From assembly GCA_019359495.1 (NCBI GenBank), contig JAHHHF010000091.1, positions 1 through 64,000 on the forward strand: DNA of 64,000 nt, given 5' to 3'. A model generated the notes under the pieces. The model saw only the letters and a list, made by a program, of their open reading frames with translations. It was not told where the DNA came from and made no database searches. Both the position numbers and the translations under genes were made by a program. Shown in pieces: positions 1 to 64,000 of this stretch; the stretch's first letter is position 1; every line of letters starts with the position of its first letter. This stretch comes from Goleter apudmare HA4340-LM2. Lineage in GTDB: Bacteria > Cyanobacteriota > Cyanobacteriia > Cyanobacteriales > Nostocaceae.

Positions 1-263
1 GTTTTTTACCTGTTAATACTTGAGTTTATCTAGGAAAAATAAGTTTTTATTCTTTCTATCTTTCCCTTACTAACTGATAATTTAGCTCGATAAATTCCCC
101 AAAGCCTTATTGTTGCGTCCACTAAGCAAGTGCGATCGCATTCCGTTAAAATTGCTGAAATCATTGTGTAGTAAGTATTTCGCATTCTCGGATAAGTCTA
201 TTGAAGAAGTACGAGGAATTTTGTAATTTGATTTGGTTGGGTTAATGTTGGAGATGTGAGCCG

Positions 264-464
264 ATGACGACTAATTTTGAAATTGATCAGACGTTGCTTC
301 AGGAAGCGTTCACTCTGAGTGATTACCAAACAGAGCAGGCAGTTATTGAAGCTGCTTTGCGGGAATATGTTCAGCGACGCAAACAGTTGAAAGTTTTGGA
401 ACTTTTTGGCACGATCGACTATGACCCAGAATATGACTATAAGCAACAGCGACAACAAGCATGA
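264..464 (+). CDS. Type II antitoxin, VapB-like (66 aa)
   Basis: Small acidic protein directly upstream of a PIN-domain ORF, with 4-nt ATGA stop/start overlap. Sequence MTTNFEIDQTLLQEAF...AVIEAALREYV is typical of VapB-family antitoxins. Confidence 0.6.
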   Translation: MTTNFEIDQTLLQEAFTLSDYQTEQAVIEAALREYVQRRKQLKVLELFGTIDYDPEYDYKQQRQQA

Positions 465-805
465 AGGTTGTTGTTGATACTTCTGTTTGGTCATTGGCTC
501 TGCGACGAAATCGCATCCAGGAGGAACCACCCCAGGTTTTGAGCCTGCGTGAGTTAATTGCAGATAGTAGAGTTGCTGTATTGGGAGTAATTCGACAAGA
601 AGTTCTGTCGGGAATTCGGGAGACAGAGAAATTCGTTCGTTTGCGGGAGTATTTACGAGCATTTCCTAACCTCGAACTGGAGATCGAAGACTATGAGTTG
701 GCTGCTGAGTTTTATAACACCTGCCGTCGAAGTGGAGTTCAGGGAAGCAACACAGATTTTTTGATTTGTGCCGTGGCTCATCGCCGTAGTTACTTGATTG
801 ATTAG
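461..805 (+). CDS. PIN-domain toxin, VapC-like ribonuclease (114 aa)
   Basis: N-terminal MKVVVDTSVW is a hallmark PIN motif with the conserved Asp. Translationally coupled to the upstream antitoxin. Confidence 0.7.
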   Translation: MKVVVDTSVWSLALRRNRIQEEPPQVLSLRELIADSRVAVLGVIRQEVLSGIRETEKFVRLREYLRAFPNLELEIEDYELAAEFYNTCRRSGVQGSNTDFLICAVAHRRSYLID

Positions 806-945
806 TTCCCGATTGCCCTCTCATGTAGCCCGTTCGGCTTTGCCGTCTCGTAGAGAATCGCCTAGCCTGTGCATCTCTGTTGTGGTAGATGCTCTTGAGT
901 TCCCCTATGATTAGAGTAAAGCGGTTGATTTGAGAGGTTTGCCTG

Positions 946-1281
946 ATGCAATTGGGAAACTATTTTAATGTATTGTCACCTGATGATATTCGGATCAAAG
1001 GAACTCGGATTGGGATTGAGACGATTTTGTACGAATATATCTATCGTTGCAAAACACCAGAAGAAATCGCCGAGCAATTTCATACGGTGACGCTCGAACA
1101 GGTTTACGCCACGATCTTGTATTACTTGCATCATCGCTCAGAGGTTGATGCGTATCTGGAAGATTGGCTAGAGTTTTCTCGAACCATGCGGGAAGAACAG
1201 GAGCGAAATCCGTCTCCTGCCAGACTAAGGTTTCGGAAAATGCGGGAAGAACAAACTGACAAGCAGCTACAGGAAAGCTAG
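946..1281 (+). CDS. DUF433-family protein, putative antitoxin-like partner (111 aa)
   Basis: Sequence pattern IKGTRIGIETILYEY...TPEEIAEQF...TLEQVYA is typical of DUF433 proteins. Followed immediately by a DUF5615-like ORF. Confidence 0.55.
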   Translation: MQLGNYFNVLSPDDIRIKGTRIGIETILYEYIYRCKTPEEIAEQFHTVTLEQVYATILYYLHHRSEVDAYLEDWLEFSRTMREEQERNPSPARLRFRKMREEQTDKQLQES

Positions 1282-1643
1282 TGGCAATTCGGTATCTGTT
1301 AGATGAACATCTTAATCCGGTGTATCGTTCCCAACTGGTAAGACGCAATCCTGAATTGGTAGTGCGAATTATTGGCGATTTAGATGCGCCACCCAAAGGT
1401 ACGATCGATCCAGAGATTTTGATTTGGTGTGAGATAAATGGGTTTATTTTGGTGACAAACAACCGGAAGTCAATGCCTAGGCATCTAGCTGACCATTTAG
1501 GGCTGGGTCGCCATATTCCAGGAATTTTTACGATTAATACAGACCGTAGCATCGGGCAAACCGTTGAAGAATTAATTATCATTGCAGTCACCTCGTTTGA
1601 AAATGAATATCAGGATCGAATTGAGTATTTACCCATCACTTGA
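1281..1643 (+). CDS. DUF5615/PIN-like protein paired with DUF433 (120 aa)
   Basis: GTG start overlapping the TAG stop of the upstream gene by 1 nt. Small protein of the type commonly paired with DUF433 in cyanobacteria. Assignment is by gene-pair architecture and size. Confidence 0.45.
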   Translation: MAIRYLLDEHLNPVYRSQLVRRNPELVVRIIGDLDAPPKGTIDPEILIWCEINGFILVTNNRKSMPRHLADHLGLGRHIPGIFTINTDRSIGQTVEELIIIAVTSFENEYQDRIEYLPIT

Positions 1644-1754
1644 TAGCGTTCACGCAGTGTGTGCAAAGCACAATCGCATCGTGTATGTATCGCCCAATTG
1701 CCCCCTCTTGATATATGGCGATCGCCTTTGAGAATCCATAGAGGGGCGATCGCA

Positions 1755-1905
1755 CTAGAAGCGCACAGTGATAATTGAGATAGTGATTACGGCGATCGCC
1801 CCACGGCTGAGGTAAGGTAGTTGATATAGAAGCGATCGCCGTCGAGATTCTAAAAGCAGATTGGCTAGAAGCGCACAGTGATAATTGAGATAGTGATTAC
1901 GGCTA
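1755..1905. repeat. Direct repeat (about 38 bp, 2 copies) embedded in a HIP1-rich intergenic region
   Basis: ctagaagcgcacagtgataattgagatagtgattacggc occurs at about 1755-1793 and 1866-1904. Several GCGATCGC (HIP1) copies lie in 1725-1830. Confidence 0.6.
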
Positions 1906-2310
1906 TTTTTATTACATATTTTTTAGCCTCAGCTTTTTTTGCACTATTTTTACCCATCCTCAACAATTCTTTGCCATTGTTCCATCCAATTGTTCTGAAT
2001 TCCTTTCATCACAAGCTTTTTGCTTCTACTACCGCCGTCGAACTCACGTTGTATTAATTAGTAACTCTGTACTATGCTGTGTCTGCTTATAGCTTTCTCA
2101 TGTTTGGTTTAACCGGAGAAGCAAAAAGCTGAAACCTTTATATGGCAGACTTTTTCAGCCTCTATTTCCGTTTTTGCAGGGATCTCGGCTCTATGCCAAG
2201 ATTACAGGATTTCCGCTCTTCTCTAGTAAGTTTTGTCACGCTAGGTTATTTCTTTTAAAGACAAGTCTAGTAAGTCGGTGGAAAATAGCGGATATGTGAA
2301 CGGTTACATT

Positions 2311-3282
2311 TCATGCGCCTTTTGGCAGGTACTTAAAAAGATCATCTAATATCTTATTTACTCCTAAAGGACCATTCCCACCCCATATAGTTGGATCGAC
2401 CATATAAGCCCGCTTATTTTGGACTGCTTTTAGTAAAGCGATTAAGGGGTTTTGAACATAAAAAGATGATGGCTTGTTATCACCGTTATAAATAAATAGA
2501 ATATCAGTGTCATATTTGCTAATCGCTTCAATGCTAAATGTGCCGCTATCACTTAATGATGTTGCAGTCTTGTGACGTAGACCCATATCAGCAAAAATTT
2601 GAGAACAAGTTGATCCAGTGGTCGCTGTCGAAAAAACACCATGATAATAAAAAATGACAGAAATCTCTATTTCTTGTAACTGTTTGCCTAAGCGTTCTTT
2701 TAATTTTTCAATTCTGTTTTGATATTGAGTGAGAACTTCCTCTGCTTTTTTTTCTTGGCCGAATAACTGGGCAATATATCGAAAGTTTTCTTTAAAGAGA
2801 TTTTTTCTATTATATTGTACTAGCACTGTAGGTGCAATTGCTGTTAACTGCTTGTAAATTGTTTCTTGATAAATATCGAGTGCCAAAATCAAATCTGGTT
2901 TGAGCAGCAGAATTTTTTCTAAAGAAGGTTGACTTGCATCTCCAACATTCTCAATTCCTGCAACCTCATCAGCAGACAAACCAGGAAAACTAGTAATTCC
3001 TAGTTCATTATAGGTTGCCATGCCAACTGGTTTGATGCCGAGAGCCAACACCGGATCTGTTAAATATCGAGGATTTAATGTAATAATACGCTGTGGTCTA
3101 ATTGGAATACAAATTTCACCCAATTTGTGTTGAACAACTCGGCACTCAGAAGAAGTTGCTAATGAGATATCAGTTTTTTGGGTCACTGGAGTGTAGCAAG
3201 CTGTAATTAGAAGGAAGGAAAAAGCCATTAAAAGAAATGGCTTAATCAGACGATACGGTTGATTCATCATGACTGAATTCAT
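2311..3282 (-). CDS. Iron-siderophore ABC transporter periplasmic substrate-binding protein (FecB/FhuD-like, 323 aa)
   Basis: N-terminal signal/lipobox region followed by a class III periplasmic binding fold (LKPDLILALD). Lies directly downstream of a TonB-dependent receptor gene on the same strand. Confidence 0.7.
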   Translation of the reverse strand: MNSVMMNQPYRLIKPFLLMAFSFLLITACYTPVTQKTDISLATSSECRVVQHKLGEICIPIRPQRIITLNPRYLTDPVLALGIKPVGMATYNELGITSFPGLSADEVAGIENVGDASQPSLEKILLLKPDLILALDIYQETIYKQLTAIAPTVLVQYNRKNLFKENFRYIAQLFGQEKKAEEVLTQYQNRIEKLKERLGKQLQEIEISVIFYYHGVFSTATTGSTCSQIFADMGLRHKTATSLSDSGTFSIEAISKYDTDILFIYNGDNKPSSFYVQNPLIALLKAVQNKRAYMVDPTIWGGNGPLGVNKILDDLFKYLPKGA

Positions 3283-3348
3283 AGGGTGTCTACAAAGTCA
3301 AACTACTTTAAAGCGTATTGTTCAGCCAATGACCAACAACAAAGCCAG

Positions 3349-5967
3349 TTAAAACTCCCAACTGATGGAGCCAGTGATCGTAAACGGCTCACCTCTTTCT
3401 ATTCTGGCTCTGTTGTAGCTATTGGTAATATAGTCCGTATCAAATAGATTACGGATATTAATCGCCGCCTTAAACCCATCTCTACGGTAGTACAGCGCTG
3501 CATCAGTACGTAAGTAATCATCTACTTGAAATGAGTTAGCAAAATCTCCTTGTTTCTCACCCACATAAAACAGCCCAAAACCAAATCCTAGCCCTCTCAA
3601 ATCACCCTTCTGGATTTCATAAGTTGTCCAAAGAGTGGCTTGATGTTCTGGCACACTTCTTAATCGATTACCCACAGGAATATCATTATCCTCAGTAACT
3701 TTTGCATCAATGTAAGCATAGGAGGCAATCACCTTCCAACCGGGCAAAATCTCACCTGTAACATCTAACTCAATTCCTTGACTCCGCTGCTCCCCAATCT
3801 GAATAGAAAATCTACGGTTATTGGGATCGGGGGTTAGAATATTTGTCTTAGTGAGATGATAGGCTGCCAGAGTAGTCGAAAGCCTGCTGTCTAGAAAGTC
3901 AGCTTTAATACCGACTTCATATTGAGTTCCCCTGGTTGGCTCAAACGCTTCGCCATTCGCGGTGAGTCCAAAGGCAGAGTTAAACGATTGAGCGTAGCTG
4001 GCATAGAGAGCAACCGATTCGCTAGGCTGATACACCAAGCCGATACGGGGGCTGAAGGCACCTTGTACTGGATTATCAGATATCTCTCCTGTTGCTTCAT
4101 TTTCAGATCCAGATGACACCCAATCATAGCGACCACCGATTAGTAGTTTCAGGTTGTCACTAAAAGCAATCTGATCCTGAAGGTATATCCCATAAGATTC
4201 ACTATAGTTATTAGAATCATCAAATCGCTCAGTAAATCCAGGTCTTGGAATATCGTAGTTTGGATTCTGTAAATCCAGAGGAGGTAGATTATCACTGAAA
4301 AAATTATCATAAAATCTACCCTCATTACGGTTGAAATCAAAGCCCACTAAGAGTTGGTGTGAAATCGATCCTGTATTGAACTTTCCAAGTAAGTCGATCT
4401 GTGCAAAATAGTTATCAAATGTAAAGGGACCATCATAGTATTCCCATCCTGTTAAGAAACGATTGTCTTCTATTGTGGTGGGAAATGCATCCACAAATCT
4501 GGTGTAATTAGCGACTCTGGTAAAGTTGTTGCGAATCTGCCAGTTATCACTAAATTCATGCCTTAGCTCGTAGCCATATTTTTGAGAAGTTCCTTCTGCC
4601 TCTGCGAGTCCTGGATATGATGGGTAGAAGCTTCGAGGCGGTAAACTACCATCATCGAGTAGGATAAAGCGATTCTGCTCAGGAGGATTTCCAAAGAAGT
4701 TACTGTACTCATAGTAGAGATTCAGGCTTGTCCGATCTCCCAAATTCAAAGTGATTGAGGGGGCGATCGTGGTTCGGTTGGTGTTAACAAACTCCTGAAC
4801 ACCGTTTGAACTCTGGTAGCTGGCGATGAAGCGGTAAAGCAGAGTTTTATCGGTGGTCAATGGACCTGAGAAATCGATGCTGGGCTGATAAAACCCATAA
4901 CTTCCCGCCTCAAATGCCAGATTGTAATAGGGTTCACTCAGGGGTTGCCGGGTGATCACGTTGACGATCCCACCAGGCTCAAATGCTCCGAACAGAACCG
5001 AGGCAGGTCCTTTGAGCACTTCCACTCGCTCGATCGTCCCAATTGGAACCGTAGTGAATTCATCACCAATTCGATAACCGTTTCGGAAAGTTCCGGATTG
5101 CCGAAATCCCCTGATAATATAATTCCCTGAATTTGGACCAGCGATGATTCCGCCATCAGCCACGCCGCTGACTGTTTCCACTGCCTCATTCACAGTTCTC
5201 ACCCTGCGGTCACGCAATACTTCTTGGGGCACGACCTGAATCGACTGGGGAATATCTCGAATCGGTGTATCCGTCCTGGTCGCCGTACTCGCATTCGGCA
5301 CATTATACCCATCCCGCTCACCCGTCACCACCAACTCAATCGGGTCATCCGGCTTCTCTTGGGGTTTCTCGGTGACTGGCTTTTCCTCTACTGGGGGTGT
5401 ATCTGGTGGTTTGGTTGCGGTTTCTGTGGATGCTACACCAAAAACCAGCCCTGCATCATCATCAAATAACTCAACTGTGGGTAAAGCATTCTCACCTACC
5501 ACCGTTACTCGCACAGTATTTACATCAACATTCGTAACTGTTATCTCGGTAATTCCTGCAACTGGTTTTTCCGAACGAAATGTAAACGCCTCACCACTGG
5601 GTAAACGCAATTGAGCATTGGGAATATCTGCAATAAAGTTATTCTCAGCACTGCGATTTGTGATTTGCAGTTGTTCCCCAAGGGTAGTTTCTAAAATCAC
5701 TTCCACCCCTTTATCCGTGGGATTTGCTTTCACACCCGTAATTGTGACAATACTTCCCGGAACAACAGGGGTATTGCTAGGAGTTGGTGACTGCACTAGC
5801 ACTTGGGCCTTAGTAACAGGAAGTTCTATTTCGCTCAGTTGGCGAATTGGAGAACTTGTTTGTTGCTGTTTCTCACCAGCCCATACCGATGAAACCGCAA
5901 GTATACTCAAACATCCCGAAAGACTGATTAAAAAAGATAGACGAACAGATAAACACCAACTCCTCAT
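3349..5967 (-). CDS. TonB-dependent siderophore receptor (872 aa) with N-terminal extension
   Basis: Signal peptide, plug-domain motifs (GFEPGGIVNVITRQP) and the characteristic terminal aromatic residue (..ISWEF). Long Pro/Thr-rich N-terminal linker typical of cyanobacterial TonB-dependent receptors. Confidence 0.85.
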   Translation of the reverse strand: MRSWCLSVRLSFLISLSGCLSILAVSSVWAGEKQQQTSSPIRQLSEIELPVTKAQVLVQSPTPSNTPVVPGSIVTITGVKANPTDKGVEVILETTLGEQLQITNRSAENNFIADIPNAQLRLPSGEAFTFRSEKPVAGITEITVTNVDVNTVRVTVVGENALPTVELFDDDAGLVFGVASTETATKPPDTPPVEEKPVTEKPQEKPDDPIELVVTGERDGYNVPNASTATRTDTPIRDIPQSIQVVPQEVLRDRRVRTVNEAVETVSGVADGGIIAGPNSGNYIIRGFRQSGTFRNGYRIGDEFTTVPIGTIERVEVLKGPASVLFGAFEPGGIVNVITRQPLSEPYYNLAFEAGSYGFYQPSIDFSGPLTTDKTLLYRFIASYQSSNGVQEFVNTNRTTIAPSITLNLGDRTSLNLYYEYSNFFGNPPEQNRFILLDDGSLPPRSFYPSYPGLAEAEGTSQKYGYELRHEFSDNWQIRNNFTRVANYTRFVDAFPTTIEDNRFLTGWEYYDGPFTFDNYFAQIDLLGKFNTGSISHQLLVGFDFNRNEGRFYDNFFSDNLPPLDLQNPNYDIPRPGFTERFDDSNNYSESYGIYLQDQIAFSDNLKLLIGGRYDWVSSGSENEATGEISDNPVQGAFSPRIGLVYQPSESVALYASYAQSFNSAFGLTANGEAFEPTRGTQYEVGIKADFLDSRLSTTLAAYHLTKTNILTPDPNNRRFSIQIGEQRSQGIELDVTGEILPGWKVIASYAYIDAKVTEDNDIPVGNRLRSVPEHQATLWTTYEIQKGDLRGLGFGFGLFYVGEKQGDFANSFQVDDYLRTDAALYYRRDGFKAAINIRNLFDTDYITNSYNRARIERGEPFTITGSISWEF

Positions 5968-6075
5968 AGTTCCTCACGCCGCCTTGCAGCTTTTGTTGCT
6001 AATTATTTTTGATAACAATAAGGTGTAGTGTAGAGAAGTTGACTGTGTGGTGTCTATACAAAAAACGCCAATTTG

Positions 6076-7161
6076 TTAGCCGAAAAACGCCTTTTTCCCT
6101 GCTAAACATTGGCTAGGCGTGATGCCAAACTGCCGCTTGAATGCTGCTGCAAAGCGACTGTGGTGGGCATATCCCACTATATATGCCACTTCTGCGACTT
6201 TGCGTTTCCCGCCGCAGGTATCTCCTTGGCGTAATAAAATTTCTGCCTTCTGTAACCTTTGCTGTGTCAAATAACCCACCACAGTTGTTTTAAATAGTGC
6301 AGAAAAACCTCGCTGGAGAGTGCGAACGCTGACTCCTACCTGCTGTGCTAGTTCTGACAGTGATGGCGGATGCTCTAGTTGTTTAGTCAAAATGTCTTTA
6401 GCGTGGTGAATACGGGCGATGGTATCAGGTTTCAGCCCTGGTATATCATGAATTGGCTGTTGCTCTGCGGAAATTAAATCCAGGTATATTGCTACTATTT
6501 CAAACACCTTCGCTTGCAGATACATCCGCTTTGCTGCACCACGATAAGGTGGATTCCACATTTGTTGAGCAAGCTCGCGCATTGCTGGTGTCACTGTAGG
6601 GTAAAATGAGAACTTCCAATCTTCCTCTTTACACAGCAATTTCTGGACATCAGAGCTATACTGCACATCCTGCAAAAAAAACGATTCTAGTAATTCTGAT
6701 TCAATCTCCACATTCACCGCAGTTAAATGTTCGCCAGCACGATGTTTGCAAACATAAGAGGGCGAAATCCCGCCACCTGAAAAATAGCTACACGATCCAC
6801 CCATAACATGAGGATGAACATCATCAAAATAAAGGCAACCTGATAGAAAAATTGTGAACTGAATCGGATGCTCATGGGCAGGTGTTTTCACCGTAAAATC
6901 CTGGTGGTATTCACAATCTGAGAAGTTTAACCACACCCCAGGTAATAGGCTCATACTGCGATCGTAGCCCCGTCCCAAAATTTTCGGCACGCCCTCAAGC
7001 CTCTCAAAGCTATCCAGTACGAGATTTTCCACCTGGGGTTGAGGAGCCTGTTGGTGCAGTTCGTCAAGGTCTGATTGACTGAGGATGAGTGTCATGCTGG
7101 AGTGAGCTAAGTGCAACTTATTATCAATAAATTTACCATTACATTCAATGACATAGTTCAA
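6076..7161 (-). CDS. AraC-family transcriptional regulator (361 aa), likely regulator of the adjacent iron-uptake genes
   Basis: C-terminal AraC-type HTH (LSELAQQVGVSVRTLQRGF...GYAHHSRFAAAFKRQFGITPSQ). Confidence 0.8.
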   Translation of the reverse strand: MNYVIECNGKFIDNKLHLAHSSMTLILSQSDLDELHQQAPQPQVENLVLDSFERLEGVPKILGRGYDRSMSLLPGVWLNFSDCEYHQDFTVKTPAHEHPIQFTIFLSGCLYFDDVHPHVMGGSCSYFSGGGISPSYVCKHRAGEHLTAVNVEIESELLESFFLQDVQYSSDVQKLLCKEEDWKFSFYPTVTPAMRELAQQMWNPPYRGAAKRMYLQAKVFEIVAIYLDLISAEQQPIHDIPGLKPDTIARIHHAKDILTKQLEHPPSLSELAQQVGVSVRTLQRGFSALFKTTVVGYLTQQRLQKAEILLRQGDTCGGKRKVAEVAYIVGYAHHSRFAAAFKRQFGITPSQCLAGKKAFFG

Positions 7162-7292
7162 CTCAGCACTGTTGATTTAATCTTCTCTCTACTCACACAA
7201 TTTTGAGAAAATTAGAGCAAGTTTAAGAAATCCCCAGAACTTTTGGTGAAGTGATACCTTGGATAATTAGTTGCCCTACAGAGGCACAAATT

Positions 7293-9404
7293 ATGGAAAA
7301 CTCCTCCAAAGGCTTACGTAAAAGCAAGTCAAATAAAATAGTAAACTTTGCAACATCTTTAATAGCAACACTGGCAGTAGCAGGAAGTATTAATGCTGTT
7401 AGTGCTACTCCTATAAAAACCAGCCACACAAAAGAAATTACTTCAGTATCAGCCCAGTTGGCGCAGACAAAGCCAATCATTGCCCAGATACCAACTAACA
7501 AACCGCAATATCAAGTCATGCAGGTATCTCCTTGGAGACTGGTTCCGATTGTGGTGGTTGGTGGTTTGGTCATATTTGTCCCCCTGTTCTTTGGCGGCTT
7601 GGTGGTAATTAGTGAACGAGAAGTTGGTATTGTCGTCAAGAAATTTGCCGTTTCTGGGCGTGGACTACCAGCTGGACGGTTAATTGCGTTGAATGGGGAA
7701 GCAGGTTGGCAAGCAGATACTCTAGCGCCTGGTTGGCACTGGGGCTATTGGCCTTGGCAATATTCTGTGCGGAAAGAGCAGGTAATCGTTGTTCCTCAAG
7801 GTGAAATTGCCCTGATTGTGGCAGCAGATGGTGCCTCTAACCCCCCAGAAAGGATTTTAGGCAAAATTGTTGATTGTGATAATTTCCAAGATGCGCGTAA
7901 ATTCCTCACCCACGGTGGAGAAAAGGGGCGTCAAATGGGTTTTCTCACGGCTGGTACTTACCGCATTAACACAGCCTTGTTTAAAATTATTACCGCCGCT
8001 AACGCCACGGCTCACGGGATGAGTCCTGAACAGTTGCGGGTTTACAGTGTGGCTTCTGATAAAGTTGGTATCGTCACTACCTTAGATGGTTTACCCATTC
8101 CCTCTGGTGAAATCGCCGGGCCGATTATTACTGGACATGACAACTTCCAGAGTGGTCAAAAATTTATTGATGGTGGTGGACGCAGAGGTTTACAAGAGCA
8201 GATTTTACTTTCTGGTTCCTGGAATTTGAATCCTTGGCTTGTTCAGGTTGAGCCAGTACCAATGACGGAAATTCCCATTGGGTATGTGGGTGTGGTGATT
8301 TCATTTGTGGGTAAGGCGCATCAAGATGTCAGTGGTGCGGCTTTTACCCACGGTAATTTGGTGAACCAGGGACACAAGGGCGTGTGGGTAGAACCACTGT
8401 ATCCTGGCAAGCACCCAATCAATTCCCGAATTATGAAGATTGAACTGGTGCCCACAACCAACATCGTTCTCAACTGGTCACATCGTACCGAACGCCATAG
8501 TTATGATGCTAAACTAGCGTCCTTAACAGTGCGATCGCGCGATGGGTTTGCTTTTGATTTAGAAGTAGCGCAAATTATCCATGTGGGTGCTTTAGATGCA
8601 CCGAAGGTAATTTCCCGTGTTGGTTCCATGCAAAATCTAGTAGACCATGTATTAGAGCCGACTATTGGTAACTATTTCCGCAACTCCGCGCAAAACTGTA
8701 CCGTCCTCGACTTTCTCACGGCTCGCAAAGAACGGCAAGCAGAGGCTGCTGATTATATTAAAACAGCATTGCGGTCTTATGACGTCCAAGCGATTGACAC
8801 CCTCATCGGTGATATTCAACCGCCTGCAACCCTAATGCAGACACAAACAGACCGCAAAATCGCCGAAGAAGAACGCAAGACTTACGAAGTTCAACAAATG
8901 GCACAAACCCAGCGTCAACAATTGGTGCGGGAGACAGCATTGGCAAATATCCAACAAGAAATGGTCAAGTCAGAACAAAGTGTGCAAATTGCCGAACTGA
9001 AAGCCCAAGCAGAAATTAAACAGGCTAACGGTCAAGCAGAATCGACAAAATTACGGGCAATTGCGGAAGCCGAAGGTATCCGGGCGACGGGTACAGCCAA
9101 AGCTGAAACCTACCGTGCTGGTGTAGAAGCATTGGGAACCCAGGGTTACACAGCCATGCAACTGATGCAAATTATCGGCGATCGCAATGTCCGCCTAATT
9201 CCAGATATCCTAGTTGGTGGCAGTAATGGCAGCACCAACGGCTTAGTTGATGGGCTACTATCAATGATTTTATGGAATCAAACTGGTAAGCAAGGTGAGA
9301 TCACACCAACACCTCTGCACGCAACACCAGTGGTAGAAAAAGCCCAACCAACTCCGGCGAATGGTTTTCCGCCTATAGTTGTGGAATTACCATCAGATAA
9401 ATAA
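7293..9404 (+). CDS. SPFH/band-7 (flotillin-like) membrane protein (about 703 aa)
   Basis: N-terminal TM segment, SPFH-domain core and a long C-terminal coiled-coil rich in Q/E/A (QTQRQQLVRETALANIQQEMV...AELKAQAEIKQ) typical of flotillin/YqiK-family proteins. Start taken at the internal ATG 7293; the ORF extends to 7251. Confidence 0.65.
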   Translation: MENSSKGLRKSKSNKIVNFATSLIATLAVAGSINAVSATPIKTSHTKEITSVSAQLAQTKPIIAQIPTNKPQYQVMQVSPWRLVPIVVVGGLVIFVPLFFGGLVVISEREVGIVVKKFAVSGRGLPAGRLIALNGEAGWQADTLAPGWHWGYWPWQYSVRKEQVIVVPQGEIALIVAADGASNPPERILGKIVDCDNFQDARKFLTHGGEKGRQMGFLTAGTYRINTALFKIITAANATAHGMSPEQLRVYSVASDKVGIVTTLDGLPIPSGEIAGPIITGHDNFQSGQKFIDGGGRRGLQEQILLSGSWNLNPWLVQVEPVPMTEIPIGYVGVVISFVGKAHQDVSGAAFTHGNLVNQGHKGVWVEPLYPGKHPINSRIMKIELVPTTNIVLNWSHRTERHSYDAKLASLTVRSRDGFAFDLEVAQIIHVGALDAPKVISRVGSMQNLVDHVLEPTIGNYFRNSAQNCTVLDFLTARKERQAEAADYIKTALRSYDVQAIDTLIGDIQPPATLMQTQTDRKIAEEERKTYEVQQMAQTQRQQLVRETALANIQQEMVKSEQSVQIAELKAQAEIKQANGQAESTKLRAIAEAEGIRATGTAKAETYRAGVEALGTQGYTAMQLMQIIGDRNVRLIPDILVGGSNGSTNGLVDGLLSMILWNQTGKQGEITPTPLHATPVVEKAQPTPANGFPPIVVELPSDK

Positions 9405-9458
9405 ACCAGTTATTAGTAAGCATTTTAGTCTTGATCTACTGAAGCACTACAGTGCTTA

Positions 9459-10109
9459 CTACAAACCCTTTCCGGAATCAGAAACTTGCTGCTTCACCCA
9501 AGAACGAAAAACGCGAGTGGTGCTGATTTCTCCATTTTTTTTCGCCTCTTGGATAAACTGGGGAATCTCTCTCACTGCTATGGGTGTGAATGTAGGGCTA
9601 AGTTCAACTTCTAAGTATTGTCCATCATCCAGCGTGTAAATTCTTAACACACTACCGTTGTAGCGCCAAAATTCCGGGATTCCCATAGCAGCATAAAGCC
9701 TCAACTTATCTATCTTCGGTCTAGAGTATTCGACTTCTAGCACCAAATCAGGGGGTGGGTCAAATGCCAAATCTATGTTTTCTTTGCTTCTCACCAAAAA
9801 CTCATTTTGGATGTAGTAGCTACTATCTGGCTCACCCTCCTTTTCTAAATCATCCCGCGTTAATGTGAGAGAACCAGCCCGTTTAATCTCTAAACCAGAC
9901 TCTTCGCACAATACCCCAACAAAAGCCTCTATCAGACGATTTGAGTTTTCATGCGGCATGAGTGGGGTCATAATTTCTATGATTCCATTGTCATAAGCAA
10001 TTCTGTTTTTGCGTTCTGAACCCATCTCCGTTAGCATAGTTTTAAATGTCTGCCAACTGATGTTTTGTAGCAAGACTCTGGTTTCTGCGGGTGTTGTTGT
10101 CGTTACCAT
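9459..10109 (-). CDS. Uma2-family (DUF820) restriction-endonuclease-like protein (216 aa)
   Basis: Sequence and size typical of the abundant cyanobacterial Uma2/PD-(D/E)xK family (..DLVLEVEY.. core). Confidence 0.65.
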   Translation of the reverse strand: MVTTTTPAETRVLLQNISWQTFKTMLTEMGSERKNRIAYDNGIIEIMTPLMPHENSNRLIEAFVGVLCEESGLEIKRAGSLTLTRDDLEKEGEPDSSYYIQNEFLVRSKENIDLAFDPPPDLVLEVEYSRPKIDKLRLYAAMGIPEFWRYNGSVLRIYTLDDGQYLEVELSPTFTPIAVREIPQFIQEAKKNGEISTTRVFRSWVKQQVSDSGKGL

Positions 10110-10214
10110 AGTTCAGTGCTGTTGTGCTGCATCTAGTTGCTGGAGGGTGATTTTTATGCTAGCACCATTAAACTAAGAGCCAGCAAAAATTATTGAACCT
10201 TAGAACTTAATATT

Positions 10215-11972
10215 TTGAATTTATTACAAAATCGTTATCGGTTACTACAATCAATTGGCAAAGGAGGATTCTGCAAAACCTTCCTCGCTGTGGATGAGGG
10301 ACAGTTTCCCCCAATTGCTTGTGTGATACAACAATTCTCACTGCAATACCAAACCCGTACAGTTTTTATCCAAAAGATACAGTCACTAAAAGAACTAGGG
10401 CAACATCGACAAATTCCGACTTTACTAGCACATTTCCAAGACCAGGAATATTTCTACTTAGTACAGGAGTTGATCTCAGGTAATAATTTAGCTACCCTAT
10501 TACAAAATGAGGGGACATTTAACGAAACTCAAATTTGGCAACTTTTAGAAAATGTCTTGCCAATTATTCAATTTATCCACGATCGCCAGACTATTCACGG
10601 TGATATTAAACCAGAAAATCTGATCTCTAGATCCCCTGAATCTGCAAAATACATGGGGGATTTAGTCTTAGTTGATTTTGGTGTAGCTCACCTAGTTAAC
10701 GGTATTGACCAATTAATAGGCGAAACCTACATTGGTAGCCCAGAATATATTGCACCAGAGCAAGTAAGAGGCAAAGCAGTTTTTGCCAGTGACCTTTATA
10801 GCCTGGGTGTAACGTGTATTCACTTACTAACTCAAATACCACCCTTTGATTTGTTTGATATTGCTAATAATTCTTGGGTTTGGCAACAGTATCTGACCAC
10901 CAAAGTCAGCGTACATCTGGTACGAATCATTGATAAACTGCTACAAAAATCTGTTAGCGATCGCTTTCAGTCGGCTGATCAAGTCATGCAAGCTATGGGT
11001 ATTGCCAATAATTCCAGTGCAACATTGCCCATCCCAAATCCTTCTTGGCAATGCACACATACCTTAATGGGATATTCTGGGGTATCTGCGATTAATTCCC
11101 TAGCCTTCAACCCAGCAGGGAATATTTTGGCTAGTGGTAGCGATGACAAAATCATCAGACTCTGGGATTTAAATACTAAAAAAGTCCTGAGTAGCCTATC
11201 AGGACATACCCAAGCTGTGAAATCAGTAGCCTTTAGTCCTAATGGCAAAATTTTGGCAACCGCTAGTGATGATCAAACTATCAAATTGTGGAATCTCCAC
11301 ACCTGCCAAGAAATTTTCACCCTATATGGACACTCACACGTCGTCAAATCAGTGGCTTTCAGTCCAGATGGGCAGACTATCGCTAGTGGTAGTTGGGATA
11401 AGACAATCAAAATTTGGGATGTAAATACTGGTCAAGAAATTTGTACCCTCACCGGACACGAATTACAAGTAAGTTCAGTGGCGTTCAGTCCCCAAGGTGA
11501 GCTTTTAGCCAGTGGTAGTTTAGATAGAACAGTCCATCTGTGGCAACTGCCCACAAAAGAATTTAAAAACCGCCCAGACTATACCTTTTTAGGTACCTTT
11601 TCAGGTCATGCATGGGCGGTTTTAGCAGTCGCTTTTAGTCCCGATGGGAAAATTTTGGCGACGGGTAGCGATGATAACACTGTTAAATTGTGGGAGGTTA
11701 ACACTGGCCAGGTAATTGCCACACTGTCAGTCCATTCTTGGGCTGTGGTAGCAGTGGCTTTTAGTGCTGATGGCAAAACCTTGATTAGTGGTAGTTGGGA
11801 TCAGACAGTGAAACTTTGGCAGGTAAACACAGGAACAGAAATTGCTACCCTTTCTGCTCATATAGACTCTGTGTTTGCCGTTGCTGTTGACCCTGTTGCA
11901 CAGCTGATTGCTAGCGGCAGCAGGGACAAGGCCATTAAACTATGGCAGCTTGTAGAACAGCAGGCGAGCTAA
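10215..11972 (+). CDS. Ser/Thr protein kinase fused to a WD40 beta-propeller (585 aa)
   Basis: N-terminal Hanks kinase motifs (IGKGGFCKTF, HGDIKPENL, DFG) followed by at least 7 WD40 repeats (GH..V.SVAFSPDG...SGS.D.T.KLW). Confidence 0.85.
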   Translation: MNLLQNRYRLLQSIGKGGFCKTFLAVDEGQFPPIACVIQQFSLQYQTRTVFIQKIQSLKELGQHRQIPTLLAHFQDQEYFYLVQELISGNNLATLLQNEGTFNETQIWQLLENVLPIIQFIHDRQTIHGDIKPENLISRSPESAKYMGDLVLVDFGVAHLVNGIDQLIGETYIGSPEYIAPEQVRGKAVFASDLYSLGVTCIHLLTQIPPFDLFDIANNSWVWQQYLTTKVSVHLVRIIDKLLQKSVSDRFQSADQVMQAMGIANNSSATLPIPNPSWQCTHTLMGYSGVSAINSLAFNPAGNILASGSDDKIIRLWDLNTKKVLSSLSGHTQAVKSVAFSPNGKILATASDDQTIKLWNLHTCQEIFTLYGHSHVVKSVAFSPDGQTIASGSWDKTIKIWDVNTGQEICTLTGHELQVSSVAFSPQGELLASGSLDRTVHLWQLPTKEFKNRPDYTFLGTFSGHAWAVLAVAFSPDGKILATGSDDNTVKLWEVNTGQVIATLSVHSWAVVAVAFSADGKTLISGSWDQTVKLWQVNTGTEIATLSAHIDSVFAVAVDPVAQLIASGSRDKAIKLWQLVEQQAS

Positions 11973-11982
11973 TGGGGCTAAA

Positions 11983-12282
11983 TCAAGCGCTACCTGTAAA
12001 GGCGACTTCTGGGAATTTTAACTGAGCTTCCGCCATCGGGCGGTTTCTGCCTTCCTCTTGCCAGTAGTTGATCACTTCTGTTGCTTTATTGAGCAACTCG
12101 ACGCGATCTAGGTCAGTAATCCAGTTTTTTGACTCTAGTTCTTTTTTTAGCTCTTCCCAGGCATCATTCCTGGGCCAAAAGAAGTACTTAGTCAATGGAC
12201 TAGTGCCTTTACCGACAACTTGGTCAACTGCGAGAGCGACGTTTTCGTCTAACCACAAAATTTTTAAAATGAACTTGGTCAA
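11983..12282 (-). CDS. Plastid-specific 30S ribosomal protein 3-like (PSRP-3/Ycf65 family, 99 aa)
   Basis: Sequence [19 protein letters not shown]...NW resembles the Ycf65/PSRP-3 family. Size is right. Confidence 0.55.
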
Positions 12283-13108
12283 TCACACCTCCGGGGAATA
12301 TCCGGGCATTAGGTACTAAGTTAGCGATCGCTTATTTTAACTCAATACTTTACCAGATGACTAAAAAGTCATGGAAAATAGTCTGTCTCCAATTATCTTT
12401 GAACTACCCCACCGCATAGGCGGGTGGCGATTCCTGACATCTCGTGATGACAGTGGGACATTCAACTATCCCTCTAGACCCTCAAACTAACACTTATGTC
12501 AGAAGCGTAGGAATTGGACTTACTTTTAGTTTGGATTTGCGTGCTTTCAAAGTTCATCACAAGCCAGTTAGGTACGCTCTGCATCCTGATATTGCTTGTC
12601 AGTTGTTTAGGCTTGCTGTTGTTTAAAAACAGTAGTGACTTACTGTGCCGGAGTCTCACCGAAACTAGGATGCTTCAAAACGTAGATGATTTGCTCATAC
12701 TCACTTCTCTATTTTAACATTCAAGGGATCGTCTACTGCGCTCCGCAGACCGCTATCCATCCCCATGCTCTTAGCATGGGGTTTTCCGCGAATCCTGATA
12801 AAAGCTACCATAAAGTCAGGTCAATGCTTTCAGAGATAGTTATGACTGCTCAATTACCCTTATCTCCAATGTTTCTGTGAGGTTTTTGACCAGTGTTATG
12901 AAGATGCTAGACTACTGGCTGCTGATGAAACTGAATTGCATCTGGCGACTTTCCCTGAACAATCACCCTTTACACCAGAGCAAGTTGTTGATGCTGATTT
13001 TTTACCGGAGTAGAGACGCGAAAGATCAGTGTGTGCTGCTTTGTTTATCCGTCTCATCTTGCTTGATACTGTTGTAGCAAAGAGCTAAAAATGCGGTAAA
13101 ACTTTTTT

Positions 13109-13918
13109 ATGCCCCTTGCCCATGCCCTATTTATGACAAACAAAGCGATCGCTATTTTTGATATTGATGGTGTGATTCGTGATGTTAGTGGTTCCTATCG
13201 GCGAGCGATCGCAGATACTGTAGAGTATTACACTGCCGAAGCCTATCGCCCCACACCACTAGATATTGACCAACTCAAATCTGAAGGTGTCTGGAATAAC
13301 GATTGGGAAGCCTCCCAAGAATTAATTTATCGCTACTTTCAAACTCAAGGACAGTCCCGCGAGCAATTGCAATTAGACTATGACGCGATCGTGACTTATT
13401 TTCAATCTCGTTATCGCGGCTCTGACCCTGACAATTGGAATGGTTATATCTGTCATGAACCCTTATTACTACAGCCTAGCTATCTAGAGCAACTGACACA
13501 AGCTGGCATCGCTTGGGGTTTTTTCAGTGGTGCTACTCGCGGTTCTGCTAACTATGTCTTAGAAAAACGCCTCGGCTTGCAATCTCCTGTGTTAATTGCG
13601 ATGGAAGATGCACCAGGTAAACCAGACCCCACTGGACTTTTTGCCACTATTCGCCTACTGGAAAACCATATTGACAAAATACCAGTAATAGTGTACGTGG
13701 GAGATACGGTCGCAGATATGTACACAGTAGCGAAAGCGCGAGACTTGCAGCCAGACAGAACTTGGATTGGTGTAGGAGTTTTACCGCCCCATGTCCAAGA
13801 AACAGCCGCCCGGCGTGATGCCTACAGTGAGACGCTACAAAAAGCGGGCGCAGCAGTCGTTTTGAGTAATGTGCAGGAATTGACCCCACAGCAAATTCAG
13901 CGATTTGTATTTCCCTAA
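13109..13918 (+). CDS. HAD-superfamily hydrolase (269 aa)
   Basis: HAD motif I (AIFDIDGVIRD) near the N-terminus and a C-terminal GDTVAD motif. Confidence 0.7.
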   Translation: MPLAHALFMTNKAIAIFDIDGVIRDVSGSYRRAIADTVEYYTAEAYRPTPLDIDQLKSEGVWNNDWEASQELIYRYFQTQGQSREQLQLDYDAIVTYFQSRYRGSDPDNWNGYICHEPLLLQPSYLEQLTQAGIAWGFFSGATRGSANYVLEKRLGLQSPVLIAMEDAPGKPDPTGLFATIRLLENHIDKIPVIVYVGDTVADMYTVAKARDLQPDRTWIGVGVLPPHVQETAARRDAYSETLQKAGAAVVLSNVQELTPQQIQRFVFP

Positions 13919-14023
13919 GCGGAAACAAAAATTTGCCCAGCTGATGGGCTGGGCAATGTAACTTCATGCCAGATGATGATGATTAATGGGAGGCGATCGC
14001 ACTAATGACGCTATATATAAGGT

Positions 14024-14437
14024 ATGCTCCAAATCTCTCGTAAAATTATCATCCCCGATAGCGAAATCGAAATGAGCGCCATTCGTTCTCAAGGTGCAGG
14101 TGGTCAAAACGTTAACAAGGTTGCTACTGCCATTCACCTACGTTTTGACATTGAAGCTTCATCTTTACCCGCTTTCTATAAAGAGCAGCTTTTGAAGCTA
14201 AATGACCGCCGCATTACCCAAGAGGGAGTAGTTGTCATCAAAGCCCAAGAACACCGCAGCCAAGAACAGAACCGAGAAGAGGCTTTAGAACGACTCAAAG
14301 AACTTATTAAAAGCGCAGTCGTACTGAAGATAAAACGCAAACCTACCAAACCAACTCGTAGTTCTCAAAAAAAACGCCTTGACAGTAAAACCAAGCGAGG
14401 CCAGATTAAATCCGCGAGAAAACAGGTTATTGATTAA
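14024..14437 (+). CDS. arfB: Alternative ribosome-rescue factor B, peptidyl-tRNA hydrolase ArfB (137 aa)
   Basis: GGQ catalytic motif (SQGAGGQNVNKVATA) of class-I release-factor domain and a basic C-terminal tail (KRKPTKPTRSSQKKRLDSKTKRGQIKSARK) typical of ArfB/YaeJ. Confidence 0.75.
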   Translation: MLQISRKIIIPDSEIEMSAIRSQGAGGQNVNKVATAIHLRFDIEASSLPAFYKEQLLKLNDRRITQEGVVVIKAQEHRSQEQNREEALERLKELIKSAVVLKIKRKPTKPTRSSQKKRLDSKTKRGQIKSARKQVID

Positions 14438-14515
14438 AATGCGATGGCTAAAACGGTCACACGCATCGCTTGTCTCAATTTGGTTAAGTTTTTGAAAAGG
14501 GTTTTCTAATATAAG

Positions 14516-17500
14516 GTTTCAATCCCTAATAGGGATTAGTTGGAATTGTAATTAGTGGTGGTAAGTCCTTCCCTGCCTAAAGTCTTGTTTCAATCCCTAA
14601 TAGGGATTAGTTGGAATTGCAATTTTATGGGTTTAGCTAATAGTATTAGGCTAAAAAATGTTTCAATCCCTAATAGGGATTAGTTGAAATTGCAATTCTC
14701 GCTCTGGCTGGAATAAAGCTTATAGCGAGTTGTTTCAATCCCTAATAGGGATTAGTTGAAATTGCAATTGAAGCCGAAGAGTATATCAAGGGCGATCGCG
14801 ACGTTTCAATCCCTAATAGGGATTAGTTGAAATTGCAATAATCGACGGGAAGTTACTTCTCTCGTTCAAGGGCATTGTTTCAATCCCTAATAGGGATTAG
14901 TTGAAATTGCAATTCCATTATCTTACGCTCGATTAAATGCTGTAAAGTTTCAATCCCTAATAGGGATTAGTTGAAATTGCAATAAGTCCTACCCTTACCC
15001 CATTCGCTAACATTAATGTTTCAATCCCTAATAGGGATTAGTTGAAATTGCAATTTAGTACCCTCCTCTTTGATTGCTACATATACAGTTTCAATCCCTA
15101 ATAGGGATTAGTTGAAATTGCAATACTAGTTCATCCCTAGTAGGTTCCCCATTTATATAGTTTCAATCCCTAATAGGGATTAGTTGAAATTGCAATATGT
15201 TCTCTGATTACCCTAAGAGGATTCTCTCCTCTTTTAAATGTTTCAATCCCTAATAGGGATTAGTTGAAATTGCAATGCGATTGCTGATTACAAAGAGGGT
15301 CTATTTGTACGTTTCAATCCCTAATAGGGATTAGTTGAAATTGCAATGTGCTCATCAGCCACTTTGCATACTCCCTTGCGTTTCAATCCCTAATAGGGAT
15401 TAGTTGAAATTGCAATAATGATGGTTCTGGTTTGTCTTATACGGTAATTCGTTTCAATCCCTAATAGGGATTAGTTGAAATTGCAATTTAGTAGAGAGCA
15501 TGAGGGGAGATATAGAAAATTAAGTTTCAATCCCTAATAGGGATTAGTTGAAATTGCAATATCTCACAGGATTTGCTCAACAAAATCATCACCCTCGTTT
15601 CAATCCCTAATAGGGATTAGTTGAAATTGCAATACGCCGGAAGCTACGGCTAGAAAGGTTTCCATAAATTTGTTTCAATCCCTAATAGGGATTAGTTGAA
15701 ATTGCAATGATACGCGTGAGTAGCGGTAGATCTATAATTCATGTTTCAATCCCTAATAGGGATTAGTTGAAATTGCAATTTTTTTGTTAACACCCTCTGG
15801 AAACTTTTAGAAAGGTAGTTTCAATCCCTAATAGGGATTAGTTGAAATTGCAATTCTTACAGTTAGCGGTCATTGCCCCGTGACGCCGAGTTTCAATCCC
15901 TAATAGGGATTAGTTGAAATTGCAATGCGTCTTGTTTCCATTGCCCTAGTTCATCTTGAGGTTTCAATCCCTAATAGGGATTAGTTGAAATTGCAATTTA
16001 AATAAAGTCTCTACAGAATTAGAAAAGAGAGGTTTCAATCCCTAATAGGGATTAGTTGAAATTGCAATTCTTACGCGAGTCCCAGCCAATAACTGGCACT
16101 GTGTTTCAATCCCTAATAGGGATTAGTTGAAATTGCAATGAAAAAACTCAAGGTGCAAGGCAATCTCAACGCGCTGTTTCAATCCCTAATAGGGATTAGT
16201 TGAAATTGCAATTTTAGTAGCACGTAATGTAATCAATGTGAAAGTGGCGTTTCAATCCCTAATAGGGATTAGTTGAAATTGCAATTGAAAAAATCACCGA
16301 GACAGAAAACAGAATTGATGTTTCAATCCCTAATAGGGATTAGTTGAAATTGCAATTAAGTTTCAAGTACAGGATGTCCGACTACTTCTCGGTTTCAATC
16401 CCTAATAGGGATTAGTTGAAATTGCAATTTACAAAAAAATGAGCTAGCCCATTAGTGTCGATTGTTTCAATCCCTAATAGGGATTAGTTGAAATTGCAAT
16501 TTAAAATAACTTGTGAGGTGTGGGGAATAACTTTAGTTTCAATCCCTAATAGGGATTAGTTGAAATTGCAATTTTTACATCACCTACGTACAGATACCCT
16601 TTGTTTGTTTCAATCCCTAATAGGGATTAGTTGAAATTGCAATTTCACTACTCTTTTTTAGTGAAATTTTTATTCTGGTTTCAATCCCTAATAGGGATTA
16701 GTTGAAATTGCAATTCAGGAGGCTTACTTGGGGAATAAACTCTTTACAGTTTCAATCCCTAATAGGGATTAGTTGAAATTGCAATTCTCTCTCTTAATAA
16801 CAAGAGAGAGAATAAGGACATGTTTCAATCCCTAATAGGGATTAGTTGAAATTGCAATTCAGGAACTTCCGGTTTAGATATGTAATTAGTTAAGTTTCAA
16901 TCCCTAATAGGGATTAGTTGAAATTGCAATTCCTTTAACATAATTCTTAGCTCTTGCTTTTAATTGTTTCAATCCCTAATAGGGATTAGTTGAAATTGCA
17001 ATTTTGCAGCCCAAGGATGAGAGCAAAAGAGTTCATGTTTCAATCCCTAATAGGGATTAGTTGAAATTGCAATTCCACTCTTTTATATAAGTAAACGCCT
17101 ATAATAAAGTTTCAATCCCTAATAGGGATTAGTTGAAATTGCAATTTTTATCCGTGCAATTGAAAAACAAGAAATAAACAAGTTTCAATCCCTAATAGGG
17201 ATTAGTTGAAATTGCAATTTTATAGGGCAAGGCTTTAGCGATAAGCGTCATGTGTTTCAATCCCTAATAGGGATTAGTTGAAATTGCAATTTTCTTCCCG
17301 AATACAGGGAAGAGCAGGAAACAAAAACGTTTCAATCCCTAATAGGGATTAGTTGAAATTGCAATTATCTCTGGCTATCTGTTCTACTAATTCGCTCTTG
17401 CGTTTCAATCCCTAATAGGGATTAGTTGAAATTGCAATTTTTATTTTATGTAAATAGAATAACTATTTAAACCAGCTGTTTCAATCCCTAATAGGGATTA

Positions 17501-17659
17501 GTTGAAATTGCAATTATGATAATGCTTGAAAGGTTCAGTGCAAATAATGAGTTTCAATCCCTAATAGGGATTAGTTGAAATTGCAATTTATCTACTTCAT
17601 CCTTTCTAGCGGAGTTTGTTTCGTTTCAATCCCTAATAGGGATTAGTTGAAATTGCAAT
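14516..17659 (-). CRISPR. CRISPR array: 44 x 37-bp repeat GTTTCAATCCCTAATAGGGATTAGTTGAAATTGCAAT (plus strand as written), 43 unique spacers of 34-37 bp
   Basis: Repeat starts counted directly (14516, 14587, 14660 ... 17551, 17623). The two left-most repeats are degenerate (..GGAATTGTAAT, ..GGAATTGCAAT). The repeat contains an internal hairpin (AATCCCT-AAT-AGGGATT). Its reverse complement ends ...GGGATTGAAAC, which gives the canonical ATTGAAAC 8-nt 5' handle after Cas6 cleavage. Transcription is therefore inferred on the minus strand. Confidence 0.95.
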
Positions 17660-17960
17660 TAGCGGGAGCCTGAAAGGCAGTAATTATGCGGTTTTCAAGG
17701 TGCGGTTGCGCGTATGAAAAAAGTATAACATGAGAAAATATAAATTGATTTACTGAGAATAGCTGAAACCCAGATGGGGTAAGGTGCGCGGATGATTTTA
17801 ATTTATTTTTCCGGCAAACCCTTGTGCTGTAGGGAATACAGCGATTATTCCTCAAGCCTAAATTTCTACACCTACCCATCCGCGCATTTGTCCAAGAAAA
17901 TGGTTTCATCATGGGGTTGTCTACTACCGATATACTGAAAGGTTTAATCCCCTTGAGGAG
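17660..17960 (-). promoter_or_regulatory. Putative CRISPR leader (AT-rich) with promoter for minus-strand array transcription
   Basis: AT-rich about 300 bp lies immediately adjacent to the non-degenerate end of the array. The opposite end has only 78 bp between the arfB stop and the first (degenerate) repeat. Confidence 0.4.
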
Positions 17961-18146
17961 AATTAGTTAGCGGAAACCCAAGTTTTGGGTTAGTTGCGAT
18001 CGCACTTTGAGGCTTGGAGTGAGAGACTATTTGGAGCGGCCTGCTTTTATGCGTGCCAATGAGGACTTTTACGCCCAGACAACTCCCTAGTACAAATGCA
18101 ATGCGATCGCTTAATCATACTGTCCCCACAGTGAGAAAATCAAAAA

Positions 18147-18192
18147 TCATGGGGGTGAGACTTAGTCACTATGGTTGCTCATCTCACCCCGC
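18147..18192 (-). terminator. Rho-independent terminator downstream of the DAHP synthase gene
   Basis: Perfect 9-bp inverted repeat GGGGTGAGA...TCTCACCCC. On the minus strand it is followed by TGATTTTTGATTTTC. Confidence 0.5.
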
Positions 18193-18209
18193 AATTATGA
18201 ACTACGCTA

Positions 18210-19268
18210 TTAGGCTAGAGCCACAGCAGGTTCTGGCCAGCGTCCCACAGCCTTACCAATCACTGCTAATTCTGGCATCAAGCGATCAAAAGCATCTGGT
18301 GTGAGAGATTGCGGCCCATCTGATAGGGCTTTTTTCGGGTTGGGGTGAACCTCAATCATCAGAGAATCAGTACCAGCTGCGATCGCTGCCATTGCCATTG
18401 TCGGTACAAATTCCGACCAACCAGTGCCATGACTGGGATCAATCATAATTGGTAGGTGAGTCAGCTTGCGTAACACAGGCACCACCGATATATCCAGAGT
18501 ATTGCGAGTGTACTGGCGGTCAAAAGTGCGAATTCCCCGCTCACATAAAATCACGTTAGGATTGCCAGCCGCTAAAACATATTCAGCCGCCATCAACCAA
18601 TCTTCAATAGTAGCAGCCATTCCCCGCTTCAAGAGCACTGGTTTCGACTGCGCCCCGACTTTTTTCAGCAGAGAGAAATTTTGCATATTCCTCGCCCCCA
18701 CCTGGATGACATCGGCTACTTCGGCGATTCTATCCAGGTCTTCAGCATCCATCACTTCTGTGATTACGCCAAGTCCGCTAAGTTCTTTCGCCCTCGCCAA
18801 CAATTCCAAAGCACTGTCACCATGTCCTTGAAAGGCATAAGGCGAAGTCCGGGGTTTGTATGCACCTCCACGCAAAAACTTTGCACCAGCCGCCTTCACA
18901 CGGTGCGCTGTCTCCACAATCATTTCCTCGTTTTCTACCGAGCAGGGGCCAGCCACAACCACTAAGGGGTGGTGTTCTCCAAACACAACTGGCCCATCAG
19001 GAGTATCAACGACCACTTCCGAAGCTTCACCGTGGCGATACTGACGGCTCGCCCGTTTGTAGGGCAATTCTACCCGCAATACTTGTTCAATCCAAGGACT
19101 AATTTCCTGAATTTGTAGAGGGTCTAAATCGGCAGTTTCACCTACTAAACCAATTACGACCTTGTGCTTACCGACAATTTTTTCTGGTGTCAGTCCCCAG
19201 CTAGTTAGTTCCTCATCAATACGGTTGATTTCCGCTTCTGGGGAACCAATTTTCATTACTACGATCAT
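18210..19268 (-). CDS. 3-deoxy-7-phosphoheptulonate (DAHP) synthase, type I-beta with N-terminal regulatory domain (352 aa)
   Basis: KDSA/DAHP-synthase core motifs (GPCSVE, KPRTSPY.FQG, RGMAATIEDW...) preceded by an about 90-aa ferredoxin-like regulatory domain. Confidence 0.85.
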   Translation of the reverse strand: MIVVMKIGSPEAEINRIDEELTSWGLTPEKIVGKHKVVIGLVGETADLDPLQIQEISPWIEQVLRVELPYKRASRQYRHGEASEVVVDTPDGPVVFGEHHPLVVVAGPCSVENEEMIVETAHRVKAAGAKFLRGGAYKPRTSPYAFQGHGDSALELLARAKELSGLGVITEVMDAEDLDRIAEVADVIQVGARNMQNFSLLKKVGAQSKPVLLKRGMAATIEDWLMAAEYVLAAGNPNVILCERGIRTFDRQYTRNTLDISVVPVLRKLTHLPIMIDPSHGTGWSEFVPTMAMAAIAAGTDSLMIEVHPNPKKALSDGPQSLTPDAFDRLMPELAVIGKAVGRWPEPAVALA

Positions 19269-19569
19269 GTTAAATTCTCTGGTTAGTTGAGTTGCTTCTT
19301 CAGCAAGTAAGCGTAACCTTATCTATGTCGTGTTATCTAAGTGAATGCTCAAAAACGAAATATCTATTTTAAAATATAGCGCTCAGTACTTTTGCTACTC
19401 AATATTGGGCTGAAAAAAATCATAAATTCTTGATTAGCGCTCTTCTATTACTTACATTCGTTAAATAAAAATCAAAACCCTTGAGTTTAAAGGCTTTGAT
19501 GAATTTAGGGGTAGGTTGCAACCCAACCTGCATTTTTTCTTGCACTAGAGTTATAAAAGAGCGTTAGTA

Positions 19570-19604
19570 ATGTTGAAGTTATAAAATTTAAAACTTCAAC
19601 ATTC
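19570..19604. terminator. Perfect 12-bp inverted repeat (AATGTTGAAGTT-N11-AACTTCAACATT), possible bidirectional terminator
   Basis: Lies in the 390-bp gap between the convergently or consecutively arranged aroG-like and PAM68-like genes. Confidence 0.3.
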
Positions 19605-19657
19605 ACTTGTAAATTTAACCAATATTGACAGTCATCTGCATACTTGAGCGCTGAACA

Positions 19658-20128
19658 TCATACATTTTTTTGCCGAGTTTCGCGCCAAACTGCCACCATG
19701 CGTCCCCAGTTGGTTCTGAACTCACTCAAACCCAGTAGACTACCGACTCTTTCTTCATCCCAAGAGGCAGAGAGGACGCCATAGGTAATCCCCAAAACCC
19801 CCAAACCAAAAAATCCCATGTTTACCAATAACACGGCAATGGGAGGTAAGTTGATGTCGCCATAGACAGCAAGTAAATAGCTAGCTACTAAGGTAGTAAT
19901 GCCTAAAGCCGTTGGGATACCGCAGAATCCAGCCACTCGACGTACCATCCGTTGGCTAACAACTGGTGGAATCGCCATCTCTTGTTTAGCAAAAGGTGGC
20001 TGCTTGCTAGCCTTTTGTTCAGATTCTTGGGACTGTATTGGTGGCTGACTTTTAGCCTTTACTGATTTTTGGCGCTTTTTGTTTGGTTCAAAAGGCAAGC
20101 GACTGCGTTCAGATTCTTCAGCAGACAT
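19658..20128 (-). CDS. PAM68-like (DUF3464) photosystem II assembly membrane protein (156 aa)
   Basis: Basic/acidic N-terminal tail then two TM helices (GFCGIPTALGITTLVASYLLAV...LLVNMGFFGLGVLGITYGVLSASWDEE), typical of cyanobacterial PAM68 homologs. Immediately downstream of rpsO. Confidence 0.5.
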   Translation of the reverse strand: MSAEESERSRLPFEPNKKRQKSVKAKSQPPIQSQESEQKASKQPPFAKQEMAIPPVVSQRMVRRVAGFCGIPTALGITTLVASYLLAVYGDINLPPIAVLLVNMGFFGLGVLGITYGVLSASWDEERVGSLLGLSEFRTNWGRMVAVWRETRQKNV

Positions 20129-20140
20129 AAGCGGTAGTCC

Positions 20141-20410
20141 CTAACCACGAATCCCAAGACGACCAATCAAAGCTTGATATTTTTCTCGGCTGTCCTGTTG
20201 GATATAGGCGAGAAGACGCTTACGATGACCGATCAGCTTTAATAATCCTCGGCGAGAAGAATGGTCTTTCTTATTTGCTTGCAGATGTTCGCTGAGGCGG
20301 TTAATCCGCGCAGTCAGCATAGCGATTTGGACATCAGCAGACCCGGTGTCAGTTTCGTGAACCTGGTAGCTGGAGATGATTTCTTGTTTGCGCTGTTGCG
20401 TCAGAGCCAT
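20141..20410 (-). CDS. rpsO: 30S ribosomal protein S15
   Basis: Sequence [44 protein letters not shown]...GHRKRLLAY is canonical S15. The ORF extends 2 codons upstream (MIM); start chosen at MALTQ. Confidence 0.85.
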
Positions 20411-20668
20411 GATCAAGTTAATTTCTAGTTTTTCTAATTTATGCAGCAGTCTCTCATAATATCACAGCCCCAAAGCTGTGTGGTGATTCACCCAAGAGAC
20501 GCGATTAATCGTACAGACGCGATTAATCGCGTACAAGGTCAAGGGTCAAGAGTCCAAATTTTGAATTTTGCGGAAAGTTGCTCAAGTCGGGAAACGCGCC
20601 CACGCAACTGGCTCAACTTTTCCAGACGAATTTTGAATTAATTCGTGCCCTATGCCCTATAGCCAAGT

Positions 20669-21934
20669 CTATTGCAACCCGACGGGGAAAGCCCCTGGCT
20701 GAACAGCTAAATTGAGATTCTGTCCATTGCGTCGTAACTCCAAGCGTAAATCTCTACCAATTTGGCTAGTTTCTACCGCCCTTTGCACACTACTAGCATC
20801 GGCGACTGATTGACCATTGAGCTTTTGGATGACGTCACCGGGGCGGATTCCGGCTCTTGCAGCAGGTGAATTCGGCACAACCCTGACGACTAAAACACCC
20901 CGATCTTCATTGATCCTCAAACCGTTGTTAGGGTCTGAGTTGATGTTTTGCTTGATTTCAGGGGTCAACCCAACCATCTGAATTCCCAAATAAGGATGTT
21001 GGACTTTGCCTGTAGTGATCAATTGATTGGAAATACGTTGAGCTGTGTTGATAGGAATGGCGAAGCCTAAGCCTTGGGCCCCCTGAATAATAGCTGTATT
21101 CATGCCAATCACTTCACCACGGGAGTTCAGTAGAGGGCCACCAGAGTTACCAGGGTTAATGGCTGCGTCAGTTTGAATATATTCCACGCGCTTATCGGGA
21201 GCGCCAATTTGATTACTAGAGCGTCCGGTGGCGCTAATAATTCCCGTAGTGACAGTATTATCTAAACCTAGAGGATTACCAATAGCGATCGCCCATTGTC
21301 CTGGTTGTAGTTGCTCAGAGTTGCCTAATGTTACTGTGGGCAAATTATCTGCCTCAACTTTGATTACAGCCACATCGGTTAACTCGTCTCTTCCTACCAC
21401 CCTACCTTGCAAGCTCCGTCCATCCTTGAGGATGACTGTCACCCTGTCAGCACCACTAACCACGTGGGCGTTGGTCAAAATCCGACCATCTTTGCTAATA
21501 ATGAAGCCTGAGCCTGTACCCCGTTGCACTCGTCTTTCTGGGGATGTTGGCAGTTGGGAGCCAAAAAACCGCCGGAAGAAGGGGTTATTAAATTCTTCTG
21601 GTATCTGGCTTGTAACTGTGCGGGAGGAGTTAATTCTCACCACAGCAGGGCCGACTCTTTGCACTACCTGGGTGACAAAATTAGGATCTGTACCAGCAGG
21701 TAAGGGAGGGGCAGCATTTACCGGACTAAGTGCCAAATTTGCTGCATTTTGAGACACCTGTTCCCGGTTTCCAGCCAAATAGCCACCTGCTAATGTCATC
21801 CCAGATCCCAAAAGCACCAGCGATAGAGAGGCAGCTGCCTTTGTCCAGGGTGCATAATGATGATTTTTCGAGCCAGAGCTATTTAACGAAATGCCTTTGG
21901 AGGATTTTTCTCCGTCGCGTGGTTGGTTTTGCAT
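20669..21934 (-). CDS. HtrA/DegP-family trypsin-like serine protease with PDZ domain (421 aa)
   Basis: Catalytic triad context (TNAHV..., D..., GNSGGPLLN) and a C-terminal PDZ domain. N-terminal signal/anchor present. Confidence 0.85.
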
Positions 21935-22433
21935 TTGCTGTCTGGAAAGATAACTAGATGTATTACTAATATAGATATTTTTTTTGACACTTTTGTTGCA
22001 GGGTATTGCACTAATGTAAAAAGTTTGATATCACACTTTGCTATTCCGTAAATTTTAAGATGTGCCTGGAACTTGTAGTCAGGCATTGGGGCTACAATTT
22101 TGCATTCAGCGTCAGTTGAGCAAAAGTTATGAGACCCAATCTTTTGGGGAAGTCGGACAATTGTTGCCAAAAGCAAGGTCTGCTGGGGCTTTATGGAGAT
22201 AAGTCTCAAGGAGGAGGTAGGGCTTTGGGATCACCAAGGTTCAGACCGCAGAGGAACCGTGAACAAGAGGGAATTGTGTGTTTTTGAGGATCTATCTTGA
22301 GGTTTAATGTTTAACAAGCTGATTTTGTGTTTCTAGCCTAAAACCTCACCATGCAATCTGCCAAATGGAAGTTTTTCTGGCTTCTTGGTCATGTTTTATT
22401 GAGATTAGGAATTGATAATTTCTAGGAGATATT

Positions 22434-23288
22434 ATGGTGACTAATGAAACCAAGGGGCAGCTGGTGATTATTGGGGGTGCGGAAGATAAAGATGGGGACT
22501 CTCAAATACTGAGAGAGTTTGTGCGCCGTGCTGGAGGTACGAAAGCTAAAATTGTGATTATGACGGCGGCGACAGAACTACCAAGAGATGTGGGAGAAAA
22601 TTATATCAGAGTGTTTGAGCGGTTGGGAGCGGCAGAAGTTCGCATAGTTGATACAGAAACCCGTGCAGATGCGTCTTCATCCACAGCCTTAGAAGCGATT
22701 GCTAAGGCAACTGGGGTATTTTTTACTGGGGGAGACCAAGCACGCATTACCAGCATCCTCAAAGATACGCAAATCGATGCAGCTATTCACAAACGCTTCT
22801 CTGAAGGCATAGTGGTGGCAGGTACAAGTGCGGGAGCTGCCGTCATGCCAGATAAAATGATTGTAGAAGGTGACTCACAAACCAATCCCCGGATTGAAAT
22901 TGTGGAGATGGGGCCTGGTTTAGCCTTTTTGCCAGGAGTGGTCATTGATCAGCATTTTTCCCAACGTGGACGTTTGGGACGCTTAATTTCCGCCTTGGTT
23001 CAAGAACCTGCTGTATTAGGATTTGGCATTGATGAAAATACCGCGATGGTTGTCACAGATAATCAAATCGAAGTCATTGGGCAAGGCTCTGTCACCATTG
23101 TGGATGAGTCGGAGGCTACATATAACAATATGAACGAAATCCTCAAGGATGAACCTTTGGCGATTTGTGGAGCGAAGCTGTATATCTTACCAGATGGATA
23201 CAAATTTGACCTAAAAACCCGCAAACCAATCTTGAATCAAAGCTCTGTGGCTCATGTCTCTGTACCAGTTGGTTCTGCAAACCCTTAA
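22434..23288 (+). CDS. cphB: Cyanophycinase (peptidase S51, 284 aa)
   Basis: Sequence LVIIGGAEDKDG...FFTGGDQ...AGTSAGAAVM matches the cyanophycinase/S51 fold. No cphA adjacent. Confidence 0.8.
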   Translation: MVTNETKGQLVIIGGAEDKDGDSQILREFVRRAGGTKAKIVIMTAATELPRDVGENYIRVFERLGAAEVRIVDTETRADASSSTALEAIAKATGVFFTGGDQARITSILKDTQIDAAIHKRFSEGIVVAGTSAGAAVMPDKMIVEGDSQTNPRIEIVEMGPGLAFLPGVVIDQHFSQRGRLGRLISALVQEPAVLGFGIDENTAMVVTDNQIEVIGQGSVTIVDESEATYNNMNEILKDEPLAICGAKLYILPDGYKFDLKTRKPILNQSSVAHVSVPVGSANP

Positions 23289-23317
23289 ACTTGAGAATGA
23301 TCAATAGCGATCGCTGT

Positions 23318-24067
23318 TCATTCATGAACACTACCATTAGGCATGATTGCTCCTCGTAAGTCTGCATTCGCTAGGTTTGTACCTGTAAGGTCAGCGCCGC
23401 TAAAGTCAACATTGAGGAGAAGAGCACCGCTAAAGTCAGCATAACTGAGGTCTGCTTCCCGAAAGCTAGCTGCTCTCAAATCGGTAACACAGTCATTCTG
23501 CCAAATCCCTGTACTCAAATTTGCTCTACAGAGTTTAGCTCCATCAAAGTTAGCTTGACAAATCAAAGCCTGACTAAGTTTTGCATAGCTCAAATCAGCA
23601 CCAATCAAAACTGCTTTGCCGAGATCCGTCCGTTGGTCAGAGGTAGGGCGTAAATCTACTTCAAATAGTATGGCGTTAGTTAACTTGGCATGACTGAGAT
23701 TGGTACCACACAAACTGGCTTTGCTCAAGTTAACTGCTTCTAAGTTGGCTTTAATTAACTTCGCACCACTGAGGTCTGCTTCCCGCAAAACTGCTTGATA
23801 GAAATCTGCTTCCGTTAAATCTGTTCCCCACAGAATCGCCTCACTCAGGTCTGTTCCCCGAAAACTGCATTGACTAAAGTTGGTTCTTCCTAGACGTGCT
23901 TGACGCATATCTGCTTGGGAGAAATTAGCCCCACTCAAATTGAGGTTAATAAACTCGGCTTCTAAGAGGTTAAATTTGCTAAAATTTCTTTCTCCCTGTG
24001 CATATTTCTGTAAAATTTTATCAATATTCATACTATTTATAAAATAATAATTCCGGATTTTTATCAA
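23318..24067 (-). CDS. Pentapeptide-repeat protein (249 aa)
   Basis: Continuous A(D/N)LSxA(D/N)L-type pentapeptide repeats throughout. Confidence 0.85.
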   Translation of the reverse strand: MIKIRNYYFINSMNIDKILQKYAQGERNFSKFNLLEAEFINLNLSGANFSQADMRQARLGRTNFSQCSFRGTDLSEAILWGTDLTEADFYQAVLREADLSGAKLIKANLEAVNLSKASLCGTNLSHAKLTNAILFEVDLRPTSDQRTDLGKAVLIGADLSYAKLSQALICQANFDGAKLCRANLSTGIWQNDCVTDLRAASFREADLSYADFSGALLLNVDFSGADLTGTNLANADLRGAIMPNGSVHE

Positions 24068-24190
24068 GTCAGATGATCCTGCTATTTTAGAACACCTACG
24101 GAATTAAAATTTATCTGATTAATTAATTATTAAATGCTCATATCTTACATTGGTATAGAAGAGACGTTACATGTAACGTCTCTACGGTTA

Positions 24191-24616
24191 TCATTCAGAA
24201 ATGATCGCATTCCTGTCTGGATAATCTTCAGAAGATAACGGATCTAACTCCCAGCGAGCATCATCACGATGCTCTAGGATATCGTTTGTGTGGAGAGGCT
24301 CGTCATCGTCCATTTCCAGCCCTACAGCTTTTGCTATCTCCTCAGTCACATCTTGATCTGGAGTTGGTGCAGTACCACCAACAGCTTCATCTCCTACTGC
24401 ATCTTCGACTGCCCAACCGGCATCAATATCACCACCAGTGATTTCAGGGCTGGTGTGCGTATACTGGTGTCTTCTATCCAAGAGCGATCGCCCACCGATA
24501 TTATATCCCGGCAGGTCTTTCACGCCAGTACCATAAGACTCAGTGATTTCCTGTGGTAAATCATCTGATTTCATCTCTGTGTTATTAATATTTTCTTCTA
24601 CCATAAGACTTGCCAT
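24191..24616 (-). CDS. Hypothetical acidic protein (141 aa)
   Basis: ORF only. Highly acidic, no recognisable motif. Occupies an otherwise 860-bp gap. Confidence 0.3.
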   Translation of the reverse strand: MASLMVEENINNTEMKSDDLPQEITESYGTGVKDLPGYNIGGRSLLDRRHQYTHTSPEITGGDIDAGWAVEDAVGDEAVGGTAPTPDQDVTEEIAKAVGLEMDDDEPLHTNDILEHRDDARWELDPLSSEDYPDRNAIISE

Positions 24617-24926
24617 TTCTACATCCTCACCATAACGTTTTACTCACAAAAGCTTGTCTGACTGAAGATGTATGACTTTAGTAATAAAACAATCTATCCC
24701 TTGGGAACGAAGTTATTTAACTATGAACAGCATAGGCTTAATAGTATGAATTCATGGTCAAGCCACTTGTAGTTGCAGTTGTTAGTTATGAGTTAGAAGT
24801 TATCAATCCCAAGCAACCAACCACCAACTTTTTAACTCATAACTACCTTTTTATTTTTAAGTTTTACAATTTTTTATCTATAACTCTAAATTTACAACTA
24901 TTAAATAATTAATTGGAGGTAGTAAA

Positions 24927-25328
24927 GTGGAACGCGATGAATTTATTACACACGTACAAAGCCTGGCTCAATCCAATTCCCGCGAAGAAGCAGAACGTGC
25001 TACCCGTGCCACTCTAGAAACCATTAAAGAACGTATTCCTGGTGATCAAGCCACGGACTTAGCTTCAGAATTGCCGCAACAATTAGGCAGTTATTTGTGC
25101 GGGCGTGAAAGGGAACCTGCTCAATCATTTAACTTGCAAGAGTTTATTACCCGTGCCAGCCAAAAAGAAAATATCGAGCCTACTGTAGCTGCAATTCATG
25201 TCCGGGCTGTTTTTGCTGTCTTGCAAAATGCTATCACCCCTGCCAAATTCACTCAATTTCACAGCTATTTCACTCACGATTACGAAGAACTGTTTGGGAC
25301 ATCACCAACTAGTGAAGTACCTGCTTAA
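24927..25328 (+). CDS. DUF2267-family protein (133 aa)
   Basis: Size and sequence pattern (two helical sub-repeats, ...ATLETIKERIP.....LPQQL) resemble DUF2267 proteins, which are often found in stress clusters. Confidence 0.5.
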   Translation: MERDEFITHVQSLAQSNSREEAERATRATLETIKERIPGDQATDLASELPQQLGSYLCGREREPAQSFNLQEFITRASQKENIEPTVAAIHVRAVFAVLQNAITPAKFTQFHSYFTHDYEELFGTSPTSEVPA

Positions 25329-25387
25329 GACAGACTGCAAAAATTATCAATTACCTGCTTTGTCAGCATTGACCACTGTTTAGTTAT

Positions 25388-26497
25388 TTGGGAAATAATA
25401 TGGTACATCACAACAATCATTCTGCAAAAAAAAGAGTTGCTATTCTCATCGAAAATGCAGTCGAAGATGTAGAGTTTTTAGTTCCTTATAATGGACTAAA
25501 ACAAGCAGGAATGGATGTAGTTGTTTTAGGGCCACGCGTCAACGAAAAGTTTAAGGGTAAACACGGCAAAGTTAATACCCACCCCGATAGCACTACATCT
25601 GAAGCCATTGCAGCTGAATTTGATGCAGTGGTAATTCCCGGTGGTATGGCTCCCGATAAAATGCGGCGGAATCCCAACACAGTACGCTTTGTCCAACAAG
25701 CCATACACCAAGGAAAATGGGTAGCTGCGGTTTGTCATGGGCCACAGGTTTTGATTGAGGGAGATTTACTCAAAGGTAAACAAGCTACTGGTTTCAGTGC
25801 TATCAGCAAAGATATGATCAATGCGGGTGCAAATTATCGAGATCAGCCCCTTGTTGTTGATGGCAATTTGATTACATCCCGTGAACCTGGAGATTTGGCA
25901 ATTTTCACCACAGCTATCTTGAGTCGTCTAGGTTACGGTGGTAAAGAAGCTGCATTACCTGATGAGAAAGATACAAGTGCTGAATGGTGGAAACTAGCTG
26001 ATGCTTGGGGTGGTTCTACCAAAGGTGATATTGTCCGAGGTTTAAATACTGCTCTTGCGGGTGAGCGTTATTCCTTGGAAGCGTTGGAGAAGTATACCGA
26101 AAAAGAATCAGATACAGAAGCTAAATCTCTGTTTCAAGAAATTATCGCTCAGAAACTACGCCACATCGAAAAGTTAGAAACTTACCTGCATCGATTGGGT
26201 GAAAAACCCTCTTTAGCTGCCAATATTGCCGAGCAGTATGCCAAGGTGAAAACTGCCCTGACCGGTAGTGATGACGTATATCAAATACGTTCAGCTTTAG
26301 GAGATTTGCAAACAGGTATTGGTGATGTAGGTAATTTATGTACGATGTTTACTGACCCAGTAGCGACTGCAATTTTCAAAGAAATTTACACCGATTTGTG
26401 GAAATACGAGCAGCGATTGGTGCAGCTATATCGAAAACGGGTAGGGGCTGGAGTTCAACCTCCTCAGCCAACTACAGGGGCTGCCGTAAAAATGTGA
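25388..26497 (+). CDS. DJ-1/PfpI-family domain fused to a C-terminal ferritin-like domain (369 aa)
   Basis: N-terminal KRVAILIENAVEDVEF...AAVCHGPQVL (nucleophile elbow Cys-His) typical of DJ-1/PfpI. C-terminal ~150 aa are helical with E/H-rich pairs resembling ferritin-like/DUF2383 folds. Confidence 0.65.
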   Translation: MGNNMVHHNNHSAKKRVAILIENAVEDVEFLVPYNGLKQAGMDVVVLGPRVNEKFKGKHGKVNTHPDSTTSEAIAAEFDAVVIPGGMAPDKMRRNPNTVRFVQQAIHQGKWVAAVCHGPQVLIEGDLLKGKQATGFSAISKDMINAGANYRDQPLVVDGNLITSREPGDLAIFTTAILSRLGYGGKEAALPDEKDTSAEWWKLADAWGGSTKGDIVRGLNTALAGERYSLEALEKYTEKESDTEAKSLFQEIIAQKLRHIEKLETYLHRLGEKPSLAANIAEQYAKVKTALTGSDDVYQIRSALGDLQTGIGDVGNLCTMFTDPVATAIFKEIYTDLWKYEQRLVQLYRKRVGAGVQPPQPTTGAAVKM

Positions 26498-26680
26498 TGT
26501 TTGTTTAGGAACCGCAGAGGCGCAGCGAAAAGTCTGAGCGGAGGCTTCCTCCGTAGACACCCGGAGGGTGGCTTGCCACAGGCATCAGAACTTTTCAAGA
26601 CAGAGAACACAGAGAGAGAAACAAGAGAGTTTTTGCGCTTCCTTGGCTTGGCTATTGTACTGTAATCAGGAGATAAAACG

Positions 26681-27379
26681 GTGACTCTAACATCAGGAGA
26701 TCCAGTTAATAAAACGCAACCTGAAGCTAGTGAAGTTGAGCGGTGGGCTTCTCTCATTGGTGGTGGGGCGATGGTACTGATGGGTTTAAGGGAAGGCTCT
26801 TTGCGCGGTGTGCTGATGGCGTTGGCTGGCGGTGGTTTGCTGTATCAAGGTGCAACAAAACAAAGCACGATTCAGCAAGCACAAGAAGTTGCGGGCATAA
26901 ATAAACCAATCAAAGTTGAAAAGACGGTAACAATTAATAAACCAGCCGATGAACTTTACCGCTTTTGGCATAACTTTGAGAACTTACCCACCTTTATGAA
27001 GCATCTGAAATTTGTCAAGGTGTACAACGAAAAACGTTCTCACTGGATTGCCAATGCACCCTTGGGACAGAGTGTGGAATGGGATGCAGATATCTTGGAA
27101 GATCGAGAAAATCAATTTATTTCTTGGGCTTCTGTGCCAGGTGCAGATGTTGATAATTCTGGTTTTGTACGGTTTAAAAAAGCTCCGGGAGAACGGGGTA
27201 CAGAAGTCAAAGTTGTGATGGAATATAACCCGCCTGGTGGAGGCTTAGGGGCTGCAATAGCAAAGCTTTTTGGGGAGGAACCAGAACAACAAATTGGTGA
27301 TGATTTACGCCGCTTTAAGATGTTAATGGAAGCGGGTGAAATTGCTACGACAGAAGGGCAAGCAAGGGGAAAAAGCTGA
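26681..27379 (+). CDS. SRPBCC (cyclase/dehydrase, START-like) domain protein with N-terminal membrane/Gly-rich segment (232 aa)
   Basis: Central region (...INKPADELYRFWHNFENLPTFMKHLKFVKV...) fits the polyketide-cyclase/SRPBCC fold. Confidence 0.55.
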   Translation: MTLTSGDPVNKTQPEASEVERWASLIGGGAMVLMGLREGSLRGVLMALAGGGLLYQGATKQSTIQQAQEVAGINKPIKVEKTVTINKPADELYRFWHNFENLPTFMKHLKFVKVYNEKRSHWIANAPLGQSVEWDADILEDRENQFISWASVPGADVDNSGFVRFKKAPGERGTEVKVVMEYNPPGGGLGAAIAKLFGEEPEQQIGDDLRRFKMLMEAGEIATTEGQARGKS

Positions 27380-27494
27380 GTTGGTAAGTACAAAAATTCA
27401 TCAGTTAAGCTGAGAAAAAGTACTACAAATTTAGTGAGTATTTAACTTCTTTCACATAAACAAAACAACTTAATGAAATCACTAGAGGATTATT

Positions 27495-27917
27495 ATGAGT
27501 CGCATACTTTCTAGGCTACAAAATCTGCTTCTGAGTCAGATTATAATCATTTTTCTGGTTGGATCTATGTTTTTTGGACTCCAGTCATTTAACTATGGAC
27601 AATCCATGCTGTTGGCGCAAGTTGATACTGTAAAAACTCCAGAGGGTGTTTATTATAAAGGTACTCCCGATAATCAGGGTATGGTCAGGAATGACAAGCA
27701 GATGGACAATGCCCAGAAGAGGCTCAAAAACGCTGGTGATAATATTCGAGATAGGCTAAATCTGGATGAAGAAACTCCTGAAGCCACAAAAGAGTTTTTA
27801 GACTCAGTACGAAATAAAGCGGAAGACACAGTTGAGCCAATAACTGGCAGTAAACGCGGATATTACCAAGAAAATCCACCTCAAAGAGAGGCTTTAGAAC
27901 GGGCGATCAACAGATAG
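27495..27917 (+). CDS. Hypothetical membrane-anchored protein (140 aa)
   Basis: ORF with N-terminal TM helix. No motif recognised. Confidence 0.35.
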   Translation: MSRILSRLQNLLLSQIIIIFLVGSMFFGLQSFNYGQSMLLAQVDTVKTPEGVYYKGTPDNQGMVRNDKQMDNAQKRLKNAGDNIRDRLNLDEETPEATKEFLDSVRNKAEDTVEPITGSKRGYYQENPPQREALERAINR

Positions 27918-27970
27918 GGTGCGGAGGGAGAAAAATCAGATAATTTATTTTTGGGAGTTTCGTAATCATC

Positions 27971-29167
27971 ATGAAAGCAGTTTGTTGGCACGGAGTCAAT
28001 GATGTGCGGGTCGAAACAGTTCCCGACCCTAAAATTATCAACCCGCGTGATGCGATCGTCAAAATTACTTCTACAGCAATTTGTGGTTCAGATTTGCACC
28101 TTTATAATGGCTATATCCCCACGATGCAAAAAGGCGACATCTTAGGTCACGAATTTATGGGAGAAGTCGTCGAATTGGGGAGTGGAGTTACAAATTTGCA
28201 AAAAGGCGTAGACGGGAAGCGGCTTCTCCCTGGAGATCGCGTAGTTGTCCCGTTCACAATTTCCTGCGGTGGCTGTTCCTTCTGTCAGCGACAATTGTGG
28301 TCTCTGTGCGACAACTCTAATCCCAATGCTTGGCTAGCAGAAAAGCAAATGGGCTATTCGCCGGCAGGTCTATTTGGCTACTCTCACCTATTGGGCGGTT
28401 ATGCTGGCGGTCAAGCAGAGTATGCACGAGTGCCTTTTGCTGATGTGGGCTTGTTCAAAGTACCTGATGATTTGACTGATGAGCAGGTACTGTTTTTAAC
28501 TGACATTTTTCCAACTGGCTACATGGCAGCCGAGAACTGCAACATCAAACCCGGTGATGTTGTTGCTGTTTGGGGCTGTGGCCCAGTTGGACAATTCGCC
28601 ATTAAAAGCGCTTATCTCCTCGGTGCAGAAAGAGTGATCGCTTTTGACCGTATTCCAGAACGCCTGCAAATGGCTAAAGAGTATGGTAAAGCTGAAGTCC
28701 TTAACTACGAAGAAGTTGATGTCGGCGAAGCACTGAAAGAAATGACCGGTGGTCGAGGCCCCGATGCCTGTATAGATGCAGTGGGGATGGAGGCACACGG
28801 CACTGATGTTATGGCATTATACGACCAAGTTAAGCAAGCTGTGCGTCTAGAAACAGACCGTCCAACAGCATTACGGCAAGTCCTGGTGTCTTGTAGTAAA
28901 GGTGGTCACGTATCTATTCCAGGCGTTTATGGTGGCTTTGTGGACAAAATACCGATGGGTGCAGCGTTGAACAAAAGCCTAACGTTCAAAATGGGACAGA
29001 CTCACGTCCACAGGTATTTAAAACCCTTGCTAGAACACATCCAAAAAGGTGAAATTGATCCATCCTTTGTAGTTACTCATCGCCTACCTTTAGAAGAAGC
29101 TCCCCACGGCTACAAGATTTTCAAACACAAGCAAGATGATTGCGTCAAAGTTGTCCTCAAACCTTAA
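27971..29167 (+). CDS. Zn-dependent alcohol dehydrogenase, glutathione-independent formaldehyde-dehydrogenase-like (398 aa)
   Basis: Sequence [20 protein letters not shown]...CGSDLH...GHEFMGEV, a structural-Zn Cys cluster (CGGCSFC) and Rossmann motif GCGPVG. Confidence 0.85.
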
Positions 29168-29277
29168 GTAAGTCTGTATGCATCAGGTTAACCTGTGGGA
29201 TTTTTACCGTTCTCATTTGTGTTAGCTAATTTCCCGGAGATGGTATTACGAATAAACTGTAGTTTTATGGATGAAAT

Positions 29278-29619
29278 ATGAGTGACACCAGTGTTAAAAA
29301 AATAGACTCTAGCCATTCTCCCAAAGGTCAACTAGGTCAGAAGTATCTTGCTTCTGGCAAATCTCTGTCTATGCGGATTTGGGAAGACGAGCAACCAGGC
29401 GAAGATAAACAGCCAACTACACGCGACTATGAAACAGTTGGCTATGTAATTAACGGTCGGGCAGAGTTACATATAGAGGGGCAAATGATTTTGTTAGAAC
29501 GTGGTAGTTCTTGGGTAGTACCAAAGGGAGCAACTCATAATTACAAAATTTTGGAACCATTCACTGCTGTTGAGGCAACTAGTCCGCCTGCTCAAGTACA
29601 CGGGCGTGATGAGAATTAA
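29278..29619 (+). CDS. Cupin-domain protein (113 aa)
   Basis: Small beta-barrel-type sequence with the GxxxHxH-like cupin core (ETVGYVINGRAELHIEGQ). Confidence 0.5.
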   Translation: MSDTSVKKIDSSHSPKGQLGQKYLASGKSLSMRIWEDEQPGEDKQPTTRDYETVGYVINGRAELHIEGQMILLERGSSWVVPKGATHNYKILEPFTAVEATSPPAQVHGRDEN

Positions 29620-29831
29620 ATATGGGATATTAAACCGCCGATGAGCACAGATAGTTTATCGGCGATTTTCTTTGTGTATCTGTGGTTATAAATTTGCTAA
29701 TTTATTGTGATATTTTGATCTGACTGGTGACTGATGTATCTGCAAGATTTGATGAGTTTCCTAGAAAGGATAAGCGACACATATATCAAATTTTGTGCGC
29801 TAGTCATCAAGTACCAATCAGGGAAATCCCC

Positions 29832-30764
29832 ATGTTTTATCACAATAAGAAGCTACAGTATTTCAAGCCACCAGAAAGACCCGATCCAGTCTACGCCAAG
29901 AAAATCCAAGAACTCATCGGTGGGACTTTTGGTGAGATGACAGTGATGATGCAGTATCTATTTCAGGGCTGGAACTGTCGAGGTCCTGCTAAATATCGAG
30001 ATATGCTGCTAGATGTCGGGACTGAGGAAATCGGTCACATTGAGATGTTGGCTACAACGATCGCCCATTTGCTCGATAAAGCACCGGTGAAAATGCAAGA
30101 AGATGGGGCACAAGACCCTGTAGTAGGTGCGGTGATGGGTGGTAGTGATCCTCGTGATGTGATCATGACAGCCGCAATGAACCCCCAACATGCGATCGTC
30201 TCCGGTTTGGGTGCTCTGCCTACTGACAGTGTTGGCTTTCCTTGGAATGGCCGCTTTATTGTTGCTAGTGGAAACCTCCTAGCAGATTTTCGATCAAATC
30301 TCCATGCGGAGAGTCAAGGACGCCTGCAAGCAGTGCGCTTGTATGAGATGACTAATGATCCTGGCGTGAAAGATACCTTGAGCTTTATGATCGCCCGTGA
30401 CACAATGCATCAAAACCTGTGGTTAGCAGCCATTGAGGATCTAGAACAATCTGGACTGGAAAGTACCCCTGTTCCCAGTTCCTTCCCACTGGAATTGGAA
30501 AAACGTGAGTTTGCCTACCAGTTTTGGAATCATTCTGAAGGTAACGAAAGTGCCGAAGGTCGTTGGGCAAAAGGTCGTTCTATGGATCATAAAGGGGAAT
30601 TTCAGTATGTTGCCAATCCGCAACCTTTAGGGCCCCAACCAGAACCACCACAGCCTGAGCCAAATTTACACGGTACGCCCCAAAGTAGACAACCACAAGG
30701 TAACGGTGCTACTGTTCCTCCATCCGGGGGACGCGTGCAGATCAAAGGCTCCTCAACTTCGTAA
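29832..30764 (+). CDS. Manganese-containing (non-haem) catalase (about 310 aa)
   Basis: Mn-catalase ferritin-like motifs (LLDVGTEEIGHIEM, ...MIARDTMHQN...). Start taken at ATG 29832 (MFYHNKKLQYF); the ORF extends upstream to 29727. Confidence 0.85.
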   Translation: MFYHNKKLQYFKPPERPDPVYAKKIQELIGGTFGEMTVMMQYLFQGWNCRGPAKYRDMLLDVGTEEIGHIEMLATTIAHLLDKAPVKMQEDGAQDPVVGAVMGGSDPRDVIMTAAMNPQHAIVSGLGALPTDSVGFPWNGRFIVASGNLLADFRSNLHAESQGRLQAVRLYEMTNDPGVKDTLSFMIARDTMHQNLWLAAIEDLEQSGLESTPVPSSFPLELEKREFAYQFWNHSEGNESAEGRWAKGRSMDHKGEFQYVANPQPLGPQPEPPQPEPNLHGTPQSRQPQGNGATVPPSGGRVQIKGSSTS

Positions 30765-30910
30765 CCCCAGGCGATCGCTCCCTAGTTATCTGGAAAAGGA
30801 AGCGATCGCCTCTAAAAATCTCCTAACTGCTACTACATTTTTAAAGTGATTGCACCCCCTAACAATAGTCCTGAAACCTCAACACCGCAAAAGGATCATG
30901 TTGTGCAGAC

Positions 30911-31390
30911 CTAGGGTTGGGGAGGTTTATTTTCCGTTGGCTCGAAGACATTTTTTAGTAAAGCCAACCCTTCTTCTATATTGGAAACTTGCTCTGATGT
31001 CAGACCTGCCAAAAGGTCGGCAATATGAGCGCGAGTTTGGTCTTGAGATTGCTTTAAATGATGCTTACCTTCTTCAGTAAGATTCAGGAGAACTCGCCGC
31101 CGTTCGTGTGGATCATTGATGCGTTGTACCAAGTTGCGTTGTACTAACCGTTCTGTTGTGGCTGATGCTGTCGCACAGGTAACACCTAAATGCTCTGCCA
31201 AATCAGATAATGAAGCACCGGGACTGCGGTTAAGAAATGCTAGCGATCGCAACTGTGGTATGGATAAAGAAGCGGCACTGTGAACTCGCATATCCGCTCG
31301 GATAAACCGCATCACTAACGGAATTGTATCCATTACTCTGGCAGCACATTCTTCCGCAGTCGCGCTTTGCAAAGGTTTACCGAGGGTCAT
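30911..31390 (-). CDS. MarR-family transcriptional regulator (159 aa)
   Basis: Winged-helix MarR core (LSIPQLRSLAFLNRSPGASLSDLAEHLGVTCATASATTERLVQRNLVQRINDPHERR). Confidence 0.8.
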   Translation of the reverse strand: MTLGKPLQSATAEECAARVMDTIPLVMRFIRADMRVHSAASLSIPQLRSLAFLNRSPGASLSDLAEHLGVTCATASATTERLVQRNLVQRINDPHERRRVLLNLTEEGKHHLKQSQDQTRAHIADLLAGLTSEQVSNIEEGLALLKNVFEPTENKPPQP

Positions 31391-31409
31391 TTGCTATTTA
31401 TTCTCCTAG

Positions 31410-32264
31410 TTACATTGCCACCCGTGGATAAAGTCTTCCACAGATGAAGGTCAAGCCTATTAATGCTAACAAGAGAATTGTACAGTCCCAACCAAACCCA
31501 TAGATACTAGTTCCATTTGCTAGCATCGTGCCGCGTAGTGCGTCCACTGTGTAAGTCAAGGGATTAATCCGAGACAAAAACTGTAACCAGTTGGGCATCA
31601 GGGAAATAGGATAGATAGCATTACTAGCAAAAAACAACGGCATGGTTAACAATTGCCCAATTCCCGTCATCCGTTCTCTAGTTTTCACCACACAGCCAAT
31701 GATTAAAGAAAATGTGCAAAAACAACCGGCTCCCAGCATGACAACCAATAGCACCTGCAAAACAGCTAAAAGATGGAGATTGAGTTTGACACCTAACAAC
31801 AGTGCCAATCCATAAATCACAAATACCTGTGATAAACAACGTACTCCACAGGCTAGGGACTTACCCAACACCATCGCCACTCTAGGTGTGGGACTAGCCA
31901 AAAATTTATGCACAACTCCTAAATCTCGCTCCCAAATCAGCGTCATCCCACCTGTAAAAATGGCGACAAATAACACACTCTGTGCCAGAATGCCCGCAGT
32001 CATGAAGTCTAGATAAGGTAAGTCTCCTGTAGGAATTGCCCGAATCCTGGTGAAAACTTGCCCAAAAATCAGCAGCCACAGCGACGGTTGCACGGCTCTG
32101 ACTATTAAATCGGTAGGATCATGCCTGAGTTTTCGCACTTCCATCTCGGCAATCACGAGAGTTTTTGTAAATATCTGAGTAATTGCAGAGATCACATGAT
32201 CTCGACGAGTAAGTTTTGCCTTAGCCCAACCGTTGAGCTGTACGTCTGGTTGTTGCTGTATCAC
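31410..32264 (-). CDS. ABC-2 type exporter permease (284 aa)
   Basis: Six TM segments. Overlaps the upstream ATPase gene, in an operon with MarR. Confidence 0.7.
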   Translation of the reverse strand: MIQQQPDVQLNGWAKAKLTRRDHVISAITQIFTKTLVIAEMEVRKLRHDPTDLIVRAVQPSLWLLIFGQVFTRIRAIPTGDLPYLDFMTAGILAQSVLFVAIFTGGMTLIWERDLGVVHKFLASPTPRVAMVLGKSLACGVRCLSQVFVIYGLALLLGVKLNLHLLAVLQVLLVVMLGAGCFCTFSLIIGCVVKTRERMTGIGQLLTMPLFFASNAIYPISLMPNWLQFLSRINPLTYTVDALRGTMLANGTSIYGFGWDCTILLLALIGLTFICGRLYPRVAM

Positions 32265-33075
32265 GATAGCTAACTCCTGATGTTAATTGATCGCCTGTGT
32301 AGTGAATAAAGACGTCATCTAAGGTTGCATTCGGCTGCTCCAAGGAAGCTTTTAAGTCGCTAGGTGTGCCTGTAATCACTACTTGGCCTTGCTGCATAAT
32401 TGCCACACGGCTACATAGACTATCGGCTTCTTCTAAAAAGTGGGTAGTTAAAAATATGGTTGTGCCGTAATCTGTACGCAGTTGTTGCACCAGTTGCCAT
32501 ACCTGAGTACGGGCAATGGGATCTAGTCCCACAGTCGGTTCATCTAGAAACAAAATTTGGGGTTGGTGCATGATGGATTGGGCAATTTCTAACTTGCGGA
32601 TCATGCCACCAGAATAGTTACGTACTAAACGATAGGCTGCTGCTTGCAAACCCATAAAATCTAGAACTTCCCGAATACATTTTTGCCTGCGGCTAACAGG
32701 AATATCATATAGCTTGGCAAAGATTAAAAGATTTTCGTAGCCTGTGAGACTACCATCAGCAGACAGGGCCTGGGGTACATAGCCAAATAGCCGCCTGACA
32801 GCACCAGCCTGATGAGTGACATCATAGCCCGCCAACGTTGCTCTCCCTGCACTCAGAGGCAATAGAGTAGTCAACATCTTAATTACTGTGCTTTTACCTG
32901 CCCCATTCGGGCCAAGTAAGCCAAATACCTCACCCTGTTCTACTTTGATACTCAAATTATCTACTGCAACTGCCTTACCGAAGTAACGCGACAGTCCTTG
33001 TGTTTCTAAAATCACTGCTTGAGGGCTACTAGCAAATGATTCCGACAAATCCAAGTTTCCCGTAAGTCTGGTCAC
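32221..33075 (-). CDS. ABC transporter ATP-binding protein (DrrA-like, 284 aa)
   Basis: Walker A (GPNGAGKST), ABC signature (YSGGMIRKL), Walker B (ILFLDEPT). Confidence 0.85.
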   Translation of the reverse strand: MTRLTGNLDLSESFASSPQAVILETQGLSRYFGKAVAVDNLSIKVEQGEVFGLLGPNGAGKSTVIKMLTTLLPLSAGRATLAGYDVTHQAGAVRRLFGYVPQALSADGSLTGYENLLIFAKLYDIPVSRRQKCIREVLDFMGLQAAAYRLVRNYSGGMIRKLEIAQSIMHQPQILFLDEPTVGLDPIARTQVWQLVQQLRTDYGTTIFLTTHFLEEADSLCSRVAIMQQGQVVITGTPSDLKASLEQPNATLDDVFIHYTGDQLTSGVSYRDTATTRRTAQRLG

Positions 33076-33438
33076 GAGTTTGATGTACTGTTAATATTTA
33101 GTTTATCTAAATATTAGCTTCGCACATTTTATTTGAAAGTCAAGTGTCTGGCTTGTATTGTGTAAATTCCGCTATTTTTAGGCGATCGCCCCTAGATCGC
33201 TAATAAAATAGCGATCGTAAGTAGGTAGTGGACTGACACAACTAAAATGTTGCAACAAATCTTTTCTTCTTTCTCTGTTTCCTCTGCGCCTCTGCGGTTT
33301 ATTAATGCACTATTTTAGTCTTGCCACGCCAGTAGGCATAAATAAACCCAACTATGTAAAGAAAAATAAATGAAGCTAAAACCCTTCTGCCTCCTGCCTT
33401 TGCAGATGTGAGGCTCCAAAGGTGTAGGAATTACCTAA

Positions 33439-34347
33439 TTAAGACCAAATGCCAATTGTAGAAACACCGGCCCAGTCACCTTCTGATGTTTGACCAAGCA
33501 CATAGATATGATAGGTACAGGCAAGTCCAAATAAATACATCCGCAGATTTTTTAACCGTGATTGCAACAATGAATCTAAGGGTTTAATTTCAGTAGCAAA
33601 TTCCTCATCATCATCTTCCTCTGCATCCAGGTAAAATGCCCGATAGGGAAAAGTTCTTGCAAACCCAATCGCATCTAATAAACTATTGATCATCAACTCT
33701 CTATTTGCCCCTACTCTGACAATAAACCCTTCGTTCATCTCATCAGCAACAGCTACAAAAGGCTGTGTCTCGTAAAACTTTAAATTTTCTAAAAGTGGTT
33801 CTAGTTGCGCGAGTAATTCATCTGTGATTTCTGTTTGTGGTAGATATTCGGCTAATAACGGCTGTCCATTTGTATATTCACCATGAGGAGCCATTTCTTG
33901 AAACTCTGACTCTAAGTCTGGTGCAATTCCTATCCACTCTCCTGACTTTGTACTCCCAAAAATTATCCGAAATGTGGCATTTGGATCATTAAGTTGCTGA
34001 ACTTCTGCTACTTCTAAAAAAGTCAGAGATGATTGTAGTAACTCAATGATCTTTTGATATCTTTGCTCTATTTCTTCAGCAATATCGGGGTCATGTTTTT
34101 GAGCTTCTTGGTAAATAAGCTGTAAGTAATCATCTAAATTTGCAGATTTGATGATTTTACCTCCTGCTTGATACTCATCAAAGGGAGGAGTCACTTGTCG
34201 TAATAAATTTTCTATGGTTAATTCCCCTTTCGCATCGACTTCCCAGATGAAAGGCTTAAAGGCATAATCTGCATCACTGTAATAAAGACAAATTCCTGGG
34301 GTGACTTCTTCAAGTTGAGCCAAAAAGTTAGCATTACTAGATTTCAT
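33439..34347 (-). CDS. NuiA-like (nuclease-A-inhibitor-like) domain protein, possibly two tandem NuiA-like domains (302 aa)
   Basis: N-terminus LAQLEEVTPGICLYYSDADYAFKPFIWEV recalls the Anabaena NuiA motif (..L.QL....GL.(Y/F)MSESDYPFE.F.WE). Domain call is from memory of the family and needs an HMM check. Confidence 0.4.
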   Translation of the reverse strand: MKSSNANFLAQLEEVTPGICLYYSDADYAFKPFIWEVDAKGELTIENLLRQVTPPFDEYQAGGKIIKSANLDDYLQLIYQEAQKHDPDIAEEIEQRYQKIIELLQSSLTFLEVAEVQQLNDPNATFRIIFGSTKSGEWIGIAPDLESEFQEMAPHGEYTNGQPLLAEYLPQTEITDELLAQLEPLLENLKFYETQPFVAVADEMNEGFIVRVGANRELMINSLLDAIGFARTFPYRAFYLDAEEDDDEEFATEIKPLDSLLQSRLKNLRMYLFGLACTYHIYVLGQTSEGDWAGVSTIGIWS

Positions 34348-34477
34348 TGCATTTCCTACTCAGTTTCACTCTCACAAAATCCACAATTGGCTCAGAATTA
34401 CGCTATGTAAATAATGCTTGCTTAACTTTTATCTCAGCCTGAATAATTATCTCAAAAAATGCACTTTAAATCTGGAA

Positions 34478-35143
34478 TTACTCAGACTGAGTTTCTTGAG
34501 TCTGGGCATCAATAACTACACTCCAATCATCATTTTTCACAGCCGCTTCGAGTTGAAGTTGTCGTTCGGCTTCATTGACGGTGATTTTTTCTGAACCTTG
34601 GGAGAGAGTTGTGTCAGCCATCGCTTTCCGTAATTTCAGCTTTTTCTCTTCATAGACTTGGCGTTCTGCTGCTGACATCGCTGCTTTCGCAACTGCGCCT
34701 ATTGTGCTAGCCCACAAGTCGCTGTCAGCATCATTACCGGGAGGAATGCTGTCTAATTCCGCAATCCAAATATCTCGTAAATCTTCCATTTCTTGGCGCT
34801 TGGGGAATTTGAATGCTTGTACGCGCACAAAAGCACATTTTTGTTCACCATTTTGGGTAACATGACCGTTGAGTGACAGCAACACATTCCGGGAATAGCC
34901 TATGTATTGCGGTCGATTTTTTGTATCAAAGACTGCATAAACACCTGCAATCTTGGCATTTTGTGCAACCCCACACCAAGCCTCTAAAGGTATAATTTCC
35001 GCCTGATCTTTTGTTAAATCAGGGGTTATCGTGGTTTCAATGGCAGTATGTTCATCATCTGAACTATACAAAAAGTTATGCAATCCCTGATGATTTACGG
35101 GTACATTTTGATGCTCAATTGGTAGGTTGTTCTCAGTGGTCAT
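34478..35143 (-). CDS. GIY-YIG nuclease-domain protein with C-terminal coiled coil (221 aa)
   Basis: Sequence GVYAVFDTKNRPQYIGYSRNV matches the GIY...YIG spacing and flanking hydrophobics. Lies 130 bp upstream of, and co-oriented with, the NuiA-like gene. Confidence 0.5.
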   Translation of the reverse strand: MTTENNLPIEHQNVPVNHQGLHNFLYSSDDEHTAIETTITPDLTKDQAEIIPLEAWCGVAQNAKIAGVYAVFDTKNRPQYIGYSRNVLLSLNGHVTQNGEQKCAFVRVQAFKFPKRQEMEDLRDIWIAELDSIPPGNDADSDLWASTIGAVAKAAMSAAERQVYEEKKLKLRKAMADTTLSQGSEKITVNEAERQLQLEAAVKNDDWSVVIDAQTQETQSE

Positions 35144-35590
35144 CGTTGTGACTCTCCGTGGAATTCATTGGTGAGGAAAAATTAATCTTTGCAACGCTCT
35201 GGGCGTACCGAAGTGTGAGTAAAGTTTTTTATCTATGGTTGTATTCTCTCAGTTTCCTGTCATTCTTGATGAGTGTAGCGCTATTGGGGTCATGGGATGG
35301 ATCATTTACATTGATGAAGAAGAATTCAGTAGTCAGAAGCCAGAATTCAGAATTAAATTCTGTGCGACTGGCGGATAGCGTAGCGTAAAGCCTTCTCTAC
35401 GAGAGGCTGCGCCAATGCTTAGAGCGTCTCGCTCACGCGGGCAAGATGGCCGCACTACAGTCCATCATTTTTATCTTGACAGACTACTACGCGCATCAGC
35501 TGCAAATGTTTGTGTAGTATTAATTAGCTTTTCCAGCTCATTCATCATGGGTGGAAAATCCATCCGCCAATACGACTCAGCAACGCCCCT

Positions 35591-36520
35591 ATGAATCAAT
35601 TGACGCCCAAAGATTGGATGTTGATCAAACAACGGTTCACCCCTTATTTGTTTTTATTTCCTGCTTTACTACTCTTGGGGTTAACTGTCTTCTGGCCGGC
35701 ACTGCAAGCATTTTACCTCAGCTTTACCAGCTATGAAGATATCACTCAACCACCGCAATGGATTGGTTTTACTAACTTCTTCAAGCTTTGGCGAGATGCA
35801 GTGTTTTGGAAAACATTGGAAAACACTTTTCTTTATCTTGTAGGTGTCGTGCCGATTTTGGTGTTTGCGCCTTTAGTATTAGCAATTTTGGTCAATCAGA
35901 AGCTACGGGGCATGAATTGGTTTAGAACTGCATACTATACCCCTGTGGTGATATCAATGGTAGTCGCAGGTATAGCTTGGAAATGGTTGTATGCCGAAAA
36001 TGGCTTACTGAATCAATCTTTCAAAGCTTTGCATATTTTTTCAGATGGCATTCCCTGGTTAACTAGCCCAGATAAATTGTTGGGAATTTTACCAATTTCT
36101 CTAGCAAGTATTATGGCTGTTACTATCTGGAAAGGGCTGGGCTATTACATGGTAATTTACTTGGCAGGGTTGCAATCAATACCTGCTGACGTCTACGAAG
36201 CTGCCGCTATTGATGGCTCAGATGGTATCCGCAAACATTGGGAAATTACCATACCATTGATGAAACCTTACTTAGCTTTAGTGGCAGTAATTTCAGCTAT
36301 TTCTGCTACCAAGGTATTTGAAGAAGTATATATTATGACCCAAGGCGGGCCGCTCAATAGCTCGAAAACAATTGTTTACTATCTCTATGAGCAAGCATTC
36401 AGTAACTTGGAAATCAGCTATGCTTGCACGATTGGGCTAGTACTATTTTTGATAATTTTGGGTTTGTCAGTCTTACGGTTAGTGATTAGTCCACAGGAAG
36501 GGGATAATCTGACCATCTAA
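35591..36520 (+). CDS. Carbohydrate ABC transporter permease (MalF/UgpA-type, 309 aa)
   Basis: Six TM helices and an EAA-like loop (IYEAAAIDGSDGIRKHWEITIPLMKP). No cognate binding protein or ATPase adjacent. Confidence 0.8.
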   Translation: MNQLTPKDWMLIKQRFTPYLFLFPALLLLGLTVFWPALQAFYLSFTSYEDITQPPQWIGFTNFFKLWRDAVFWKTLENTFLYLVGVVPILVFAPLVLAILVNQKLRGMNWFRTAYYTPVVISMVVAGIAWKWLYAENGLLNQSFKALHIFSDGIPWLTSPDKLLGILPISLASIMAVTIWKGLGYYMVIYLAGLQSIPADVYEAAAIDGSDGIRKHWEITIPLMKPYLALVAVISAISATKVFEEVYIMTQGGPLNSSKTIVYYLYEQAFSNLEISYACTIGLVLFLIILGLSVLRLVISPQEGDNLTI

Positions 36521-36684
36521 TGGCTGTAATGTACTAGGGAGAATAACTTGGCATTTTGGCAGATTTGATCGTGATCAGGTTGCTATCTTGGAATCCGCGA
36601 ATGTCTTTGTGCGACATTATAGACTTGCAGAATCCCTCGGCTTGCTACCGGGGGTATTTTTTTGGACTGGTTATTTGTTGTTTG

Positions 36685-37164
36685 TTATTTGTCATTTGTT
36701 TTTGGTAAGGGTTGAAGACGCTGGAACTGTGGTGGCTTGCGAACGGACGGATGAGAAGAAAGCGGATTTCGCAGCAAGAGTAAAGGAAGACTGAGAATCC
36801 CTAGAATGATGACTACTCCAGTCATAATCCAAACCGATAAACGGTGGGGTCGATAAGCACCGCGTTCAATCTCCCAAAAAACCTGATTGTATCGCCATGC
36901 AGCTAAGGCGATCGCTACAATACCAAATATCACAAACAGAATCCCCAAATTTTCCGAGTTAAAGAGGGGATTAATCATCGGTTCTTGCTGCGTCAGCGCC
37001 ACATTCAATTGACGCAGAAATAGACCAAATCGTGCAATGGCAAAACCAAAACCAATTAAGGCGATGGAAGTCCGTAGCCAGGCTAGAAATGTCCGCTCAT
37101 TCGCCTGATGTTCCCGTTGGCGATCAATATTTGATATTTTGCTCATTACTAAGTGTCCTGTCAT
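36685..37164 (-). CDS. DUF202 (YidH-like) small membrane protein (159 aa)
   Basis: N-terminal LANERTFLAWLRT motif typical of DUF202, then 3 TM helices. Confidence 0.6.
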   Translation of the reverse strand: MTGHLVMSKISNIDRQREHQANERTFLAWLRTSIALIGFGFAIARFGLFLRQLNVALTQQEPMINPLFNSENLGILFVIFGIVAIALAAWRYNQVFWEIERGAYRPHRLSVWIMTGVVIILGILSLPLLLLRNPLSSHPSVRKPPQFQRLQPLPKTNDK

Positions 37165-37335
37165 TCTGCTACCCAGGACTAAATCATACTAATTCATTTA
37201 TAAAAAAGTCTCATTTCATGCCAATAATACCAATTCAAAATACCTTGCGGATTCGCTATTGGGTGCAGCTTCATTCGTAGGATCAGTATTTCTGTAAGTA
37301 GTAGCTAGGTGTCTACTAAATTAAGAGACTCAGAT

Positions 37336-37644
37336 TTACCAACATATAGTCGTAGTATTTCTTTCTCCTGGTACAAGAATGCCATTTATGTAGATTCTTC
37401 TGGAATTACTAATACTATTAATATTCTGACCCTTAGAGACAGTTCCCAAGGTCTTTATATCTTCATCAGTTTTACTTGCTGGTTTACTTGGATTTCTGGT
37501 TATATTGGTTATGTAAACGCAATTATAATTTTTATGAGACTGACCACAACCTCCCAAAAAAGTGCCTGCTTGGATAGGGTTGATGTCTTCCAGGAGTGGA
37601 TATATATCAGGGTAATTAAATTTTAAATCTATCATTTTAGTCAT
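37336..37644 (-). CDS. Hypothetical small protein in an AT-rich islet (102 aa)
   Basis: ORF only. An alternative overlapping ORF lies on the plus strand (37309-37626). Local GC is markedly lower than the surroundings. Confidence 0.2.
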   Translation of the reverse strand: MTKMIDLKFNYPDIYPLLEDINPIQAGTFLGGCGQSHKNYNCVYITNITRNPSKPASKTDEDIKTLGTVSKGQNINSISNSRRIYINGILVPGERNTTTICW

Positions 37645-37972
37645 ATTTTTTCTCTTTTATAAAAAACTAATTTAGAATCAGCGCTATGATTGCTTGATTT
37701 GACACTAATGTGGAAGTTAAAACCCCAACCAGTGCTGTTTTTATTTTTAAAGGCATTGTATGGAAATTAAATTATCCTCAAGCTATAAATAAAAATAGAC
37801 GTTTGGTAGTAGTTCTCAAGTCATTTTTGTTTTAGCATAGAAAGCTGTCTAAAATTTCTCTAGTAAATATTTACTTGTGCGATTATGTAGGTAGATTATT
37901 TTGCCCCAACCGAGAAACACAAAATAAGCTAAAATGCAAGCAGAGTAAGCATTTTACGCTCAGAAACTCCTC

Positions 37973-38713
37973 ATGCTTGACACCTTGCAAACCCAACTTT
38001 ACGAACTAGAACAATTTGCCAACGCTCTTGTAGCTAATCAACTAACGCATTTAGGCTTAGTCAGTATTGGTGTAATTTTCGCTGCTGGTTTGCTGACCAG
38101 TCTCACACCTTGTATGCTTTCGATGCTGCCAATTACTATCGGTTACATTGGTGGTTATGAAGCAAAAAGCCGCCTGCAAGCCGCCGCCCAATCAACTTGG
38201 TTTGCCTTGGGATTGGCAACCACACTAGCGGGGATGGGAATCATCGCTGCTTTTTTGGGTAAAATCTACGGTCAAGTAGGAATTGGCTTGCCGATTATTG
38301 TCAGTATTATTGCTATTCTCATGGGGCTGAATTTGTTGGAAGCCCTACCCCTGCAATTTCCTTCTTTGAATGAAACTAATTGGATTTCGCCAGATTTACC
38401 TGCTGGTGTGCGTTCTTATTTGCTGGGACTAACTTTCGGTTTAGTTGCATCCCCTTGCAGTACGCCAGTTTTAGCCAGCTTACTGGGTTGGGTTGCCAGT
38501 ACACAAGACTGGATTTTAGGCGCTGTTTTGCTCATTTCCTACACAGCCGGGTATGTAGCACCGCTAATTTTGGCGGGTACTTTTACGGCTGCAATTAAAA
38601 ATTTGTTGGAATTACGTCGCTGGTCTGGTTGGATTAATCCTGTTAGCGGTGTGCTGTTAGTGGGTTTTGGTGTATTTTCTTTGGTTTCTCGCATTCCTTT
38701 TGGTAGCTTTTAA
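37973..38713 (+). CDS. ccdA: Cytochrome c-type biogenesis thiol-disulfide transporter CcdA (246 aa)
   Basis: DsbD-beta-core with the two conserved TM cysteines (LTSLTPCMLSMLP ... LVASPCSTPVL). Confidence 0.85.
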   Translation: MLDTLQTQLYELEQFANALVANQLTHLGLVSIGVIFAAGLLTSLTPCMLSMLPITIGYIGGYEAKSRLQAAAQSTWFALGLATTLAGMGIIAAFLGKIYGQVGIGLPIIVSIIAILMGLNLLEALPLQFPSLNETNWISPDLPAGVRSYLLGLTFGLVASPCSTPVLASLLGWVASTQDWILGAVLLISYTAGYVAPLILAGTFTAAIKNLLELRRWSGWINPVSGVLLVGFGVFSLVSRIPFGSF

Positions 38714-38716
38714 GTA

Positions 38717-40093
38717 ATGACTCTAGAAAATTCTACTTCTACCGAATCAAGTTGGTGGTCAGTTCCTGGGCGGATATGGCGACGGGAGTTTTTGCCTGTA
38801 TTGACAGATTTACGATTAGCGATCGCACTATTATTAACCATCGCCCTCTTTAGCATCAGTGGAACTGTAATTGAGCAAGGACAATCGCCTGCTTACTACC
38901 AGTCTAATTACCCAGAACACCCGGCTTTATTTGGTTTCCTGACTTGGAAGGTAATTCAGGTAGTCGGTTTAGACCATGTGTATCGTACCTGGTGGTTTCT
39001 GGGGTTGCTGGTTTGGTTTGGTACTAGCTTGACTGCTTGTACTTTTACGCGCCAATTACCCGCCCTCAAAGCTGCCCAACGTTGGAAATATTATGATGAA
39101 CCAAGGCAATTTCAAAAGTTAGCTTTGAGTGCTGAATTAGATCATATTTCTTTGAATGCTCTCACTCCAATATTACAGAAGCAGCGCTATAAAATATTTC
39201 AAGAAAAAGATGATATTCTCTACGCCCGTAAGGGAATAGTAGGACGCATTGGCCCGATTATCGTCCATGTGGGTATCGTCATGATTTTGTTGGGCGGAAT
39301 TTGGGGGGCGATGACTGGATTTATGGCCCAGGAAATGGTAGCTAGTGGTGATACTTTCCAAATCAAAAATGTCATCGATGCTGGGCCGTTAGCTGTGGGT
39401 AAAATTCCCCAAGATTGGTCTGTGCGGGTGAATCGGTTTTGGATTGACTATACCCCTACGGGCGGTATTGACCAATTTTATTCGGATATGTCTGTTTTAA
39501 ATCAGCAAGGTGAGGAAGTTGACCACAAGAAGATTTTTGTCAATGAACCGCTACGTTATCATGGCGTCACTTTTTACCAAACTGATTGGGGACTGGCGGC
39601 TGTGCGTGTCCGGATTAATAATAGCCCGATTTTTCAGCTACCGATGGCACAATTAAACACCAAGGGCAAAGGTCGCATTTGGGGTACTTGGATTCCCACT
39701 AAACCAGATATGAGTCAGGGTGTCTCTTTGTTAGCCAAAGACTTGCAAGGCATGGTGTTAATTTATGATGCCACAGGTAAGCTGGTTGACACTGTGCGGA
39801 CGGGTATGTCTACCCAAGTCAATGGTGTAACTGTCAAAATTTTAGATGTTATTGGCAGTACGGGCTTACAAATTAAAGCCGACCCTGGTATACCAATTGT
39901 TTACACCGGATTTGCTTTATTAATGGCGGGTGTGGTGATGAGTTACTTCTCCCACTCACAAATTTGGGCATTGCAAAAAGGCGATCGCTTATATATTGGT
40001 GGTAAGACCAATCGTGCCCAAGTTGTCTTTGAACGGGAGGTTTTGGGCATTTTAAACAATCTCAGTTCCCCATCTCAAACCATTAAAGCCTAA
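38717..40093 (+). CDS. ccsB: Cytochrome c biogenesis protein CcsB/Ccs1 (ResB family, 458 aa)
   Basis: ResB-family topology and motifs. Immediately downstream of ccdA, as in the system II cytochrome c maturation pathway. Confidence 0.8.
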
Positions 40094-40143
40094 TCACAGA
40101 GGAACGTAGAGAAATTTACTCTGCGCCCCTCCGCGTTAAAAAT

Positions 40144-40524
40144 CTATTTTTGATGTCGCACCTCAACTACAGTATGCACGTTACCACGGGGAGTGAAATC
40201 TGCTTTCACAGTAACTTCCAAGGGGTCACAAGCTGCCACAAAATCATCGAGAATTTGGTTAGCAGACTCCTCATGGGAAATGTAGCGATCGCGGTAACTG
40301 TTAATATAAAGCTTGAGGGCTTTTAATTCGACAACTCGCTCATCAGGGATGTAGGTAATATAAATCGTAGCAAAGTCAGGATAGCCGGAGAACGGACACT
40401 TGCAGGTAAATTCCGGCAGACTAATACTGATATCGTATCGCCTACCCACACGCGGATTAGGAAAGGTAATTAGTTGTCCTTCCGCGATTTCCCGTTCGCC
40501 GTACTTCATTTTGTCATTTGTCAT
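40144..40524 (-). CDS. queF: NADPH-dependent 7-cyano-7-deazaguanine reductase QueF (126 aa)
   Basis: YqcD-type QueF with catalytic Cys context (EFTCKCPFSGYPDFATI) and the E(L)K(A)LKLY motif. Confidence 0.85.
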   Translation of the reverse strand: MTNDKMKYGEREIAEGQLITFPNPRVGRRYDISISLPEFTCKCPFSGYPDFATIYITYIPDERVVELKALKLYINSYRDRYISHEESANQILDDFVAACDPLEVTVKADFTPRGNVHTVVEVRHQK

Positions 40525-40575
40525 TTGTTATTGGTCATTGGTCATTTGGCATTTGTTATTGGTCATTGGTCATTA
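40498..40575. repeat. STRR2 heptamer tandem tract (TT[G/T]GTCA x about 10)
   Basis: Sequence tttgtcatttgtcatttgttattggtcattggtcatttggcatttgttattggtcattggtcatt. Further STRR2 tracts at 36668-36705 and 42018-42050. STRR1-like CCCCATA/CCCTAT copies at 40600-40640, 42088-42108 and 20640-20665. Confidence 0.85.
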
Positions 40576-40626
40576 ATTCTTTACTCCCTTATGACCTTCA
40601 TCTTCCCATGCCCCATACCCCATACC

Positions 40627-41022
40627 CTATTCTCCCATCCAGTCGGGACAAGTTGGATCATCCGAACCGTGGGGGTGCATGGCACAGACTAATAAGTTAC
40701 CACCATAAACTTGACCGTGGTAGTTATGACAACCGACGCAGGCGGGGTTTTGTTCTGCTGTCGCTGCAACTGGATAGGGAAAAGCGGGATCTATATCTGC
40801 CACTACATCTTCTAGTTCCCAGTAGACTTCTAAAATTGGTTCAGCAAAGTCTTGTAAATACTGGTCAACTTCAGTGGCAATTGTACTTTGTACTTGCTCA
40901 GTAATTTCTTCTGTGATCTCAAAAAAGGTGTCTACCATTTCACCCATTCCTAAGAAGAAATGCTCTACTTCAACAGCCACTGTCTCGATGATGTCGATCA
41001 AATCCTTTTGCCACTTTTCCAT
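40627..41022 (-). CDS. Hypothetical acidic protein with C-terminal Cys/His-rich motif (131 aa)
   Basis: C-terminus CVGCHNYHGQVYGGNLLVCAMHPHGSDDPTCPDW suggests metal binding. No family assigned. Confidence 0.45.
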   Translation of the reverse strand: MEKWQKDLIDIIETVAVEVEHFFLGMGEMVDTFFEITEEITEQVQSTIATEVDQYLQDFAEPILEVYWELEDVVADIDPAFPYPVAATAEQNPACVGCHNYHGQVYGGNLLVCAMHPHGSDDPTCPDWMGE

Positions 41023-41158
41023 AAATTGACGCCCTTAGTTACTATAAACAGGGCACTCTGTGCTACCTGGCTTTCAGCACTAGATTAAACCCTAGGCAAG
41101 GTACATTCAACAAATCGCTTTGTATAGAACCATTGCAATTCCAGCAAACAACTACATT

Positions 41159-41542
41159 TTACTGATCGCGTTGCAGTCGTTTTAACTCTTCTTGCAGTTC
41201 TAGTACTTGTTCTCGTAGCCCATCTACATTTTCGGTTGGGGCCTCTTTTGCCGTCGGCTCTTCATCTTCTTCTAAGATTTCGATGCGGCGGGGTTCAGCA
41301 GGGGGGGCTTTTTCTGTGGGTGCATCAGAAGTTTGTGGCTGTTGCGCTTGCTTCATCATGTCTTCCACAAAGCGACGGGCTTCTTCTGTATTCATTTCGC
41401 CCTTAGCCACCATTTCATCTGCCAGTTTTTGGACTTGCGATCGCAACTCGGCTATTTTTCCTCCCGCTTTCTCACCTGCGTAAGAAGCTAACCCAACACC
41501 GAGGTAAAAAGCTTTTTGTACAATATCTCCAAAACCAGCCAT
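41159..41542 (-). CDS. Hypothetical coiled-coil protein (127 aa)
   Basis: Amphipathic N-terminal helix (GFGDIVQKAFYLGVGLASYAGEKA) and an E/K/Q-rich coiled-coil tail. Confidence 0.45.
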   Translation of the reverse strand: MAGFGDIVQKAFYLGVGLASYAGEKAGGKIAELRSQVQKLADEMVAKGEMNTEEARRFVEDMMKQAQQPQTSDAPTEKAPPAEPRRIEILEEDEEPTAKEAPTENVDGLREQVLELQEELKRLQRDQ

Positions 41543-41703
41543 TGCTGCTGAACGCTCCTAACAAATAGGGCGACCCGGAGACTACGCCTACCACAAGCAT
41601 CCCGTATTGCTGCTACCTTCCGGTCCTGACAAAGTTTAGGCGTTGCAGTCGCATAGATCCAGGTCTAAATATCAGCATAACATCAAAAATCAGTAATGGA
41701 GTA

Positions 41704-41970
41704 TTATTCGATCACAATTCGCCATTCATAAAGTTGATAGTTGACGCAGCCGTTTTGTACCAATGGGTCAGCCGCTACAATTGCCTGGGCTTCATCCATT
41801 GAGGCTGCCTCAAACAGCATCATCCCGCCTCCCCGTTGTGCCCAATAGCCTGTTTTGGCTTTGTGTCCTTTGGCAATCAAGTCTTGAACGTAGGCTTTAT
41901 GGGCGGGTACGTATTGGTCAAAGATGGGTTTATCGACCCTGCCTGCTTCAATCTTCACAAATGTTGGCAT
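41704..41970 (-). CDS. YciI-like (DGPF/dimeric alpha-beta barrel) protein (88 aa)
   Basis: Size and pattern (..AHKAYVQDLIAKGHKAKTGYWAQRGGGMMLFEAASMDEAQAIVAADP.) are typical of YciI. Confidence 0.55.
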   Translation of the reverse strand: MPTFVKIEAGRVDKPIFDQYVPAHKAYVQDLIAKGHKAKTGYWAQRGGGMMLFEAASMDEAQAIVAADPLVQNGCVNYQLYEWRIVIE

Positions 41971-42290
41971 GTACTTGTGACCTCATGCATTATCTATGCG
42001 ATCGTAAATATATTTTTGATTGTCATTTGTTATTTGTTATTTGTCATTTGTTAAAAGGCAATAGGCAAGATTGAAGACGTTTCCCCAATGCCCCATAGCC
42101 CTGGCCGCCACTTGCTAGAAGTCGGGAAACCCGCCCACGGCGCTGTCTCCCCAAAGCAGTGGCTTGGCTACACAGACGAAACCCACCTCCGTGGGTTTGA
42201 AAGTCCTAATTTTTGGTTAGTCCGTGCAGGCGGACTTTGTTTGTGTAGTAGCGAATTATATTCGCCCAAAACTTTTCAAACATACTCTTA

Positions 42291-42470
42291 AGCCTTTAGA
42301 TGACGGCATTAAGCCTTTAGGTGACGATATTAAGCCTTTAGATGACGGCATTAAGCCTTTAGATGACGGCATTAAGCCTTTAGATGACGGCATTAAGCCT
42401 TTAGATGACGGCATTAAGCCTTTAGATGACGATATTAAGCCTTTAGATGACGGCATTAAGCCTTTTAGTT
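42291..42470. repeat. 21-bp tandem repeat, about 8.5 copies (TTAAGCCTTTAGATGACGGCA consensus)
   Basis: Directly visible. Two copies have point variants (ggtgacgata, gatgacgata). Creates an artefactual ORF encoding (DDGIKPL)n. Confidence 0.9.
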
Positions 42471-42658
42471 AAAGCAATAATAAAGAAAATGCAGTTTATA
42501 TAAAGTTCAAATATATTAGTTTAAACAAATCAGCAGAATCACTAGAATCACCTAAAAAACTTATTGCAAAAAACACAATTATTTGTGATTTTTGCTGATC
42601 CAATATTTAGCTTTATTGAGGCAAACTAGCTTTAGAAGTAACTTAAGAAAGTAAGTTT

Positions 42659-43054
42659 ATGCCTCGCCAAAAACGCACATCTCGCATTCTAGAAAAAGCT
42701 GAGTTTCGAGTCGCTGGATTGAAAGCTATTGATCCAAACATCACTTTTGATGACAAGTGCAATTTAGAAAACTTGACTCAAACAATTGATGAGTTTCGCA
42801 GTGTGCTTGATGCGTATAATGCTGCTTTAGCTGCGGTTGATTCTTCTAAAACCAAAGTTGATGAGATGGAAAAAATCCTGGGTAATATTTCAGACAAGAT
42901 GTTGATGGGTGTTGGTTTCAAGTATGGCAGAAACAGCAACGAATATGAACTAGCCGGTGGTGTCCGCGACAGTGAGCGTATTCGTAAAAGCCGATTGACT
43001 CGCATGAAAGCTAATACAGCACAAGCAGCAAATAAAAATGCTCAAACTGCCTAG
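42659..43054 (+). CDS. Hypothetical protein (131 aa)
   Basis: ORF. No motif recognised. Confidence 0.35.
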   Translation: MPRQKRTSRILEKAEFRVAGLKAIDPNITFDDKCNLENLTQTIDEFRSVLDAYNAALAAVDSSKTKVDEMEKILGNISDKMLMGVGFKYGRNSNEYELAGGVRDSERIRKSRLTRMKANTAQAANKNAQTA

Positions 43055-43311
43055 CCGTGGGTAAAGAAGGGAATGAGAGGAGATAAAAGAGCAAAATCTT
43101 CCTCATTTTCTTTGATTATCCCATGAGATTTAGGAGGTTTGCTGGCTTTCCAGAGTGCGTAGACGCAAAGCAGCTTGTCATAGACATCACATCATTTTTT
43201 TAGCGTGGCAGTATTATCATAATAAACAGGAATCAGGAGTCAGGAGCCAGAATTCAGAATGCTAATTCCTGAGTTCTAAATTCTTCTTATAAAAATACTA
43301 GTCATGCATCT

Positions 43312-44541
43312 ATGAAAAATGCTTTTATTTATCACACTACCTTATTATTTACCTGCTCTACCTTGCTATTAGGCTGTGGTAAAACCGACAATCCTAGAGC
43401 AAATTCTGCTAATAATTCGACAGCGACAACCAGCGCCACTGATTATATCCCTATTGGTATTGCCTTTGCCCAAACTAGCAACATCGCATTACTTGGTCAA
43501 GAGGGAACTGACGGCGTAAAAATAGCAGAAAAGTATTTTAATGATAAAGGGGGTATCAACGGTAAACCAATTAAGTTGATATTCCAAGATACTGGTGCTG
43601 ATGAAGTTGGAGCCGTCAACGCTTTTCAAAATTTAATTAATCACAATAAAGTTGTTGGTATTATTGGCCCTACCCTTTCACAACAAGCTTTTAGCGCCGA
43701 TCCCATAGCAGAACGCAATCAAGTTCCAGTAATTGGTGCATCAAACACTGCTAAAGGTATTCCCGAAATTGGTGATTATGTAGCTCGTGTTTCTGCTTCT
43801 GTTACTGTCGTTGCTCCTTATGCGGTGAAGGCAGCCATTAAGCAAAATCCCAATATTAAAAAAGTAGCTGTATTCTACGCTCACAATGATGCTTTTAATA
43901 AGTCGGAAACAGAAATATTTCAGAGAACAGTTAAGGATTTAAAATTAGATTTAGTCACAGTCCAAAAGTTTCAAACTACAGATACTGACTTTCAGACACA
44001 AGCCAGTAACGCGATTAATTTCAAACCAGATTTAGTGATTATCTCCGGGTTAGCTGTGGATGGAGGTAATCTAGTGAAGCAACTCCGAGAACTTGGCTAT
44101 CAAGGCCTAATTGTTGGTGGTAATGGGTTTAACACATCCCATATATTTTCTGTATGTAAAGCCTTGTGTGATGGCATCATTATTGCTCAAGCATATAGCC
44201 CTGTGTATCCCAGTGCAATTAACACGGCATTTCGCCAAGCTTATCAAGCACAATATCATAAAGATCCCTCTCAAGTCAGCGCTCAATCTTTTGCCGCATT
44301 GCAAGTATATGTAGAAGCGCTGCAATCTTTAGATAAAAAGAGTCAAATTAATAAATTGACGTTGCCGCAATTGCGTACAGAATTAAATCAGCAGTTATTA
44401 ACAGGAACTTATCAAACTCCTCTCGGTGAAATTGCTTTTACACCAGTCGGTGATGTAATTCAAAAAGAATTTTATGTTGCTCAACTCCAGATGGAACCAA
44501 ATGGTATTAAAGGTAAATTTGCTTTCTTAAACATCAAATAA
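43312..44541 (+). CDS. ABC transporter periplasmic substrate-binding protein, branched-chain amino-acid (LivJ) family (409 aa)
   Basis: Lipoprotein signal (LLLGCG) and a type-I periplasmic-binding-fold sequence. No permease or ATPase adjacent. Confidence 0.75.
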   Translation: MKNAFIYHTTLLFTCSTLLLGCGKTDNPRANSANNSTATTSATDYIPIGIAFAQTSNIALLGQEGTDGVKIAEKYFNDKGGINGKPIKLIFQDTGADEVGAVNAFQNLINHNKVVGIIGPTLSQQAFSADPIAERNQVPVIGASNTAKGIPEIGDYVARVSASVTVVAPYAVKAAIKQNPNIKKVAVFYAHNDAFNKSETEIFQRTVKDLKLDLVTVQKFQTTDTDFQTQASNAINFKPDLVIISGLAVDGGNLVKQLRELGYQGLIVGGNGFNTSHIFSVCKALCDGIIIAQAYSPVYPSAINTAFRQAYQAQYHKDPSQVSAQSFAALQVYVEALQSLDKKSQINKLTLPQLRTELNQQLLTGTYQTPLGEIAFTPVGDVIQKEFYVAQLQMEPNGIKGKFAFLNIK

Positions 44542-44792
44542 GCAGCTAAGTAGGTAGGTGCGAATATTTATAACTATGTAAAGACAAATAAATGAGGCTA
44601 AAACCCTCTTCTCTCCTGCCTTATCCCAACGATAAATTCTTCAACCCGCCTACTTATAGCCTTTCTCGGTTGAACGCAACACAATCAAGGGCGGGGAAAC
44701 CCCGCCCCTACGGGTTTTGTGATTTAAAACTGTACTTCACTCGTCTGAAAACCGCTATAAGCGATCGCCTTTTATTCTCTATCTCTCAACTC

Positions 44793-46040
44793 TTAATTTT
44801 TCCCATTGGGACGCTGAATAATCGTTTCTACCACCCGCCGCTTGGCTTTGGGATCTATACCCACCAAACGCAAGTACTCGCCGCTATATTCCACTAGACA
44901 TGATTCTAAGGCTGAGATGGCATCTGAATGGGCGTCAATATGGGTGTTGAGACAACTTTGCCAAGAACCAGTGCGGAAACGCCGCTCATCTACGTGTTCA
45001 ATGCTAATCTTGTAGCCTTGAGCTAAGATTTGCCGGATTTGTTCTTGTGTCTCTAGGCTCAAATGTGTACTCGTGCCTTGTGGTGGCTGCAATCCATTGG
45101 TTAATGGCTGAGGAGTTGGTGTCACAGGCGCAGGGGCGGGGGCTTGATAATTTCTCCCTCTATTGAGTCGATTGTAATCATCAACTAACTGGGAATTTTC
45201 TACTCGTTTTTGTTCTGCAACCATCAAGTTCCCAGACTCGATTAAGTGAGACAAGCTAAAATTGGGCTTGGGAAACTCTGGCGGCCCTTCAACGCTATTC
45301 ACCACACGCAAGGATACATGCTCAAATCCTATTTGATGGATGAATTTACGGATTTGTTCGTCATAAATTCGAGAACGTAAAGCGCTAAAAAAGTCAACTG
45401 ACTGATAAGCGAAAGTATCAACTAACTGTTCTACTTCCCGTTGTGACAACCCGTCTGGGGCAAAGATCCCACCAACAATCCCCACCTTATCGTCACGGTT
45501 TGGTTCCCAGTAAAATTTCTCCATGCGTCCATCACGAATCAATGGTGCATAGAGGGTAGAAAAATCATTACCTGTGACAATAATCGGCACACGACATAAA
45601 GGTGTAGAATCGTAACTACCAGGCAACTGCACATCTGTGGGATTATCGGCAATATTCATCAGTGTGGCATTCACCAACTGAGTATTTACAGTATATTGCG
45701 TGCCTTCATCAAAGCGTCCCGCACCCGCATCTAAATCATTAATCATCAGCACGCACATTTTACCGCGCACTTTGACGAGTTCTGCGGTTTCCCGATAACG
45801 CAGCCGAATCAACCTTGCTGGATCTCCTGCATCTGGACTTTCCAATTCTCCACCAGATATCAGTGTCACCTCAATACCCATTTTCTCAAAGACTAATTCG
45901 CATTGAAAAGTTTTGCCCTCGCCTTTACGGCCGTGAATCCCCAAAATCAAGGGTACTCGGACTCCGGGAAGATTCAGGAAGTTTTTGGTGATGTGGACAG
46001 CCAGTTTATCGAGAAACCGGGGAGCAATATAGTAAGCCAT
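44793..46040 (-). CDS. rca: Rubisco activase (AAA+), cyanobacterial type with C-terminal RbcS-like (SSUL) domain (415 aa)
   Basis: AAA+ Walker A (GIHGRKGEGKTF) and Rca-specific sequence. C-terminal about 90 aa (KISIEHVDERRFRTGSWQSC...GEYLRLVGIDPKAKRRV) resemble the Rubisco small subunit, as in Nostocales Rca. Confidence 0.85.
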   Translation of the reverse strand: MAYYIAPRFLDKLAVHITKNFLNLPGVRVPLILGIHGRKGEGKTFQCELVFEKMGIEVTLISGGELESPDAGDPARLIRLRYRETAELVKVRGKMCVLMINDLDAGAGRFDEGTQYTVNTQLVNATLMNIADNPTDVQLPGSYDSTPLCRVPIIVTGNDFSTLYAPLIRDGRMEKFYWEPNRDDKVGIVGGIFAPDGLSQREVEQLVDTFAYQSVDFFSALRSRIYDEQIRKFIHQIGFEHVSLRVVNSVEGPPEFPKPNFSLSHLIESGNLMVAEQKRVENSQLVDDYNRLNRGRNYQAPAPAPVTPTPQPLTNGLQPPQGTSTHLSLETQEQIRQILAQGYKISIEHVDERRFRTGSWQSCLNTHIDAHSDAISALESCLVEYSGEYLRLVGIDPKAKRRVVETIIQRPNGKN

Positions 46041-46162
46041 GAACCTGTTTGTGAGTAGCTAGCACTATATAGTAAGTTTTTCTGGTTGTAGTGCGATCGC
46101 TTTTCTCAGATTTGTTTGGGTTAACTGTTGAGATCATTGCTACAAGTGATCGCCATCATGAT

Positions 46163-48598
46163 TTACCCACGCACTAGGCAAGATGGCGGTATAAGTGTGG
46201 GGCTATGAGGGTTGAATGTAGCAGCTTGGGCTACTAAATGCACTCTACCTTGAGCATCCACAACCCACCCTTGGGCTTCGACAATTTGAGTAGGGGGATT
46301 GACATCCTGACTTTTTTGTGTGCTGTTTTGTCTGCTAGTATGAGGGCGATCGCTATTGGCTTCTAAATTGATCCAATCTGCCAGCACCGTTTCACTTGAC
46401 AATGGCTCGGTGGGGCCAGATTTTATGCCTCCACGCCCTGTGTACACAAACGAAGCTGTGAGGAATTTCCCACCAGGATTGCAAGCGGTAAAAAGTTTCC
46501 CGGAAGCATCAATCAGATTTACAGGTAATTCTATTATTCCTTTAGTGGGGTCAAGATCCGGTGTGTCGATGAGGATAGTACCACTTAATAAAGGATTTTG
46601 CTGCGAAAATGCTGTGATGTCACTGGTTTGTAACTCCGCCGGGTCGAGTTGATTCGGGTCATTAGTTTGTAACAACTCCACCAAATCTGCACGAGTGCGT
46701 GTTACCAAACCAAAAATCCTTGCAGTATTGATGATGATTCTGCCACCAGCACCAGAAAAGGCATTGGCAGTGATATCACTATTTTCTATGGGAGAAGCGA
46801 CAATAAAGCCATTAGGGGTATCAATGGTGATATTCCCACCATCCCCACCAGCCTGCGCCCTACCCGCACTAGTGGATATTTGACTCTGACGACGCAGCAG
46901 CAATAAATCCTGCACCTGTAGTTTAATATTCCCACCCAGACCAGAATCAGTTTCTGAGGTGAGTTTGCCTTGGTTATCTAGCACCACAGAGCGGGCGGTT
47001 ATATCTAACTCCCCAGCCTTTCCCAGATTTCTGTTGGTAGAAAGCGGTGAAAGATTACTGCTTGAATTTATTCTAGCTCTATCCCGAATGATCAATTTCC
47101 CTGTATTCAGCGTCAAGTTACCCGCATCTCCAGGGCCTTGAGTCGAAGTCAACAACCCAGTGACGCTATTATTTGCTAAATTGCCGATTAATTCTACAGA
47201 CTCGGTGGCATTTACAGTCAAATTTCCACCATTACCTGTAGCAGAGATAAATTGTCTAGAAGCTGCTGAGAAAGATCCTGTAGATTGTGTGCTTACCCTT
47301 GCGCCACCTTGAACAATCAATTTCCCAGTGTTAATCGTAATATCACCCGCATTTCCCGCACCAGAAGTTGCACTAAACAAACCACTGAAATTAAATCCGG
47401 AAATGGGGAATTGAAGCCTGAAGCCACCAAGGAGTTCCACAGAATCTGAGGCGTTAACAGTCAATTTTCCCGTGGAACCTGAACTAGAACTACCAACTAC
47501 TAGTTGTGCTCCATCCCGAACAATTAACTTGCCAGTGGTAACAGTTAAATTGCCAACGTTACCAGAACTGAGACTTCTAGTCCTTAAGGATGTAGGAAAA
47601 CCAATCAGTTCTACAGACTCAGAAGTATTAACTGTTAAATCACCTCCAGGTTTTGATCCCAAGGTATTCGCCAAAATTATTGCACCGTCAGTTAGCGACA
47701 AACGCCTACCTTGCACCTGAATATTGCCAGCCCCCTCACCACTTACATCCACATAAGATGGAATTTGATTTCGCCCCATGATTTGGATGTTATGAAAATT
47801 CTGGACATTTTGATATCCCAAACTCCAGCCCTCATTGATGGCGTTCAGACTGACAAAACTATTGGCTGCGACGCTTCCTAATTCTATTCGCCCTTCTTTT
47901 GCCGTTAAATTACCTCCCTCCAGGCTCAAATCTCCACCAACTAAAGCTAAAGTTCTACCTGTATTTACCTGTAAACCAACGGGTGCATTAACGCTATTTC
48001 TCTCACCCCTTGGACTAGCTTGAGATTGATTGCGAATAGTTCCGGGAGTAGCTCCGAATTGTAAGCCAATGGGCACACTGACTGTTAGCAAGGGTGTAGT
48101 TTGGGGAGATGTAGCGCTAAATTTAGTCCCATCAGCAAAGTTAATACTATTAGCCGTACTAGCCACAAATGAACCACCGATGTTGAGGGAGGCATTAGGG
48201 CCAAAAACAATGCCATTAGGATTAAGTAAAAACAGGTTAGCATTACCGTTGGCGCGGAGTACCCCATCAATATCAGATATAGAGTTACCCGTTACCCGGC
48301 TGATAATGTTTTGAATATTGGCAGCGTTGTTAAAATAAGCTGTGGTACCCTGAGAAACAGAAAATTGTTCAAAGCTGTGAAAGAGGTTTGTACCCCGAAC
48401 AGCCCCACCATCTATCTGATTAATCGGCTGATTATTAATTAGTTGGGGCGTCACAATCGAACTTTCAGACCCTAGGGTGTTATCTCCGGTAATTTCAGCC
48501 AGAGCAGCATCCCCACATAAAGCGAATGCTCCAAGAATCGCTAGAGGAGTCCATACCCTTAGCTTGCAGCGCAGACTGCTTTGGTTAAGAGAAATCAC
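46163..48598 (-). CDS. Two-partner-secretion exoprotein with haemagglutination-activity (TPS) domain and beta-helical repeats (811 aa)
   Basis: Signal peptide, then canonical TPS domain (NNAANIQNIISRVTGNSISDIDGVLRANGNANLFLLNPNGIVFGPNASLNIGGSFVAST), then long Gly/Asn/Thr-rich beta-helix repeats. Confidence 0.8.
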   Translation of the reverse strand: MISLNQSSLRCKLRVWTPLAILGAFALCGDAALAEITGDNTLGSESSIVTPQLINNQPINQIDGGAVRGTNLFHSFEQFSVSQGTTAYFNNAANIQNIISRVTGNSISDIDGVLRANGNANLFLLNPNGIVFGPNASLNIGGSFVASTANSINFADGTKFSATSPQTTPLLTVSVPIGLQFGATPGTIRNQSQASPRGERNSVNAPVGLQVNTGRTLALVGGDLSLEGGNLTAKEGRIELGSVAANSFVSLNAINEGWSLGYQNVQNFHNIQIMGRNQIPSYVDVSGEGAGNIQVQGRRLSLTDGAIILANTLGSKPGGDLTVNTSESVELIGFPTSLRTRSLSSGNVGNLTVTTGKLIVRDGAQLVVGSSSSGSTGKLTVNASDSVELLGGFRLQFPISGFNFSGLFSATSGAGNAGDITINTGKLIVQGGARVSTQSTGSFSAASRQFISATGNGGNLTVNATESVELIGNLANNSVTGLLTSTQGPGDAGNLTLNTGKLIIRDRARINSSSNLSPLSTNRNLGKAGELDITARSVVLDNQGKLTSETDSGLGGNIKLQVQDLLLLRRQSQISTSAGRAQAGGDGGNITIDTPNGFIVASPIENSDITANAFSGAGGRIIINTARIFGLVTRTRADLVELLQTNDPNQLDPAELQTSDITAFSQQNPLLSGTILIDTPDLDPTKGIIELPVNLIDASGKLFTACNPGGKFLTASFVYTGRGGIKSGPTEPLSSETVLADWINLEANSDRPHTSRQNSTQKSQDVNPPTQIVEAQGWVVDAQGRVHLVAQAATFNPHSPTLIPPSCLVRG

Positions 48599-48807
48599 AG
48601 AGTTTACATCCTCACAAACAGCAGCTTTAGATTAATCAGGATGATACCACTGTGTGATTGCCCCACTAAATAATGCCCAGGCGATTGCTCATCAATCCAC
48701 CCCGGTTTTATCTCAAGCCAAAATCGCCCCTCTACGGTGTACACAGAAGTGATACCTGCGGCGGGCTACGAAGTAGTGTGAGCGTCTCGCTCACGCGGGC
48801 ATTGCTA

Positions 48808-49380
48808 AGAGGATGTTTGAAAAGTCTAAATTAATACTAGCCTTGGCGATTAGAAATCGCGGCTACACAGACAAAACCCACCTCCGTGGGTTTGAAAGGC
48901 CTAATTTTTATTTATAGCGGTTTTCAGACGAGTGAAGTACAGTTTTAAATTGCAAAACCCGTAGGGGCGGGGTCTCCCCGCCCTTGATTGTGTTGCGTTC
49001 AACCGAGAAAGGCTATAGTCCGCGCAGGCGGACTTTGTTTGTGTAGTAGCGAATTATATTCGCCCAAAACTTTTCAAACATCCTCTAAAAAGTTGCATAA
49101 GTAGAGGAAGTGCCGCGCAATGTCTAATCGCGCTATCTAGCAACATAGTCCACGCCGAGATTAATCTCGGCGTGGAAAGAAAAAAATATTATTCAGCAGT
49201 CACAGCTTGGAAAATAACTAGGTAACGTGTAAAAGTCACACCACGCGAACTTGACTAACTTAATTTACTGAGTAACCGTCACCCACATCACCAGACGCAA
49301 TTAAATACATGTCCAACAGCCACCAGGAACGCAGTCTTCACACCAAACCATAGTGCAATCTGCTAGTTTTATTTGCGGTT
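48808..49380. repeat. About 570-bp segment duplicated nearly identically at 50155-50727 (copy A)
   Basis: Direct read-through comparison: identical over most positions, including the gctacacagacaaaacccacctccgtgggtttgaaag... MITE core and the 3' ends of both small Cys-rich genes. Confidence 0.85.
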
Positions 49381-49774
49381 TTTGAATTTCTTCCAACCAT
49401 TTTTTAACTTGCTGACTCTCATCACTAATACGAGGTTGAGTTTTAATGATGTCTAATATCTCTTGAAATTGCACAGCGCTATCTTCTGCATCATACTTAT
49501 CAAATACTTTGGCAATCTGAGATTGCTTCAAGCTCTCAAAAATCTGGCGAATATCACTCTCGCTACCAGTTTCTTGATAGTTAACTTTTAAGTCTAGATA
49601 ATCTTGCTTAATTTCACGAGCATACCGTTCATAAATTGGCACCGACACATTTGCTGCTGCACCATTGATAATTCTAGCTTGAGCAGTGGCTGTAAAAATC
49701 GAACCAATTGCAACAGCAGCCGTTGCTACTGAAGTAGTAACTAAACGACTCCAAATGGTAGTTGAAACGCTCAT
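49301..49774 (-). CDS. Secreted small protein with Cys-rich C-terminus CTMVWCEDCVPGGCWTCI (157 aa), paralog 1
   Basis: N-terminal signal peptide (..ATAQA). C-terminal 35 aa nearly identical to the ORF at 50648-51007. No family recognised. Confidence 0.5.
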   Translation of the reverse strand: MSVSTTIWSRLVTTSVATAAVAIGSIFTATAQARIINGAAANVSVPIYERYAREIKQDYLDLKVNYQETGSESDIRQIFESLKQSQIAKVFDKYDAEDSAVQFQEILDIIKTQPRISDESQQVKKWLEEIQKPQIKLADCTMVWCEDCVPGGCWTCI

Positions 49775-50154
49775 ATTACCCCGTATTTAAGGAATAGTTC
49801 GCTGCTAAATAGCAGCTTTATATGAGCCTCATTATCTACTGATAAAGCCAACTGTCTTGAATGCTGAATACAAAACTTTATATATACGGTTAAAGTATTT
49901 ATTTTCTGGACAAATGATTTAACTTAAATCTCCTCAGTCTAATAAACATAACTTAATTTCTGACATAATACAAGCCTGTTCACATAGCGAATTGCAGACG
50001 AAATATCAGAATTTATGTAGTAGTGTATGTGCCCATCGTGTAGGAATCTATCCCATCTGTAAAATCAGATAAATTATCAAATTAATGCAGATTTGTATAA
50101 TGATGATATTGACATTTTTAATAATCAATGGTTTCGCTTTTTAACTGTCATTGC

Positions 50155-50727
50155 TAAGAGGGTGTTTGAAAAGTCTAAATTAATACTAGCCTTGGCGATT
50201 AGAAATCGCGGCTACACAGACAAAACCCACCTCCGTGGGTTTGAAAGGCCTAATTTTTATTTATAGCGGTTTTCAGACGAGTGAAGTACAGTTTTAAATT
50301 GCAAAACCCGTAGGGGCGGGGTCTCCCCGCCCTTGATTGTGTTGCGTTCAACCGAGAAAGGCTATAGTCCGCGCAGGCGGACTTTGTTTGTGTAGTAGCG
50401 AATTATATTCGCCCAAAACTTTTCAAACATCCTCTAAAAAGTTGCACAAGTAGAGGAAGTGCCGCGCAATGTCTAATCGCTATTTAGCAATATAGTCCAC
50501 GCAGAGATTAATCTCTGCGTGGAAAGAAAAAAATATTATTCAGCAGTCACAGCTTGGAAAATAACTAGGTAACGTGTAAAGCTCACACCACGCGAACTTG
50601 GCTAACTTAATTTACTGAGTAACCGTCACCCACATCACCAAACCCAATTAAATACATATCCAAGTGCCATCAGGAGCGCACTCTTGACACCAAACCATAG
50701 TGCAATCTGCTAATTTGATTGGTGGTT
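50155..50727. repeat. Copy B of the about 570-bp duplicated segment
   Basis: See copy A. Period between copies is about 1347 bp. A third occurrence of the boundary motif (gaggatgtttgaaaagtc) is at 51236. Confidence 0.85.
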
Positions 50728-51007
50728 TTTGAATGCCTGCCAACAATCCCTGGCCTTCCTGACTCTCATCAGCACCACTCGGTTGAAGTTTGCTCATGTC
50801 AAGAGTATATTCCCATTTGACAGCGTTATCAGGTATCCCATACTTAGTAAGTACAGGGCCGATGCTAGATGTCTTCAAAGCTTCGTTAATTGCCAGTCTA
50901 ATATCTTCCTCAAACTGCTTGAGTGTTTCAGAATCCATAACTGTGTCCTTGTTTACAAATTGTTGGTTCAGTAAATCTAACTTGTGATTTACTAATTTAT
51001 TCATCAC
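50648..51007 (-). CDS. Small protein with Cys-rich C-terminus CTMVWCQECAPDGTWICI (119 aa), paralog 2, no signal peptide
   Basis: Homologous to 49301-49774 across most of its length (KY..D.AV.....LD; QP..DESQ; IQKP.IKLADCTMVWC), but lacks the N-terminal signal peptide. Confidence 0.45.
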   Translation of the reverse strand: MMNKLVNHKLDLLNQQFVNKDTVMDSETLKQFEEDIRLAINEALKTSSIGPVLTKYGIPDNAVKWEYTLDMSKLQPSGADESQEGQGLLAGIQKPPIKLADCTMVWCQECAPDGTWICI

Positions 51008-51532
51008 CTCGGTTTCTACCAGTTCCGGATTCCGTCACAAAAATTTCTGCGGTAATCCCGTAACCTGATCAATACCAGCAGCCTACGGCGATTCTCAAAA
51101 AGTCTTTTGCACAAAGGAAAATCTGAACTTAACATCATTGGTAAATTCTTCCCCATGACGCCACTTGCTACAAGTCTGGCGAAGGAACGCAGGGCTGCCT
51201 CCATGCCCTTGTGGATGGAGTTTTTGATCTAGCTCAGAGGATGTTTGAAAAGTCCTCTTGTCGGTATCAAAAGTTTTAGATCCCTCTAAATCTACGCCAC
51301 TTGCTACAACGGGGAGGCAGCCGTGTGGGCGGGTTTCCCGACTTGTAGACGCCCTCCGGGCGGCTACTCTACGAGAACGCTTTCAGCGAACCCGCAGGGT
51401 ACGGACTGCCGTGGGAACCCCCGAAGTTTGCCGAACATCTCCCCGGCAACTTCTCTCCGCAACGCAGTGGCTCCCCTTAAAAAGCAGGGTTAGGTTTTAG
51501 AGTTGCGTCACAGGCTTTTGCTGGGAGCATCC

Positions 51533-51650
51533 CAAATGTGTAAATTTATTTTTTTGTAGTGCGTGCTTCTAGCCCGCTTCCTGGACATTAGGGAGCAAGA
51601 TGCTCCCACTACAAATTTTATTTTTGCAAAATTGGGATGCTCCCCTTTTG
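51533..51650. repeat. MITE-like palindromic element, second copy at 59191-59305
   Basis: Sequence caaatgtgtaaa(t/c)ttatttttttgtagtg...gcccgcttcctggacattagg(g/t)agcaagatgctcccactacaaattttatttttgcaaaattgggatgctccc is shared. It has internal inverted repeats (ttgtagtg / cactacaa). Confidence 0.75.
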
Positions 51651-51979
51651 CTCCCCCCAACTCCTTTTGAAAAGCAAAGTTGTTTCATTCCCTCAAAGAC
51701 ATAAAACAGGCTGATGTTGTGAACGAAAGCACTTGTGTGTACACCGTAGGTTGAGGGCTGAGGGGTGGAACGTTACAGAGTGCCATACCCCTACAAGGTC
51801 TTGACCCTCACCCCACCTATTATGTTAATAATAGCAATGCCTAAGTATTTAACACTACTTGAAATGAGATACCAAAGTATTTACGTAACTAGAGAAAATT
51901 ACTGAAATATCTGCTTTAGATATTACCGATGGAGAGTCAGATTTAAATAGATATTGGAGTAAATCTCCCTCAGGCAACC

Positions 51980-53506
51980 ATGATTGTAACTGGACAACAG
52001 CACAGCAATATGGGAGAAGAATCAATCTCCCTCCAACTGTCTCAACAACTGGGGATACTCCAGCGACTAAATCAACTTACCAACCAACGACTAACTAATA
52101 TCCCAGAACTGTTAGAACTGATGGTACAGGAAGTTTGCCATGGCATTGACAGTACACAGTTTTGCCTGATGGCGTTATGTGACAGCCAAACCCAACAGTT
52201 AGAATTAAGTGCCGCCGCCGGCGTAGGTATAGAAAAGTTGCCTTTCCTGAATTTACATAACAGCCTAGAATCTAGAGATACTTTCTGGGGGTGGCAGGAA
52301 AAATCAATTCCCTCACATCTACCGAGTATAGAATTAGGTTTATTACCACAGGTATTTGCCACAGGTGTTTCTCAGCTATTCCAAGGAAGTGGAGAACAAA
52401 CAGAGTCTGTTGTGGAAGAGTTTCCCTCATCTACTTCTCTCCCCGCCTTCTGTGCTTTTACCCCCTCATCAATGTATGCTGTGGCAATCAAGTCAGCGCA
52501 AGCGGGACACCTGGGAGTGTTGGCTATTGGTAATTGGGATCATCACCATGCTTTTGATGTCGCTACCCAGAAACTTTTAGATGCAGTCGGAGAAGTAGTA
52601 GCGATCGCCATCAATAATGCCAAAATGATTAAAGCTTTAGAAGAACGAGAAGAACGATTAGCCCAACAAAACGAAATTCTCTTCGCGCAAAATCGTGAAC
52701 TTGAAAAAACTCGACACCAAATTCAGTTACAGAATCTGCAACTTTTGGAAGCAGCAGAGTTAAAGTCTCAGTTTTTAGCTACCACTTCCCACGAACTCCG
52801 CACTCCCCTCAACGTGATTTTGGGTTTATCACAAGTGTTGTTGCGTCAACGCAATTCTACCTTATCTGAACCACAAGTAGAAATGGTGCAACGCATTTTG
52901 CATAATGGTAATCACCTGCTGGCAATTATTGACGATATGCTCTATTTTGCTAAAGTCGAAGCAGGTAGGCTGTCATTTCAAGTAGCAGAATTTGATTTAA
53001 CTACATTAATCTTCACAACCGTAGCTGAACACCGTTCTTTAGCAGAGGACAAATTCTTAGATTTGCAAGTAGAAGTTAATCTTGCTAGTCCCCTAGTTGT
53101 GAACGACAGTGCGCGCCTTAAACAGGTTTTAGTCAAGCTATTGTTAAATGCTATTAAGTTTACAGAAACTGGTAGCGTAGCCATAAAAGTATGGGAAATG
53201 GCTAGTGATAGAATTGCGATCGCTATTCAAGATACTGGCATAGGTATCGCTAATTCTGATCTGAGTGACATTTTTGAGCAATTTACGCAAGTTGATCAGA
53301 GTAATACGCGCCAGCATAATGGTATTGGTTTGGGACTAGCAATTACCAAATCACTAGTAGAAATTATGCAAGGCACCATCACCGTTACTAGTAAACTGGG
53401 TCAAGGTTCCACCTTCCGTATAGAATTGCCTAGGAAAATTAACTTTCAAGGTGGGAATTGGGCGGCTAAACAGCCCCACCAACCATCAAAGCGCATGATT
53501 TTTTAG
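51980..53506 (+). CDS. Sensor histidine kinase with N-terminal GAF-like domain (508 aa)
   Basis: HisKA H-box (TSHELRTPLNVILG) and HATPase_c N, G1 and G2 boxes (LLNAIKFT, QDTGIGI, GIGLGLAITKSLVE). Confidence 0.85.
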   Translation: MIVTGQQHSNMGEESISLQLSQQLGILQRLNQLTNQRLTNIPELLELMVQEVCHGIDSTQFCLMALCDSQTQQLELSAAAGVGIEKLPFLNLHNSLESRDTFWGWQEKSIPSHLPSIELGLLPQVFATGVSQLFQGSGEQTESVVEEFPSSTSLPAFCAFTPSSMYAVAIKSAQAGHLGVLAIGNWDHHHAFDVATQKLLDAVGEVVAIAINNAKMIKALEEREERLAQQNEILFAQNRELEKTRHQIQLQNLQLLEAAELKSQFLATTSHELRTPLNVILGLSQVLLRQRNSTLSEPQVEMVQRILHNGNHLLAIIDDMLYFAKVEAGRLSFQVAEFDLTTLIFTTVAEHRSLAEDKFLDLQVEVNLASPLVVNDSARLKQVLVKLLLNAIKFTETGSVAIKVWEMASDRIAIAIQDTGIGIANSDLSDIFEQFTQVDQSNTRQHNGIGLGLAITKSLVEIMQGTITVTSKLGQGSTFRIELPRKINFQGGNWAAKQPHQPSKRMIF

Positions 53507-54391
53507 TCATTGGTTAAGATTTCTAATAACTTCTACATCTAACTCAAATATCTCAGCCACTTCTTGTATACTCATTCCTCGTTGCAGCAGTTTTTTGATC
53601 ATTTCTTCTTTAACTTCCTGCTTAACTTCTTCTTTAACTTCCTGCTTAACTTCTTCTTTAACTTCCTGCTTAACTTCTTCTTTAACTTCCTGCTTAACTT
53701 CTTCTTTAACTTCCTGCTTAACTTCTTCCCTGGCTTCCTCTTTCAACTCTTGATATACTCTCGTACCCCTAATTAATTCTAGACTTAACATTTCTTTTAT
53801 CTCCTCTCTGCTCAAATTGGGAAACTTATTAACAAGAATAGCTTCTATTAATTCTAAAATTTTTCTTTGGATGGCGGCATCACTTACTTCCAGTCTTGCT
53901 TGATTAACTAGTTGTCTAACTGATTCTTTGGCTTTTTGCTTGCCTTCAACAATTAGTTTAATGATTCTTAATCCTAATGATTGGCTTGATGCGTCTTCCA
54001 TTTCATCAAGATAGAAGCAGCGTAGGTGCGGTGATTTCAAAGAATTAAGACGCTGAGGAAAGTCTACATCATTTGTACGCTCATCAAATATTACTATAGC
54101 ATACCAGGCAGAATTAGATGGTTGATATTGATAGAAGTAAAGCAGAATACTTGTTAAAAATCTGTCGTAAAAAAGTTTATCTTTGTAACATTGAACTTCT
54201 ACAAAATAAATTGGTTCGTTCGGCGAACTTTTTAAAGTTGAAAATATACCATCTAAGCGGAAGCTAGTTTCCTTAACTTCTTGGCTTTGAAATTCATAAA
54301 GATTGGGATTAGTCTCTGGTTTACCAATCAGTTCAAAAAAGATATTAGGAAATTCTTGAAAGAGTTTATAAAAAATCGTGTCTGTTTTCAT
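53507..54391 (-). CDS. Rpn-family recombination-promoting nuclease / PD-(D/E)xK putative transposase (about 294 aa) with internal (EEVKQEVK) repeat
   Basis: N-terminus KTDTIFYKLFQEFPNIFFELIG is the hallmark of cyanobacterial Rpn/YhgA-like proteins. C-terminal DUF4351-like tail. Seven in-frame copies of a 24-bp repeat at 53590-53745. Confidence 0.7.
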   Translation of the reverse strand: MKTDTIFYKLFQEFPNIFFELIGKPETNPNLYEFQSQEVKETSFRLDGIFSTLKSSPNEPIYFVEVQCYKDKLFYDRFLTSILLYFYQYQPSNSAWYAIVIFDERTNDVDFPQRLNSLKSPHLRCFYLDEMEDASSQSLGLRIIKLIVEGKQKAKESVRQLVNQARLEVSDAAIQRKILELIEAILVNKFPNLSREEIKEMLSLELIRGTRVYQELKEEAREEVKQEVKEEVKQEVKEEVKQEVKEEVKQEVKEEVKQEVKEEMIKKLLQRGMSIQEVAEIFELDVEVIRNLNQ

Positions 54392-54435
54392 GGAATTAGG
54401 GAATAGGGCATGTCTCATCTCTCTCCTGTATCTTC

Positions 54436-55332
54436 TCACTCTTTGCGTTCAGCTATTCTTAACTTGGCTGAACGCGATCGCGCATTGTTGACAATTTCTT
54501 CATCTTGTGCAGTAATTGGTTTTTTCGTCAACACTCGCAATAAGGGCGAATTTCTTAAACCATGTTTTACTAGTCGGTCTTCCAAACTATGAAAACTGAT
54601 AATGGCGATTTTACCACCGGGGACAAGGGCATTTGGTGCTTGCTCTATCAGAGTTTCTAGGGACTTTAACTCGTCGTTGACGACAATTCGCAGGGCTTGA
54701 AAAACACGAGTAGCCGGGTGAATTCTCCCATAACGGTATTTAGGAGGAACAGCAGAAGCGATCGCCTCTGCTAACGCTACAGTTGTAAGCAAGGGTCGTC
54801 TTTCAACTATCCTTCTAGCAATGCGCCGCGATAGTCTCTCTTCGCCGTACTTAAAGAAAATATCTGCTAACTCCCCTTCATCCCACTCATTAATCACATC
54901 AGCAGCAGTCAGGGATTGACGTTGATCCATTCGCATATCTAGATTAGCTGCGTGGCGAAAGCTAAAACCCCGTTCCGGCGTATCGAGATGGTAAGAACTC
55001 ACCCCCAAATCGGCAATAATTCCATCGAAAGTACTAGGCGGAAACTTGTAAGTGGCGAAATTACTATGGACAAATTGCACACGTTCCCCATACTCAGCTA
55101 AATACTTCTGGGCGGCTATTAAAGCATCCTCATCTTGGTCAATGGCTGTTAAATAAACATTCTCAGCCGCTTCTAAAATTAAGCGACTGTGTCCACCGCC
55201 GCCTACTGTCGCATCTAAATAATGTCCGCCGGGATGCACCGCCAAATCCTCAATCACCTCCCGACGCAACACGGGAATATGGGAAAAAGTAGATGCTTCT
55301 AAATTAAATGGTGTCTGGGAATCTGATTTCAT
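54436..55332 (-). CDS. rsmH: 16S rRNA (cytosine1402-N4)-methyltransferase RsmH/MraW (about 298 aa)
   Basis: Sequence [13 protein letters not shown]...[15 protein letters not shown] (SAM-binding) and conserved C-terminal region. The ORF runs further upstream to 55608 through a repeat element; start chosen at MKSDSQ. Confidence 0.85.
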
Positions 55333-55965
55333 TTTAAATTGGGCATTGGGCATTGGGTATTGTAATGGTTGTACTAGTTTATAGTACAGCACGGCGGAAA
55401 TAGCGCAAAGTTGAGCCAGTGTGTTGGACGGGTTCCCAAGGCAGCCGCTTGCGGGGGTTCCCCCCGTTGTGCGGACTGTCGCCGGATTAAAGGAGGCGGT
55501 GCGTTCGGTCGCCAGACTTGTTCGCGCAGCGTCTCCCCTTGGGAGAAGCAACTGCCGTTGGCGGTGTCGGTTTCCGTTCCGCCAAACTTTGTAAGAGAGA
55601 CATACCATTCAAAATCTCTGAAAACCTTACGCTGTATTCATTTTGAATTTTGAATTCACGGCGGTACTAGCCCCCAGTCCCTAACCCTGATTCCCTTTTT
55701 GGATAACCATCAAGAAAAAATTATGATGCTGCAATCCTTTGTATATCGAGGTTCCATATAATAGTTGAAGAAGTGCAACAAAATGAAACATCAACCAACC
55801 AACCAACAGATATCTGCTGCCCTCTTCTCTCCAACATACCCCTGTAGAAGCAATTTCTGTATTGTCTCGATGAAGCTTATTTTGGCAGATACGATAAATT
55901 GGTTCTGGTTGGCATCTACGCGGTCCAAATCACATTTTTCATGAACGGGAGAACACAGAAAATCT

Positions 55966-57150
55966 ATGGCAAGAATAGAAACCCGCACTGAACCTATGGT
56001 GCTCAATATGGGACCGCACCATCCCTCAATGCACGGCGTTCTGCGGCTTATTGTCACCCTGGATGGCGAGGATGTCATTGATTGCGAACCGGTAATTGGC
56101 TACCTGCACCGGGGGATGGAAAAAATTGCGGAAAACCGCACCACAATTATGTACGTTCCCTATGTTAGTCGCTGGGACTACGCAGCTGGGATGTTCAACG
56201 AAGCAGTCACCGTCAACGCACCAGAAAAACTAGCAGGTGTGGCTGTTCCAAAACGCGCTAGTTACATCCGCGTCATTATGCTGGAATTGAACCGCATTGC
56301 CAACCACTTGCTATGGTTCGGCCCATTCCTCGCTGACGTGGGCGCTCAAACTCCCTTCTTCTATCAGTTCCGTGAACGGGAGATGATTTATGATCTTTGG
56401 GAAGCCGCTACTGGTTATCGGATGGTAAATAACAACTACTTCCGGGTTGGGGGTGTAGCTGCTGATTTACCTTACGGTTGGGTAGATAAGTGTTTAGAAT
56501 TCTGTGATTACTTACTCCCTAAAATAGATGAGTACGAAAAGTTAGTCACCAATAACCCCATCTTCCGCCGCCGTGTTGAGGGTATTGGTACTATCACCCG
56601 TGAAGAAGCAATTAACTGGGGTCTTTCTGGGCCAATGTTAAGAGGTTCTGGGGTGAAGTGGGATTTGCGGAAAGTTGACCACTACGAATGTTACGACGAT
56701 TTTGACTGGGAAGTGCAGTGGGAAACTGCCGGTGATTGTTTTGCGCGTTATTTGGTGCGGATGCGTGAAATGCGTGAATCTGTGAAGATTATTCGCCAAG
56801 CAATTAAAGGACTTCCCGGCGGCCCTTATGAGAATCTGGAAGCCAAGCGTAAGGCGGCTGGGAAAAAATCAGAATGGGATGCTTTCGATTACCAATACAT
56901 TGGTAAGAAGGTTTCGCCTTCCTTTAAAATTCCCAAGGGTGAAATTTATGCCCGTGTCGAAAGTGGTAAAGGTGAACTGGGAATTTATTTAGTTGGTGAT
57001 GATAATGTCTTCCCTGCACGCTGGAAGATTCGCCCAGCCGATTTCAACAATCTGCAAATTCTCCCTCATTTGTTGCGGGGGATGAAGGTGGCAGATATTG
57101 TGGTCATTCTCGGCAGTATTGATGTGATCATGGGTTCTGTAGACAGATAA
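55966..57150 (+). CDS. ndhH: NAD(P)H-quinone oxidoreductase subunit H (NDH-1 49-kDa subunit)
   Basis: Sequence [28 protein letters not shown]...[13 protein letters not shown] is canonical NdhH/NuoD. Confidence 0.9.
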
Positions 57151-57257
57151 CTCAGATACTCGATTTCTTCAAGGATACAGATGGGGAATGGGGGGGAAAA
57201 CTCCTCATAAACCCCAAACATGGAAGCTGGGCGAACAACCGTTCGCCCCTACGTTTA

Positions 57258-58331
57258 TCAATCAAATTTTAAAACTGATACAGCTAGTTCAATATTTAAA
57301 CTTAAATATTTATCTAAGGGTATGTACATCCAATGCAAAGGTAGTAGTGGGTCTTGGTTGGTTTTTTGAAACCCTAGGGCTGATACTAACTGTTCATCAC
57401 CTGGATGCATGACTAAGGTATACATATCGCAAAGATTAGGAAAATCAGCTTGCATCCGCACTAATGTTTTTTTTGCATCTTGTAAGAATTCACAAACATT
57501 AATTTGCTGTTTATAGGCTAAGTCAATCTGCCAACTGCGGATAAAAATAGAAGTACAATGGCGATCGCCTGGTATCGCAATTTGTAAGGGGTCATTGTCC
57601 CAGGTGGCGCTGAGGTGAAGACTGTGGCGCGGCGGGAGAAAGAAATTTGCTTCTGATTCCCTAGATACAGGATACAAAATGTAAAAACCCACAGCATCCT
57701 GAGTATCATAGCGACGCAGTACCCGCATCCCAGTGGGATATTGCTGTGCCCAACCACGGATGATTCTGGCAATTCTTTGGGGTAAGGCAATAGTTTTTTT
57801 ATTCATCCAGTTGTAGTTGCGAGCGAGAAAACTGGCAACAGGGATGGCGTCAATGCGGGGATTAAAGTTATCTGCTACAAGCTTTATCGACTTTTCAACT
57901 GGTTCTGAGTTATGGAGATTTGGCAATAAAGACCGAATCCGAATACAGGTAGTATTGCCATCAAAATCTTTTTCAATTAATCCCAACGCTACGAACTTAT
58001 CAATCATCATACCCGCAGAGCGATCGCTCCCCCGGTCTTGATCACCATAGAAAATTTCTTGCGCTTCTCGATGGGTACACGCAATAAACCCCTCTGGTAA
58101 CTCTAGTTGAGTTAAAGGTTGCTGTAAGGGCTTCCCCAGTTCTTGCTGTTGTTTCAGCAGCAAATAAGCCCATAACTTCACAAAATACTCAGACCGACGG
58201 CGCGTTAAACCAACCCGCCCTTGCAACTGAGAAACATATTTACGCTGTTGCTGAACTGGGAACCACTGGTCAATGTTTCCTGGATTCATACGGTAGGACT
58301 CCTGGCGGGTGTTCCAACCTTGTGGCTGCAC
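57258..58331 (-). CDS. Hypothetical protein (357 aa), divergent from a LuxR-type regulator gene
   Basis: Long ORF with good coding appearance. No motif recognised. Confidence 0.45.
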   Translation of the reverse strand: MQPQGWNTRQESYRMNPGNIDQWFPVQQQRKYVSQLQGRVGLTRRRSEYFVKLWAYLLLKQQQELGKPLQQPLTQLELPEGFIACTHREAQEIFYGDQDRGSDRSAGMMIDKFVALGLIEKDFDGNTTCIRIRSLLPNLHNSEPVEKSIKLVADNFNPRIDAIPVASFLARNYNWMNKKTIALPQRIARIIRGWAQQYPTGMRVLRRYDTQDAVGFYILYPVSRESEANFFLPPRHSLHLSATWDNDPLQIAIPGDRHCTSIFIRSWQIDLAYKQQINVCEFLQDAKKTLVRMQADFPNLCDMYTLVMHPGDEQLVSALGFQKTNQDPLLPLHWMYIPLDKYLSLNIELAVSVLKFD

Positions 58332-58537
58332 CCTTGATGCTAGTTACATACTTAACTTCAAAGAAACTTCACCCTACTTCTGGTAGATTCCGCAAACCTG
58401 CATTGACCAGGTTTAACTTCAGATCTGTTACCAAGCTAGCAGCCCACTCATTGGATCTACATAGTCTCAACCATCAAAATTCAGCCAAACACCTGATTGA
58501 TTTTGCTTTTCATGCTGAATTTTGGAGGAATTCTACA

Positions 58538-59134
58538 ATGTTACTTTCAGATGTCAAGAAAGATTCTAACTTTGCATCTATACCCACTCACACATTACAG
58601 CCTGATTTACTACGGTCTGTAATTGCCAGTTTTATTGATGGTATCTTAATATTGACAATTGAATGTGAGTTAATTCATGCTAATAGATATGCCCATGACA
58701 TTTGTCATCAATTAATTTCAAAAAACACTACTAGTAATGTAGTTCCCGATGAAATTTGGTGTGTTTGTCAATCATTAATGGAGAGTCGTGAGTTATTTAC
58801 TGTCGAATCTGAAGTTACCACAAAACAGGGGATGAAATTCCGGATTCGTGCTAGATGGTTACAATTGGGTGGAGATAATTATGACTTATTGTTAGTGACT
58901 GTAGAAGATTACAATCAATATACTCAAAGTTTGGCGATCGCCGATGCGAAGAAGTACCATTTAACAGACCGCGAAACGCAAGTTTGGCTATTGCGTCGAG
59001 CTAATTACTCTTATCAAGAGATTGCCACTCGACTTTACATTACCATCAATACTGTCAAAAAGCATTTGCAAAATATTTACGCCAAGCAACGAAGTTTATT
59101 TTGTCCAAATTCCTATGGAGAAATGCCAAATTAA
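58538..59134 (+). CDS. LuxR-family (HTH_LuxR) transcriptional regulator (about 198 aa)
   Basis: C-terminal LTDRETQVWLLRRANYSYQEIATRLYITINTVKKHLQNIYAK. Start at ATG 58538, preceded by GGAGG. Confidence 0.6.
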   Translation: MLLSDVKKDSNFASIPTHTLQPDLLRSVIASFIDGILILTIECELIHANRYAHDICHQLISKNTTSNVVPDEIWCVCQSLMESRELFTVESEVTTKQGMKFRIRARWLQLGGDNYDLLLVTVEDYNQYTQSLAIADAKKYHLTDRETQVWLLRRANYSYQEIATRLYITINTVKKHLQNIYAKQRSLFCPNSYGEMPN

Positions 59135-59614
59135 GAGTTTGTAGCTGAATCAAGCTATGATTTTGAATGGTAGATTTTGGCAGCAACTCAAATGTGTAAA
59201 CTTATTTTTTTGTAGTGATGGCTCTCTAGCCCGCTTCCTGGACATTAGGTAGCAAGATGCTCCCACTACAAATTTTATTTTTGCAAAATTGGGATGCTCC
59301 CGATTTTGGCAGCAAGTCAAAACCATTTTTTCTCAAAAAAACACAAAACGCTATATGAATAAAACTTTAATAACTCTCACTAGTAGCTCATTTATAGTTG
59401 CTATGGTATGCAATTTCTCTATATCGAAAGCAGCATTCTCTGATATTCAAAATAAATTTGCCAAGCAGTGCATTGCTCGTTGGTGGTAAATGGATACAAA
59501 ATATTGGTTTTGATAGCTCTAATGTTCCCATTATTGACTACTCCTTCCAAGGAGGTAAATGGGGATATATTCGCTCACCCCTAACGGGTTTATGATCTGT
59601 TAAATACCTGTTTT

Positions 59615-60607
59615 ATGCCAATTACTTATAGCCCTGCTTACACAATTGTCCCCACTTACGAATGCTTTAATCGCTGTACTTACTGCAACTTTCGCACTGA
59701 TCCAGGTAAAAGTCCTTGGATAGAATTATCAACAGCAAGCAATATTTTGCAACAACTTCAAAGTCAAAATATTTGTGAAATTCTCATCCTCAGTGGTGAA
59801 GTACACCCGCATTCACCAAAGCGTGAGGCGTGGTTACAGCGAATTTATGATTTATGTGAATTAGCACTGTCAATGGGGTTTCTACCGCATACAAACGCCG
59901 GCCCGTTGAGTTTTCTGGAAATGCAGAAGCTCAAGCAAGTAAATGTTTCAATGGGTTTAATGTTAGAACAACTAACACCAACTTTGTTAAATACTGTGCA
60001 TCGACACGCGCCAAGTAAAATACCAGCAGTGCGTTTACAACAATTACAATGGGCAGGAGAGTTACAAATTCCCTTTACTACGGGATTATTATTAGGAATT
60101 GGTGAAACATTTGATGATTGTTGGGAAACATTGACAGCTATATCTAATATTCATCAAACATATCATCACATCCAAGAAGTCATTTTACAACCCCACAGCC
60201 CAGGACATCAGCAAAGTTTTGATGCACCACCATTTAACCCTCATCAACTACCAGAAATAATTACTCAAGCGCGTAAAATTTTACCAGCAGATATTACCAT
60301 TCAAATTCCACCGAATTTAGTTAAAGATGACCAATGGTTACTCGCTTGTATAGCAGCTGGTGCGAGAGATTTAGGCGGAATTGGGCCAAAAGACGAAGTG
60401 AATCCTGATTATCCTCATCTCCAAGAGCAGACACTGAGAGCAATTTTACAACCTGCGGGGTGGGAATTAGTACCGCGTTTGCCCGTTTATCCCCAATTTG
60501 ATGATTGGTTGTTTGGGGAGTTGAAGGCACAGGTGAAGCGATCGCGCCCTATTGTAATGAAGCAAACTATCGACAGGGCGAACAACCGTTCACCCTTACA
60601 CTTGTGA
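59615..60607 (+). CDS. cofG: 7,8-didemethyl-8-hydroxy-5-deazariboflavin (FO) synthase subunit CofG, radical SAM (330 aa)
   Basis: Radical-SAM CxxxCxxC (CFNRCTYC) near the N-terminus and CofG-type downstream sequence. Confidence 0.8.
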   Translation: MPITYSPAYTIVPTYECFNRCTYCNFRTDPGKSPWIELSTASNILQQLQSQNICEILILSGEVHPHSPKREAWLQRIYDLCELALSMGFLPHTNAGPLSFLEMQKLKQVNVSMGLMLEQLTPTLLNTVHRHAPSKIPAVRLQQLQWAGELQIPFTTGLLLGIGETFDDCWETLTAISNIHQTYHHIQEVILQPHSPGHQQSFDAPPFNPHQLPEIITQARKILPADITIQIPPNLVKDDQWLLACIAAGARDLGGIGPKDEVNPDYPHLQEQTLRAILQPAGWELVPRLPVYPQFDDWLFGELKAQVKRSRPIVMKQTIDRANNRSPLHL

Positions 60608-60633
60608 CTTGTTTACCTGACGGATGCAGTAAA

Positions 60634-62676
60634 CTACTTGCCGTTACCGTTGCCATTACCATTACTCGCAAGGACACGTTCAGCGAGTTTTTCTGGTACT
60701 TCTTGGAGATGGTCATATTCCCAGTGGAAAGAACCAACACCAAGAGTTTGCGATCGCAACTCTACAATAAAGTTTTGCATCTCTGCTTGGGGCAAGTAAG
60801 CGGAAATATTATCCCAACCTTGCCAATCATGTCTGCCTTCGTAACCTAAAATTTGCCCTCGTCTACCACTCAACAGTTGCAGCACTTTGGAGGTAAATTC
60901 ATTGGGGGTTGTGACCTGTACACGCAAAATTGGTTCTAGTAAGGTGGGTTGGGCTTTAGGTATCCCCGTTTGCATGGCGAGGCGGGCGGCTTGCTTGAAG
61001 GCTTGTTCGGAACTATCGACACTGTGGTAAGAACCGTTGGTTAAAGTTACCGCCACATCTACCATTGGGAAGCCCAAAGGCCCGTGTGTGAGAAATTCTC
61101 GTACACCCATTTCCACACCAGGGATATACTGTTTAGGCACAACACCCCCCACAATGGTTTCCCGGAAGTTAAAGCCTTCGCCCCGTGGTAGGGGTTGGAT
61201 ATCTAAAAAGACATCTCCAAACTGTCCGTGTCCACCGCTTTGGTGCTTGTAACGCCCATGAACAGCAGCTACAGGTTTGCGGATGGTTTCTTTGTACGGT
61301 ACTTGTGGTGAGTGGGTGGTCATCGCCAAGTTATATTTCCGGCGCAGTCTGTCTAAGGCGACTTGCAAATGAATCTCGCCTTGACCCCACAGGATAACTT
61401 CGTGGGTGTCGCCGTGTTGTTCCCAAGCCAGGGAAGGATCTTCTTCTAGAAGCTTAGTGATAGCGCTGCTGAGTTTCACTTCATCGTTGCGCTTTTCAGG
61501 AGTAATGGCGAGGGCATACACTGGTTCCAACTGTTCGGCTTTGGGTAATTCTTTGACCGATGCTGAATCTGTGAAGAGTGTATCTCCGGTTTTGATTCCT
61601 TCTAAACGGCTGACAGCCACAATCTCGCCAGCATCAACTTCATTCACTGACTGTTGCTGTTGTCCCATGAGGCGATAAATTCCCCCTGCACGAATACCGT
61701 TGAGAACTATGCCATCAGTTAATTTACCTTGCCAAACCCGCACTAAAGAAAGTTTGCCACCTTGGGGGGTGTAATAAGTTTTTAATACTTGCGCTGTGGG
61801 GTGAGGGCCTTTTTTAGTTAAGCGACGTTCTGCCGTGATTTCTGGTTCGGGGGCTTCTCTTAATAAGGCTTCTAGTAAAGGTCTAACACCATAATCTTGT
61901 TCAGCTACACCAAAAAAAACTGGTACAACTAAATCTGCCCCTAATTCCATTTTCAGGTCTTGGAGGATTTCTTCTTGGGGCGGTTCAATATCTTCTAAAA
62001 GTTCTTCGAGTAAGTGGTCATCAAAATTTGCCAGGGCTTCTAGCATTTCTGCCCGTGCTTGGTGTTCTTCGGCTTTGAGGTTTTCGGGGAAGGGAATCGG
62101 GTCAGCAGGTGCGCCTGTATGGTATTGATAGGCTTGTTCGCTCACCATATCAATAAAGCCTGTGAGCTGTTCCCCTTGCATAATGGGGTATTGGTGGGCT
62201 ACCAGGGGCCGGCTAGAAACGGCTTTGAGGGCATGTAATGTTTCTAAAACGTGAATATTTGCCCGATCCATTTTGTTCACAAAGACGAGGTGGGGAATTT
62301 CCCAGTCGTCGAGGAATTTAAATAGGGGCGCTAAGGTGAGAACTCGCTCGCGTATGGGTTCACAAACTACAATTGCCGCATCTACGCCCATTAAAGCGTT
62401 ATAGGTTTCTTGGGCAAATTCCACGGAACCCGGACAGTCTATAAAAGTAAAGCGAGTACCGCTATACTCAGTACTCGCTGCACTTACTTCTACACTCATC
62501 CGGCGATCGCGTGACTCATTTGCACTATCACCGATGGTGTTACCATCCTTAACACTGCCCTTGCGAGAAATTGCTCCTGTGACAAATAACAAACTTTCTA
62601 GTAAAGTAGTTTTTCCACTTAAATAAGGGCCGACAATTGCCACATTCCGTGAACCCGATTTTACTTTTTCGTTCAT
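60634..62676 (-). CDS. Elongation factor G paralog (EF-G-like GTPase, 680 aa)
   Basis: G1 (VGPYLSGKTT), G3 (DCPGSVEF) and G4 (NKMD) motifs, then EF-G domains II-V. C-terminal NGNGNGNGK microsatellite-encoded tail. Confidence 0.8.
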   Translation of the reverse strand: MNEKVKSGSRNVAIVGPYLSGKTTLLESLLFVTGAISRKGSVKDGNTIGDSANESRDRRMSVEVSAASTEYSGTRFTFIDCPGSVEFAQETYNALMGVDAAIVVCEPIRERVLTLAPLFKFLDDWEIPHLVFVNKMDRANIHVLETLHALKAVSSRPLVAHQYPIMQGEQLTGFIDMVSEQAYQYHTGAPADPIPFPENLKAEEHQARAEMLEALANFDDHLLEELLEDIEPPQEEILQDLKMELGADLVVPVFFGVAEQDYGVRPLLEALLREAPEPEITAERRLTKKGPHPTAQVLKTYYTPQGGKLSLVRVWQGKLTDGIVLNGIRAGGIYRLMGQQQQSVNEVDAGEIVAVSRLEGIKTGDTLFTDSASVKELPKAEQLEPVYALAITPEKRNDEVKLSSAITKLLEEDPSLAWEQHGDTHEVILWGQGEIHLQVALDRLRRKYNLAMTTHSPQVPYKETIRKPVAAVHGRYKHQSGGHGQFGDVFLDIQPLPRGEGFNFRETIVGGVVPKQYIPGVEMGVREFLTHGPLGFPMVDVAVTLTNGSYHSVDSSEQAFKQAARLAMQTGIPKAQPTLLEPILRVQVTTPNEFTSKVLQLLSGRRGQILGYEGRHDWQGWDNISAYLPQAEMQNFIVELRSQTLGVGSFHWEYDHLQEVPEKLAERVLASNGNGNGNGK

Positions 62677-62936
62677 AAAACCTCCCTTGCGGTGAATTTC
62701 TTATGACCGCACTATCCTGTGTCTTTCAAGGATTCAAGATGGTTCTCTGAAAGGAGAATCATCCCCTCTTTAACTTGTTATTATCCTCCCTTTAATCTGA
62801 GGAGAAAAAAATTGTAGTTTGTTGTAAGATTATTCTAAATAAAAGTTAATAAATACAAACTTTAATCGCTAAGTTTTAACTTTTGTAAACCATCCTCGGC
62901 TGAAAAAAACTTTTCGTGAACTAAACTTAACCCCAA

Positions 62937-63884
62937 GTGTTGCCCGTTAGAAAAACAATGAGATTATCATTCTCTAAATATCCCATAGCTGGGCTAGTAA
63001 GCGGGATTTTGCTATGTGAAAGCATTCTCTTCCCCTTCCCTACACTCTCTTTAACCCCGCCTCCCTTCCTATTGGCACAAAATAATAGTCAAGTCGCCAC
63101 AGACAAGTTAAATCAAGGCTTGCAAGCAATTCAGGCGGGACGATTACAAGATGCGATCGCTGCTTTTCGCCAAGCCACCCAGCTTGATCCCACCCTGGCA
63201 CCAGCACACTATAATTTGGGTTTAGCCCTGCGACAAGCAGGACAATTACAACCTGCGGCAGATGCATTTTATCGCGCGACCCAAGCCGATCCCAAGTTTG
63301 CCCTAGCCTTTGCCAATTTAGGCGGCGCGCTGTTAGAAGGAAATAACTTACAACTGGCGCATGATTATTTAAAAAGGGCAATAGAACTAGATCCTAAACT
63401 TGGTTTTGCCCACTATAACTTAGGGTTACTCAGAGAACAGCAACGCAATTGGGAGCAAGCGATCGCCTCTTTTAAAAAAGCGATGCAACACAGCCAAAAT
63501 GCACCAGAGCCAGCCTACCATTTAGGGTTATCTTATCTCCAACAAGACAAACTAGATCAAGCAAAAGATGCCTTTCGTCAAGCTTTGAAAAATTATCCTA
63601 AATATCCAGAAGCTCACTATAATCTTGGTTCTATTTGGCTGCAACAAGGGAAATTAACAGAGGCACTAGAATCTTTCAGAAAATCAGCAGAGGCTAACTC
63701 CAATTATCCCAATGCTTATTACGGTGCAGGTTTAGTTTTTATGCGATTACGCCAGTATCGAGAAGCGGCACAAGTATTCCAATTTGCCAGAGATTTATAC
63801 AACTCTCAGGGTAATCCGGATTGGGCGAGAAATGCCGAGCAATTTTTGCAGCAAGCACAGAATTTAAATTACCAGCCTCGCTGA
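62937..63884 (+). CDS. TPR-repeat protein with N-terminal signal/TM segment (315 aa)
   Basis: Seven or more 34-aa TPR units (A..HYNLG.A....G....A...F..A...DP). Confidence 0.75.
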   Translation: MLPVRKTMRLSFSKYPIAGLVSGILLCESILFPFPTLSLTPPPFLLAQNNSQVATDKLNQGLQAIQAGRLQDAIAAFRQATQLDPTLAPAHYNLGLALRQAGQLQPAADAFYRATQADPKFALAFANLGGALLEGNNLQLAHDYLKRAIELDPKLGFAHYNLGLLREQQRNWEQAIASFKKAMQHSQNAPEPAYHLGLSYLQQDKLDQAKDAFRQALKNYPKYPEAHYNLGSIWLQQGKLTEALESFRKSAEANSNYPNAYYGAGLVFMRLRQYREAAQVFQFARDLYNSQGNPDWARNAEQFLQQAQNLNYQPR

Positions 63885-64000
63885 GGCGCGATTGCTTAAC
63901 ATTGCGTAAAAATAGGATTACCGGGGGAATGGTTGGTGTGTTCTCAACTCATCCTATTGGAATGGAAATGTACATGCACAAGCGCTACAAGAGTCGATTT

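What the first reader, a model, noticed from the sequence alone, without database searches (positions are those of the whole stretch)
14516..17659. Large orphan CRISPR array (44 repeats) with no cas gene anywhere in 64 kb
The array is wedged between arfB and a DAHP-synthase gene, both housekeeping. Every other ORF in the window has a non-Cas assignment or is too small to be a Cas effector. The repeat (revcomp ATTGCAATTTCAACTAATCCCTATTAGGGATTGAAAC) has the stem-loop plus ATTGAAAC handle expected for Cas6-processed class 1 (type I-D / type III-like) repeats of cyanobacteria. The array is therefore presumably serviced in trans by a distant cas locus. Alternatively it is a relic. Forty-three distinct spacers, with degeneracy confined to the two left-most repeats, suggest it was actively acquiring at the right-hand (leader) end.
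Basis: partly seen in the sequence, partly recalled or inferred. Interest (0 to 1): 0.7.

Follow-up and report, generated by a model that had tools for sequence, protein, structure and literature searches.

The report
Cas-less type I-D CRISPR array
This is a real 44-repeat CRISPR array in a Nostocales cyanobacterium that has lost its own cas genes, apart from a 20-codon cas2 stub, and is most likely served by a complete type I-D cas cassette elsewhere in the same genome, an arrangement already well documented in filamentous cyanobacteria.

Summary
There are 44 copies of a 37-nt repeat and 43 unique spacers at 14516-17659, and only the two left-most repeats are degenerate. All 44 repeats match Rfam CRISPR-DR5 on the minus strand. 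No intact cas gene lies in the 64 kb. The window comes from the MAG Goleter apudmare HA4340-LM2. The identical repeat sits directly beside type I-D cas genes in two other Nostocales genomes. Goleter itself carries a complete type I-D cassette with its own 54-repeat array on another contig. That array's repeat shares the 3' 22 nt (hairpin plus ATTGAAAC handle) with the orphan repeat, and its leader is homologous. Two new details emerged. A 60-nt cas2 3' remnant abuts the leader (17872-17931), so the array was once cas-linked. The 21 leader-proximal units carry one extra base, which records at least 20 acquisitions at the leader end. No spacer target was found. Remote processing of such orphan arrays by type I-D Cas6 has been shown experimentally in Anabaena 7120. 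This is an ordinary new member of a known kind, and expression and processing remain untested.

The parts
14516..17659 (-). CRISPR array with 44 repeats of 37 nt (crRNA sense ATTGCAATTTCAACTAATCCCTATTAGGGATTGAAAC) and 43 unique spacers
   Evidence: exact coordinates; Rfam RF01318, all 44 on the minus strand; 8-bp hairpin, -8.7 kcal/mol
14516..14623 (-). Leader-distal, oldest end of the array, holding the only two degenerate repeats (2 and 1 mismatches)
16176..17660 (-). The 21 leader-proximal units. Each repeat is preceded in crRNA sense by an extra A, giving an effective 38-nt repeat. The leader's last base (17660) is the same extra A.
   Evidence: 20 consecutive newest spacers end in A (P about 1e-10). 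The invariant leader block lies 31 nt from the repeat here, against 30 nt in 7 of 8 other leaders.
17660..17871 (-). Leader. It is homologous to the leaders of eight other arrays of this repeat family, including Goleter's own cas-linked array.
   Evidence: 72-73% identity to L002/L003/L006/L007; 53% overall and 66% over the last 60 columns to L010
17722..17730 (-). Candidate extended -10 promoter element TGTTATACT, 62 nt upstream of the first repeat
   Evidence: the -10-like hexamer is kept at this alignment position in most of the nine leaders, with the upstream TG in six. This is an inference, because the sigma-70 consensus scan did not call it.
17691..17701 (-). Leader block ACCTTGAAAAC, invariant in all nine leaders; a candidate anchoring motif for integration
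17872..17931 (-). cas2 3' remnant encoding IGSRQPHDETIFLDKCADG plus stop, compared with Trichormus Cas2 IGGEQPRDETIFFAECADG plus stop
   Evidence: 13 of 19 residues identical, stop codon at the homologous position, tblastn E = 4.9e-5 against the whole window, and the next best hit has E = 0.39
14024..14437 (+). arfB-type peptidyl-tRNA hydrolase (RF-1 domain), convergent with the distal end of the array
18210..19268 (-). DAHP synthase, on the same strand as the array and upstream of it, 278 nt from the cas2 remnant

Best explanation
This is a type I-D CRISPR array of Goleter apudmare HA4340-LM2 that was once directly linked to a cas4-cas1-cas2 module and lost that operon by deletion or rearrangement. 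Only the last 20 codons of cas2 remain. It most likely still works as a remote array. It would be transcribed on the minus strand from a promoter in its own conserved leader. The pre-crRNA would be cut 8 nt from each repeat's 3' end by the Cas6d encoded in the complete type I-D cassette on another contig. The resulting crRNAs, with 5' handle AUUGAAAC, would be loaded into that cassette's Cas10d-Csc2-Csc1 complex for DNA interference together with Cas3. New spacers entered at the leader end.

Shown: the array and its orientation, the leader homology, the cas2 remnant, the type I-D identity of the repeat, the presence of an intact type I-D cassette in the same culture, and the identity of hairpin and handle between the two repeat variants.

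Inferred: transcription, Cas6d cleavage, loading, interference, and whether the last acquisitions happened in trans.
For: - Array integrity: 42 of 44 repeats are identical and degeneracy is confined to the leader-distal end.
- Repeat family: Rfam CRISPR-DR5 on the minus strand.
- Type I-D identity: the identical 37-nt repeat lies immediately beside type I-D genes in L002 and L001, with Cas1d TIGR04093 at 446 and 413 bits against a cut-off of 385, and Csc1 TIGR03159.
- Same organism: the window proteins and Cas6 P0042 are both annotated as Goleter apudmare HA4340-LM2, and the culture is unialgal.
- Cassette intact: L010 holds full-length Cas3d, Cas10d, Csc2, Csc1, 2OG, Cas6d, Cas4, Cas1 and Cas2, plus an array of at least 54 repeats.
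- Compatible repeats: the two Goleter repeats share the 3' 22 nt exactly. Across about 45 type I-D loci whose Cas6d is 62-100% identical, only CCC-N5-GGGATTGAAAC is constant and the 5' part varies freely.
- Leader: it is homologous to that of the cas-linked array, with the invariant ACCTTGAAAAC block at the same spacing.
- Leader-end growth: a 38-nt unit signature is present in the 21 newest units.
- Precedent: in Anabaena 7120, cas-free arrays are transcribed and processed by the remote type I-D Cas6, Alr1566 (10.1101/2020.04.14.041012).
Against: - Nothing about expression or processing could be tested.
- The orphan repeat differs from the cas-linked repeat at 8 of its 15 5' positions. That is the leader-proximal half an integrase must recognise, so adaptation in trans is uncertain.
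- The orphan leader is only 53% identical to the cas-linked leader overall (66% over the last 60 columns).
- The consensus promoter scan did not call a promoter in the leader.
- No spacer matches any phage, plasmid or viral contig searched, so activity against real targets is undocumented.
- The cas2 remnant shows that the array's own operon is gone, as expected for a decaying locus too.
- The genome is a MAG, so other cas loci may be unsampled.
Confidence: 0.72

Rival explanations
1. The array is a dead relic. After its cas operon was lost it is no longer transcribed, processed or extended, and it persists only because too little time has passed for it to decay.
For: - A cas2 remnant shows the cognate operon was deleted.
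- No cas gene lies within 64 kb.
- The repeat's 5' half differs from that of the only cas-linked array seen in the genome.
- No spacer has a detectable target.
Against: - 42 of 44 repeats are perfectly identical over 3.1 kb, and the leader keeps every block that is invariant in the nine arrays.
- An intact type I-D cassette with the same hairpin and handle is present in the genome.
- In Anabaena 7120 the equivalent orphan arrays are expressed and processed, and the authors explicitly disfavour non-functionality.
Confidence: 0.12
2. The array is functional but is served mainly by a different system not seen here. That could be a type III system (III-D or III-B) with its own Cas6, or a second type I-D locus with the identical repeat on an unsampled part of the genome.
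For: - In Anabaena 7120 the type III-D Cas6, Alr1482, also cleaves the type I-D-group repeats, and many Nostocales carry both Cas6 types.
- The exact repeat is cas-linked in other genomes.
- The MAG may be incomplete, and the remaining roughly 42 kb of the window's own contig could not be read.
Against: - The cas2 remnant indicates that this array was itself the one attached to the variant-repeat cassette, which is gone.
- The genome scan for the exact repeat found no other Goleter locus, although it is unverified that the MAG is in that collection.
- Only one Goleter Cas6d appeared among the top 120 homologues.
- No type III gene was seen in any sequence examined.
Confidence: 0.15
3. It is not a CRISPR array but some other tandem repeat or an assembly artefact.
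For: None found.
Against: - Regular 69-80 nt spacing with unique spacers.
- A curated Rfam CRISPR family match for all 44 units.
- The same repeat and leader lie next to cas genes elsewhere.
- An independent Logan assembly of the same run reproduces the DAHP synthase-leader junction.
Confidence: 0.01

Closest known systems
Group 2 (type I-D) orphan repeat-spacer arrays of Anabaena sp. PCC 7120 (Reimann et al. 2020, 10.1101/2020.04.14.041012; Hou et al. 2019 as cited there)
   Same: Both are cas-free arrays in a Nostocales genome that also carries a type I-D cassette elsewhere. Both have hairpin repeats of the type I-D kind. There, the arrays were shown to be transcribed and processed in trans by the type I-D Cas6, Alr1566. 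The authors describe array fragmentation as typical of multicellular cyanobacteria.
   Different: Nothing has been tested experimentally for Goleter. Here a cas2 stub directly documents how the array became orphaned, and a 1-nt unit shift records leader-end growth. I did not see either feature described in the sections of that paper that I read.
cas-linked type I-D array of Trichormus sp. M33_DOE_039 (L002 = L018) and of a Calothrix MAG (L001)
   Same: The 37-nt repeat is identical, the leader is homologous (72% for L002), and the strand arrangement cas2-leader-array is the same. The Cas2 C-terminus matches the window remnant at 13 of 19 residues.
   Different: Those arrays keep cas5d-2OG-cas6d-cas4-cas1-cas2 next to the leader, whereas the window keeps only the last 20 codons of cas2.
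Goleter apudmare's own cas-linked type I-D array (L010, contig JAESGB010000057.1)
   Same: Same organism. The 3' 22 nt of the repeat (stem AATCCC/GGGATT, loop, handle ATTGAAAC) are identical. The leader is homologous, with ACCTTGAAAAC 30 nt from the repeat. Spacer lengths are similar (34-36 nt).
   Different: 8 of the 15 5' repeat positions differ. Leader identity is only 53%. No spacers are shared.
Rfam CRISPR-DR5 (RF01318)
   Same: All 44 repeats match the full 37-position model above the gathering score, on the minus strand.
   Different: Rfam assigns a repeat family only; it says nothing about cas type or function.
cas-free mini-arrays of Nostoc cyanophages N-1 and YongM
   Same: The repeats are related: 96% over 26 nt for N-1 and 86% over 36 nt for YongM. 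The N-1 repeat is cleaved by host Cas6 enzymes, another case of arrays that rely on Cas proteins encoded elsewhere.
   Different: Those arrays are phage-borne with only a few spacers, whereas this one is chromosomal with 43 spacers.

Membership tests
CRISPR array | Near-identical direct repeats of about 23-47 nt, regularly interspaced by unique spacers of similar length | tested here: met
   44 repeats of 37 nt and 43 unique spacers of 32-43 nt
CRISPR array | Repeat matches a curated CRISPR repeat family | tested here: met
   RF01318 CRISPR-DR5, 50 bits against a gathering score of 40, for all 44 units
CRISPR array | A leader at one end, with degenerate repeats at the opposite end | tested here: met
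   The leader at 17660-17871 is conserved in nine arrays. The only degenerate repeats are the two at the far end.
Type I-D CRISPR-Cas array | The repeat is the one used by type I-D cassettes (adjacent to cas10d, csc2, csc1, cas6d, cas1d) | tested here: met
   The identical repeat lies beside type I-D genes in L002 and L001. Its 3' module CCC-N5-GGGATTGAAAC is constant in about 45 type I-D loci.
Type I-D CRISPR-Cas array | Type I-D cas genes adjacent to the array | tested here: not met
   There is no intact cas gene in 64 kb, only a cas2 3' remnant. A complete type I-D cassette is on another contig of the same organism.
Type I-D CRISPR-Cas array | Transcription of the array and Cas6d cleavage giving crRNAs with an 8-nt 5' handle | not testable with these tools
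   Only the hairpin prediction and the precedent in Anabaena 7120 are available.
Type I-D CRISPR-Cas array | Spacers match mobile elements next to a type I-D PAM (GTN, from my own knowledge of Synechocystis I-D) | tested here: inconclusive
   No protospacer was found in phages, plasmids, four IMG/VR scans, the window or 93 loci, so the PAM could not be assessed.
Orphan (cas-remote) arrays of Nostocales | A cas-free array coexisting with a cas cassette of matching repeat class elsewhere in the genome | tested here: met
   The same pattern appears in Nostoc sp. FACHB-280 (three arrays) and Anabaena azotica SJ-1 (two arrays), with no cas genes in the 4-6 kb of leader-side flank held.
Type III-associated array | Linkage to, or use by, a cas10/csm/cmr effector | not tested
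   No type III gene was seen in any sequence examined. The rest of the MAG could not be searched.

The most novel reading that the evidence does not exclude
The array may preserve a natural experiment on type I-D adaptation. A 1-nt insertion at the leader-repeat junction was followed by at least 20 integrations, each duplicating a 38-nt unit. That would mean the integrase places its leader-side cut by measuring 30 nt from the invariant leader block ACCTTGAAAAC, rather than by reading the repeat's first bases. If those integrations came after loss of the adjacent cas operon, a cas-less array whose repeat 5' half differs at 8 of 15 positions kept acquiring spacers through the Cas1-Cas2-Cas4 of another locus.
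Probability: 0.25. Interest if true: 0.45.

Novelty: new member of a known kind. Interest (0 to 1): 0.2.

Why it matters
It mainly matters as a clean, well-documented example. It shows one route by which the many orphan arrays of filamentous cyanobacteria arise: loss of the adjacent cas operon with a break inside cas2. It also shows why such arrays can stay useful, since the hairpin and handle are shared with a surviving type I-D cassette. Annotators should assign this array to the type I-D system of the genome rather than treat it as unclassified. The 1-nt unit shift offers a small, testable hint about how type I-D integration sites are measured. None of this changes current understanding of CRISPR biology.

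Tried and rejected
- **Spacer targets.** All 43 spacers, concatenated, were run by blastn against 50,697 phage records and 72,556 plasmids, with no match at E up to 1. The PAM-proximal 24-mers of four of the six newest spacers had no match in IMG/VR. blastn-short against the rest of the window and all fetched loci gave only chance matches of 13-18 nt, so there is no self-targeting and no spacer sharing.
- **Literature search by repeat sequence.** No paper holds it.
- **Promoter scan.** The consensus scan called no site in the leader, only spurious sites inside the array and fewer than in shuffles. The -10 element is proposed from conservation alone.
- **Exact look-ups.** The look-up of the Goleter Cas6 (P0042) and of the window's last gene found nothing. 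The source contig beyond the window could not be read, so the other roughly 42 kb of that contig remain unchecked.
- **Synteny.** Calothrix PCC 7507 and Nostoc PCC 7524 keep rpsO-pam68-DAHP synthase but have other genes and no array beyond it, so the position is lineage-specific.
- **cas remnants beside other cas-free arrays** (Nostoc FACHB-280, Anabaena azotica): none found.
- **The 89-aa ORF at 17643-17912**, which overlaps the leader, has no family hit and is treated as spurious.
- **The type III reading** could not be tested, because I had no query sequence and no access to the rest of the MAG.
Full report
**Observation.**
A pattern search finds 44 copies of the 37-nt repeat GTTTCAATCCCTAATAGGGATTAGTTGAAATTGCAAT on the + strand between 14516 and 17659. 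42 copies are identical. Repeat 1 has two mismatches and repeat 2 has one, and both are at the left end. The 43 spacers are 32-43 nt long, mostly 34-36, and none is duplicated. Rfam assigns all 44 units to CRISPR-DR5 (RF01318) at 50 bits against a gathering score of 40, on the minus strand. In RNA sense the repeat is ATTGCAATTTCAACTAATCCCTATTAGGGATTGAAAC. It folds into an 8-bp hairpin (-8.7 kcal/mol) followed by the tail of the ATTGAAAC handle.

**Is the window free of cas genes?**
I built a non-overlapping ORF set and scanned all 59 ORFs of at least 76 aa against Pfam. I then scanned ten ORFs, eight of them without a Pfam hit, against PADLOC and NCBIfam.
- No Cas protein was found. The only hit to a Cas-named model, CARF3--CARF, covers just the C-terminal HTH region of the GerE-type regulator at 58322-59134.
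- The flanks are an RF-1-domain protein of arfB type (14024-14437, +) and DAHP synthase (18210-19268, -).
- tblastn with all 12 proteins of the Goleter type I-D cassette against the whole window gave a single meaningful hit. On the minus strand, 17931->17872 encodes IGSRQPHDETIFLDKCADG-stop, compared with IGGEQPRDETIFFAECADG-stop at the C-terminus of Trichormus Cas2. That is 13 of 19 identical residues with the stop codon at the homologous position, E = 4.9e-5 against the whole window, and the next best hit has E = 0.39.
- Similarity ends about 17932, and an in-frame stop lies four codons upstream.

So there is no functional cas gene in the window. A cas2 stub abuts the leader, which means the array was once directly linked to an adaptation module.

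**Source.**
Exact look-up shows that the window's proteins are those of the MAG Goleter apudmare HA4340-LM2, on a 106.6-kb contig. arfB and DAHP synthase have consecutive accessions (MBW4645810 and MBW4645811). The data come from run SRR11676930 of a unialgal, non-axenic culture isolated from a Hawaiian cave wall (PMC8354539). An independent Logan assembly of that run reproduces the DAHP synthase side of the junction.

**What type of array is it?**
A scan of species-representative genomes for the exact repeat found eight stretches, in a Calothrix MAG, Trichormus sp. M33_DOE_039, Nostoc sp. FACHB-280 (three arrays) and Anabaena azotica SJ-1 (two arrays).
- In Trichormus the array and leader are immediately preceded by cas2, cas1, cas4, cas6, a 2OG gene and csc1. 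In the Calothrix MAG they are preceded by cas4, cas1 and cas2.
- Cas1 passes the NCBIfam type I-D exception model (TIGR04093, 446 and 413 bits against a cut-off of 385). Csc1 passes TIGR03159. PADLOC calls Cas6d, Cas4d, Cas2d and Cas5d.
- The repeat is therefore a type I-D repeat.
- The Nostoc and Anabaena arrays have no cas genes in the 4-6 kb of leader-side flank held and no cas remnants. Cas-free copies of this array type are thus common.

**A cas locus in the same genome.**
Searching with the Trichormus Cas6d returned P0042, annotated as Cas6 of Goleter apudmare HA4340-LM2, 83% identical and on a 124.8-kb contig. A similarity scan recovered that contig (JAESGB010000057.1, locus L010) at 100% identity.
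- L010 encodes full-length Cas3d, Cas10d, Csc2/Cas7d, Csc1/Cas5d, 2OG, Cas6d, Cas4, Cas1 and Cas2. Each covers essentially the whole PADLOC model.
- These genes are followed by a leader and an array of at least 54 repeats.
- That array's repeat is GTTAAAATTCATCCAAATCCCTATTAGGGATTGAAAC. It shares the 3' 22 nt (stem, loop and 8-nt handle) with the orphan repeat, and differs at 8 of the 15 5' positions.
- Across about 45 type I-D loci whose Cas6d is 62-100% identical to Goleter's, the cas-adjacent repeat always ends in CCC-N5-GGGATTGAAAC, while the 5' 15-17 nt vary freely. The two Goleter repeats differ only in the part that varies across the family, so processing by the same Cas6d and loading into the same complex are plausible.

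**Leader.**
The 212 nt between the cas2 stop and the first repeat align with the leaders of all eight other arrays examined, including Goleter's cas-linked one.
- Identity is 72-73% to the Trichormus and Nostoc leaders. To L010 it is 53% overall and 66% over the last 60 columns.
- Invariant blocks include GGTGT, ACCTTGAAAAC (window 17701->17691) and a -10-like element with an upstream TG (TGTTATACT, 17730->17722).
- The upstream invariant block TGCGCGGATGGGTAG corresponds to the last codons of cas2 in Trichormus.
- The simple sigma-70 scan did not call a promoter in the leader, so the promoter rests on conservation only.

**A record of growth at the leader end.**
In RNA sense the 20 leader-proximal spacers all end in A, whereas older spacers vary. 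With 32% A in the spacers, the chance of such a run is about 1e-10. The leader itself ends in an extra A: ACCTTGAAAAC lies 31 nt from the repeat here, but 30 nt away in seven of the eight other leaders. The newest 21 units therefore behave as a 38-nt repeat. The simplest reading is a 1-nt change at the leader-repeat junction, followed by at least 20 integrations that each duplicated the 38-nt unit. This supports polarised acquisition in this very array. It does not say whether those events came before or after the cas operon was lost.

**Spacers.**
No target was found in phage records, plasmids, four IMG/VR scans, the window or any fetched locus, and no spacer is shared with other arrays. Spacer GC content is 37.7% against 42.8% for the window, which fits a foreign origin but proves nothing.

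**Context in the literature.**
Reimann et al. (10.1101/2020.04.14.041012) state that multiple cas-free arrays are typical of multicellular cyanobacteria. In Anabaena 7120 they show that seven orphan arrays are expressed and matured by the Cas6 of a distant type III-D or type I-D cassette, and they conclude that the arrays are probably functional and that arrays fragment frequently. They also report that the type III-D Cas6 can cut type I-D-group repeats. For that reason a type III contribution in Goleter cannot be excluded.

**Verdict.**
It is a new example of a known arrangement, not a new kind of system.
- The most likely mechanism is trans use by the type I-D cassette on JAESGB010000057.1 (confidence about 0.7).
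- The rivals are a relic (about 0.12) and another servicing system (about 0.15).
- The two added details are the cas2 stub that documents how the array was orphaned, and the 1-nt unit shift that records leader-end growth. They are modestly interesting and testable.

Noticed in passing
window 14697-14731, 16786-16821, 17291-17328 (spacers 3, 32, 39 counted from the left): Three spacers contain strong internal hairpins (-11.5 to -14.1 kcal/mol). As a set, the 43 spacers fold better than mononucleotide shuffles (mean -3.76 against -2.84 kcal/mol, z = -3.6). They may derive from terminator-like or palindromic regions of the invaders.
   Followed up: partly
window 41569-41665 (-): Bacterial small SRP RNA (RF00169, 59.6 bits).
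   Followed up: no
window 42288-42465 (+): 8.5 copies of a 21-nt tandem repeat (93% matches). It lies inside an 82-aa ORF that reads as DDGIKPL heptapeptide repeats. Nearby, 42119-42164 matches Nostoc FACHB-280 locus L006:4139-4184 at 98% over 46 nt, with a weaker copy at window 51311-51345, which suggests a short dispersed element.
   Followed up: partly
window 49301-49774 (-) and 50648-51007 (-): Two paralogous small ORFs with no family hit share a cysteine-rich C-terminus (KLADCTMVWCEDCVPGGCWTCI and KLADCTMVWCQECAPDGTWICI). They look like possible peptide-precursor genes.
   Followed up: no
window 9459-10109 (-): A 216-aa ORF with no listed Pfam hit (it shared a pseudo-protein with a WD40 protein whose matches filled the 25-row list) matches the PADLOC candidate defence family PDC-S17 (E = 4e-36).
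   Followed up: no
window 53507-54439 (-): An Rpn-family recombination-promoting nuclease/putative transposase (TIGR01784, DUF2887) with an EEVKQEVK repeat tract.
   Followed up: no
L003:4469-4747 and L006:1787-2068 (Nostoc sp. FACHB-280): A conserved 92-93-aa ORF with no family hit lies just beyond the leader of two different cas-free arrays in the same genome.
   Followed up: no
L010:3304-4238 (Goleter type I-D cassette): Three small ORFs (80, 103 and 127 aa) sit between cas3d and cas10d. By size and arrangement they may be a toxin-antitoxin-like insert. They were not scanned against any family library.
   Followed up: no
phage records MT426122.1 (Nostoc phage YongM, 62764-62799) and KU234532.1 (Nostoc phage N1, 16849-16874): Repeat-like sequences related to the orphan repeat occur in Nostoc phages, at 86% over 36 nt and 96% over 26 nt. 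The N-1 mini-array is known; the YongM match lies in a gene annotated as a hypothetical protein.
   Followed up: no
L004 (Anabaena azotica SJ-1): One of this genome's two cas-free arrays uses mainly a 2-nt variant of the repeat (ATTGCAATTTCTCCTAATCCC...), with only two exact copies. Its leader has diverged more (58% identity to the window leader).
   Followed up: no

Follow-up and report, generated by a model that had tools for sequence, protein, structure and literature searches.

A family of small proteins with cysteine-rich tails encoded beside TpsA-like exoproteins in Nostocales

In eukaryotic disulfide-rich prepropeptides such as conotoxins and defensins, a conserved pro-region is joined to a mature region that diverges between lineages and has an even-Cys framework in each of them. 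The Nif11/NHLP precursors of RiPPs, for example ProcA (Haft et al. 2010, PMC2887384), are about 90-110 aa long, with a long structured N-terminus and a short variable C-terminal peptide, and genomes carry many paralogs of them, some of which are orphans. Double-glycine bacteriocin and pheromone precursors, for which peptidase-ABC transporters serve as exporters (Wang et al. 2011, PMC3140520), have no Sec signal peptide and possibly a disulfide-bonded C-terminal peptide. In two-partner secretion (TPS) systems such as FHA/FhaC, ShlA/ShlB and CdiBAI, the exoprotein has a Sec signal peptide, a TPS domain with an NPNGI motif, and beta-helix repeats. Cyanobacterial TPS genes also occur in uncharacterized clusters with CHAT, DUF928 and CHASE2 genes, as on PCC 7120 pAlpha.

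We analyzed a 64,000-nucleotide stretch of the genome of Goleter apudmare HA4340-LM2 (the window), in which two small genes, copies A and B, lie upstream of a gene for a TPS exoprotein, and which resembles each of these systems in part. The family to which the small genes belong has the architecture and the many paralogs, orphans included, of Nif11/NHLP precursors, but it matches no model of that class, has no conserved Gly-Gly and has Ser/Thr-poor tails with even numbers of Cys; there is no LanM, radical SAM enzyme or PCAT nearby, and the linked gene is a TPS exoprotein gene. Like double-glycine precursors, canonical members have no Sec signal peptide and may end in a disulfide-bonded peptide, and the window subfamily carries an LLAG/LLGG motif, but the leader is 3-4 times longer and folded, the motif is not family-wide, and neither a cognate transporter nor an immunity gene is present. 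The resemblance to conotoxins and defensins is a functional analogy–conserved pro-region, divergent tail, even Cys framework within a lineage–with a bacterial family, most of whose members have no signal peptide and whose maturation and activity we infer. The TPS partner has all the listed TPS features, but unlike in FHA/FhaC, ShlA/ShlB and CdiBAI there is no adjacent TpsB, no variable toxin tip and no immunity gene, and in the literature we did not find an upstream small Cys-tailed protein as a feature of any described TPS system. The CHAT/DUF928/CHASE2/TPS clusters involve the same wider TPS protein family, but they accompany a distant TPS clade (<45% identity), of whose 28 loci 27 have no small gene; none of CHAT, DUF928 and CHASE2 is present in the window.

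The two small genes and their repeated 3′ tract

The features of the locus are as follows.

46163-48598, minus strand: TpsA-like exoprotein, 811 aa, with Sec signal peptide, TPS domain (residues 34-295), beta-helix-type repeats and conserved C-terminal region
48808-49086: MITE A, nested, 279 bp, with 18-bp terminal inverted repeats AGAGGATGTTTGAAAAGT and an inner element at 48912-49017
49087-49300, minus strand: 3′UTR of copy A, duplicated at 50436-50647
49149-49176 (copy A) and 50496-50523 (copy B): conserved palindrome in the 3′UTR
49222-49244 (copy A) and 50569-50591 (copy B): terminator-like hairpin in the 3′UTR
49301-49387, minus strand: tail-coding segment of copy A, 28 codons plus stop; copy B counterpart at 50648-50734
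49301-49774, minus strand: copy A, a 157-aa chimeric ORF with PstS signal peptide and N-terminus, diverged pro-domain and Cys tail IQKPQIKLADCTMVWCEDCVPGGCWTCI
49541-49774, minus strand: pstS-derived 5′ part of copy A, with a signal peptide ending in TAQA, then degenerate sequence (INGAAANVSVPIYERYA...VNYQETGSESDIRQ)
50157-50435: MITE B, the same nested element in the same place relative to copy B as MITE A to copy A
50648-50938, minus strand: copy B, 96 aa (MDSETLK...TWICI), with pro-domain (residues 1-52), acidic linker (53-68) and Cys tail (69-96)
50939-51007, minus strand: N-terminal extension of a 119-aa ORF (GTG start), outside the gene
51232-51254: solo MITE terminal repeat (repeat family D5)

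A first-pass annotation of this DNA had described two minus-strand ORFs, at 49301-49774 and 50648-51007, as homologous along their length. Both are present, but the second gene is not 119 aa long: its five homologs are all exactly 96 aa and all start at the Met equivalent to position 50938, and in the orthologous loci of Fortiea (L001) and L004 the reading frame opens only three codons before the equivalent ATG. Copy B matches the 96-aa protein KME23_23140 of G. apudmare HA4340-LM2 at 100%, and has four further orthologs, in Fortiea and other Nostocales, that are likewise 96 aa long and 72-75% identical; dN/dS between copy B and its orthologs is 0.11-0.25.

Homology between the two ORFs is limited to the last ~85 residues of copy A, because the N-terminus of copy A comes from PstS. 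Its residues 13-81 match the PstS N-terminus (NCBIfam NF008171, E = 7.2e-6) and residues 13-106 match the PstS structure 9k3s_E in PDB (E = 2.6e-4). We rejected the possibility that copy A is PstS proper, a binding-protein fold of ~320-350 aa with phosphate-binding residues, since only an N-terminal fragment was captured: of the 346 profile positions the match covers 5-73, and in place of the GAGATFP-type motif there is a degenerate GAAANVS. The source annotation gives copy A as only 103 aa (P0006). In copy A the first helix has been replaced by the PstS signal peptide and N-terminus. Its pro-domain, with pN/pS of 0.56-0.85 versus 0.21-0.30 in copy B, is under relaxed constraint and has evolved almost neutrally.

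By BLASTN within the window we found that 48800-49443 and 50149-50791 form a direct repeat of 645 columns at 93.5% identity, so the near-perfect 3′ duplication noticed earlier is real; a repeat search gives families D2 and D3, with spacings of 1349 and 1347. Alignment of the copies gives a gradient of identity, which rises from 57% where the 5′ coding sequences are homologous to 86% over the final 80 bp of coding sequence (49301-49380 in copy A), 94.4% in the 3′UTR (214 bp) and 99.6% between the 279-bp MITEs, beyond which the flanks drop to 39%. Leaving out the stop, the 28 tail codons have 8 non-synonymous and 3 synonymous differences between the copies, which change 7 of the 28 residues. The near-identical tract looks like the result of gene conversion or partial re-duplication with copy B, MITE included. 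A recent simple tandem duplication of the 1349-bp unit was ruled out, because the 5′ halves are 45-60% identical or unrelated.

The sequence AGAGGATGTTTGAAAAGT, previously taken for a cassette boundary motif, occurs six times in the window versus 0.11 expected and is the terminal inverted repeat of the MITE–the 279-bp element is short and non-coding, has inverted ends and is present in multiple copies in the window. The supposed third boundary at 51236 does contain the motif, but as a solo MITE terminal repeat. The inner 106-bp element (48912-49017) is also found alone at 44655-44760, and the outer element without the inner one at 42166-42291. An unrelated ORF at 44592-44897 is largely MITE-derived. 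The 3′UTR palindrome is kept, with compensatory changes, in Fortiea L001 (10503-10529) and in L004 (3823-3849). An Rfam scan of 46000-52000 gave sub-threshold matches only (CRISPR-DR28-like in the MITE; Plastid-rpl20 3′UTR over the palindrome).

With so many MITE pieces in the region, one ORF made largely from them, and copy A so poorly constrained, the small genes might be chance ORFs in MITE-rich intergenic DNA. Against this, the MITE starts 215 bp past the stop codon and lies outside the coding sequence, so the protein similarity of copies A and B does not derive from it; copy B has orthologs in other genera under purifying selection, and there are ~60 distant relatives. For copy B this explanation is refuted, and overall we consider its probability negligible. 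The window shows two evolutionary processes acting on genes of this kind: capture of a signal peptide from pstS, and homogenization of 3′ ends in a tract that ends at a MITE.

A small-protein family with variable cysteine-rich tails

Sequence comparison identifies copies A and B as true paralogs in a Nostocales family of small proteins for which there was no prior model. At the 50% identity level, a profile search yielded ~60 representatives that are small proteins; the large proteins that it also returned (P0007, P0027, P0051 and others) are unrelated repeat proteins and not family members. It remains true, as first noted, that no curated family recognizes the Cys-rich domain: no Pfam or NCBIfam model matches the family, no fold match was found for it, and we found no description in the literature of the family or of its TPS-linked module.

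At the N-terminus, family members have a conserved alpha/beta domain of ~65 aa. It is followed by a linker that is acidic and disordered, by a hydrophobic beta-strand, also conserved, and finally by a tail of 8-25 aa, rich in Cys, Pro, Gly and Trp (17%, 9%, 7% and 3%, respectively) but with no enrichment of Ser/Thr. Inside a subfamily the tail is among the best-conserved parts (23 sequences examined), but tails cannot be aligned from one subfamily to another, whereas the pro-domain is conserved (family alignment and column conservation profile), giving a conserved leader with a hypervariable core. The first-pass annotation had seen a cassette whose 3′ module is conserved and whose 5′ module varies. 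The local 3′ identity and the diverged 5′ parts are there, but the family pattern is the reverse; the local identity stems from the recent conversion or duplication tract with its MITE, and the 5′ end of copy A is captured pstS.

Of 118 unique sequences, 102 have an even number of Cys residues in the tail, and among representatives at ≤50% identity 42 of 52 do (binomial P = 9 x 10−6). This parity is independent of the single unpaired Cys that about half of the family members have in the pro-domain. Several subfamilies have a single C-x9-C loop with a central DG or NG turn. In the AF2 model of copy B (pLDDT 80), helices at residues 3-23 and 26-32 and a strand at 41-46 are followed by a disordered stretch (56-66) and a C-terminal hairpin (74-95), and the tail strand is packed against the pro-domain sheet; the protein may therefore act uncleaved.

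Canonical members, including copy B, have no signal peptide when their sequences are read. The family domain is repeatedly found fused to a Sec signal peptide, which derives from a TPS gene in L041 (5181-5594), L066 (3400-3918) and P0065, and from PstS in copy A.

Some of these features would suit a cytoplasmic accessory factor, in which an intact alpha/beta protein, with its tail cysteines forming a Zn knuckle or a redox C-x-x-C, serves the TPS protein, for instance as a dedicated pre-secretion chaperone or by regulating its expression. The missing signal peptide agrees with this, as do the tolerance of a lone pro-domain Cys in half of the family, the compact AF2 fold with its packed tail, and the one-to-one pairing with TPS genes described below, which suits a dedicated chaperone. 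Four is the commonest number of tail Cys residues (57 of 118 sequences), several tails have W-C-x-x-C after the hydrophobic strand, and C-x-P-C is enriched (13 observed versus 5.4 expected, a level reached in 2 of 2000 shuffles). However, generic C-x-x-C is not enriched (32 observed versus 30.8 expected); 43 of the 118 tails have two or six Cys, and the two-Cys loops, such as CWVDDDGNRVCKP, have no other ligand pattern; tails that are unalignable between subfamilies are unusual for a structural metal site; and the two-Cys members keep the tail although their pro-domain is degenerate and low-complexity. The recurring signal-peptide fusions also count against it. On balance we regard an accessory factor as unlikely, though as the strongest competitor to the reading that we prefer.

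Association with a clade of TpsA-like exoproteins

The 811-aa protein matches Pfam PF05860 (E = 2.8e-66, residues 34-295) and TIGR01901 (E = 1.9e-26) and has the signal peptide and TPS domain by which TpsA proteins are recognized. The motif LNPNGIVFG, which contains NPNGI, is invariant in the alignment of TPS partners, and C706 and C807 in the C-terminal region are invariant or near-invariant. We found full-length homologs of this protein, at 48-61% identity, adjoining other members of the small-protein family. At L006, L007, L010, L012, L013/L014 and L016, a small gene lies directly upstream of a gene for a TPS protein of 778-830 aa that is a full-length homolog of the window protein (48-59% identity); L010, L012 and L016 have two such pairs each. 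The small gene is 70-700 bp upstream on the same strand, and the modules are often in tandem arrays.

Among the relatives collected in a TPS-based search, 39 of the 46 with ≥45% identity carry a family gene on the same strand ≤713 bp upstream, compared to only 1 of 28 relatives below 45% identity, and all 56 family hits in TPS-oriented loci share the TPS strand. A scan of loci with the small-family alignment gave 15 pattern matches, of which none was confirmed. The TPS partner family has at least 591 relatives in species-representative genomes. The upstream, co-oriented position of the small genes, already pointed out in the first-pass annotation, is a conserved association and not a coincidence: family members nearly always lie shortly upstream of one clade of ~800-aa TpsA-like exoproteins, with which they form a two-gene module. 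Gene adjacency by itself implies no physical interaction of the two proteins. The closest orthologs of the window genes, Fortiea L001 and L004, are orphans with no TPS gene nearby. In Rivularia (L054 and L074), CHAT, DUF928, a small family gene and TPS occur together.

We considered whether the pro-domain is homologous to the TPS domain, because the motifs NSNLSKVLEKYGIS..LKFQ and GTNLFHSFEQFSVS..AYFN are alike, but hhalign gave a probability of 0.2% (E = 0.27). The hhalign comparison of the family and TPS alignments did pick the region of these motifs, and TPS::small fusions exist. Histidine kinases are encoded close to the module in the window, in L007 and in L008, but a link to them was also rejected: they have only generic kinase-domain similarity in common and do not recur.

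The arrangement had first been likened to polymorphic toxins or orphan modules. On such a reading the TPS protein would deliver a toxin and the small proteins would be immunity proteins or exchangeable modules. TPS proteins do include CDI toxins, the small proteins vary and sit in arrays, and the fusions between TPS fragments and small genes suggest recombination of modules. However, ten TPS partners align through to the C-terminus (IVEAQGW...C807), their variable parts being short linkers only, so there is no variable toxin tip; a variable toxin domain with an immunity gene downstream, as in CdiBAI, is lacking. The small gene is upstream of the TPS gene, and we saw no conserved small gene downstream. 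PADLOC gave no hit. The tails are conserved in orthologous groups across many Nostoc species and are not strain-variable, and what was locally taken for a 'conserved 3′ module' is a conversion tract with a MITE and other non-coding DNA in it. The toxin/immunity interpretation is largely refuted, and we consider it very improbable.

Alternatively, the small proteins could be RiPP precursors in the style of prochlorosins, modified by a LanM, radical SAM, YcaO or MNIO enzyme and exported by a peptidase-ABC transporter encoded elsewhere, with the TPS link being regulatory or incidental. They have a leader/core architecture and many paralogs per genome, and their long structured leader recalls NHLP/Nif11 precursors (Haft et al. 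2010, PMC2887384), although no sequence match to them was detected. An LLAG/LLGG motif precedes the tail in 4 of 6 window-subfamily sequences, and in Nostoc PCC 7120 pAlpha a distant TPS relative lies directly after a peptidase-domain ABC transporter and HlyD. But that locus has no small-family gene, and the Gly-Gly-like motif is absent from copy A (WLEE), P0005 (LLPG) and most of the wider family. By hmmscan, the window proteins and nine distant members do not match Nif11 (PF07862/TIGR03798) or NHLP (TIGR03793) even at E ≤ 1. The tails are Ser/Thr-poor, and their even-Cys parity is not imposed by thioether or azole chemistry. No exporter, protease or modifying enzyme recurs within 6-10 kb in 90 loci (L006-L095) or occurs in the window; likewise, TpsB was found neither among the ORFs scanned in the 64-kb window nor recurrently in the neighbor clusters of these 90 loci, though one may be encoded elsewhere in the genome. 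A RiPP precursor would also leave the one-to-one linkage of small gene and TPS gene unexplained, and we judge it improbable.

A possible pro-peptide working with an exoprotein

The interpretation that we prefer, with a probability of roughly 0.45, is that the small protein is a pro-peptide with a disulfide-constrained peptide, working with its cognate TpsA-like exoprotein. The N-terminal domain would be a pro-domain, serving as a recognition or export handle, and function would reside in the tail, a beta-hairpin peptide that is constrained by disulfides and forms outside the cytoplasm. Each type of peptide would act, as ligand, cargo or maturation partner, with its own TPS exoprotein at the envelope or surface of the cell. 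In their precursor logic the small proteins would resemble disulfide-rich prepropeptides, in which the pro-region is conserved and the even-Cys mature region diversified. Of the earlier suggestion of a recently amplified secreted-peptide family, the secreted peptide comes close to this reading.

The even-Cys parity and the TPS module speak for a pro-peptide, and the recurring Sec signal-peptide fusions hint at export. Against it, canonical members have no signal peptide and no exporter or protease recurs in the 90 loci. An exported protein would not usually keep an unpaired Cys like that of the pro-domain, unless the pro-domain is cleaved off, and the modal four-Cys tail and the C-x-P-C enrichment would be consistent with a Zn or redox site in the cytoplasm as well.

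Nostocales are studied for cell-cell signaling, symbiosis and natural products. The small-protein family and its TPS clade point to an uncharacterized peptide/exoprotein module in these multicellular cyanobacteria. More speculatively–we find it doubtful, though not far-fetched–heterocystous cyanobacteria may have a new type-Vb-linked peptide system, in which each paralogous exoprotein would have a Cys-tailed small protein of its own and would carry, present or mature its disulfide-constrained tail at the cell surface, as one of a set of ancient lineage-specific extracellular signals or adhesion ligands in filament-filament or symbiotic contact. If the pro-peptide reading is true, it would add a sizeable, wholly unannotated family of peptide-bearing small proteins to Nostocales biology, and would link it to two-partner secretion, where peptide partners of this kind have not been described. 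The module would then offer a handle on how a protein that has no signal peptide might get into an oxidizing compartment, and on the role of the many cyanobacterial 'filamentous hemagglutinin N-terminal domain' proteins.

Small genes coupled to TPS genes

The source MAG is Goleter apudmare HA4340-LM2 (Nostocales; protein matches 100% and 99%). Between 51007 and 46163, in minus-strand orientation, the features come in this order:

50648-50938 (-), small gene copy B, followed by its 3'UTR
50157-50435, 279-bp MITE
49775-50156, unique AT-rich DNA of about 380 bp, upstream of copy A
49301-49774 (-), small gene copy A, followed by its 3'UTR
48808-49086, the 279-bp MITE again
spacer of about 210 bp between the second MITE and the TPS gene
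46163-48598 (-), TPS (two-partner secretion) domain gene, 811 aa

The first-pass annotation had placed the small genes upstream of, and co-oriented with, the TPS gene, and we found the same arrangement on contigs of distant members of the family. A small gene is directly upstream of, and co-oriented with, the gene for a 778-830-aa TPS protein at comparison loci L006, L007 and L013/L014, and twice each in L010, L012 and L016. These partners are homologous to the window's TPS protein along their full length (48-59% identity by BLASTP; 53-61% in the TPS alignment A5) and have two conserved Cys close to the C-terminus. Searching species-representative genomes with the TPS protein as the starting point, we obtained at least 591 relatives and kept 79 loci, whose six-frame ORFs we scanned with a small-family HMM. 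Among TPS relatives with ≥45% identity and enough upstream sequence, 39 of 46 have a same-strand family gene ending at most 713 bp upstream; below 45% identity, a family gene is upstream in 1 of 28. Every one of the 56 family matches in these loci shares the strand of the TPS gene. The small gene and this TPS clade form a conserved two-gene module.

The distant TPS clade is instead accompanied by CHAT, DUF928-like and CHASE2 proteins, and two Rivularia loci have both gene sets. Clusters of this kind (L054, L056, L065, L073-L091 and L096) appear to be uncharacterised. On pAlpha of Nostoc PCC 7120 (L096, 334129-352060), a distant TPS gene is immediately preceded by a peptidase-domain ABC transporter and HlyD.

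Directly downstream of the window's TPS gene is a 415-aa ORF (44793-46040, minus strand) that by eye we take to be a cyanobacterial Rubisco activase-like protein, so the module seems set among ordinary housekeeping genes. The 62-aa ORF at 51016-51204 has no family match. A GC-rich block upstream of copy B (51260-51660) and two inverted-repeat pairs there (51523-51544 with 51623-51644, and 51553-51578 with 51590-51615) probably represent further small mobile elements. The DUF2887 protein at 53507-54439 (minus strand) has perfect tandem 24-nt units near its C-terminus, encoding (EVKQEVKE)n.

The two copies and signal-peptide fusions

Copy B had been described as a 119-aa ORF, but the gene begins at the ATG at 50938 and encodes 96 aa. 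A search of 5.8 billion proteins found five homologs, each exactly 96 aa long, and in Fortiea and L004 the frame is open for only three codons upstream of the start Met. These two orthologs, the closest to the window's genes, are orphans adjoining an aminotransferase gene. Pairwise dN/dS values of 0.11-0.25 (four available coding sequences) indicate that copy B is a functional gene; the reading of the small ORFs as an artefact is essentially refuted.

By sequence comparison, copy A is a chimera of a pstS-derived front and a copy B paralog. Its residues 13-81 match the signal peptide of PstS plus its first strand and helix (NCBIfam NF008171, E = 7e-6; PDB 9k3s, E = 2.6e-4), and the rest is 52% identical to copy B; the source annotation gives it only 103 aa. 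In the pro-domain (the conserved N-terminal ~65 aa of the family), copy A has a pN/pS of 0.56-0.85, the pattern of a gene under relaxed constraint; the same codons of copy B give 0.21-0.30. The AT-rich stretch at 49775-50156 presumably arrived together with the pstS fragment. Several TTAA-type octamers within it might be Pho-box remnants, which would place copy A under phosphate control.

The family domain is repeatedly found fused to a Sec signal peptide, which derives from pstS in copy A and from a TPS gene in each of L041, L066 and protein P0065. In the following ORFs, a TPS signal peptide or a degenerate TPS-domain fragment is joined to the pro-domain and Cys tail of a small-family member:

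L039, 5995-6519
L033, 9431-9859
L041, 5181-5594
L066, 919-1416, 1727-2224 and 3400-3918
P0065

The fusion junction is identical in L033 and L041, which suggests that the fusion has been kept across species. The recurrence of Sec fusions fits an extracytoplasmic role; part of them may be mere recombination debris of tandem arrays.

The repeat tract and its MITE

The near-perfect repeat reported in the first-pass annotation is real (48800-49443 versus 50149-50791; 645 columns, 93.5% identity; also direct-repeat families D2 and D3). Identity between the copies is 45-60% in the homologous 5' coding part, 86% in the last 80 coding bp, 94.4% in the 214-bp 3'UTR and 99.6% in the MITE; directly past the MITE's outer end it is 39%, as in unrelated sequence. 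The proposed 'boundary motif' does recur, with a third copy (a solo end) at 51236, but it is the 18-bp terminal inverted repeat of the MITE, matched 6 times across the window where 0.11 matches would be expected. The 3' tract carrying the MITE is conversion-like. Most simply, the two copies would be old paralogs, and conversion or a partial re-duplication would later have homogenised their tails, 3'UTRs and MITEs; this history does not account for the homology break exactly at the MITE's outer end, and the significantly greater similarity of the MITE than of the adjoining UTR.

The MITE is nested, with its inner 106 bp alone at 44655-44760 and the outer element without them at 42166-42291. A 101-aa ORF at 44592-44897 (plus strand), whose translation includes LNATQSRAG.PRPYGFC.LKLYFTRLKTAI, is a chance ORF, largely translated inner element. 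The MITE hairpin AGTCCGCGCAGGCGGACT (49016-49039 and 50365-50388) scores 32.9 bits against Rfam CRISPR-DR28 (gathering score 35); no CRISPR array is present there, so it is probably a stem-loop of the MITE.

Only the window's subfamily has a perfect 27-28-nt palindrome (TCCAYGY.GAG..CTC.RCRTGGA), about 100-215 nt 3' of the stop codon, with compensatory changes between both window copies and between genera:

window, 49149-49176 and 50496-50523
L001, 10503-10529
L004, 3823-3849

It is not a canonical terminator, because the T-run is 5' of the stem on the coding strand.

A small-protein family with variable Cys-rich tails

From a set of 1.84 billion 50%-identity representatives, a profile made from six sequences retrieved 70 proteins at E ≤ 1e-3, about 60 of them 83-188 aa long; the small proteins are a real family without an existing model. 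They share the N-terminal consensus ..LQQL.DEIQQE..E.LKNS.L..VLEKYGIS...VLKFQ(C/Y).LDL.KIQ., followed by an acidic linker of variable length and a hydrophobic strand (often AIPG.ELVL..). The C-termini are mutually unalignable, the recurrent tail types and that of the window being:

(W)C.PCPS.G.P.GC(N/Y)C
PCP.DG.PDGCW
CC......C.(K/P)C
single loop, e.g. CW.D.DGNR.CKP
window, IQKP.IKLA.CT.VWC..C.P(D/G)G(C/T)W.CI

Within a subfamily, the tail is among the best conserved parts (15 of 28 tail positions are invariant in the window's subfamily, and 23 orthologs of the C.PCP type are likewise conserved). The diversity therefore lies between old paralogous lineages and is not rapid strain-level variation; the earlier comparison to polymorphic toxins is essentially refuted.

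Of 118 unique sequences, 102 have an even number of Cys in their last 32 residues, as do 42 of 52 representatives at ≤50% identity (binomial P = 9e-6), independently of the frequent single Cys in the pro-domain. The tails are rich in Cys, Pro, Gly and Trp, and Ser and Thr are not enriched. Even Cys numbers and this composition argue for intramolecular disulfides and against lanthionine-type chemistry. Neither TpsB, a peptidase-ABC transporter nor a RiPP enzyme is recurrent beside the module or present in the window, and we regard a RiPP precursor with unlinked enzymes as improbable. The main rival, which we consider unlikely but less so, is that the small protein stays intact in the cytoplasm and assists the TPS protein through a metal-binding or redox-active Cys site; the absence of a signal peptide, the modal tail count of four Cys, the enrichment of C-x-P-C and the lone pro-domain Cys speak for it.

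Full-text literature searches turned up no description of the family, or of a small Cys-tailed TPS partner. The precursor-like architecture is of a known kind; the small family, and the way it is coupled one-to-one to a TpsA-like exoprotein, seem to be new. In the reading that we favor, with a probability of about 0.45, the N-terminal domain would be a pro-domain and the tail a disulfide-constrained peptide; this peptide and its cognate TPS exoprotein would act jointly, at the envelope or the cell surface.
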